64,000 nt of DNA, from NCBI RefSeq assembly GCF_035594765.1, contig NC_085844.1, positions 31,201,923 to 31,265,922 of the forward strand, read 5' to 3'. A model generated the notes under the pieces. The model had not been told where the DNA came from and did not search any database. It worked only from the letters and a program-made list of their open reading frames with translations. This DNA comes from Anolis carolinensis. Lineage: Eukaryota. Made by a program: the position numbers and the translations under genes. Below are positions 1 to 64,000 of the stretch, one piece after another (the first letter of the stretch is position 1; the number at the start of each line of letters is the position of its first letter).

Positions 1-83
1 TTGAAATAGTTGTCTTATCCATACCTTGGCTAAGTCATGCATCACAATGGAGACTGCAGTCAAGAAATCAGAGGAAGACTAGG
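1..83 (+). mobile_element. RTE-clade LINE RT-region fragment
   Basis: ggagactgcagtcaagaaatcagaggaagactagga resembles RTE/BovB-type ORF sequence; truncated by the window edge and a MITE. Confidence 0.55.
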
Positions 84-300
84 AGTGTATATACACTGTA
101 GAATTAATGCAGTTTGATAGCATGTTAACTTCATTGGCTCAATGCTATGGAATCATGACAGCTGCAGTTTGGTGAGGAGTCAGCGCTTTTTGGCAGAGAA
201 GACTAAAGATGTTGTAAAACTGCACCTCCCAGTATTTCATAGTCTGAGCCATCTCAGTTAAAATGTCAAACTGCATTTATTCTACAGTGTGAATGCCTCC
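84..300. mobile_element. Palindromic non-autonomous DNA transposon (Harbinger-like MITE family A)
   Basis: tacactgtagaattaatgcagttt ... aaactgcatttattctacagtgt inverted ends; same family recurs at 2102-2279, 24969-25189, 44156-44365, 56536-56937, 61652-61805. Confidence 0.75.
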
Positions 301-2101
301 CAAACGGAGTAGATTTTACATTTACTGGATGACCCTTTATGTAAGCACTGGAGAAGAGATATTATAAATGAACGGCAATTATTGAATAAATACGGGTTTG
401 GGATGACAGGTTACCCAAACACCCAAGACTTTTGATGCCCCCCATCCATTTCAGTGCCATTTTTGTGCAAGCATTTGTTTCTGCCAGGCTTTGTGTGCTG
501 AACACAGCTTTGCGACTCCCTCCTGAAAACTGGGTAGAGGATTTTCAACTTGATCAGACCAAGCTTGATTGGAATCACCTCTCTCTGGCTCTGCAGTCGT
601 TCACAAAGCCAATTAGTGCAGGCCTTGGTGCCTCTCCCCCAGCTGTGAGCCGAGTGCGAGAGCAGGGCTCCATTTTGAGCTCTGACACACCACCTGAGTC
701 CTGCAACCAGCTAATAGAAGTCTTCCAAGGGCAAACCCATCACAACGCCATTCTATTCACTCCACAGTCCTCCTTTTCGTGCTGCCACCCCTCCCCGAAA
801 AGAACAGATCTGCAGGCAGGAAAACCCATTTACTCAAAAATAAGAGTAAAATGTTTTTTCTCCTTCCGATAATGCTCCTCGTTCTTTCAGTAGGTATTAT
901 GCTCCATAATGCGCTGCGCACACCCATTTTGTCATCGCTTTGGGTCATCCTTGCTCACAATTGGTTATTTACTCAGGGGCTTTTGAAATTACTGAGTTGA
1001 CACATCTGTCAGACGGCGAAAGCAGAAATGCTAAAAGGTCACTTGGAGAGAAACCAGCTGCTTCAAGACAAACCTTTCTGCCTTCAAATAGCACAGTCAT
1101 TATAGCTTGGCAGATGGGGCCTCGGCTTTCATTTCTGTTTTTTCTCCTTCACTTCAGGTATTTAGATATATACTACCTCATTGCCAGGTCAGCATAGGTC
1201 TCGTAATTACCAACACAATAGGCAACTCTCTGCTTAAGGAAAACAGCTCCATTTTTCCTTCAAACAGAGAGCCAGATAGGAACCACAGACATAGTCTCCA
1301 CAAACTTTCCAATTAACAAATTAGTTCTGACAGGAATAAGTACATTTTTATTACACCTACTCCCAACATTATACCGGGAAACTGGCATTAAGTGCTGAGC
1401 ATATTGCTTTTGAGAGCCTACGGATGCTTTTGGCAGCGATAGGGGTATAGCTGACCAAATAACTCTTAATCACAAATGGATCTGAGGAATTTGGCCTCCC
1501 TTCTAGATAGCCGAATATTCATGAACAGGTTGCAGTTTCCTTGCCTTTTGTCTTCATCCAAATTTATTTGATGGATGCCTTTTAGAATGTTTGGCACCTC
1601 ATGAGGCCTAATTGTGATCAGTTAGGATGTACTTTTAGCTATTCCTTAATTAGGTAAGGCAACATACCAAACTTTGAGCAGGAAAGAAACTTTACAAAGA
1701 ATTCTGGAACAGCTGTTAAGGAGACCACATTCATTAGTCTTGTCTTGCAAAGAGATGAAAGGCACCGCCTTGTTGCCTCTGCCGGTCTCCTGGGAGCTCC
1801 AAGTAGCCATTCTGGAATAGGGTTGCTGGATCTCAGAACTTGGCCCCAAGTCTCCAGTTTTTGAAGACCATCTCTCTTAATGCAGAAGTTTGTTGCAATT
1901 TGCAAATGATTTCTTGCAGTAACTCACAAAAGACTATTCAGATGGTCTACATGCATCAATTGTGTCCAACCATTGGGCCTCAAGGTGTTTTGGACTTCGG
2001 CTCCCAGAATTCCTCACCACTGGACAAGGGTTTCTGGGAGTTGGAACTGCAAACACCTGAAGGACCAAAGGTTGGACACCATTAGTCTACAGATTAAATT
2101 A

Positions 2102-2279
2102 GGGTACATCTAGGATTAATACTGTTTGACACATTAATTTAACTGCTATGGAATCCTGGGAGCTGATGTTTTACATGGTCTTTAGCCATATCTGTCAAAA
2201 AATGCCTCACCAAAAGTTTGACACCACAGTAATTCAAGTGATGTCAAACTGCACTAATTCTACAGTGTAGATGTACCCT
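2102..2279. mobile_element. Harbinger-like MITE family A
   Basis: gggtacatcta ... tagatgtaccc terminal inverted repeats. Confidence 0.7.
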
Positions 2280-2469
2280 AGGTATGCGGCAGTTGATGTG
2301 AGGGTGCTGTATAGGCAACTATAAAAATGGATTTTCAGTTCACTGTTTTAGATTTGGTTTGCTTTGAACTGTGTCCTTCTGTTGGTAGATGGGTTTTTCT
2401 ATTCACAGAATGGACAAGGATCCAATGCAGCCTCTACAAATGGGAGGAGAGAAAGATTTCTCTTTTAGT

Positions 2470-2910
2470 CATGTCCAGAGAAGGGCGACCAAAATGATCA
2501 AAGATCTGGAAACTAAGCTCTATGAGGAGCGGCTGAGGGAGCTAAGTATGTTTAGTTTGGAGAAGAGAAAAGAGGGAACATGACAGCTATGATTAAATAT
2601 TTGAAAGGATGTCACACTGAGGAAGGAGCATGCTTTTCTTCTGCTGTTCTAGAGACCAGGACATGGAGCAATGGATTCAAACTGCAGAAAAAGAGAATTA
2701 CACCTAAACATTAGGAAGAACTTCTTGACAATAAGAGCTGTTTGACAATGGAATATTCTGCCTTGAAGCGTGAAGGAGTCACCTTCTCTGAAGATTTTTA
2801 AGCAGAGGCTGGATGGCCATCTGTCAGATGTATTTTGATTGTGTCTTCCTGCCTGGCAGAGTGGGGACTGGATGGGCCTTGTGGCATCTTCCCACTCTGA
2901 TTCTATGATT
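2470..2910 (+). mobile_element. CR1 LINE, 5'-truncated 3' end
   Basis: Translates VQRRATKMIKDLE..YEERLRELSMFSLEKR (CR1 ORF2 C-terminus); ends in CR1-type gattctatgatt tail. Confidence 0.9.
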
Positions 2911-3042
2911 TGAAATACACCTCACATGTAGTTCCAAATGTTCTTCAAAGCCTTTGGAATAAATTTTCATTAGGCCCAAAGATTTCAGGGAAAGTTGAGT
3001 TGAAAAATGGATGAATTTATGGACCTAACTCACTTTAACAGA

Positions 3043-3191
3043 GGGCCCTTCCACACAGCCATATAACCCAGAATATCAAGGCAGATAATCCACAACATCT
3101 GCTTTGAACTGGATTATCTGAGTCTATATTGCCATATAACCCAGATCAAAGCAGATAATGTGTGATTTTATACAGCTGTGTGGAAGGGGCC
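3043..3191. mobile_element. Harbinger-like MITE family B (~150 bp)
   Basis: TIRs ggcccttccacacagc / gctgtgtggaaggggcc with internal aaagcagataat repeats; many copies in the window. Confidence 0.8.
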
Positions 3192-3399
3192 TGAGAAACT
3201 CTGGACACAACTGCCAACACTTCTCAGCTGCACTGGAGACGTTTACTGGGTTTTAAAAAGTAGTTTAAATGGTTTCAGTATAAAAATAACACAACTGGAG
3301 CAACAATTACTCAAACAGTAGCCCCAATGCCAAGTTCACCTGGTTTTCTCCAGAACAGCTAATCTAAATCAGGAATGTCTGTGGCCTGGCTTGAATCTT

Positions 3400-4070
3400 A
3401 GATGTTTTGCAATGTGAAGAGGTAACATTATTATCATCCATCATTAAATCCACTAAGTGTCAAAACTTATCACCTTGACACTTTAATGATCCTTAAGCTG
3501 TCCTTGGGAAAGCTTGGTGCCATGGCAACCATTCAAAACACACCACCCCTCTTACTGCTGAACTTCCTTTAATAAATCAGGCATAATTGGCATCTATGCA
3601 TTATAATAAATTAAAAGTTATTCAACTGGAATGGTTTTATATTGTGCAATATTAAGTCATTAAATTGCCTGTCCTAATCTCTCCTTTGTGGTAGAATTCC
3701 TCATGTGGGGTGGGGGTTGGGGTGGTTATTTTTTAACATGCAGGATTTTTATCTAACCTTGCACTTAAAACTGAAGATTGTTAATGGCTTTGTGGAGAGA
3801 GAGGGGAGAAAAGGCAGCGAATTAATGCAGGAGCTGTCACCTGCTGACACCTGGGTTCAATTTCTGGTTAGCTGAAGCCCCCAGAGCAATGCGTTATCTA
3901 TAAGAAGTGGGATAATTAAATTAATGTGCTAAAATTAATTTTTCAGCCCCAAATCATAAGTAAACAAACAAGTTGGCTTGTTAACCCTTTCTTTTCTCTG
4001 TTTACCTGCTTGTTGTTCACATCTGGGGAATCATGTTTAAAATGCTTAGAGTCATATGGATCATGAAGAA
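3400..4070. promoter_or_regulatory. Candidate conserved non-coding element / enhancer
   Basis: TE-free; near-consensus RFX X-box ggtgccatggcaac (~3517-3530), many TAAT/ATTA homeodomain cores, ctgtca/tgaca TALE-type sites; function inferred only. Confidence 0.3.
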
Positions 4071-4321
4071 ACATTTGCAAGCTCTTTGAATTATGCTCTT
4101 CTTTTTATAGACTGGGTACTGTTTTGGAAAAGAGGAAGATCATATTGCAGGTGGACAAACCCAAGCAAGGAAGACCTCTGCAGGGCTGTTGGGGTGTATT
4201 TACACTGATGAATTAATGCAGTTTGCCACCCCTTTAACAGGCACTGAGTCTAACAAATTAATTATTTCTTTCAGAAATTTGTACCCCATTTTCTCCCTTT
4301 AAAATAGAAGTAACTAAAACT

Positions 4322-4420
4322 AAGCCTGGCATTATGAGAAGATATGACTACCTAGAACAGACAATAAGGCTTTGCAAAGTGGAAGGCAGTAGGGAAAAGA
4401 GGAAGACAGCTAGTCAGACT
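4322..4420 (+). mobile_element. RTE LINE 3' ORF fragment
   Basis: cattatgagaagatatgactacctagaacagacaata...aaagtggaaggcagtagggaaaagaggaagac, similar to the RTE fragment at ~11100-11210. Confidence 0.55.
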
Positions 4421-4555
4421 TTTGCCATCGTAATGTGCTTTCTTGGTTGTTATGGAGGTTGGAATTCACCTTTTCTTAGCTGCAACCTCTACTGAATCCA
4501 TCAATTTCCTGATCAATGAAGACTGTGGGGAGCAATAGATAAAACAGCTATTAAA

Positions 4556-5175
4556 ATAGCTATACTGGCTGCCGAAAGTTTCCAGTCCCAATTCAAGGTG
4601 CTGATTATCACCTATAAAGTCTTTAACAGTTGGGGTCCGTCCAGCCTATCTTTGTGATCGTATCTTCTATTACGAACCTGCAGAAACTTTAAAATCTGCT
4701 GGGGAGGCCCTTCTCTCGTTTCCACCACCGTCACAAACACGGTTGGTGCGGACAAGGGAGAGGGCTTTCTTAGTGATGGCCTCCTGGCTCTGGAACACCC
4801 TCCCAAGAGAAATTAGACTAGCCCCCACCTTGGCCACTTTCCCGAAAGACCTAAAAACTTGGTTATTTCATTGTGTCTTTGACTTAGCCCTTCCACCCCT
4901 GCCTTAATACCTGGCCTCTGCACTTTATTACCAGCTCCTGCTAACAGTGGCCTTGTAGTACATTGCCCATGGTGCTCAGCTATTGGTTATTGGTTGTTGT
5001 TGAGTTATGTTTTTATAATGTTTTATATGTTTTTATGTGCTAATTCATTGTAACTACAATGTACTTTACGTTGATGCATTTTATTGCTGTTTTACTGGGT
5101 TTGATCCTCATATAAGCTGCCCCAAGTCCCCCTGGGGAGATGGGGTGGGATATAAGAATAAAATTATTATTATTA
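4556..5175 (+). mobile_element. L2-clade LINE 3' end
   Basis: Degenerate WLP...QFKVLIITYK..N..GP ORF2 C-terminus, T-rich 3' UTR, L2-type tail aagctgcccaagtcccctggggagatggggtgg plus (TTA)n. Confidence 0.8.
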
Positions 5176-5494
5176 TAAGCTATTTTCTTTAGCCAGACAT
5201 ACAGCAATAGCATCATTTTCAATCCCCTGAAATCCCCTGAAAGTTCCTGTAGATGCCTCTTTCTGTGTGTCCTGATACAGGAAAACAGCTAGACATTTTT
5301 TTCTGTTCTTCCCATTCTCCATTGATCAGATCCGGAGGGCTTCAGCTAAGAAAAGGAGTTTGGATTGGAGACGATCATAGCTGCTATCTCCATGATAATG
5401 GCCTAGATTGTAACATATAAAGCACATGTTAGCAAGAACCAGCTATTAAAACATTTGCAACAAAGTAAAAAAAAGAAGCCAGCATGGTATAAAG

Positions 5495-6217
5495 CAGGGG
5501 TCCTCAAACTTTTTAAACCGAGGGCCAGTCCACAATCCTTCAGACTGTTGAGGGGCCGGATTATCATTTAAAAAAAAAATACAAATTCCGATGCACACTG
5601 CACATGTCTTATTTGTAATGCAAAAACAACAAGAAGAAGAAGAACAATGAAAGAACAATACAATATTTAAAAATAAAAACAATTTTAACCAACATACATT
5701 TATCAGGATTTCAATGGGAAGTGTGCTCCTGCTTCTGGCCAATGAGATAGTCAAGTTAATTAGGATTGCTGTTGTTGTTGTGTGCCTTCAAGTCATTTCA
5801 GACTTTGGGTGAGCCTAAGTCTCAAATTTATTTATATATTATTTATTTATTTACTGCATTTATTTACTACATTTGTATCACACCCTTCTCACCCCAAAGG
5901 GGACTCAGAGTGGCTTACAAATTATATGTACATACAATATATTATATTATTAGCATAGCACAATATTACCATTATGTATTATTATATTGAACTGTACCAC
6001 TATACTGTAATATTATGAGTAATATTATATTTAATATAGAATATATAATTAATATTATTATGTGGTATCATTATTAGTGTTATATTGTATTACATTATAA
6101 TATTATCAATATTATATGTATATACAATATATTATATTATAAAACTGAGGGCGGGGGCCAGGTAAATGACCTCGGAGGGCCGCATCCGGCCCCCGGGCCT
6201 TAGTTTGGGGACCCCTG
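5495..6217. mobile_element. Non-autonomous hAT (Charlie-type) DNA transposon
   Basis: TIRs CAGGGGTCCTCAAACT / AGTTTGGGGACCCCTG; perfect 8-bp TSD GTATAAAG at 5487-5494 and 6218-6225. Confidence 0.92.
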
Positions 6218-6225
6218 GTATAAAG

Positions 6226-6692
6226 GTTTGAGCATTGGAATATGACTTTGGAGACCAGTTTTAAGTTCCTACTCAGCCATGAAACCCACCTGGTGATTTT
6301 GGGCAAGTCCTACTCTCTCAGCCTCAGAAGAAGGCAATGGCAAACCTCTTCTGAACAAATCTTGAAAAGTGAATCCTGTGACAACTTCATCTTGGAGTTG
6401 CTATAGGTCAGAAGTGACTTTTTTGTGTCATGAGCTTCTGGTGTGAGAGAATTGGCCATCTGCAAGGATGTTACCCAGGGGATGCCCTGATGTTTTGATG
6501 TTTTTATCACACTTGTGGGAGGCTTCTCTCTCATGTCCTCACATGGTGTTGGAGCTGATAGAGGGAGCTCATCCACACTCTTCCTAGGTTGGATTTGAAC
6601 CAGCAACCTTCAAGTCTTCAGTCCTGCTGGTACAAGGATTTAACCCACTGCACCACCAGGCCCCCAGTGACCTGAAGGCACACAACAACAAG
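6226..6692 (+). mobile_element. tRNA-derived SINE (MIR/core-like), split by the hAT at 5495-6217 and a SINE at 6420-6665
   Basis: tgattttgggcaagtcctactctctcagcctcag core; tail gaaggcacacaacaacaa resumes after the nested insertion; related copy at 35525-35705. Confidence 0.7.
6420..6665 (-). mobile_element. tRNA-head SINE with hairpin/poly-A tail (family C)
   Basis: Poly-T followed by gtgtca...ttctggtgtgagagaattggcc; A/B-box head at the right end; flanked by agtgac duplication; copies at 8050-8166, 23780-24278, 34237-34506, 47176-47330. Confidence 0.8.
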
Positions 6693-8187
6693 AAGTGATA
6701 TAATGGGGCTCCTCTTGATTCAGGGTGGGATGTATAACAAGGTTAATCTATACAAGGCAGCTGCAGACTTTTAACTTCTTTTTATCCATTGTAAAGCGAG
6801 TAGCTACTACAGTGAGTTTTTTTTTCCAGTGTGCCAGACTTTATTCATCAGAAGCTAACAAGATTGTTTGAGTTCAATTGGATCTAGTGGTGTGTTGAGC
6901 TCTGATGACAGAAACACATCGCTCCTAGCTGTGACTACAGAGCCAATGTGGAATAACCTGTCTCCCATTGTGCTGAATTGCCACTATCACTTTTTATCCC
7001 ATGTAAAGACTGCACTACTCGGTGTATGAAAAATGCATTCTTGAACCACTCTGAATTAGTTTTTAATGTACTGTGACCTCGGATTGCCCCAGGATATTAA
7101 TGCTAAATGATTACTTCTGAATGCTTTTTGAATAGCTGCAAAGAGCAATTAAATGTGCCATACATCACACATGACACAGTTAAATGCCTCTTCTGGTCAA
7201 GGAACCTAAACAATTCTTTCAGATGATGGTAATTCCATAGTACTGGAAAGGCAAAAAGAGCACTTGTTACCATAAAAAAGTCTAAATGGGAGTAGGCGAT
7301 AACCTTTGCCTGAGGTTGATCAAAAGGAAATGAATTTTTTATGGAGAGCTAAAAGGAAGATGATTTCTGATTACTGCAAAACTAGTGTCCCATTATATTA
7401 TGCGCTCTTCAGTATCTAGGTATAGAGGGAACGATGATAAATCTCATCATGGAATGACATATTTCCAATTTTATTTTGGTGTGGATGATAAAAGATTGAG
7501 TGTGAACAATAAAACAAGTACAGAGGATAGATAAGATGAGTAAGTGAATTACATCAAACAAGTGGAAAGTGCAAGAAAACATTGTAGGGAGGAGTGCTTC
7601 TACTCCATGCTCCAGACACACCAATCCATTCTAATTGCTTATTTATTGCTTTATGTTATCCAGTAGTTGATTTGTATTTTATTAACATCCCATCACCTTT
7701 GTAAATATGTTATTGTTTACAAATTCACTGCATTTGAACATTTGCTTCGAGTAGGCACAATGGTCAAACTATAATCCAGTATGCTAAATGCTGAAACGAA
7801 TATCCAGCCTCATAATCATTGATTTACAGCCTAACATGTGATGGGAGTTGCATCAGAAGAAAGACATTTACATGCTTCTGCAAATCTATCGATCTTATGA
7901 CCATTGGCAGCTGGTGCTTTCACTGTCAATGGGGTGGTGAATCCATTCTGGGTTTTAGTCTGAACTGTAAAAGAGCTGCTCTAGATCCTAGACCAATAAT
8001 CCCCAAATTCTTGTCCGCTTCAGTTTCCAGAAGTCTCAGCTACCTTTAGCCTCCCACAGGATGGTAAAATATCTGGGCATCCCCTGGGCAACGTCCTTCC
8101 AGACGGCCAATTCTCTCACATCAGAAGCGACTTGCAGTTTCTCAAGTTGCTCCTGACATGCAAAAATACCCAAAACTTTTTAACTCA

Positions 8188-8335
8188 GGCCCCTTCTACA
8201 CTGCCATATAATCCTGATTATCAAAGAAAATAATCCACATTATCGGCTTTGAACTGGATTAAATGAGTCTGCACTGCCATATAATTGTATTCAAAGCATA
8301 TAATCTGGATTTTATATGTCAGTGTAGAAGGGGTC
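8188..8335. mobile_element. Harbinger-like MITE family B
   Basis: ggccccttctacactgcc ... gtgtagaaggggtc; a shorter copy follows at 8427-8501. Confidence 0.8.
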
Positions 8336-8635
8336 TAAAACACATGAAAAACCAGAATTTGGAACATTGCCCAAAACCTGTTTAGAGATTCAGCAACTTG
8401 AACAGTTCCTTTAAACTTTAGTCTAAGGCCTTTCTACACTGCCAGATAATCCAGTTCAAAGCAAATAATCTGGATTTTATATGGCAGCGTAGAAGGGGCC
8501 TCAATCTCACAGCTCCAGACATTTGATTTTTCTGATTTGTTTTGGCACTATTATTACATATCTGAACTGTCCAGGGCACACAAGGTGATATGTATTGATG
8601 AAAAACATTTAAACAGTAAATATATGAGCAAAATA

Positions 8636-9690
8636 TGTTATGATTGAGCCTCATGGCTCTGTTACTGACAGACGTGGGCGTAAGACTCCTCGAGAGTCAG
8701 ATACTCTCGAGGAGCGAGAAAGAAAAAGACTGCGAGACATTTTTGCAGCACCATCTGACGAAGAGTCTTTTGAGGGGTTTACGGAGAGAATGGAGGAGGG
8801 GCTGGTTAGCTCGGAGGAGGATGAGATGGATTGGACTCGGGTGAGGGAGGAATTGGGTGCCACTGGCCATGATGGGATAGAAGATGAATGGGGACCTTCA
8901 GGATTAGACCCATGGTATAGCTGGAGGGATGGGACGGGATCCACAGCTGGAGATGCTGTGGGGCGTAGTCAGAGGTGTTCCAGCTCTGATGAGGAAAGTG
9001 ATGAGGAAACGCCCGGGTTAAGGAGGGCAGCTGACAGTGATGAGGATTTGTAACTGGCATAAAATGGGGCTTGGGAGCAATTGCAAATTGCGTTGGGCAA
9101 GGTAATCTGGACGAACGCTTGGGATCTGTGTGGGACGCTTTCCTGAAGACTGGTGTGTTTTCGTGTGCTGATATCTTGACCTTCCGTCGTCTTCTTGACG
9201 GACGCCATCTCCTGCTTTGAAAACTCGGACTGAACTGACCACGGCTTGTCTTCCCCCTTCTGGACTTGGAAACTACAAACGTCTGCTTCTGGCTTTGATC
9301 TACGGAAAGGAACTGGGTCTACTCTTCTGCTACAATCCTTGGCTGATCTGTTCGTGTTGGAAATCCTGTCTGCTGTGTGTGTGGGAGCGACGCAAGTTAC
9401 TCTAAGCACAGTGTTGGCAGCAGAGAAGAATCTGCTGCCAATTAGTTGCATTCTTTTGTATCTTTTGTTCCTCGGCTTTTGTTTTGTTTATCCCCAGGCT
9501 GAAGCAAGCAGTTTGTTTTTACCCGGATTAAACTTCGGTTTAATCCGGTTTATCTTTTGAACGTTTTTCCTTGTCCCTTTTTGCTCCTAAAGGCTAATAC
9601 TGCCTGGCCCTTGTATTTTACGGGCATTTTTGAGTTCTGTAATCCAATAAACTCTGTTATCTTGAACCTTGTGGCGTTCTGTCCTTGACA
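8636..9690 (+). mobile_element. Solo LTR of an LTR retrotransposon (probably Gypsy/Ty3 or BEL), 1055 bp
   Basis: TGTTA...TGACA termini; perfect 5-bp TSD AAATA (8631-8635, 9691-9695); TATA-like CATAAAA at 9058-9064; AATAAA at 9646-9651; CpG-rich relative to the flanks. Confidence 0.9.
8640..9053 (+). CDS. LTR U3-encoded acidic, disordered 137-aa ORF with an FxGF (LEDGF-IBD/TND-interacting-like) motif; may be the C-terminal tail of a longer element ORF
   Basis: Uninterrupted ORF from the LTR edge to just before the TATA box; contains KRLRDIFAAPSDEESFEGF, several S-x-x-E/D CK2 consensus sites and basic patches RRGRK/RERKRLR. Confidence 0.55.
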   Translation: MIEPHGSVTDRRGRKTPRESDTLEERERKRLRDIFAAPSDEESFEGFTERMEEGLVSSEEDEMDWTRVREELGATGHDGIEDEWGPSGLDPWYSWRDGTGSTAGDAVGRSQRCSSSDEESDEETPGLRRAADSDEDL

Positions 9691-9730
9691 AAATACATTG
9701 TAAAGTACATGGTAAACTTTCATTTAAAAT

Positions 9731-9925
9731 ACAGGTTGAGCAGCTCTTAACCAGATTTCCAAAATACTCCAAAATTGTTCACATGTGTGTGGCTTTAATT
9801 TTCTGATGTTTCAATTTTTCAGTGTACACAAACTTTCTTCCATGCACAACATTATTAAAAATATCGTATAAAATTACATTTAGGCTATGGGTATAAGATG
9901 CAAATGAAACATGAATGAATAGCAA
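9731..9925. mobile_element. Tigger/pogo-like MITE fragment
   Basis: ta-caggttgagca start; related to 40922-41250 and 63206-63439. Confidence 0.55.
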
Positions 9926-10172
9926 AATTAGGATCACCCATATCGTAGTATTTAATGGTTTTTATGTATGGTTGTGAGAACTGGAAGGCGAAGAAAGAGG
10001 AAAGGAAAAAAAATCAACTCATTAAAAATACTGTGTTTGAGGAGGGTTCTGTAGATGCTATGCAGTCCCAAAATGAAAAATAAGTGGGCCTGAGGCTGGA
10101 TCTACACTGCCATATAATCCAGATTGTCAAATCAGATAATCCAGATTATCTTCTTTGAACTAGATTATATGA

Positions 10173-10320
10173 GGCCCCTTCTACACTGCCATATAAAATC
10201 CATATTATCTGCTTTCAACTGGTTGATATGGCAGTGTAGACTCATATAATCCATTTCAAAGCAGATAATGTGGATTATATGATTTGATAATCTGGATTAT
10301 GTGGTAGTGTAGAAGGGGCC
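10173..10320. mobile_element. Harbinger-like MITE family B nested in a copy of its own family
   Basis: TIRs ggccccttctacact / agtgtagaaggggcc; TSD TGA (10170-10172, 10321-10323). Confidence 0.85.
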
Positions 10321-10340
10321 TGAATCTACACTGACATATA

Positions 10341-10990
10341 CCGTATATACTTGAGTATAAGCCGACCCAAATGTAAGCCGAGGCACCTAATTTTACCACA
10401 AAAAACTGGGAAAACATTGACTCCAGTATAAGCCGAGGGTGGTAAATTTCAGAAATAAAAATAGATACCAATAAAATTATATTAATTGAGGCCTCAGTAG
10501 GTTAAATGTTTTTGAATATTTACATAAAGCTCAAATTTAAGATAAGACTGTTCAACTCTGATCAAATCATTATTCTCATCTTCAATGTACATGTGCTTAT
10601 GTATCCTTTTAATAATAATAGAGTAAAATAATACATGTAATAATAATAATAATAAATAATAATAAATACAGGAAAATAATGCATGTAATAATAAATAGAG
10701 TAAAATAATAAATGCAATAATAATAAAAATAAGATCAGAGTGAAATAATAAATGTAATAATAATAATAGAGTAAAATAAATGTAATAGTAGCAACAATAA
10801 TAGAGAAAAATAATAAATGTAATAATACCAATAATAATAGAGAAAAATAATAAATGTACCATATATTCTCGAGTATAAGCTGACCCAAATATAAGCCAAC
10901 CAGGACCCTCACCCGAGTATAAGCCGAGGGGGGCTTTCTCAGTCTTAAAAAAAGGGCTGAAAAACTAGGCTTATACTCTAGTATATACAG
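10341..10990. mobile_element. Tc1/mariner-superfamily (Tc2/pogo-like) non-autonomous element
   Basis: TIRs ccgtatatacttgagtataagcc / ggcttatactctagtatatacag, TA TSD, AT-rich interior, internal second copy of the left end at ~10859-10900. Confidence 0.85.
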
Positions 10991-11418
10991 TAATTCAGTT
11001 CAAAGCAGATAATTTGAATTTTATATGGCAGTGTAGGTGGGGCCTGAGGACAGCCCAAGCCTGAATGCTACCTAGAACTCAAAAAGGTTCAACTGAGGCT
11101 ATGGTACTTTGGATATATCATAAGGCAACATGATTCATAAGAAAAGATGGTAATGCTCAACAAAGTGGAAGACAATCGGAAAAGAGAAAGACCACTGTAC
11201 AGCTGGATAGTTTCAGGCACAGATACCATGCAACAGTTCACTGGAGCCATAAAGTGGAGGAGGGAGCAAGATCATACCTCCTAGCTCTGCCTTGACCACC
11301 ATGTACTCAGTGGAAGCTGTAAACAGGTTTCAGCACATGACTCCCCATATGGCCTGTACACAGAGTCAGGAACTTTAACTGACAGGATTCAAGATCATGT
11401 GGAAAATCCTATGTGTGT

Positions 11419-11905
11419 ATATATATATATAAAGGGTAATGAAATTTCGGCCTAGGACAAAACAACAAAACTACACATCCCAGAAACACTAAACTTGCCA
11501 GCACAACCCCTCATCCATGCCTCTACGTTCATACAACAAAAAGGAAAGAAAAATAAAGTCCTAATTAGAGGGAGAGGAATAATTGTTTTTATCCAATTGC
11601 TGCCAGTTAGAAGGTTAAGCTCTGCCCACTTGGTCTCCTAGCAACCCACTCAGCCCAGGGGACAGGCAGAGTTAGGCCTCACTTAGATCTCTTCCACACT
11701 GCCTATAAAATACAGATTATCTGATTTTAACTGGATTATATGGCAGTGTAGACTCAAGGCCCTTCCACACACCTATATAACTAATTTGTAATGGACTTAA
11801 TGTCATGAGAAAACCTTTACCCTTTACCTTAACTACCACCAATTCCTCAATACTTTATTTCCCATACCACCATACTTCGCCACAGCAACGTGTGGCCGGG
11901 CACAG

Positions 11906-11909
<4 letters not shown>
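11419..11909 (+). mobile_element. Non-autonomous Helitron
   Basis: 3' subterminal hairpin gccacagcaacgtgtggc followed by ...CTAG|T terminus; tatatatataaa 5' end; no TSD. Confidence 0.8.

Positions 11910-11989
<80 letters not shown>
11910..11989. repeat. Compound (GT)n(AT)n microsatellite
   Basis: Directly visible. Confidence 0.95.
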
Positions 11990-11990
<1 letters not shown>

Positions 11991-12687
11991 GCACAGAGGC
12001 TGAGTGGCAGACTAGCAGCTGCTGTCTTACTACTCCTACACATTCAGTGAACATCTGAAGCGAAAAACAAGCTTTTATGGCACAATAGTGATTGGCAGTA
12101 GAAACAATAGACATCCTTTGTAAGATATTGTCTTTCTCAAAGCATAAATTATGAAATGTACAAATTGAGTCCACACTATTCTGATTACTGGCACAGGCTG
12201 AAAGTGCGACCACATTTTATGTAACAATGAGATTGTGAGATATGAATTGTAATGGTGTGTTCCATCAAAGAACAATGTCCTCATTTGGAAATGTCTCCCT
12301 TAGACAAACTTCAGTTGTCCATACGTTGGAGAGATGTATGGAGAAGATCCTAAAAAGTAAATGTGCCTTCTAAACAGCAAGATGAAGTGGTTCTTTAGAT
12401 ATATCGTTTTAAGTGCTTTTAAACTATCATTTTCAGTCTGAAATGGTTGAATATACCATTTGCCTTTAAGTTATTTTTGTTATTTTAAGTTGTTTTTAAA
12501 TGTTCAGACTGCTTGTCAGATATAGGGTGGGAAATGGTGCTACCATCATAAAAGTGAATACCAAAAATTACAAGGATGTAAACGGAGTTTACCTTCTAAC
12601 TGTTTAACAGGAGGAAAAAAAGAAACTGAGAGATCCATAGATCTATGAAGAAGGCTTTGAGTGCCTAGCTCTTAAAAGTCTCACTGG

Positions 12688-12837
12688 GGGCCCTTCCACA
12701 CAGCCATATAACCCAGAATATCAAGGCAGAAAATCCCACAATATCTACTTTGAACTGGGTTATGTGAGTCCACACTGCCATCTATTCCAGTTCAAAGCAG
12801 ACAATGTGGGGTTTTATTCAATTGTGTGGAAGAGGCC
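12688..12837. mobile_element. Harbinger-like MITE family B
   Basis: gggcccttccacacagcc ... tgtgtggaagaggcc. Confidence 0.8.
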
Positions 12838-12856
12838 TTGGATCACTGTTGTTATA

Positions 12857-12966
12857 GATGGATGGCCATCTGTCGGGAGTGCTTTGAATGTGATTTCCTG
12901 CTTCTTGGAAGGAGGTTGGAGTGGATGGCCTATGAGGTCTCTTCCAACTCTATGATTCTATGATTC
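12857..12966 (+). mobile_element. CR1 3' terminal fragment
   Basis: ggatggccatctgtcgggagtgctttga ... ttccaactctatgattctatgatt. Confidence 0.85.
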
Positions 12967-13495
12967 CTCCTAAATAACCCCAGATGTCAGGCACCATGAT
13001 AATTGGAGGGGTGCAGGACAGGCTGTGTGAACTCCCAAATTTTAGTCCTCTGGGTGTTTTGGACAGCACTTTCCAGAAGTCTCAGCTGTTTGGACAATAA
13101 TCAGGGATTCTGGGAGTTAGAATCCAAAACGTCTGGAATATCACTGCTGTAGTTGAAGTCCAAAACATTTGGAAAATGCTGCTGTAGGCAAAGACTAGAG
13201 TCAAGTTGCTCAGGAGGAATGACTGCTGGCCACTTGTTTTCCTTGAGATGCACATCCAAGATGGGCTCTCCTTCTGTTTAACTGCAATGCTAGTTGGTAC
13301 CTTCCATGGGAGTGTGATGGTGATTCTCCAGTAGACATTAGCCTCTAAGGGTGCAGAACACCAGATAGGTTGAGCACTTAGGTCCCTTAAAATTCATACT
13401 AAAACCCAGAACTGATTCCCTTTCACACTAATGTGGAAGCCACCAGCTGTCAATGTGTAAATCACTGTCTTCAACTCAACAAAAGCAAACTGTAT

Positions 13496-13647
13496 CACTT
13501 TTTAAAAAGTGACTTTTAACATTAAAACCAACTCCAGCCCTATGGCACAGAGATGAATTACTTGTTCTATAACACTTTTTAAAAAAGTGACTTTTGACAT
13601 CCAAACCAACCCCAACCCTATGGCACAGAGATGAATTACTTGTTCTA
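13496..13647 (+). repeat. Tandem duplication, ~77-bp unit x2
   Basis: cactttttaaaaagtgactttt...ccctatggcacagagatgaattacttgttcta present at 13496 and 13573. Confidence 0.9.
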
Positions 13648-13716
13648 AGGTTCTGAAGTTTACTTTAGTCACATTTCTTAATTTGGAGAGGTACTTCAGA
13701 GTTTTTAGACTGAGTA

Positions 13717-13931
13717 GGCCGGGCTGTGGCGCAGGCTGGATAAAAAACCAGCTGCAACAAATCACTCTGACCAAGAGGTCACGAGTTCGAGGCCAGCCCG
13801 TGCCTGTGTCTTGTCTCTGTCTCTGTTCTATGTTATGGCATTGAATGTTTGCCTTTATGTGTGCAATGTGATCCGCCCTGAGTCCCCTTCGGGGTGAGAA
13901 GGGCGGAATATAAATGCTGTAAATAAATAAA
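13717..13931 (+). mobile_element. Anolis-type SINE2 (tRNA head + L2-derived tail)
   Basis: ggccgggctgtggcgcaggctgg A box, gagttcgaggcc B box, tail tccgccctgagtccccttcggggtgagaagggcgg + (TAAA)n; second copy 23838-24071. Confidence 0.85.
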
Positions 13932-15233
13932 GCACGTAGCATTTGATGGTATGGACACCAAGAACGTTGCAATTGGAGCTCAGCCTTAGTTAAAAATTAG
14001 TTAAGAATAGACACTACTCACAAATCTCTGCTGAGTGCTCTCTCCCTCCCTCTCTTTTGCAGCTGAGAATAATTAACTGTTCTTTTGTGGCTGTCATTTG
14101 TTCTCAAGGAATTAAATGCCACCTTATTTCCCAGTACAAAAATTCAACTACCATCATTATAGCTTCATCTCAGGAGCACAGGAAAAAAATCATAATTTAT
14201 TACAGATTGTTCAGCATACGCAATGGGTTTAAATGCCACTGAAAGTAAATTGTGGCATGTCATGGAGGGTCTTTGCCATCATTGTAATTGATTTATAATT
14301 TCACATTTTAAATTAACAATGTTCAGTCATGGTGCCGTCTATTATGTAAGTCTCTATCAGGGACTTGAGAATTATGGGTTTGGTTCGACCGCCATATTAT
14401 AATCATCATAATAAAAAATAATAATAAAGTTATAGTGGCTTGAAAAAAAAGTTATAGTCATTTGAAACACGTAAGTGATAGTGTGTCAGATCAAGAGACT
14501 GATACCAGTCCTAAAAATTATGTGCTGGGGTTTGAGAATAGTGTTTAAAAACTAAATCTTTGTGACTGTGGCCATATATTCACACCTTTAAAAAAAGGCT
14601 AAGAAGTGTTTTTGGGACCCTTGGAAATGATAGGGTCCTTGACTCAATGGCAACTATTTGTCTATTTTTGGCTTCCATCCAATGGATAATCCCAACTTGA
14701 GTAGCTTCACAGACTCACTGAATCATTGAAGCATATGCTTATGTTGACCTATCCATTTCTCATTGATTCAATATATCTACTTCATTGTGGACTAACAATT
14801 AGATTTAAGTATGCAATTAGGAAATTATGATGGCCTATGTCAATTCATGACACCGTGACACAGTGTTTGGGTCTTTGAAGAAGAAAACATTCTGTACTCA
14901 CACACACCCCAAGGTGCCTTTCTTTGCTATTTCCTCTTCCATAATACAACTATTTATTGGTCAGTGGAAAGTAAGAGTAAGCAGTGGCAGAGAAGCAGAC
15001 ATCTATTTCCTTTTGTTATCTACTGGAAGTTTCTGACGACAATGCTGTACATCAAGTATAGCATAATTGTTGGATGCTTCTTTACCATTCTCCACCACTC
15101 AGGAAATGCTGGATTTTGGGAGCATTTGGATGGAAGATGTTCTGTTGTTACATACATGAGGTATGACTCTGAATTCATGAGCTTGACCTATATTATTAAG
15201 AAACACTGTGATACAAGTGGAAAAAAACCCCCC

Positions 15234-15797
15234 AGGGTTATTATTTGAGAACATAGAAATGCTGGACAGCTCTAACAACCACCATGTCAGACTAGACAGA
15301 GAAGCCATTGAAATCCACAAGCATGTGGACAATTTCAGCAGAAAGGAGGAAACCATGAAAATGAACAAAATCTGGCTACCCATATTTTAAAAAACCCTCT
15401 AAAGCAAACAAGCAAATAAATAAATAAATAAAGATCAACATTTTGAAAACAGAGGAATTCCAGACAGGAAACAATCAGGGCCAGGTAACACCTCCCAACA
15501 AAGGATTCCCCCAGACAGGAAGCTTTGAAGCTGCAAGACCATCAATGCTAATCAAGCTGGCCATTTAAAACATTCACACTTGCCTCAAACAGACAAGCGT
15601 TCTTTCTCCCACCCTAGACCTTACACAGATATATAAACCCCACTTGCCTAGTTGTCAACAGACTTCACAACCTCTGAGGATTCCTTCCATAGATGTGGGT
15701 GAAATGTCAGGAGAGAATGCTTCTGGAACATGGCCATACAGCCCGGAAAACTCACAGCAACCCAGTGATTCCAGCCATGAAAGCCTTCAACAACACA
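15234..15797 (+). mobile_element. Penelope-like element 3' end (GIY-YIG endonuclease C-terminus + pseudo-LTR)
   Basis: LFENIEMLD...VRLDREAIEIHKHVDNFSRKEE...NKIWLP; typical Penelope end gccatgaaagccttcaacaacaca. Confidence 0.9.
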
Positions 15798-15824
15798 ATC
15801 ACTATCTTTCAGCCTAACCTAATA

Positions 15825-16147
15825 CAGTAGAGTCTCACTTATCCAACATTCGCTTATCCAATGTTCTGGATTATCCGACGCATTTTTATAGTCAATGTTT
15901 TCAATACATCATGATATTTTGGTGCTAAATTCGTAAATACAGTAATTACTACATAGCATTACTGCATATTGAACTACCTTTTCTGTCAAATTTGTTGTAT
16001 AACATGATGTTTTGGTGCTTAATTTGTAAAATCATAACTTAATTTGGTGTTTAATAGGCTTTTCCTTAATCTCTCCTTGTTATCCAACATATTAGCTTAT
16101 CCAACATTCTGCCGGCCCGTTTATGTTAGGCAAGTGAGACTCTACTG
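15825..16147. mobile_element. Tigger-like MITE
   Basis: TIRs cagtagagtctcactt / aagtgagactctactg; TA TSD. Confidence 0.9.
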
Positions 16148-16272
16148 TACTTAATACTGAATTCCTTCAAGGAAAGGTAGGATATTAAGAAAGAGGCTGG
16201 AAATATTACCACTTGGGGATTAAGCTATTGAAATATGCTAGAGCTGTGTTCCAAAAAGCAACCTTTCCAAGC

Positions 16273-16427
16273 GTTGTCGAAGGCTTTCATGGCCGGGATC
16301 ACAGGGTTGTTGTATGTCTTTCTACCTGTGTGGCCATGTTCTAGAAGTATTCTCCCCTGACGTTTCACCCACATCTATGGCAGGCATCCTCAGAGGCTGT
16401 GAGGCATGGATAAACTAGGCAAGGATA
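16273..16427 (-). mobile_element. Penelope pseudo-LTR fragment
   Basis: Reverse of the Penelope end; 13-bp TSD AACCTTTCCAAGC (16260-16272, 16428-16440). Confidence 0.85.
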
Positions 16428-17566
16428 AACCTTTCCAAGCTTTGCACATGTAGAGTAAAGTACAAGTGAAATACAGTTGGGGATGAGAACCCTGTTCCCT
16501 CTTCTATATGTTGAACTTGTGCACAGGTTTGAAGACTGTAAGTATAGTTTAGGAAAGTAGAAAGTACTTGTAATATTCCATATTTATTTATTTTTTAATG
16601 TTTCCATGCTTTAGGTCTTATTTTAGACATAATTTCAGTCTACTTCAGGAGAGAAAATGAGTTTGAACCTTGGAAAAATGTGAATAAAAAAACATTGGCC
16701 ATAGAATTATGCTGGAGGAACTAGAGATTCCTAGTGGAGTTTCTCCCTAGGAATTTCTAGGTTCCCCATGATTTGATGACCAATGTCATGTGAACATAGA
16801 CCATTGATTTGGGCTGGCTCCCATTATTCACCACTTTGTCCCTTTTTGCTGTTGCATACAGTTGAATTTCTCAACCTAATGGAAACCCATGCAAAATCTA
16901 AAGTAGAAGAAGGACATTGCTAATTCATTTTATTTCAGATTGAATAGCAAACCAAAGATTTATTAATGCAATGTAAAATGTTAACTGGCAGGTAAAAGTA
17001 ATCCTCTTAATGAACATGATTAAAAGAACAGTTGGAATAGAGAAACTGCAGTGTGGGCAACACTGATGGAATTAATAGACCTTACAATATTCAGAGAATC
17101 AATTAAAATGCCCCTCTTTGGGGTTTAAAGAGAGCATGAATTTATTCAGTTCAGAACAAGGGACAAAAAATTAAACACACAAATGTCATTAAGAACATTG
17201 GGGCATTTAAAATATCTTTTGAGAACAGCACACATCCAGTTATATGTTAACTCTGTAGGAGACTTTCAACAAAACATTGCATTCTTGTGAATTTTATTTT
17301 TTGAGATACCATTCAGAGAGATATAAGAAATAAAAGTGCAGGTGATACTAGGTTTTCAGAAAACAAAATATAACACCTTGAAATGTCAAAATGAAGAAAT
17401 TTGACCTTAACATTAGAAATGTTGGGAGAATCCTGCTTAAGATATGTATAATTTATTGCACATTGTTCAATAATAATTAAAAAACACCAAAGCATTAGCA
17501 AAATGCACTAATATAGGGTGGGCAACACCTAAATAACAACAACAACAACAACAACAACACAATAAT

Positions 17567-18047
17567 ACAAAGGTAGAGGAAAATGAGCATGCAAAGATAC
17601 TGTGGGACTTTCGAATCCAGATTGCCAAAGTTTTGGAACACAACATACCAGACATCACAGTTATGGAAAAGAAAAAGGTTTGGATTATTGATGTCGTCAT
17701 ACCAGATGACAGTCAAATTGATGAAAAACAACAGGAAAAACTCAGCCGTTATCAGGACCTCAAGATCGAACTGCAAAGGCTCTGGCATAAACCAGTACAG
17801 GTGGTCCCAGTGGTAATCGGCACACTGGGTGCCGTGCCAAAAGATCTCAGCCGGCATTTGGAAACAATAAACATTGACAAAATTATGATCTGTCAATTGC
17901 AAAAGGCCACCTTACTGGAATCTGCATGCATCATCCGAAAATACAACACACAGTTCTAAACGCTTGGGAAGTTTTCGACTTGTGATTTTATGATACGAAA
18001 TCCAGCATATATATCTCGTTTGCTGTGTCATACTATGTCTTTGTGTT
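17567..18047 (+). mobile_element. R4/Dong-clade LINE 3' end (restriction-like endonuclease)
   Basis: ILWDF...PDITV..KKKVWIIDV.IP.D..IDEKQQEK..RYQDL (PD-D/ExK RLE domain); flanked by (CAA/TAA)n. Confidence 0.9.
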
Positions 18048-18054
18048 AATAATA

Positions 18055-18502
18055 ACAATAATACACTTTATTTATATTCCGCCCTTCTCCCTTAGGGGAC
18101 ACAGAGCAGATTATAGCATTTACACAGGCAAACATTCAGTGCCTTTACAATCAAATACAAATGAGACATACAAACAAAGGCAGAGGCTTCTCTTTCATTT
18201 CCGCTTTCTGGAGGCCATACATTCCGCTTTCATCTCTGGCTCTGGGGAGGTGCTTCCCCCCCCCCCCCCCATGTGGCCGGCAAGATTGCTTGGAGCATCT
18301 CTTTGCCTTTTTCTGCAGAAGTGGTACCTATTTATCTACTCATATTTGCATGTTTTCAAAATGCTAGGTTGGCAGGAACTGCAGCTGACAGATGGGAGCT
18401 CACCCTGTCTTGTGGATTCGAACTGCCAACTTTCAGGTCAGTAGTTCAGCCAACCTTCTGGTCAGCAGTTCAGCGGCACAAGGGTTTAACCACCACAGCT
18501 CC
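18055..18502 (-). mobile_element. Chimeric SINE: Sauria-SINE-like body with L2-type tail
   Basis: Right part ctactcatatttgcatgttttcaaaatgctagg (Sauria body); left part ccgcccttctccc...ggcaaacattca (SINE2/L2 tail). Confidence 0.7.
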
Positions 18503-18689
18503 TTATCTTAACTAGGGGTCTTAATAGATCATAAACTAAACATGACTCAACAGTGTGAGGCAATGGTTCAAATTGACAAAGGAATTCTTGGCTGCATCAA
18601 TAGGAACATAGATTTTCATTATCAGGTTGGCTTTTGGAAAGGATTCGGACTTAGTAACCATAGTTGTTTTGTTTTTTAGATTTACTTAC

Positions 18690-19185
18690 TGAGGCAATCC
18701 CTTGTAGCTCGAGGATGATGGCCCTCCAAGTGTAGTGTCCTGGTGATGGATGCGTAGGTGGCTGAGGAGACCAATTCTTGACCCTCATGTTCTTCCGTAG
18801 TGAGGACATCGGTTTCCAGGTGGAAGGTGATCCCGGTCAGGGTTGGCTTGACATGCCTTCCTCTTGGTACATTTCTCCCTTAAGCCCTCCATTCGTGCCT
18901 CTTCGAATTCTGCAGCACTACTGGTCACAGCTGACCTCCAGTTAGAGTGCTCAAGGGTCAGGGCTTCCCAGTTCTTGGTGTCTATGCCACAGTTTTAAGG
19001 TTGACTTTAAGCCCATTTTAAAATCTCTTCCTGTCCAACAACATTAAGTTTCCCGTTCTTGAGCTTGGAAATATGGCAACTGCTTTGGGAGATGGTGATT
19101 GGGCATTTGGACAACATGGCTAGTCCAGTGGAATTGATGGTGTAGGAGTATTGCTTCAATTCTGGTGGTCTTTGACATTTGACTG
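18690..19185 (-). mobile_element. RTE-clade LINE 3' end
   Basis: Reverse strand gives ORF C-terminus with CPH.GRT..S.IGL.SH-like zinc-knuckle; homologous to 50714-51112. Confidence 0.8.
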
Positions 19186-19914
19186 CCAGTCTTCCCAAGA
19201 GATTTGCAGGATTTTTTGGAGGCAACACTGATGGAATCTTTCCAGGAGTTGTTCCAGTTGTTTTTTTTACAACAGTGTATACTCACAATGACTATCCATG
19301 GGCTGATTGGTCCAGAAGTCATGAGCCACTGATTCCTAGTAAGTGTCCAAGAAAGAAACAATTGTAGAGGGTATAGGATAGCTTGAAAAAACATTGCTGA
19401 ATAGATTGTGAGAGGAAATACAATTATGATGCTGCTGCTCTGTTAGTGATACAATATGTTCCAGTGGAAGATTGCCTGTCATTTACTGAAGCCCTATACA
19501 TAATACTGCTATTGTATGTATACAAACCATATTTATATTCATTGCGTAGTTTCCTTTAAACCAGCATTCTCTGACAGAAAATTAGAGAAATATCTTGAGC
19601 TGCAAAACAAGTTGCATTTTTAAAGTACTAAATTGGAACCAATTCTATCTTTGTTCAGATTAAGTATTTTCCTGCTTCCCCAGGCGTCTGTGTAAAAATT
19701 ATGACACTCAGTGGGCAAGTGAAGTCAAAACTGTATGTCTGATTGATTCAGAATGATTTCTGCATAGGTAATTAATCTTTTAGCTCATTTAAATACGGAA
19801 TAGCTCAATGCACAGGAGTGACTCCATAAACAGGAGACCTTATGGTGTTATGCCAGAAGGATTTCTAGTCTGCTTATTTTTTTTGGATTTTGTTAGAATT
19901 TGTGCTTTGTATAT

Positions 19915-20120
19915 ACACATGCCTTCAAGAACCACACTAACCTTATAATGTATAGGGTTTTTAAAGGTAAGGAATACTCACGGATTGTTTTGCCATTTCC
20001 TTCCTCTGAAATATAGCCTATAGCATATGATATTTATTTATGGTCTCCCATCCAAATAATAACCAGGGCTGATCCTGCCTAGCTTCCAAGATCCGATGGG
20101 ATCAGGTGTCTTTGAGCTAT
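19915..20120 (-). mobile_element. 5S rRNA-derived SINE (SINE3 / 5S-Sauria-like)
   Basis: ggtctcccatccaa...aaccaggg...cctgcctagcttccaagatc is the reverse complement of diverged 5S rRNA, joined to a SINE tail; second copy 43675-43860. Confidence 0.75.
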
Positions 20121-21349
20121 TAAACCCAAGTTATCCAAGCCTACAGAAGGAAACTTTGTGTCTGTCCAAGGTGCTGAAATCAGAAGCTCCTTATTCACTG
20201 AGTTTTGAACCACTGCACATCCTATCCCTTGCTGACAGATTGTGCTGGTAGCAGAGCATTTTGTTGACAGAAGAATTTTAACCTTCATTAGTCTGAATAA
20301 GTTTGAGTCAAAATTGTATTTGCTACATGGAAACAAGGTACACTGAAATAGGGGGACTTGCTTCCAGATAAATTTGCAGACGTTTGTGTTGTTCAAAAAT
20401 GTGTCAGATTGGAGGATGCTAGTGAATATTTTTATTCATTCTGAAATTGTTCAGTATTAGTCATTGCCTTCTTTCTTTCTCTCCCATCATTTTGTCAAAA
20501 AGGAGCTTATGTATCTAACAAAGAAACCCCTACAAATTTAATTTCTGTTTAGACTGAATCAAAATATAAAACAATTACCTTGCATCATTGGTTTAAACTG
20601 GGATGGGGAATATGTTGTTGAGCTACAATTACCATCAGCCATAGCCAGCATTATCAATGATAGGATGATAGGAACCCACTTGCATGCTGGTTCTGGGAAA
20701 ACATCATTTATTCATGATAAAGGAGTGGTAATCCAACAACATATAGGTGGCCAATTCATCCTCATCTTTGTGCTAAATAACTGAATATGTGGTTTTGAGT
20801 ATGCCACTATTATAGTAATGATATCACTGAATTTAGAAAGCATTGGCATCAACCCAATGACAACTAGCATAGTTTCATTATTTATGTTTTTCACCAATCT
20901 GAGGCATAAATCTGTTCATTCCTATGTGTATCTTGGTGGAAGTTCCATTCAATCAACAGGGCTTGTATTTCTCAGGACATGTACTCAGAACTTCATTGGA
21001 AACCAGTGCAATGTAGCAATTAACTGAGGCCTCATTTACAGATTATCTGATTTGAAATGGATATTAGCCTACACTGCCACATAATCTAGTTCAAAGCAGA
21101 TATTCTGGATTTTATATGGCAGTGTAAGTGGGGCTTGAATGCATTGTGGCAATGATGTAAATTAAAGGTTGAAGTCCATGATAAAAACAGACTTCCTACT
21201 TTAGCTTCAAGTGCCCATGCCCAGACTACTTCTGCAAAATATAAGCATGGTTCCATTAGAAAACCTCAGCTCCATGGCACATCTTTTCTGGTGTGAGTGT
21301 AGAGGCTTTTGATATACCAAACTGTATGTAATAAATCTCTAAAACAGTA

Positions 21350-21586
21350 AGGATCTAGGGATCTTAAACCACAAGCTAAACATGAGCTGGCAAGTGTAGT
21401 GAAATAGCAAAAACAGCCAGTGGTATTCTAGCCTACTTCAACAGAACCATAGTATGCATATTAAAAAAAAAGGTAACAGCACACACTGTTCCACTTTGGT
21501 GAGATGTCACTTGGAATCCAGTTCTTAGTACCACAGCTTGAGGAGAATACGCTAGAATGGCTTTAGAGAAGGGCAACCAAGATGGC
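21350..21586 (+). mobile_element. Old CR1 ORF2 fragment (3' part resumes at ~22188-22357)
   Basis: aagctaaacatgagc..., gaagggcaaccaagatgg; CR1 tail gattctgtgattct at ~22343-22357. Confidence 0.6.
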
Positions 21587-21589
21587 CAA

Positions 21590-22185
21590 TGGCAGCATTT
21601 TGGCGACAATGTGTAGCTACGGGAAGGGGTGACCGGCTGGTTGAGGATGCAAGCGGCAGAGTTTTGTGGAGAAGGAGTTGCCAAGCTCATTTATCGCTAT
21701 GATAAGTGCCTAGATTTGAATGGCGACTATGTTGAGAAGTGGTATTTGGGTGTGGCTTTCAACTGCATATGGTAAATGTTTTCTCCTATACTTTGTTCAT
21801 TTTGGGGGGCCCTGGTGGCACAGTGCGTTAAAGTGCTGAGTTGCTGAACTTGTGGACCAAAAGGTGCCAGGTTCAAATCCCGGGAGCGGAATGAGCGCCC
21901 AGTGTTAGCCCCAGCTCCTGCCAACCTAGCAGTTTGAAAACATGCAAATGTGAGTAGATCATTAGATACCGTCCAGCAGGAAGGTAACGGCGCTCCATGC
22001 AGTCATGCCGGCCACATGACCTTGGAGGTGTCTACGGACAATGCCGGCTCTTCGGCTTAGAAATGGAGATGAGCACCAACCCCCAGAGTCAGACACGACT
22101 GGACTTAACATTAGGGGAAAACCTTTACCTTTACCTTTGTTCAGTTTTAATTCCAAAACGTAATCTACTTTCTGGATAATCCTCA
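21590..22185 (+). mobile_element. Mariner transposon 3' part (transposase C-terminus + right TIR), interrupted by a Sauria SINE
   Basis: GWLRMQAAEF.GEGVAKLIYRYDKCLDLNGDYVEK (mariner C-terminal motif, preceded by an in-frame stop); TIR actttctggataatcctca-ta. Confidence 0.85.
21804..22134 (+). mobile_element. Sauria SINE, full length
   Basis: tRNA head, aacatgcaaatgtgagtagatc body, (ACCTTT)n tail; TSD ctttgttca. Confidence 0.93.
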
Positions 22186-23779
22186 TAAGATCTGTTGAAC
22201 AGTGGAATAGGCTAATACAAAACACGGTGGCCTCTCCATCACAGTAAGTATTCAGGTGGCAATTTCTGAGAGGTGCTTTAGTGATGGATCCTTTATTGGT
22301 GTAGAGTTGGACCTTAAGGCACAATCCAACTCTATCCTTCCATGATTCTGTGATTCTTAATAGCAGCTCTACTATTTCAGAATTGTCCATTCTAGGAAAC
22401 AATTTTGGGAAAACACTGTGTGTTTCTCTTTTTAGGAAAATATTTCAACAATGTTTTTCCTGTGTAAATTCAAGAGCAACGTATAACTTTAAAGTGAATA
22501 ATGGGTATATTGAAATGTTTCCCTTTGTAAATGATTTTTACAATTTTTATAATTGTTGTAAACCATATACAGATTCTTAAAAGAACTGAGTGGAATGCTA
22601 TTGCAGTGATATTATAATGGATAAAGAAGCTTTGTTATAGGGAAGAGAATTTAGAAATTACACCTCAATGTAGTTAAGCCTAAAAATGTATGAACCACAA
22701 AAGTTCCATACAGATTGACAGGCACATATTGCCTTGGAATTCTTTTGTTCAGGCCATTAGACTGCAAAAGCATAGTCAAAGAGCACAAGTTGTTTTCTGA
22801 TAGTGTGATTGTGAGAACACTCCAGGTCCATTAAATGGGAGTAAAGAATTCAGGCTGGCTCCGGAAAGCAAAAATAATATGTGAACAGAATGTAAAAGGG
22901 CCGTGTCTTATGCATCTTGATGTGGTGAATAAAATGAGAGTTAAAACGAGTTAGAAGTTAACTATTCTGCATCGGGAGATCCTGGAAATGCTATTCCTAA
23001 ATAATGGTGGGCTTTTGTTATAGAGACATGCAGTTGAAAGGAAATGCAGCGGTTATTTAATCTTATCCCAATATTTAATACAAAAGGCAACTATAGAGAG
23101 CCTTTGGTATCTTCTTGGGTTTGGTTCCTGGAGGCTATGCATATCAAAATTCATGGATAGTCAAATCCCATCATGTACAAAAATGTAGAAATACGCTGCC
23201 CCTTATATAAAATGGCAAGATTTGGTTTTTGGGTATATTTTGAAATGTTTTCAAAAATGAATTTGTGAATATGGAAGGCCAACTCCAGATCATCCCTAAT
23301 GGATAGCCAACCAGTCTCAGACACCTTGAGCAAGAAACAGTCTTTGACCTGTAGAATCAGAATGGCTAAAGGTGAGCTTTAAAAGGGCACATTCCTCTTG
23401 CCTTTCATCTCACTGCTAAATGAGTAAGATTTATGGGGTGGTCCACCACCACATCAGTGATTTTTTTGGGGGGATCATTTTTCCCCAACAGTGTTCCTTT
23501 TTAGCTTGGTGTGGTATAAACAAAATAAAATAAATGGGACAATTTGTTCATAAATATCTTAAATCCCATAGATTTCAGTAGGTCTCCTTGGAGCCTGAAT
23601 CCAATCACACTGAATCTGTACTGCAAAATTATAGCAATTTAACACCACACTAACAGCCACAGCTCAATGCTATTTTTAGTTGTGTGAGATATTTAATCTT
23701 CTTTGCCAGGAAGCTTTGGTGTCACAACATACTGCATACCCCAGGATTACATAGAATTGTACTATGACAATTAAAGTGA

Positions 23780-24278
23780 TTTTTTTTCATGACAGCGACT
23801 TGAGAAACTGTAAGTCACTTCTGGTGTGAGAGAATCGGCTTGGGCTGTGGCGCAGGCTGGAGAGCAGCTGCAATCAATCACTGCAATGAATCACTCTGAC
23901 CAGGAGGTCATGAGTTCGAGGCCTGCTCGGAGCCTATGTTTGTTTGTCTTTGTTCTATGTTAAAAGGCATTGAATGTTTGCCTATATGTGTAATGTGATC
24001 CGCCCTGAGTCCCCTTTGGGGTGAGAAGGGCGGAATATAAATGCTGTAAATAATAAATAAATAAATAATAAATTGGCCATCTGCAAGGACTTTGCCCAGG
24101 GGATGCCCGGATGTTGATGTTTTACTATCCTTGCAGGAGGCTTCTCTCATGTCGCCGCATGGGGAGCTGAAGCTGACAGAGGGAGCTCACCCGCTTTCCT
24201 CAGATTCGAACTGCTGACCTGTCGGACAACAATCCTGCCAGCACAAGGGTTTAACCCATTGCACCACTGAAGGTTCTG
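23780..24278 (-). mobile_element. SINE family C interrupted by a plus-strand SINE2 (23838-24071)
   Basis: gcgacttgagaaactg...ggtgtgagagaat | SINE2 | aattggccatctgcaaggac. Confidence 0.8.
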
Positions 24279-24850
24279 GTTAATTAAAGTGATGTCCAAC
24301 TGCTGTAATTTTGAAGTGTGGCTGGCCTCTAAGTCTGAATCAACAGAGAAGTCGATTCCATCTATTCTTTAGCAGAGAACATGTCTGTTCCACATCACAA
24401 TGTAAGAAGGTCTCCGATATTTGAAGAAAATCTAAGACATTTGAAGGATATCAGAAGGCTTTTGAGTTGTTGTCCAACTCAAAAGATACTTTCAGTGAAG
24501 GGAGAGCCTCCTTGAAAAAAGGTGAGGTATAAATAAAGATGATGATGATTGTGGTGGTGATGGTGATAATCTGAAGAGGTCCTCAGGGCAATTAAAGTCA
24601 ACTGTACTCATAGAATAGAACACTAATTCTCTCTCCAGCAATTCACTTCTCATAGAACTTTGTGGGATCAAATTCTCCATACACATGGAAGTTTCAGTAG
24701 AAATCTTCCTGCCTTCAGTGAAGAATTCTCTATATGTTAATATATATGGAGAAGATGTATACCCATGAAGCAATTGTTTATAGTTCTAGCAAAGGAGTGG
24801 GAAAGGCTATTTCTTGTGGTCCTACAGTCCTCCTTCTGCATATTCTAGCA

Positions 24851-24953
24851 CAGTGGTTCCCAACCTTTGGGCCTCCAGGTATTTTGGACTTCAGCTCCCA
24901 CAGTTCCTAACAGTTGGTAAACTGGATGGAGGCCCAAAAGTTGGGAACCACTG
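24851..24953. mobile_element. Short palindromic hAT MITE
   Basis: cagtggttcccaac / gttgggaaccactg TIRs; perfect 8-bp TSD TTCTAGCA. Confidence 0.9.
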
Positions 24954-24968
24954 TTCTAGCAACACCAA

Positions 24969-25189
24969 GGGTACATTTACACTGTAGAATTAAAGAAGAT
25001 TGACACCACTTTCATTGCCCTGGCTCAATGCTATGGAATCCTTAGACTTGCAGTTTGGTGAGACACCAGCACCATTTGGCAGAGAAGGTTAAGGGCCTTT
25101 GAAAACTGTAACACCCACAATTGCATAGCATTGAGTCATGGTAGTTAATGCGGTGTTAAACTGCATTAATTCTACAGTGTAAATGCATC
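24969..25189. mobile_element. Harbinger-like MITE family A
   Basis: gggtacatttacactgtagaatt ... aattctacagtgtaaatgcatc. Confidence 0.8.
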
Positions 25190-26371
25190 TTGAGATGAGC
25201 TTGGGCACACTGCTCTGTATTTCAACTGTTCTTCAGAGGATTTGATTTGCCTTTTCATTCTGGTGTTTTTCTCTGCTCATAGTCCAACAGTTATGTATGT
25301 TAAGTCCTGTTTGAGCTGAACAAGAGGAAGAAGTATATTACTCTTTTTTAAAATCAAAATGAAAATATGTGATCTTTAAAATGCATCCATCCCCAACCAA
25401 TTTATTTGTTCTCATTTCTTATCGTTTTATATGTACTGCTTTTTCCTCAACGTAGCAATTTAAAAAGTGAAATATATCAGCTTTGATTATATTTCCATTA
25501 GAAAACTGGTTAAAGTGTGGCTGTAATTGCATCAAAGAAATTAAATAGACTCATGCTACCTTGGCTAACTAGATTTTTCATTACCTTTCGAAATAAGAAG
25601 GGGACACTTTAACCACTATACTGTCTTTGATTATCGCAAAGGGAGTTTACTGAAGGTAAAGCTAACCACTAGAGAGCTCTGCTGTTTTTGCCCTGAATGC
25701 AAATGAAACATATTGAGCACTGCAAGGAAAAAAATTAATAATAAAAATTGAATATCAAAGCTATAAAGTTCAGATTGCATTTGCTCCCCAGTGCATAGCA
25801 GTTCTACACTCTTTCAATGTTTAATGTCAGCTGGAGTTATTACTGTATACTTTGTTTTGAGAGAGAAAAGTTCTGCAGAGCTTCTCCGCTTTCAACAATA
25901 ATTGTCAGATAGACTTAGAGACTGGAATGTAAAAACAAAACAAAAAAAATGTAGAGAAAGTGCTATAATGAAAGCAGAGATAAAAAGCCCAGTCTTGATA
26001 GCAGATCACTAGTGGGAAAATGAAGCCTTTTGAATGTTGTTGGAATACAGATCCAAGCATTCCTTATCATTGGCTATGCTGGCTTCGGCTCATGAGTGTT
26101 ACACTAAACAATATCTAGAGCAGGGGCAGGTAACATGTGGACTGTAGGCCACATGCAATCATGTCCCCCCTCCCAAATCACACCAATTTTAGAGTCATTT
26201 TTCACCTGAAAAGTACCCCAATCAACCATATTCCCAGAGCCCCATCCCCCTTGGGGAAAAATAAAATAAAAATTGGCCCCAAATTGGCCAAGGTGCCTAG
26301 AAATGATACCAGTGTCACCATACTAAAACAGGCTGGTTCAGCCTGCTTGGGGATGCAGCCAGAAATGGCGT

Positions 26372-26850
26372 ATGGCCGTGGTGGCACAATGGGTTAAAAC
26401 GTTGAACTGTTGAATCTGCTGACCTAAAGGTTGGCAGTTCAAAGCTGCAGGTCAGGGTGAGCTCCCACTGTTAGCCCCAGCTCCAGCTCCTGCCAACCTA
26501 CTCAACAAATGTGAGTAGATCAATAGGTACTGCTTCAGTGGGAAGGTAATAAAGGCGCCCTTGCAGCCATGCAGCAAACATGACGAGGAGGTGTCTACGG
26601 ACAACAGGTTCCTCGGCTTGGAAATGGAACAAGAGCACCTCCCCATGGCCAGAGTTGAGCACTGCCTCCAGAAAGCCAGAGATGAAAGGGGAAGCTTTTA
26701 CCTTTGTTCTGTGTATTTGTATGTCATTGTTATTCCACTGTATTAAAGGCATTGAATGTTTGCCTATCTGTGTATGTTGTAATTCTCTCTGAGTCCCTTC
26801 AGGGAGATAAAGTGGAATATAAATAAAGTGTATTATTGTATTTATTATTA
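26372..26850 (+). mobile_element. Chimeric SINE: Sauria-SINE body + L2/SINE2 tail
   Basis: Sauria body (atgtgagtagatcaataggtac, ggaggtgtctacggacaac) then ggcattgaatgtttgcct...ctgagtcccttcagggagataaagtgg...(TTA)n. Confidence 0.8.
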
Positions 26851-27258
26851 TCTCTATCCCAGTAAAAAGGGCTTTGTTTTGCCCAACCTTGCAGTATACC
26901 TACAGACTGCAAGAAGGGCTATGAATAAGTCTTCTCAGATCAGCATATATGGTGTATATGGTACTGTATATACTCAAGTGTGTCAGGATTTGGAAATTGC
27001 CTGACATTTTCTAAGTGATAGCAGAGTTAATACATCTGGCCTAACCACCTGTAAAAGAGTTAAGGCACTGTAATTAGGGTGTAGTGGTTAATCCAATGGG
27101 AGTAGCATATTTGTTGTTTGTTATACTGAATAAATTTGATGAGGGTTGATGAGAGTTGTTGAGAGACAGATGGTGGTTTGGAGAATGTTTTGAAGAATTG
27201 CTGCTGTGAGTAGTGAGGAAGAAGAAAGAAAAGCCTTCCTGCTTATTTGGGAAAGAAC

Positions 27259-27872
27259 AAAAAAGCAGTGTTGTAGAGTCAAGTGGGTTAGTGCTTCATT
27301 TAGGTTCTCCCAAAATGAACTAACAACCTTGTCACATGACTGCCAGGGGTATGGGGAACCCAGCCCCCATACCCCACTTTGCCTGGCTCCAGCTGACGGC
27401 AATCCCACGGGGGAAAGCATGGAGTGCACGGCTTCTCCCCATGGATTCCAATGGTAACATGGGAAGCTCCCGTGGTGCACTGGCTCCACCCTCCTTCACC
27501 CAGCGAGACTTGCCATGCATCATTTGATGGGAGCCAGCGGGCGCAGTGTGTGACTTGGGCTAAACTGGCACATGCTATTGATTTTAGCCCCGTGTGAAGA
27601 GGTCCTAAGTGTTTTGTTGTTCAAGTAGAAGACCACTACAACTGTGATTTGGATACCTGGTTCCTTAACTAATAGAGTCACTTCCACAAGAACAGAAGTT
27701 TTATGATTGCATAGAACCCCTGACATCATATAAGTCTAGAAATAGTAGTCAAAAATTACCCCCCCCCCCCCCCAATACCTTAGCGCTTATTGAAAAAGAG
27801 AAGTGCTTAGTCCAATTTGGGAGAACCTAAATGAAGCACTGACCCCCTCGACTCTCTCCAACACTGCTTTTT
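27259..27872. mobile_element. Putative MITE with ~70-bp inverted ends containing a nested Harbinger-like palindrome (27327-27605)
   Basis: aaaaagcagtgttg...gtgcttcatttaggttctcccaaa (27259-27325) is inverted at 27806-27872. Confidence 0.55.
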
Positions 27873-27954
27873 AAAAAATGCCTGGCCAGGAATCCTGGAA
27901 TATGTAGCTTGCTGAGGCAACAGAGACTTCTGGCTGAAAACCGTAAATATGCTT

Positions 27955-28217
27955 CCAGGTTCAAACCCTAGGAGCAGCCGCTGTTAGCTCCAGCTTCTGC
28001 CAACCTAGCAGTTTGAAAACATGCAAATGTGAGTAGATCAATAGGTACCGCTCCGGCGGGAAGGTAACATCACTCCATGCAGTCATGCCGGCCACATGAC
28101 CTTGGAGGTGTCTACGGACAACGCTAGCTCTTCGGCTTAGAAATGGAGATGAGCACCAACCCCCAGAGTCAGACATTACTGGACTTAACATCAGGGGAAA
28201 CCTTTACCTTTACCTTT
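27955..28217 (+). mobile_element. Sauria SINE, 5'-truncated
   Basis: Body and (ACCTTT)n tail. Confidence 0.9.
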
Positions 28218-30070
28218 TAAACTTCAGAAGCTGTGAATCCATAGAATGGTGTCACTGGAGTTAAAGTGGAATTGTAGTCCTGTAAATAATACATGTGCCA
28301 TAAACAAATGTGACTATTCTACATCTCAACTGTGTGTTGGAGGCGGTGGTACATTTGCTACTCTACCTCAGTCGGCAAAATATCCAAAACTGGCCCTGTC
28401 TACCATAAATCCAGAGTCTACCTTAGGACATTAGAAATATACAGTAGATAACATAAGAAATTACTGTCTTTAAACTCTTTTGAAAAGTGTGAAGCCTTGT
28501 CTGGGCAGGAACACAGATCTTGGTAAAGTTGATTTTGGGACTGTTATTATTATTAATAATATTAAATTTATTTATCCCCCGACTTCCCCCCCCAAATTTG
28601 GACATATCCTAGCTGTGGGATCCTGGGAGGTGTAGTTCCCCAAAATCAATATTCCAAGTTGTGTATGAACATATATTTTAATATGAGAAATCCATACATG
28701 GAACTAATTCTCATACTAGTGAAGGATAGGCCAAATCTTGAGAAATATTTATCAGCAGTCAGCACACACACAATCTGCCTATTTCCTTAAACTCTGGCTT
28801 TTGACGCATAGCTTGTCTAATTTCTTGTACCCTGGGAGATCTGCTTATCACAGATGCGTAGAGACGCTGGGACTCTGGACTTAACAAGCTACATGTGAAG
28901 TGACTGTATCATTGCAAATGGCTTTTAAACACCAGAAAGAGCACTGGTCAGTGAGTGGCGATTACTATGATGTGTCGTGAAGCTGTTTTTCTGTGGAGAA
29001 GAGAATAACCATACCCAAACCCTTTGAAGCATTTCCAGCCAACTCCTTGGAGAGGTAAACATATTTTCTGAGGCATGATTCTGGGTTAAAGAACGATGTC
29101 CCACACTTGTTTACAAAGCAGCACAACAGCTGTTGAGAGCCATCAGCCCCCCTTCGGACAGACAAGATGCATTTGGATCCCTCGCACTAAGCCATGCAGC
29201 AATCGTGCCATTTCTCAGCAGAGATTCGCCTAGTGGCAGCCCTGAAAGCATCGCCGGTCTGAGGAATAGCTAATGACATTAGGCACATTTTTTTTGGTTC
29301 TGCTTCTTTTGTTTCCAAAACATCATCACTATTAATCACAGTACAGAGGACTTCCCGGAGCACAAAGTGGTTTATTATCGTGTGCCCAGCGTCTGTGTTA
29401 TTGGAGTGCCATGGGGGCCACTTCCACCTGGCTGGGTCTAAAGCAATTGTATGTGGAGAAGGGAGAGTGAGAAAATTTTTGGAGAAAGTACCACTTCTCT
29501 GTGAGTCAACTGCAAATTTCTTTTCAACACCTCTGAGTCTGTTTGCATAGTTTTTCCAGGTATTATTAAACTGTCCTTAGATTTATTATTCCAACATATA
29601 TACATAAAATACCTCCATATCCTCACTAAAGAAGTATAAAGAAATTTCCAACTTTTCTGCTATGGCGTACTTTGCAAACAGAGCTCCAATGATGCTGGGA
29701 CAGAGCTTGAAAAAATTATTCTTTTTGGATTGCAACTGACAGATTTTGGAAAGTGTAGTGAGGGTTAAGGTGCAAAACTCATTGTTGTGTTTAGGGATAT
29801 TATAATGGCCTTGCTATTTAGGGTTTTTTTAAATGAAAATTATGGCCCTCAAATGTAATTTTTACAACATTTTGCCCATAATAGTCCTTAAAAGGACCAA
29901 TTTAAATCATATTTTTTTCGTGAGGTACTTAAGCACTATTATCCAGGATAAATTGTCTACAGAAAGACTGGGGCCTTTAGAACAAAAATGGAGGAAAACC
30001 ATTTTTGCAGTGTGTTCCTACAGATCTTATTTGGTTCATTGTGGCTTATTCCATGGGATTCATGTATAGT

Positions 30071-30381
30071 GGATCCCCGTTGGCGAAGTGTTAAAGCACT
30101 GAGCTGCTGAACTTGCAGACCGAAAGGTCCCAGGTTCAAACCCCGGGAGCAGTGTCAGCGGCCGCTGTTAGTTGCAGCTCCTGCCAACCTAGCAGTTCGA
30201 AAACATGCCAATGTGAGTAGATCCGGCTGGAAGGTAACGGCACTCCATGCAGTCATGCCGGCCACATGACCTTGGAGGTGTCTACGGACAACGCTGGCTG
30301 TTCGGCTTAAAAATGGAGATGAGCACCAACCCCCAGAGTCAGACATGACTGGACTTAACGTCAGGAGAAACCCTTACTTTT
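30071..30381 (+). mobile_element. Sauria SINE
   Basis: Full head and body; 12-bp TSD TTCATGTATAGT (30059-30070, 30382-30393). Confidence 0.93.
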
Positions 30382-32644
30382 TTCATGTATAGTATTCTGG
30401 CCTCAAGGTGGAACCGCTCTGAAAGCTCCCAAAGCTACATTTCTTACATACTTAACTGGAAATGTTTTGAAGCTAATTGACGTTATTTCTAAATAGAAGA
30501 CACGTCTATTCCATGTCTTCCAGACCTATATCCAAGGCTCTTCTATGGTACCTCACTTTGAGAAACAGCTATTTTATTTGATCTCAGACCATGGAATGAA
30601 CACATGCGAACAGAGGTTTGATACATGTATGAGTAAATACAACGAAGAACCTCTGAGTGGCATAAAGCCCGAATCAATATTGGCTTATAGGAGCATAAGA
30701 CACTCCTATGAGCATCTCCTTTAATTTCCAATTAAAAATGTGATTAACATATATGACAAGAGACATACATATGGATCAAGTCCTTCCACTGAATTGAATG
30801 GGGCTCATGCCTGCAAAGAATCCGTGCGCCCATGTCAATGTACATGGATTACTAGAACAGAACAGTTTTTCACTGGAATATTGCACATGCAGTCAAATAT
30901 TCTGTTTTCTTCTTTGATGTAGTTAATTTGATATCTATTTTACAATATATTTAATTTACGTGCCTCCTTTCTAACACCAAAAAGAATTCATTTTAACATT
31001 TATTCAAAAGTTCAAGCTAAGCAGGGCTTGTTGGTGGTGCTTAGTTTCCTGTTTATTCCAGCAGAACGTTTGGAAGATTTCCATTCAGCCATAGCAAGAG
31101 ACAGTGTTCTTTCAACATCGTTCTCTCTCCAAGGGATTAGCTGGAAATGCTTCAAAGAATTTTGTTTTTTCTCCAAAAAGCTGCATCACAATCTGATGAG
31201 GTAATTGCTGGCTTCTTAGGACAATATTTTGGAGATGTTTGGTGAGCGTAAATCGATATGTGTGTATGTTTGAACCCCTTTCAGGAGAAAAAAAATGATA
31301 CATGAAATGAATTATGTTGTGGAGTAGCATTATTACCATATGATCAACTTTAACAGGCAGATCAAAATACATTATTCTAGAAAGCATTGTGTAGAATCAT
31401 GTACCTATCATAAGAATCGGTCAGTTAATGATTTGTGAACATAAAAGTGAAAGCAGTATTCATGGAATTAGTCAGATGGAATAACAGGAACTGAAGCAGG
31501 CTGAAACTTGTCTTATTATTTTGATTTTGATTTGGCAGCAATACTCCCTTGCTAACATTTCTAGTGTGCTGGGGAAAAAAATTGAAATCTAAAGTACAGT
31601 TGGGAAACCTGTGTCACACAAGATATTGCTAAAATATCATTCCCATAATTGTCCATTACTGGCCATATTGGTAGGAGTTGGTGGAAGCTGGAGTCTAAAT
31701 ACATTCAGTGGGCCATAGGTATCCCAGGTTCAATTTGGAAGGACCTATGCATGGACATTCAATGATTTCATGGATCCTAAACTGAATGACCTGGCATAGA
31801 GTTTGGGCGGAAGCAACAACACAAGTAAATTTGGTTTTGAAAAGTTCCTTGATAGTCAGGGATGTGCATAACTGCAGAAATCTAAGGAATGCAAAATGCT
31901 TCCTATCTTCTTTGCTGAAATGAGATACAAATGATGCCTCTTCCTTCTTCAGACTTTTCCGTGTGACAATGTTTCTCTTCTAAGAAAAGCAAATTCAAAC
32001 AATTGTAGTAATAAATTTTCTTCAGTGAGAGCAGATTCTGCTGTTGAAGATTGTCTCTCAATCAAAGAGGTTGACAGCAAAACCCTTGGAGTCTACAAAT
32101 AAAACGTGGCCAATTCTTCATGGCTACAATATTACTCCTTTACCTTTTCTCCTTATCAGCAAGTGGCTGTTGTTGCTAAAATTATTTCTTACCCATTCTG
32201 CCCAACAGCCTAGCATCACATCTTGATATTTGCTCATGCTTATTTATACCCATTTACAACACTTGACATGATGAGCTTTTGGGAGCTATGCTATGGAACG
32301 TTCCTTCTTAGCAGATGGATAGATCAACTGACCAATCAATCAATCAATGAGGGAAAGGAGATATTGGGGAGAGGGTCCTAGCTTGTTCTGCCAGAGCTTG
32401 AAAATGTCTTCTTTTTCAGATTATCCCAGATAACATAGGTTCTAAGCATTAGACTGCCTAGCAATTTATTGGATTTTTAGTACAAAATTTAGTTTAAAGG
32501 TTCATTGTTATCCATGGCTTCCTGTCTTGAGCATATCTACTATAGGATGGGGGTTGGCTTGTACTTGAGGATCCAATAAGCAGAAGTAGACTTTATCCCA
32601 AAAACACAAAGAGAAAAACAGAGTGTATCCTATTGAAAACAATA

Positions 32645-33233
32645 TAGAATCATAGAGCTGGAAGAGACCTCATGGGCCATCCAGTCCAACCCTCTGCCAA
32701 GAAGCAGGAAAACCGCATTCAAAGCACCCCCAACAGATGGCCATCCAGCCTCTGTTTAAAAGCCTCCAAAGAAGGAGCCTCCACCACACTCTGAGGCAGA
32801 GAGTTCCACTGCTGAACAGCTCTCACAGTTAGGAAGTTCTTCCTCATGTTCAGGTGGAATATCCTTTCCTGAAGTTTGAAGCTATTGTTCTGCACCCTAG
32901 TCTCCAGGGCAGCAGAAAACAAACTTGCTCCTCCCTCTCTATGACTTTCCCTCATATCTTTATACATGGCCCTCATCGTGTCTCCTCTCAGCCTTCTCTT
33001 TTGCAGGATAAACATGCCCAGCTCTGTAAGCCACTCCTCATAGGGCAGTGGTTGTCAATCTGTGGGTCCCTTGTTGTTTTGGCCTACAACTCCCAGAAAT
33101 CCCAGCCAGTTTACCAGCTGTTAGGAGTTCTGGGAGTTGAAGATCAAAACATCTGGGGACCCACAGGCCCTCCAGACCCTTGATCATTTTAGTCACCCTC
33201 CTCTGGACACATTCCAGCTTGTCAACATCTCTC
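32645..33233 (-). mobile_element. CR1 3' end with a SPIN-like MITE (33047-33166) inside
   Basis: Reverse translation DVDKLECVQRRVTKMIKGLE / NFLTVRAVQQWNSLP; agaatcataga tail. Confidence 0.9.
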
Positions 33234-34180
33234 ATGGAGCTGCGTTGCTCTGAAGGACCTAGACAATTCCTAAAGTGTTTCTTTCACAATTCCCCCAAAA
33301 GTACTGATATTTTGTTTATGGCAACCTAAGCCACCAACAGCAATCCATCTTAAGAGAAAGAGTGAACTAACAAGATTATCTGGCTAAATCCTGGATGCTG
33401 GGAGGTTTGAGAGAAAGCGATTTCAGATAAGCCTAGTGTTTCAGGCTTCAGTGGTTTCAGCTTAAGAGGAATTTTGCCAATGATTTCAGCAGTATTTTAG
33501 CAAGAACCTCCACACCAGGAGGTAAAGATCTTCTTCCCAGAAATCAAAACTCTTTGTCAAAGATGGAACTGACAAGCACACCCCATCTCAGAACAACTTT
33601 AGCTTTGTACTTCTGGACCTTTTATGTAGTTTGAAGATGGAAAATCCACCTTCAGTTCAGGCAGCTCCTCTAAGACAAAGTTGGATGTGCGATAGGCTTT
33701 CCAGACAGACATTATCCAATGTTTGGGTTAAGAAATAGCTTGTATAGTCTGAAGTAATCACTCTGCATGAGCACAACTTGATAGAGCACTTGATTTCTCA
33801 ATTACCTATTTATGGTGATCTTCATGTTTGGAAAGGCTACTGTCTATACACAGGATGTTCTGCTGTATATAAATTTTCTGAGATTATTCAACTTTGAATA
33901 GTTCCTGTAATTTTGAATTTATATTTCTGGCAGTTTCTCTGGATATTAATAGGAGGACCAGAGGTATGTTTCCTTTCAGCTTCTGGTTTAAACCCCCATT
34001 GTCCTTAACCTGTTGAGCTTCTAGTTTATTCAGCAATGTTATGTGTGATATGTATCTACTACCCATACAAGTCTTAATAAGGATATTGTATAGATGGAGA
34101 CAACTTGAGAACAAGTCATATGGTTAAAGTGGTATCAAACTGCTATAACTCTCCACTGTAGATGTACTCATAGGATATTG

Positions 34181-34634
34181 TGTTGTCGAAGGTTTTCATG
34201 ACCGGGATCACAGGGTTGTTGTATGTTTTCCGGGCTTTTTTTTTTTTCCGTGTCAGGAGCAACCGGAGTTGCTTCTGGAGTGAGAGAATTGGCCGTCTGC
34301 AAGGACGTTGCTCAGGGGATGCCCAGATGTTTTTGATATTTTACCATCCTTGTGGGAGGCTTCTCTCATGTCCCCACATGGAGCTGGAGCTGAAAGAGGG
34401 AGCTCATCCGTGCTCTCCCCGGGTGGGATTCGAACCTGGCAGGTTTCAGGTCAGCAACCCAACCTTCGAGTCACAAGGCTTTTATCCCCTTGGCCACTGG
34501 AGGCTCTGTTTTCCAGGCTGTATGGCCATGTTCTAGAAGTATTCTCTCCTGACGTTTCGCCCACATCTATGGCAGGCATCCTCAGAGGATACTTCTAGAA
34601 CATGGCCATACAGCCCGGAAAACATACAACAACC
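34181..34634. mobile_element. Penelope end with inverted pseudo-LTR piece, interrupted by SINE family C (34237-34506)
   Basis: 14-bp TSD CTCATAGGATATTG (34167-34180, 34635-34648); nested SINE has TSD tgttttcc(g/a)ggct. Confidence 0.88.
34548..34588 (-). ncRNA. Minimal type I hammerhead ribozyme motif of a Penelope pseudo-LTR
   Basis: Minus strand: CCU-CUGAGGA-U-GCCUGC-CAUAGAU-GUGGGC-GAAAC-GUC/AGG; core, stem I and stem II present, with palindromic ACGU stem III. Confidence 0.7.
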
Positions 34635-35524
34635 CTCATAGGATATTGCTGTAGGTCATCGATTTGATCCCAGTGCTTAATACAGAACATCCATGGCTAG
34701 AGTGCTGTTGAGAAATGACTGTACAGCCACTGATTCAAGACTACCTGTGATGGAGACATTAACTTCTGCCTAGTTCCCCTAATAATAGCTTGCATTGCTA
34801 TGCTACTCTTACCTTCAAATTCTCCTAGTTTTCCGTGCAATTCTCCCCTTCTGTAACTACCCTTTAGCTCTAGTTTGGCCTTCTGGAGCACCAGAAAACA
34901 TAACTTTGCTTTCTTCCATTTAAAGGCAGACCTTTACCTTAGGCTATTCATTTTTTTTCAAGCTAAAATTGTTGAATTTTGTTTGTTTGGGTCAATTTCT
35001 GTGCTACAGAGAAGGGCTTCTGTTTCTTCCCAACACTCAATGATACTCCCGATATACCATTTTGTCATGCATTACTTACAGACAACCTGTCCCACACCAC
35101 CGCAGAAATGTTCCCGGCAGGCATCTGGAGTGTTTAGGAACATTAATCTTCTCCATGGTGTCAAGAGAGGGACCATAAATGATTTATTGCAAGTACCTGT
35201 AAAGTGGAGCTCAGGTGAGGCAGCCTAGTTGTAGTTAAGGGGACGGATACTATCTCAGAACAACCAGGGAGTGCAAAATATATTGGATTCCTTTGGTGTA
35301 CTTGCCTTCTTATACAGCCTCAGACACTATTCAATTAAACAGAGGAGGAGCAGTGTATTGTAAGAGACTGTGAATTACTGATATTGTCAAATAAAGGCTT
35401 GAGCACTCATATTTATCCAAATGGCTGTCATAAATTCAGAAGCCAAGTCTAAAAATAAAATCTTCCTTTGTTTTTTTTGGTGACAACACATTACTTTTGA
35501 AATCCTGTACAGGGTAACTGTTAG

Positions 35525-35705
35525 ACTAGAGTTTGAATCACTGCTCGGCCATGTAAACCTATTGGGTGATTTTGAGCAAGTCACACTCTTTCAGCCTCAG
35601 AGGAAGGCAAAGGCAAATCTCCTCTGAACAAACTTGCCAAGAAAATTCTGTGATAGATTTGCCTTAGAGTTCCCATAAGGTGGAAATCACTTGCAGGCAG
35701 CAACT
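35525..35705 (+). mobile_element. tRNA-derived SINE (MIR/core-like)
   Basis: Homologous to 6226-6692. Confidence 0.7.
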
Positions 35706-36371
35706 AGATTTTCCAAACTTAGTTCCTATTTTTCAGCTCTAACTCCCATGATCCCATCTTGATTATTGGCCTTCCTGGCTGGGGTAGATACATGTAGTCA
35801 TCCAAAGTATCTGGGTGAATTTGGGTTGAGGAAGACAGTTGCAGAAAGACAAATTTGGTTGGTACTAAAGGACAGGAGCAATAAAGGCTATATACTTTGT
35901 CTACTAGATAACAGGGGTTAAGAATATATCTGTTGACCATTTGATGACAGGAGCCATGTGTAAAGGCAAGTGTGTACATATATGGGCATACATGTGCATG
36001 TACATACACACATGAATAAACTGTCAAGAGTCCTGTTCAGTCTTACAAATTCAAGACAACTGTAGCTTTCTTGACTGGATCATTCCATCTTCCTCTTTTC
36101 TGTTCCTTCTCTTTACTTAACATTGTATACATTAGAACCCGAAAATTGGGAAGCAAGGCAACTTACAGCATATTAAAATATATAATTCTCCACTATAAAT
36201 TATAACAAGAAAATTATTAAATAATTTAAAATAAAACGGGTCAAATAAAGTGGTGTCAAGTCACATTAATTCTACAATGTAGAATTTGTGGGCATGCAGT
36301 GCACATTCTTACGTTATTTCTGTTTCTTCAAAGAAAATGTAAACATTTTTGACTTTATTTTAAAAGAGGAA

Positions 36372-36696
36372 GGAAAAGGGGGAATTCCAGACAAGAAACA
36401 ATCAGGGTCAGCTACTCACCAGCCAACAAAGGATTCCCCCAGACATGAAGCACCCAGGCTTTGAAGCTGAAAGGTCATTCAATGCTAATCAAGGTGGCCA
36501 ATTGCAACATTCACACTTGCCTTCAACAGACAAAAGTTCTTTCTCCCACCCTTGACATCATTCCACAGATATATAAACCCTACTTGCCAACGGACCTCAC
36601 AACATCTGAGGATGCCTGCCATAGATGTGTGTGAAACGTCAGGAGAGAATGCTCTTGAAACATGGCCATGCAACCCGGAAAACTCACAGCAACCCA
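36372..36696 (+). mobile_element. Penelope 3' UTR/pseudo-LTR fragment with hammerhead motif (36603-36643)
   Basis: Homologous to 15450-15765. Confidence 0.85.
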
Positions 36697-63439: not shown

Positions 63440-63641
63440 TACCTAAGAAGAATTTAAATACCACACATTGCTTTTTGGTGTAAAGGCTCTGAATATATGG
63501 TAAGTTTAAAGCAGAAGGGGAAATTGTGTGATCCTCCAAATGTTATTGAATTGCAATTCCCACTTTTCTTCATCATTTGCTAGGGGCTTGTTTACATTAA
63601 CACCACTAACAAATGGATTTCTTATAAACCTATTGATACAT

Positions 63642-63947
63642 AAAGGTAAAGGTTTTCCCCTGACATTAAGTCTAGTCGTGTCCGACTCTGGGGGATGGTG
63701 CTCATCTCCATTTCTAAGCTGAAGAGTCAGCGTTGTCCGCAGACACCTCCAAGGTCATGTGGTCGGCATGACTGCAAGACGGTACCTATTGATTTACTCA
63801 CATTTGCATGTTTTCAAACTGCTAGGTTGGCAGAAGCTGGGCCTAACAGTGGGAGCTCACCCTGCTCCCCGGATTCAAACCACCAACGGTTTGGTCAGTA
63901 AGTTCAACAGCTCAGCCATTTTAACCCGCTGCGCCACCGGGAGGCCA
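63642..63947 (-). mobile_element. Sauria SINE
   Basis: 11-bp TSD TATTGATACAT (63631-63641, 63948-63958). Confidence 0.92.
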
Positions 63948-64000
63948 TATTGATACATTTGAAAACGTTGTTTCACCACAGTTCTCAGAATCCCTAGCCA

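What the first reader, a model, noticed from the sequence alone, without database searches (positions are those of the whole stretch)
8636..9064. Intact 137-codon ORF filling the U3 region of a solo LTR (nef/sag-like position)
Seen: the ORF is open from the LTR's 5' edge (ATG at LTR base 5, no stop before it within the LTR) and stops 4 nt before the TATA-like CATAAAA (9058-9064). It therefore lies upstream of the presumed promoter. Established: U3 ORFs are expressed from the 3' LTR, as for MMTV sag and the 3' part of HIV nef. Inference: in the full element it is either the C-terminal extension of pol/integrase read through the polypurine tract (an integrase targeting tail) or a separate accessory protein from a spliced RNA. 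A donor-like AAG|GTAATC lies at 9101/9102, just downstream of the presumed start site. The product is acidic and disordered, with NLS-like basic patches and multiple CK2 sites.
Basis: partly seen in the sequence, partly recalled or inferred. Interest (0 to 1): 0.8.

Follow-up and report, generated by a model that had tools for sequence, protein, structure and literature searches.

The report
LTR-coded integrase tail mimics LEDGF partners
This reading frame is the last 137 amino acids of the integrase of a young lizard Gypsy retrotransposon that has lost its chromodomain, and it carries a conserved close match to the short motif that host proteins use to bind LEDGF (the protein HIV uses to find active genes), so it likely tethers the element to LEDGF or a related protein.

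Summary
The ORF is real: 8640-9053, 137 codons, in a 1055-bp solo LTR with a 5-bp target duplication. It is not a nef/sag-like gene. Pol runs through the polypurine tract into the 3' LTR in 10 of 11 full-length copies and ends at the same stop. The element is a very young, self-priming Tf1/sushi-type Gypsy of an anole lizard, nested among chromodomain-bearing relatives but lacking the chromodomain. The tail is under purifying selection across three subfamilies (dN/dS 0.19-0.26; 0.05-0.10 at residues 21-50). That segment reads as a full TND-interacting motif: predicted helix ending in Phe35, an 8-residue acidic linker with a CK2 site, then FEGF. It matches JPO2's LEDGF-binding motif at 11 of 15 residues, with no DNA sign of recent capture. 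A separate wall-lizard lineage has the same motif behind its chromodomain. Likely role: tethering the integrase to LEDGF/HRP2. This step is inferred, and a coarse insertion-site proxy showed no gene-rich bias. The solo-LTR copy itself lies upstream of the predicted start site and is probably not expressed.

The parts
8636..9690 (+). Solo LTR (1055 bp) of a Tf1/sushi-type Ty3/Gypsy family
   Evidence: TG...CA ends; 96-99% identical to paired LTRs about 5.1 kb apart elsewhere in the genome
8631..8635 (+). Left 5-bp target-site duplication AAATA
9691..9695 (+). Right 5-bp target-site duplication AAATA
8640..9053 (+). U3 frame = last 137 codons of Pol/integrase (Pol residues 1078-1214 in full-length copies)
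   Evidence: read-through in full-length copies; same length in three subfamilies; dN/dS 0.19-0.26
8706..8744 (+). Predicted helix, residues 23-35, ending in the anchor Phe35; includes the basic patch RERKRLR
   Evidence: single-sequence AlphaFold2, low overall confidence; 11 of 12 codons (residues 23-34) keep the residue in three subfamilies, 7 of them with synonymous changes
8736..8780 (+). TIM/IBM-like motif, residues 33-47 (DIFAAPSDEESFEGF); CK2-type Ser39 at 8754-8756; FxGF at 8769-8780
   Evidence: 11 of 15 identical to JPO2 motif 1 in PDB 6emo; 10 of 15 to the host's own CDCA7L-locus motif; F35 and FEGF unchanged in 60 of 60 and 29 of 29 copies
8919..8972 (+). Second invariant block, residues 94-111, function unexplained
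   Evidence: 18 of 18 residues invariant in three subfamilies, only 4 with synonymous change, so DNA-level constraint may contribute
9058..9064 (+). TATA-like box CATAAAA, 32 nt upstream of the predicted start
   Evidence: kept behind the stop in subfamily C
9090..9100 (+). Predicted RNA 5' end and 11-nt self-primer, complementary to the PBS
   Evidence: exact complement in 11 of 11 full-length copies; paired in MFE and centroid folds
9174..9175 (+). Junction where an 83-nt GT-AG intron of the R region has been precisely lost
9646..9651 (+). Polyadenylation signal AATAAA (the only one in the LTR)

Best explanation
The U3 frame is the C-terminal tail of this Gypsy element's Pol/integrase, read through the polypurine tract into the 3' LTR, and its conserved helix-acidic-FxGF motif likely binds the LEDGF/HRP2 integrase-binding domain as host partners such as JPO2 do, which would tether the integration complex to transcribed chromatin in place of the lost chromodomain. 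Shown: read-through, chromodomain absence, purifying selection, motif match. Inferred: Gag-Pol is made by a -1 frameshift (frames overlap); the tail stays on the mature integrase; CK2 phosphorylation of Ser39 tunes affinity; the partner is LEDGF/HRP2; the effect is on insertion-site choice. In this solo LTR the frame is a passive copy upstream of the promoter.
For: Frame continuity: the frame crosses the junction in 10 of 11 full-length copies and 6 of 11 have the 1214-codon frame; 32 of the 150 best genome matches sit in a 1214-codon frame (hand count). Domains are PR-RT-RH-IN-SH3/GPF with no Chromo hit at E<=0.1; the sister row P0019 keeps one (99/98; Chromo). Selection: residues 21-50 have dN/dS 0.04-0.08 (A vs B), as low as the GPF domain (0.04-0.05), and 0.07-0.10 against subfamily C; Fisher p 2e-4 to 1e-6 per pair. 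All three Phe of the tail are in the motif; shuffles give FxGF in 0.4%, F-x(7-9)-FxGF in 0.0085%, and 0 of 20000 reach the score against the host motif. The only PDB match of the tail at E<=10 is the LEDGF IBD-JPO2 motif-1 chain. PMC9987994 section 6 defines a TIM as helix + 8-16-residue acidic linker + optional FxGF, and another passage says all known LEDGF/HRP2 partners have FxGF. The host has an annotated full-length LEDGF (P0123) and a second LEDGF-domain locus. A separate lineage (P0039 cluster, P0058/P0066 clusters, P0336) has F-x(8-9)-FxGF motifs after a chromodomain that is full, or no longer scores, in Pfam; holding the motif-bearing rows together is rejected (p-AU 0.029).
Against: The PDB match is not significant by itself (E 1.5; E 0.13 with a 42-residue query, where it ranked second). 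The shuffle tests are after the fact. Constraint is not limited to the motif: residues 91-137 also have dN/dS 0.04-0.26, and the motif region's nonsynonymous rate is not significantly below the rest (p 0.27). Insertions are under-represented on the small contigs (presumed gene-rich microchromosomes): 9 of 138 against 15.3% expected, p 0.003, and chromodomain families look the same (9 of 150, hand count, not de-duplicated). Subfamilies B and C were picked by protein score, which favours intact frames, and the three subfamilies give only three non-independent contrasts. A TIM could also serve other TND proteins. The helix comes from a low-confidence model.
Confidence: 0.55

Rival explanations
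1. The tail is part of the integrase and the motif binds a TND protein, but for another purpose than choosing insertion sites (nuclear or mitotic chromatin retention, shielding new copies from silencing), or through another TND protein such as IWS1, TFIIS or ELOA.
For: No chromosome-level difference from chromodomain families. PMC9987994 describes TIMs as a general module read by several TNDs.
Against: The review says FxGF matters specifically for LEDGF/HRP2. The motif appears where the chromodomain is absent or eroded in two lineages, which suggests a replacement.
Confidence: 0.2
2. The tail is a generic acidic, NLS-bearing disordered extension kept for charge, nuclear import or nucleic-acid chaperoning; the FxGF match is coincidence.
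For: Read-through tails are general in this reptile clade (L129 Pol runs 106 codons into its 3' LTR). A second block is constrained too. The database E-value of the motif match is weak.
Against: All three Phe sit in TIM spacing (shuffle 8.5e-5); they are invariant in 89 of 89 copies; the linker Ser is replaced only by Thr in subfamily C; the same motif recurs in a separate lineage.
Confidence: 0.17
3. The U3 frame is also, or mainly, a separate accessory protein made from a spliced or subgenomic RNA (nef/sag-like), or released from Pol by the protease.
For: The ATG at codon 1 is kept in all subfamilies. NCBI gene models of 261 aa (GPF domain + tail) exist for some copies.
Against: The ATG follows from the fixed TGTTA(TG) LTR end. 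The frame is continuous with integrase. The proposed donor abuts the self-primer, and the only intron shown in the family lies in R.
Confidence: 0.08

Closest known systems
Plant CRM group A centromeric chromoviruses (CR motif; PMC3059260, passages read)
   Same: The polyprotein extends into the 3' LTR, and the LTR-coded part stands where the chromodomain would be and is thought to target integration.
   Different: Vertebrate Tf1/sushi-type element; the tail has no Pfam match and carries a recognisable host-type short motif pointing to a named partner and to active chromatin rather than centromeres.
Lentiviral integrase-LEDGF/p75 tethering (PMC9987994, PMC10854676, passages read)
   Same: Predicted same host reader and same outcome, tethering to H3K36me-marked transcribed genes.
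   Different: HIV-1 integrase uses a structurally pre-arranged site independent of phosphorylation; this element would use the unstructured, CK2-tuned motif of the host's own partners.
Host TND-interacting motifs (JPO2/CDCA7L, CDCA7, MLL1, IWS1; PogZ as a transposase-derived host gene with such a motif is recalled)
   Same: Helix-Phe, acidic linker with Ser, FxGF; 11 of 15 identical to JPO2 motif 1.
   Different: Coded by a mobile element's LTR; DNA identity to the host exon is low (26 of 45; flanks 5 of 18 and 11 of 42; Ser codon TCT vs AGT), so convergence or very old capture.
Integrase C-terminal targeting peptides: Ty1-AC40 (PMC10050235, search listing only); Ty5-Sir4 and MLV-BET (recalled)
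   Same: A short motif in a disordered integrase tail that binds a host chromatin factor.
   Different: Different partner; motif coded inside U3.
Tf1/sushi self-priming Gypsy elements (PMC4600332, passages read)
   Same: PBS complementary to the RNA 5' end; GPF/SH3 integrase domain; relatives carry a chromodomain.
   Different: Chromodomain absent, replaced by about 30 + 137 residues.
MMTV sag / HIV nef (recalled)
   Same: Coding sequence in U3.
   Different: Those are separate genes on spliced RNAs of retroviruses; this is the end of pol.

Membership tests
Tf1/sushi-type Ty3/Gypsy LTR retrotransposon | Domain order PR-RT-RH-IN with GPY/F (SH3) domain, gag upstream, no env | tested here: met
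   Pfam on L033 frames; only two ORFs of 200 aa or more
Tf1/sushi-type Ty3/Gypsy LTR retrotransposon | Self-priming: PBS complementary to the RNA 5' end | tested here: met
   11-nt complement in 11 of 11 copies, paired in the fold; the start site itself is predicted, not mapped
Chromovirus (structural definition) | Chromodomain at the integrase C-terminus | tested here: not met
   No PF00385 hit at E<=0.1, none in P0283; the family nests among chromodomain-bearing reptile elements, so a loss is inferred
TND-interacting motif (TIM/IBM) | Short helix with hydrophobic anchor | tested here: inconclusive
   Helix 23-35 ending on Phe35 in a low-confidence single-sequence model; DIF matches JPO2
TND-interacting motif (TIM/IBM) | Acidic linker of 8-16 residues with a Ser/Thr phosphosite | tested here: met
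   8 residues between Phe35 and Phe44; Ser39 fits [ST]xx[DE]; Thr in subfamily C
TND-interacting motif (TIM/IBM) | FxGF | tested here: met
   FEGF, unchanged in 60 of 60 and 29 of 29 copies
TND-interacting motif (TIM/IBM) | Binds a TND (LEDGF/HRP2 IBD) | not testable with these tools
nef/sag-type separate U3 gene | Frame separate from pol | tested here: not met
   Continuous with pol in 10 of 11 copies
nef/sag-type separate U3 gene | Own spliced mRNA | tested here: inconclusive
   Only assembled contigs of runs not on record as RNA were available
CRM-like LTR-coded targeting domain | Polyprotein extends into the 3' LTR at the chromodomain's place | tested here: met
   works like it in layout only
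CRM-like LTR-coded targeting domain | CR motif and centromeric accumulation | not tested
   Plant clade; not a member by phylogeny; centromere positions not available

The most novel reading that the evidence does not exclude
Lizard Gypsy retrotransposons have, at least twice, evolved a mimic of the host's LEDGF/HRP2-binding motif in their integrase tails while losing or eroding the heterochromatin-reading chromodomain, switching insertion from silent to transcribed chromatin through the same host protein that HIV uses. The U3 region serves the clade as a cassette for chromatin-tether motifs: TIM here, an HMGN-like RRSAR motif in sister families.
Probability: 0.35. Interest if true: 0.86.

Novelty: new variant of a known kind. 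Interest (0 to 1): 0.7.

Why it matters
LEDGF tethering is the textbook explanation of lentiviral integration into genes. A vertebrate retrotransposon reaching the same pocket by copying the host's linear motif would be a clear case of convergence, and a named partner for a class of LTR-coded integrase tails whose plant counterpart (the CR motif) had none in the paper read. The family is very young (0-2 differences between paired LTRs), abundant, and shares its genome with chromodomain-bearing sister families. Whether swapping a targeting module changes where an element lands can therefore be tested on existing genome, annotation and chromatin data.

Tried and rejected
RNA: no RNA holder listed. 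Contigs of 4 runs laid on one element showed no joint from the 9101/9102 site or into the 3' region, but contigs cannot show absence, and their depth was not used. Pfam on the tail: 0 families. Tail homologues outside this family: none among 1511 candidates; in the 1.84-billion library only P0297 and P0298 of the best 150 matched through the tail; metagenome scan gave 2 loci matching the GPF part only. Recent capture from host CDCA7L or CDCA7: rejected on DNA identity. A TIM-bearing family of the wall-lizard type in this genome: not found among the 30, 8 and 20 loci read. PDB search with the RRSAR-type tail end: 0 matches. Position along the large chromosomes: near uniform (mean 0.49, KS p 0.047), uninformative. 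Three primary papers on the motif were not held and are cited through reviews. Earlier findings of this scan: nothing. No supplements were read.

Full report
Observation. The window holds a 1055-bp solo LTR at 8636-9690 with TG...CA ends and a 5-bp duplication, AAATA. Database names place the family in Anolis carolinensis.

What the element is. The LTR has many close copies (40 scored of 2728 candidates, 96-100% identical). Eleven full-length elements were fetched. They have a gag frame of 276-278 codons and a pol frame overlapping it in the -1 phase. Pfam finds protease, RT, RNase H, integrase and the Tf2-type SH3/GPF domain, and no chromodomain. The PBS is not tRNA-like: it is the exact complement of window 9090-9100 in 11 of 11 copies, and the predicted RNA pairs its first 11 bases with it. 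This is the self-priming arrangement of Tf1-type elements (PMC4600332, passages) and puts the start at 9090, 32 nt after the TATA-like box. Paired LTRs differ at 0-2 of 1049 sites in 9 of 9 copies compared.

The U3 frame is the end of Pol. In 10 of 11 elements the frame crosses the polypurine tract into the 3' LTR and ends at the same stop; in 6 of 11 it is one 1214-codon frame; in one it ends at the LTR edge. Of the 150 best genome matches to the tail, all are stop-free and 32 lie in a 1214-codon frame (hand count; picked by score). Read-through is a clade trait: a second family with an unrelated LTR runs 106 codons into it. The layout is known from plant CRM elements (PMC3059260, passages).

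Selection. Thirty window-like LTRs (picked by DNA) against thirty of subfamily B (picked by protein) give dN/dS 0.19 in this frame and 1.7 and 2.2 in the shifted frames, no indel in the frame in 60 of 60, and one stop. In five single pairs, residues 21-50 give 0.04-0.08, like the GPF domain (0.04-0.05); residues 51-90 give 0.41 and 91-137 give 0.04-0.09. A third subfamily (P0298; 79-84% DNA identity) has the same 137 codons, with 0.07-0.10 at residues 21-50 (29 of 30 loci parsed). These are three related contrasts, not independent replicates.

The motif. All three Phe of the tail fall in DIFAAPSDEESFEGF (8736-8780). The only PDB match of the tail at E<=10 is the JPO2 motif-1 part of the LEDGF IBD-JPO2 chain 6emo_A: 11 of 15 identical, E 1.5; with a 42-residue query it ranked second, E 0.13. 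The review PMC9987994 (section 6 and passages) defines TIMs as helix + 8-16-residue acidic linker + optional FxGF, with CK2 phosphorylation raising affinity, and says every known LEDGF/HRP2 partner has FxGF. The tail has a predicted helix 23-35 ending on Phe35 (low confidence), an 8-residue linker with Ser39, and FEGF. Shuffles give this Phe spacing in 8.5e-5 of 200000, and 0 of 20000 reach the score against the host motif (after the fact). F35 and FEGF are unchanged in 89 of 89 copies. The host's zinc-finger locus on C6 (CDCA7L by its motif; inferred) has a motif 10 of 15 identical, but DNA identity is 26 of 45, the flanks are unrelated and the Ser codon family differs, so recent capture is unlikely.

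Relatives. Most of the 120 nearest integrases listed carry a chromodomain. On an RT-RH-IN tree of 22 rows (P0031 left out for short coverage) the family is sister to P0019 and P0075 (99/98). The wall-lizard rows P0039 and P0066, which have F-x(8-9)-FxGF motifs after the chromodomain, form a separate clade; holding both groups together is rejected at p-AU 0.029, meaning two gains, or one gain and losses. Among 126 further GPF-bearing proteins, three had FxGF downstream and only P0336 in TIM form.

Results against. Insertions are rarer on contigs beyond the six largest than their share of the genome (9 of 138 after merging neighbours among 146 rows, against 15.3%; p 0.003), and chromodomain families look alike (9 of 150, hand count). 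This coarse proxy gives no support to gene targeting, although selection against genic insertions would blur it. Constraint extends beyond the motif.

The proposed donor. The site at 9101/9102 would leave a 12-nt exon and abuts the primer. The family's demonstrable intron is elsewhere in R, at 9174/9175.

Mechanism. Genomic RNA starts at about 9090 in the 5' LTR, so U3 is translated only from the 3' LTR, as the end of Gag-Pol. The integrase would carry a disordered tail whose TIM docks on the LEDGF/HRP2 IBD, tethering the complex to H3K36me-marked genes in place of the chromodomain. Read-through, chromodomain absence, selection and motif match are shown; binding and its effect on insertion are inferred (0.55).

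Novelty. Ten literature searches (listings with abstract starts only) showed no report of a TIM/IBM in a retrotransposon integrase. The library lacks most subscription papers, and repeat databases were not available, so the family itself may well be catalogued (a 2009 description of an anole chromodomain Gypsy is recalled, not seen). Verdict: new variant of a known kind; interest 0.70.

Noticed in passing
window 9174/9175; L091-L120: An 83-nt GT-AG intron in the LTR R region: donor present in 24 of 28 parsed subfamily-B copies, precisely missing in 4 of 28 and in all 30 window-like LTRs. Intron-less LTR lineages have arisen from spliced RNA in at least two subfamilies.
   Followed up: partly
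L062-L090, L121-L150; P0029, P0033, P0019: Sister Gypsy families keep the chromodomain but also read into the 3' LTR (106 codons in L129). Their tails mostly end in RRS[A/L/M]RI/L, like the HMGN nucleosome-binding RRSARLSA motif (PMC12487698, passages read), and the anole ones carry an acidic DEEEN[LM][GD]F stretch.
   Followed up: partly
P0039 cluster, P0336, P0058, P0066: A wall-lizard lineage and one unnamed relative carry one or two helix-F-linker-FxGF-type motifs directly after the chromodomain; in P0058 and P0254 the chromodomain no longer scores in Pfam.
   Followed up: partly
window 8919-8972: 18-residue block invariant across three subfamilies with few synonymous changes; a second protein motif or a U3 enhancer.
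   Followed up: no
window 8640-8699: First 20 codons show almost no synonymous change (dN/dS 0.5-3.4), pointing to DNA-level constraint at the LTR end.
   Followed up: no
L043 (G000:C2:143718346): Intron-less PSIP1/LEDGF copy with one stop in the IBD region, probably a processed pseudogene.
   Followed up: no
L153; P0298, P0269: Database gene models that fuse a LINE-like frame to this U3 frame (P0298), or name a Pol fragment as an OGFRL1 isoform (P0269); probably annotation artefacts of insertions.
   Followed up: no
G000:C4:80501358-80520663, C3:215268926-215296267, C2:200843884-200856046: Tandem arrays of several element copies.
   Followed up: no

What the first reader, a model, noticed from the sequence alone, without database searches (positions are those of the whole stretch)
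8724..8822. LTR-encoded peptide carries a CDCA7L/JPO2-like LEDGF/TND-binding motif: candidate host-motif capture for chromatin tethering
Seen: the ORF inside the solo LTR encodes KRLRDIFAAPSDEESFEGFTERMEEGLVSSEED. Established: (D/E)-x-E-x-F-x-G-F preceded by a short amphipathic helix and acidic CK2 sites is the IBD-binding/TND-interacting motif. JPO2/CDCA7L, PogZ, MLL1 and IWS1 use it to bind the LEDGF/p75 integrase-binding domain and related TFIIS N-terminal domains. HIV integrase binds the same LEDGF domain to target integration into active genes. DEESFEGF fits the consensus exactly. The human CDCA7L N-terminus as I recall it (KEVADIFNAPSDDEEFVGFRDDVPMETLSSEES; needs verification) aligns without gaps at 16/33 identities, including the downstream SSEE. 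That is more than the short consensus requires. Inference: this LTR retrotransposon family captured or convergently evolved a host TND-docking motif. It could tether integration to LEDGF/HRP2/elongation-factor chromatin, or act as a competitor or anti-silencing factor. I know of no description of this for a reptile LTR element.
Basis: partly seen in the sequence, partly recalled or inferred. Interest (0 to 1): 0.93.

Follow-up and report, generated by a model that had tools for sequence, protein, structure and literature searches.

The report
Integrase tail with LEDGF-docking-like motif
The open frame in this green anole solo LTR is the leftover end of a jumping gene's integrase, and it carries a conserved peptide built like the motifs host proteins use to dock on the chromatin reader LEDGF, so the element may choose its insertion sites by mimicking a host protein (binding untested).

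Summary
Window 8636-9690 is a solo LTR (TG..CA, 5-bp duplication AAATA). Its U3 holds an open 138-codon frame, and the peptide at 8724-8822 includes DEESFEGF.

It is not a free-standing LTR gene. In five full-length copies elsewhere in the Anolis carolinensis genome, the pol frame of a Ty3/gypsy chromovirus-clade element runs through the polypurine tract into the 3' LTR. The frame is therefore the integrase C-terminal tail. Here it is a relic.

The tail is under purifying selection (dN/dS 0.10-0.28). In the motif block, 13 of 25 codons vary only synonymously and 4 change the amino acid. The block fits the published TND-interacting motif: a predicted helix, an 8-residue acidic Ser/Pro linker, FxGF, and disordered surroundings.

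The family lacks the chromodomain that nearly all its nearest relatives carry. Diverged anole and Podarcis relatives carry one to three similar motifs.

Capture from CDCA7L is not supported. The database match is at chance level (E=1.5), although 12/20 identity with JPO2 M1 exceeds composition-matched shuffles. Binding and targeting are untested.

The scan found the same family before on other DNA of this genome (s1-528306 and s1-528310, both followed up).

LTR-encoded integrase targeting tails are known in plant CRM elements. I found no paper describing a retrotransposon integrase with this motif.

The parts
8631..8635 (.). Target-site duplication AAATA, left copy
   Evidence: Read directly. 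The same 5 bases follow the LTR at 9691-9695. Five full-length copies also have 5-bp duplications.
8636..9690 (+). Solo LTR (1055 bp, TG..CA) of a Ty3/gypsy chromovirus-clade family of Anolis carolinensis
   Evidence: Aligns over its full length with both LTRs of full-length elements in L001, L003, L004, L005 and L006. Single copy in the window.
8637..9053 (+). 138 codons plus stop: relic of the LTR-encoded C-terminal tail of the integrase. The ORF listing reports it as 8640..9053 from its internal ATG.
   Evidence: In full-length copies the same frame is continuous with pol. All ten LTR copies read keep 138 codons without indels. dN/dS is 0.10-0.28.
8706..8744 (+). Predicted amphipathic helix LEERERKRLRDIF (tail residues 24-36): the helix part of the TIM-like motif, with L/I/F anchors
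   Evidence: It is the only helix in the AlphaFold2 model of the tail, pLDDT about 76-80. It is 69% identical to the diverged relative P0035, against 6-19% in the flanks.
8745..8768 (+). Eight-residue acidic Ser/Pro linker AAPSDEES, with a CK2-type site S-D-E-E
   Evidence: Read from the sequence. Its length and make-up fit the 8-16 residue acidic linker described in PMC9987994.
8769..8780 (+). FxGF (FEGF)
   Evidence: It is kept in all eight DNA copies compared codon by codon, with synonymous changes at F and G, and in all 10 rows of the tail alignment A1, which includes P0035. It is altered in two other copies: FKGF in P0017 and FEGS in a 5' LTR copy in L003.
8781..8828 (+). Acidic stretch downstream of the motif, with SSEED (CK2-type sites)
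   Evidence: Read from the sequence. Conserved within the family but only 1/16 identical to P0035.
8829..8849 (+). Second conserved island DWTRVRE, function unknown
   Evidence: 6/7 identical to P0035. Only 1 of 7 columns varies among 20 distinct tails.
8907..8975 (+). Third conserved island PWxSWRDGTGSTAGDAVGRSQRC, function unknown. It could be a protein motif, a U3 DNA element, or both.
   Evidence: 3 of 23 columns vary among 20 tails. 14 of 23 codons are invariant at DNA level in 8 copies.
9059..9064 (+). TATA-like box ATAAAA, 6 nt after the stop codon
   Evidence: CTGGCATAAAATG is conserved in all ten LTR copies, including the most diverged subfamily. Promoter function is inferred.
9090..9100 (+). 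GCGTTGGGCAA: the inferred first bases of R, complementary to the primer-binding site of full-length copies (Tf1-type self-priming)
   Evidence: TTGCCCAACGC lies 2 nt after the 5' LTR in all five full-length copies and is the reverse complement of 9090-9100. The site is 31 nt after the TATA-like box. The mechanism is inferred from what is known of Tf1.
9646..9651 (+). AATAAA polyadenylation signal near the LTR's 3' end
   Evidence: Found at the same relative position in the eight LTR copies that are complete at that end; L002 and the split L003 subfamily-C LTR lack it.
9691..9695 (.). Target-site duplication AAATA, right copy

Best explanation
Shown:
- Window 8636-9690 is a young solo LTR of a recently active Ty3/gypsy (chromovirus-clade, Tf1/sushi-like) retrotransposon of Anolis carolinensis.
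- Its open frame is the part of the pol gene that, in full-length copies, reads through the polypurine tract into the U3 of the 3' LTR. That part adds a 138-residue disordered tail to the integrase just after its SH3-like domain.
- The family has no chromodomain there, although nearly all its nearest relatives do.
- The tail is kept by selection on the protein. Its best-kept block is a helix, an 8-residue acidic Ser/Pro linker and FxGF. This is the architecture of the TND-interacting motifs that JPO2/CDCA7L, MLL1, IWS1 and others use to bind the IBD/TND of the H3K36me3 readers LEDGF/p75 and HRP2.

Inferred:
- After translation as part of Pol, the tail docks the integrase-cDNA complex on LEDGF/HRP2 or another TND protein, possibly more tightly after CK2 phosphorylation. 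This would bias integration toward transcribed chromatin.
- It would be a linear-motif equivalent of what lentiviral integrase does with a folded surface, and a replacement for chromodomain targeting.
- The copy in this window does nothing. It is what homologous recombination between the two LTRs left behind.
For: Structure of the element:
- L001 has LTRs at 5182-6322 and 10369-11509, gag at 6381-7181, and pol at 7181-10786 ending 418 nt inside the 3' LTR.
- Pfam finds PR, RT, RNase H, integrase H2C2, rve and SH3_Tf2-1, and no chromo domain.
- Five full-length copies have 5-bp duplications and LTR pairs 99.5-99.9% identical. Three have an open 1214-codon pol.

Selection:
- Tail dN/dS is 0.10-0.28, against 0.05-0.08 for the enzymatic part.
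- The coding part has no indels, while the non-coding LTR remainder is gappy and more diverged.
- The motif block has 13 synonymous-only and 4 amino-acid-variable codons, against 28 and 40 in the rest (Fisher p=0.014).
- Against the diverged anole relative P0035, the motif block is 68% identical and its flanks 6-19%.

Motif architecture:
- AlphaFold2 predicts a single helix at residues 24-36 in an otherwise low-confidence chain.
- The published definition is quoted (PMC9987994).
- The only PDB hit of the tail is the LEDGF IBD-JPO2 M1 fusion 6emo_A, with 12/20 identities. None of 100,000 shuffles reaches 12.

Relatives:
- Most of the 120 best integrase relatives carry PF00385.
- The family sits in a squamate clade (SH-aLRT 95) with Podarcis elements that carry a chromodomain plus two acidic [F/L/M]xGF motifs.

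Precedent: an LTR-encoded integrase targeting motif in place of a chromodomain is known in plant CRM group A (PMC3059260).
Against:
- Database statistics do not link the tail to known IBMs. The hit to 6emo_A has E=1.5, and a profile of ten motif copies finds no IBM-bearing chain.
- Short acidic-aromatic motifs are promiscuous and could serve another partner.
- Of the six family insertions with known surroundings (five full-length copies and the split subfamily-C LTR in L003), only one lies in an annotated gene body, an EBF intron in L006. The others appear intergenic or nested in repeats. The sample is far too small, and is filtered by selection, but it gives no support.
- Two further conserved islands in the tail are unexplained, so the motif may not be the main function.
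Confidence: 0.56

Rival explanations
1. The tail is a selected part of the integrase, but the helix-acidic-FxGF block serves a different purpose. Candidates are nuclear import, histone or nucleosome contact by an acidic tail, particle assembly, or control of integrase activity. On this reading the likeness to LEDGF-binding motifs is coincidental.
For: - The sequence link to solved IBMs is at chance level (E=1.5; nothing with a motif profile).
- The tail has basic clusters next to the helix and two other conserved islands of unknown role.
- The few insertions seen give no support for a preference for gene bodies.
Against: - All three published TIM features are present in the right order and spacing inside a disordered region.
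- The three phenylalanines of the tail all lie in this block.
- Seven of the 15 non-anchor positions match JPO2 M1 (p about 1e-4 against local composition).
- Similar motifs recur, sometimes in tandem, in diverged relatives whose tails are otherwise unalignable.
Confidence: 0.25
2. The motif is homologous to host CDCA7L/JPO2. An ancestor of the family captured part of the CDCA7L mRNA by template switching and fused it to the integrase. This is a claim about origin and is compatible with the tether function.
For: - There are 12/20 ungapped identities with JPO2 M1, including the linker residues A-P-S-D, more than any of 100,000 shuffles gives.
- The diverged relative P0035 also has A-P in the linker, so that state may be old.
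Against: - phmmer of the tail against 1.84 billion representatives gives four hits, none of them CDCA7L.
- The likeness ends with the motif.
- Other subfamilies are less like JPO2: 10/20 and 8/20 by my count.
- Podarcis motifs differ in sequence while keeping the architecture, as expected for a short motif shaped by its binding pocket.
Confidence: 0.12
3. The frame is a stand-alone accessory gene in U3, like MMTV sag or lentiviral nef, translated from its own ATG at 8640.
For: - An ATG opens the frame 4 nt into the LTR and is kept in all copies.
- Gene predictors have called it as a separate protein (P0001, P0035).
Against: - The frame is continuous with pol across the polypurine tract in every full-length copy. 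Upstream of the LTR the frame carries the integrase SH3-like domain.
- The TATA-like box and the inferred start of R lie downstream of the stop, so the 5' LTR copy is not transcribed from its own promoter.
- No splice or internal promoter evidence was found.
Confidence: 0.04
4. The conservation reflects DNA-level function of U3 (enhancer or integrase-binding end sequences), and the open frame is a by-product.
For: - Synonymous divergence in the tail (about 0.18) is lower than in the rest of pol (0.33-0.37) for the same pairs.
- Codons 91-113 are mostly invariant at DNA level. Some DNA-level constraint therefore probably coexists with coding.
Against: - dN/dS is 0.10-0.28 in every pair.
- No indel occurs in 414 nt across ten copies, while the rest of the LTR is gappy.
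- Thirteen of 25 motif codons change only synonymously.
Confidence: 0.03

Closest known systems
JPO2/CDCA7L IBD-binding motif M1, and the TIM/IBM class in general (MLL1, IWS1, PogZ, MED1, ASK)
   Same: It has a helix ending in D-I-F, an 8-residue acidic Ser/Pro linker, FxGF, and acidic Ser-rich sequence after it, all in a disordered region. It shares 12/20 identities with the JPO2 stretch in PDB 6emo_A.
   Different: It sits at the end of a retrotransposon integrase, not in a host transcription regulator. There is no significant similarity outside the motif. Binding is untested.
Lentiviral integrase with LEDGF/p75 or HRP2 (own knowledge and PMC9987994)
   Same: An integrase would use the same host domain as a chromatin tether toward transcribed genes.
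   Different: HIV integrase binds the IBD with a folded catalytic-core dimer surface. Here the proposed contact is a disordered linear motif that copies the host ligands.
Gammaretroviral (MLV) integrase C-terminal tail binding the ET domain of BET proteins (own knowledge)
   Same: A short motif in an unstructured integrase C-terminal tail recruits a host chromatin reader. This is the closest known mechanism.
   Different: The motif, the host domain and the expected target chromatin all differ (promoters and enhancers versus gene bodies). The MLV tail is not LTR-encoded.
Chromovirus integrase chromodomains, and the LTR-encoded CR motif of plant CRM group A elements (PMC3059260)
   Same: It occupies the same place in the protein, after the SH3-like/GPY-F region. 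As in CRM group A, the coding region runs into the 3' LTR and the chromodomain is replaced by another putative targeting motif. The nearest relatives are chromoviruses.
   Different: The motif is unrelated to the chromodomain fold. I did not compare it with the CR motif. The proposed partner is a host adaptor protein rather than a histone mark or centromeric chromatin.
Ty5 integrase targeting domain binding Sir4 (own knowledge)
   Same: A very short, phosphorylation-dependent motif in the integrase C-terminus imitates a host ligand and sets the target site.
   Different: It is a yeast copia-type element, and both motif and partner differ.

Membership tests
TND-interacting motif (TIM) / IBD-binding motif (IBM) | Short alpha-helix with F/V/L/I anchor residues (PMC9987994) | tested here: met
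   The AlphaFold2 model of the tail has a single helix at residues 24-36 (LEERERKRLRDIF), pLDDT about 76-80. This is a prediction only.
TND-interacting motif (TIM) / IBD-binding motif (IBM) | Acidic flexible linker of 8-16 residues rich in D/E, G, S/T | tested here: met
   The linker AAPSDEES has 8 residues, with 3 acidic and 2 Ser. It is at the short end of the range.
TND-interacting motif (TIM) / IBD-binding motif (IBM) | FxGF, required by all known LEDGF/HRP2 partners | tested here: met
   FEGF lies at 8769-8780. It is kept in all eight DNA copies compared codon by codon and in all 10 rows of the tail alignment.
TND-interacting motif (TIM) / IBD-binding motif (IBM) | Lies in an intrinsically disordered region | tested here: met
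   Mean pLDDT is 56.9, and there is no other secondary structure in 138 residues.
TND-interacting motif (TIM) / IBD-binding motif (IBM) | CK2 phosphorylation of the linker that raises affinity | not testable with these tools
   S-x-x-E patterns are present (SDEE, SSEE). Phosphorylation itself cannot be shown here.
TND-interacting motif (TIM) / IBD-binding motif (IBM) | Physical binding to a TND/IBD domain | not testable with these tools
   No TND/IBD sequence could be obtained, so no complex prediction was run.
TND-interacting motif (TIM) / IBD-binding motif (IBM) | Statistically supported sequence similarity to known motifs | tested here: inconclusive
   The only PDB hit is 6emo_A (JPO2 M1), but with E=1.5. 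The motif profile finds none. The shuffle test is strongly positive: 0 of 100,000 shuffles reach 12/20.
Ty3/gypsy (Metaviridae), chromovirus clade, Tf1/sushi-like | gag, then pol with PR-RT-RNase H-integrase order; LTRs TG..CA; 5-bp duplication | tested here: met
Ty3/gypsy (Metaviridae), chromovirus clade, Tf1/sushi-like | Chromodomain at the integrase C-terminus | tested here: not met
   Pfam finds no PF00385 in the 1201-residue pol. Only 30 residues lie between the SH3-like domain and the LTR. Relatives do carry it, so the family belongs to the clade by descent but not by this feature.
Ty3/gypsy (Metaviridae), chromovirus clade, Tf1/sushi-like | Self-priming: the primer-binding site is complementary to the first bases of the transcript | tested here: met
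   TTGCCCAACGC after the 5' LTR is the reverse complement of LTR bases at window 9090-9100, 31 nt after the TATA-like box. Complementarity is shown; priming is inferred.
CDCA7L/JPO2 homologue (captured host exon) | Significant similarity extending beyond the short motif | tested here: not met
   No CDCA7L is among the four hits in 1.84 billion representatives. The PDB alignment covers 20 residues only.
CDCA7L/JPO2 homologue (captured host exon) | Nucleotide similarity to the lizard CDCA7L exon | not tested
U3 accessory gene (sag/nef-like) | Own reading frame and expression separate from pol | tested here: not met
   The frame is continuous with pol. The promoter elements lie downstream of the stop.
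LTR-encoded integrase putative targeting domain (as in plant CRM group A) | [quoted passage not shown] | tested here: met
   precedent in PMC3059260. Similarity to the CR motif itself was not tested.

The most novel reading that the evidence does not exclude
A clade of squamate chromoviruses added a host-mimicking TND-interacting motif to the integrase tail. In this Anolis family the motif replaced the chromodomain. It docks the integration complex on LEDGF/HRP2 and steers insertions into transcribed, H3K36me3-marked chromatin. This would be an independent, linear-motif solution to the tethering problem that lentiviruses solved with a folded interface. The motif is partly encoded in the LTR, so it is copied to both ends of every new insertion.
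Probability: 0.4. Interest if true: 0.85.

Novelty: new variant of a known kind. Interest (0 to 1): 0.72.

Why it matters
Where a retroelement lands decides how much harm it does and how long it survives. Known solutions include chromodomains, the Ty5-Sir4 and Ty1-AC40 contacts, MLV-BET and HIV-LEDGF. A retrotransposon integrase carrying a copy of the host's own LEDGF/TND ligand would be a new entry in that list.

It would also be a natural case of short-motif mimicry by a transposable element, and an independent route to the LEDGF tether used by HIV. A chromodomain-bearing sister family in the same genome (P0053/P0056) offers a built-in comparison.

The idea can be tested directly with a peptide, a recombinant domain and existing genome data. 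It also explains why so many anole LTRs contain long open frames that gene predictors annotate as proteins.

Tried and rejected
- Pfam on the 137-aa ORF found nothing.
- ESM Atlas by features gave no usable hit.
- The scan's own index by sequence, and by the words LTR/U3/provirus, was blank.
- phmmer of the tail against 1.84 billion representatives gave four hits. Two belong to the family. P0034 is a repeat protein and looks spurious. P0035 is a diverged anole tail. None is CDCA7L.
- P0035 is not on record as a called gene, so no DNA was fetched for it.
- A profile of ten motif copies against the PDB gave only chance-level hits to ribosomal protein eL31.
There is therefore no evidence here on transcription or on copy variants from reads. 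Two local scripts read the whole window file after that, one to count motifs and one to extract the tail.
- All runs offered were contigs with guessed RNA/DNA labels.
- Complex prediction with a LEDGF IBD or other TND was not run. No such sequence was available from the window or from search results, and the tool's references cover only bacteria, archaea and phages.
- The papers of Sharma 2018 and Cermakova 2021 are not held. The motif definition was taken from the 2023 review instead.
- One literature query was malformed.
- Rejected readings: a stand-alone U3 gene, and purely DNA-level conservation (see rivals).
Full report
**1. What is at the coordinates**

The frame lies in a unit, 8636-9690, that begins TG and ends CA. 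The unit is flanked by AAATA on both sides and occurs once in the window. It sits between unrelated short repeats that recur across the window. The organism is Anolis carolinensis, from the names attached to related proteins.

**2. What the unit is**

A protein search with the ORF returned a 192-aa anole protein, P0002. In it, an integrase SH3-like domain (PF24626) runs straight into the ORF's sequence.

P0002's locus, L001, holds a full-length element:
- LTRs at 5182-6322 and 10369-11509
- gag at 6381-7181
- a 1201-codon pol at 7181-10786

Pfam finds protease, reverse transcriptase, RNase H, and the integrase zinc, core and SH3_Tf2-1 domains, but no chromodomain. The pol frame passes the polypurine tract (..GAGAGGGGATAG) and continues 138 codons into the 3' LTR.

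Four more full-length copies (L003 minus strand, L004, L005, L006) have the same layout and 5-bp duplications. Their LTR pairs are 99.5-99.9% identical. Three of the five have pol open over 1214 codons. The family is therefore young and was recently active. I describe the copies only. I built no consensus and single out none.

**3. Where the frame lies within the LTR**

In all ten LTR copies, including the most diverged subfamily, the stop codon is followed after 6 nt by a TATA-like box: CTGGCATAAAATG, at window 9059-9064. The sequence TTGCCCAACGC, 2 nt after the 5' LTR of every full-length copy, is the reverse complement of window 9090-9100, which lies 31 nt after that box. This is the arrangement of self-priming Tf1/sushi-type elements (established knowledge). 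It places the start of R near 9090.

The frame therefore fills U3 from its second base to just before the promoter. The 5' LTR copy is not transcribed from its own promoter, and the 3' copy is translated only as the end of Pol. In the solo LTR of this window the frame is a relic. The ATG at 8640 is simply the Met in ..GDSVM(I/V)EP..

**4. Is the tail selected?**

All ten LTR copies read at DNA level keep 138 codons without an indel. The non-coding remainder of the LTR is gappy and more diverged.

| Region | dN/dS |
|---|---|
| Tail, all pairs | 0.10-0.28 |
| Enzymatic part of pol, same elements | 0.05-0.08 |

In the 25-codon motif block across eight copies, 8 codons are invariant, 13 vary only synonymously and 4 change the residue (I/L, A/E, S/T, E/D). 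The rest of the tail has 28 synonymous-only and 40 amino-acid-variable codons (Fisher p=0.014).

Of the 33 family proteins held from the searches (P0001-P0033), 25 carry the acidic xFxGF stretch. The other eight are truncated or frameshifted before it.

A diverged anole relative, P0035 (XP_016852620), is 36% identical overall (E=3e-13). Its identity by block is:

| Block | Identity to P0035 |
|---|---|
| Motif block (residues 24-48) | 68% |
| Flanks (2-23, 49-64, 102-138) | 6-19% |
| DWTRVRE | 86% |
| PWxSWRDGTG | 64% |

P0035 also has an extra FEGF motif upstream and a degenerate third copy. Conservation at DNA level alone cannot explain this pattern. Some DNA-level constraint probably coexists with coding, because dS is lower in the tail than in pol.

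**5. Does the block fit the known motif class?**

The 2023 review of the TFIIS N-terminal domain defines TIMs by three parts (PMC9987994):
- an obligate short helix with F/V/L/I anchors
- an acidic linker of 8-16 residues rich in D/E/G/S/T, which CK2 phosphorylates
- an FxGF that all known LEDGF and HRP2 partners need

An AlphaFold2 model of the tail, built from a 10-row alignment, is low-confidence throughout except for one helix at residues 24-36, LEERERKRLRDIF. Next come the 8-residue linker AAPSDEES and FEGF, followed by acidic Ser-rich sequence. The tail has only three phenylalanines, and all three are in this block.

Chance alone is an unlikely source. FxGF occurs in 0.43% of shuffles and the strict acidic form in 0.029%. 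The strict form occurs once in all six frames of the 64-kb window.

**6. The CDCA7L likeness**

phmmer of the tail against all PDB sequences finds one chain, the LEDGF IBD-JPO2 M1 fusion 6emo_A. It shows 12/20 identities over KRLRDIF..FEGFT, but E=1.5. The rest could not be checked.

None of 100,000 composition-preserving shuffles of the tail reaches 12/20. Seven of the 15 positions outside the five anchors also match (p about 1e-4 against local composition).

Several results point away from homology:
- An exhaustive search of 1.84 billion representatives returns no CDCA7L.
- A profile of ten motif copies finds no IBM-bearing chain.
- By my count, other subfamilies match JPO2 M1 at 10/20 and 8/20.
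- Shared pocket and CK2 constraints inflate such matches.

I read this as mimicry by convergence, with capture neither excluded nor supported. Deciding between them needs lizard CDCA7L DNA, which I could not obtain.

**7. Relatives and history**

Most of the 120 best integrase relatives carry a chromodomain, PF00385. In a maximum-likelihood tree of the integrase region (104 rows, quick search), the family sits on a long branch inside a squamate clade of 16 rows with SH-aLRT 95. That clade contains three other groups:
- an anole chromodomain family whose LTR-encoded tail ends in RRSARIAAK
- Podarcis muralis elements with a chromodomain followed by two acidic [F/L/M]xGF motifs, such as RWREMFETSEDEEDSFRGF
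- a Podarcis group with ..STFQGFASDEE

The Anolis and Podarcis tails align only at the motif. Among 119 relatives with a complete SH3-like domain, only the two Anolis clusters of this family and the two Podarcis proteins P0055 and P0059 have an acidic hydrophobic-xGF motif in the tail.

The motif is therefore either old in this squamate clade or gained more than once. In this Anolis family the chromodomain has gone: only 30 residues separate the SH3-like domain from the LTR.

**8. Mechanism proposed**

Shown: the tail is part of the integrase, it is selected, and it has TIM architecture at the position where chromoviruses carry their targeting domain.

Inferred: the tail docks the integration complex on LEDGF/HRP2 or another TND protein and biases integration toward transcribed chromatin.

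The few insertions seen neither support nor test this. One lies in an EBF intron. One is 2 kb from a gene. The others appear intergenic or nested in repeats.

**9. What is known**

An LTR-encoded integrase C-terminus carrying a non-chromodomain targeting motif is established for plant CRM group A elements (PMC3059260). Motif-based tethering by an integrase tail is established for MLV-BET and Ty5-Sir4 (own knowledge). LEDGF tethering is established for lentiviruses.

Full-text searches that combined LEDGF, IBM/TIM or TND terms with retrotransposon or transposon found no paper describing such a motif in a retrotransposon integrase. The review's section on viral mimicry names only lentiviral integrases. 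I therefore rate this a new variant of a known kind.

The scan itself has met the same family repeatedly on other DNA of this genome. Two notes were followed up with the same reading (s1-528306, s1-528310). I re-derived the key points independently here. I added the Podarcis relatives, the codon-level test of the motif block, the self-priming and U3 mapping, and the CRM precedent.

**10. Limits**

No lizard CDCA7L was available. The structure model is a prediction from a shallow alignment.

Noticed in passing
L003:10525-17851: Nested insertion. A full-length element of the family (minus strand, LTRs at 11598-12652 and 16697-17751, duplication ACTCG) sits inside the LTR of a diverged subfamily. 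That LTR's frame is fused in the annotation to a LINE-type reverse transcriptase fragment (P0033).
   Followed up: partly
window 8829-8849 and 8907-8975: Two further conserved islands in the tail, DWTRVRE and PWxSWRDGTGSTAGDAVGRSQRC. They are kept even in the 36%-identical relative P0035. The second is mostly invariant at DNA level too. Their function is unknown: another protein motif, a U3 DNA element, or both.
   Followed up: partly
L001, L004, L005 pol: Synonymous divergence is about half as high in the LTR-encoded tail (about 0.18) as in the rest of pol (0.33-0.37) for the same pairs. This hints at double constraint (coding plus U3 function) or at recombination between subfamilies.
   Followed up: no
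P0055, P0059, P0086, P0097, P0099, P0114, P0115 (Podarcis muralis): Wall-lizard relatives carry a chromodomain, or a degenerate one that Pfam does not call, followed by long acidic tails with one or two FxGF-type motifs. The motif is therefore not confined to Anolis.
   Followed up: partly
P0053, P0056 (Anolis carolinensis; 366 and 94 cluster members): A sister anole chromovirus family keeps the chromodomain. Its tail crosses the same ..GDSVM.. polypurine-tract/LTR junction and ends in RRSARIAAK, the HMGN-like motif noted by the scan elsewhere.
   Followed up: no
L003:17200-17751 (5' LTR of the nested element, minus strand): In the 5' LTR copy the motif reads FEGS-L, while the 3' LTR of the same element keeps FEGF. 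This is a post-insertion change in a copy of the frame that is not translated.
   Followed up: no
P0005 (XP_062838049.1): A 416-aa protein annotated as 'opioid growth factor receptor-like protein 1 isoform X4' clusters at 90% identity with this family's pol. It is probably an annotation chimera or a transposon-derived exon.
   Followed up: no
window 8185-8336, 8433-8505, 10101-10330 (and 3042-3192, 11683-11761, 12688-12817, 21039-21140, 59983-60138): Copies of a short palindromic repeat (CTGCCATATAATCC..GGCAGTGTAGA), MITE-like, flank the solo LTR on both sides and recur across the window.
   Followed up: no
integrase tree: The family's integrase sits on a very long branch (1.25 changes per column) compared with its squamate relatives. 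This suggests fast change of the integrase around the time the chromodomain was lost, or an unsampled lineage.
   Followed up: no
They lie outside the LTR, in the right flank, and were left alone.
   Followed up: no
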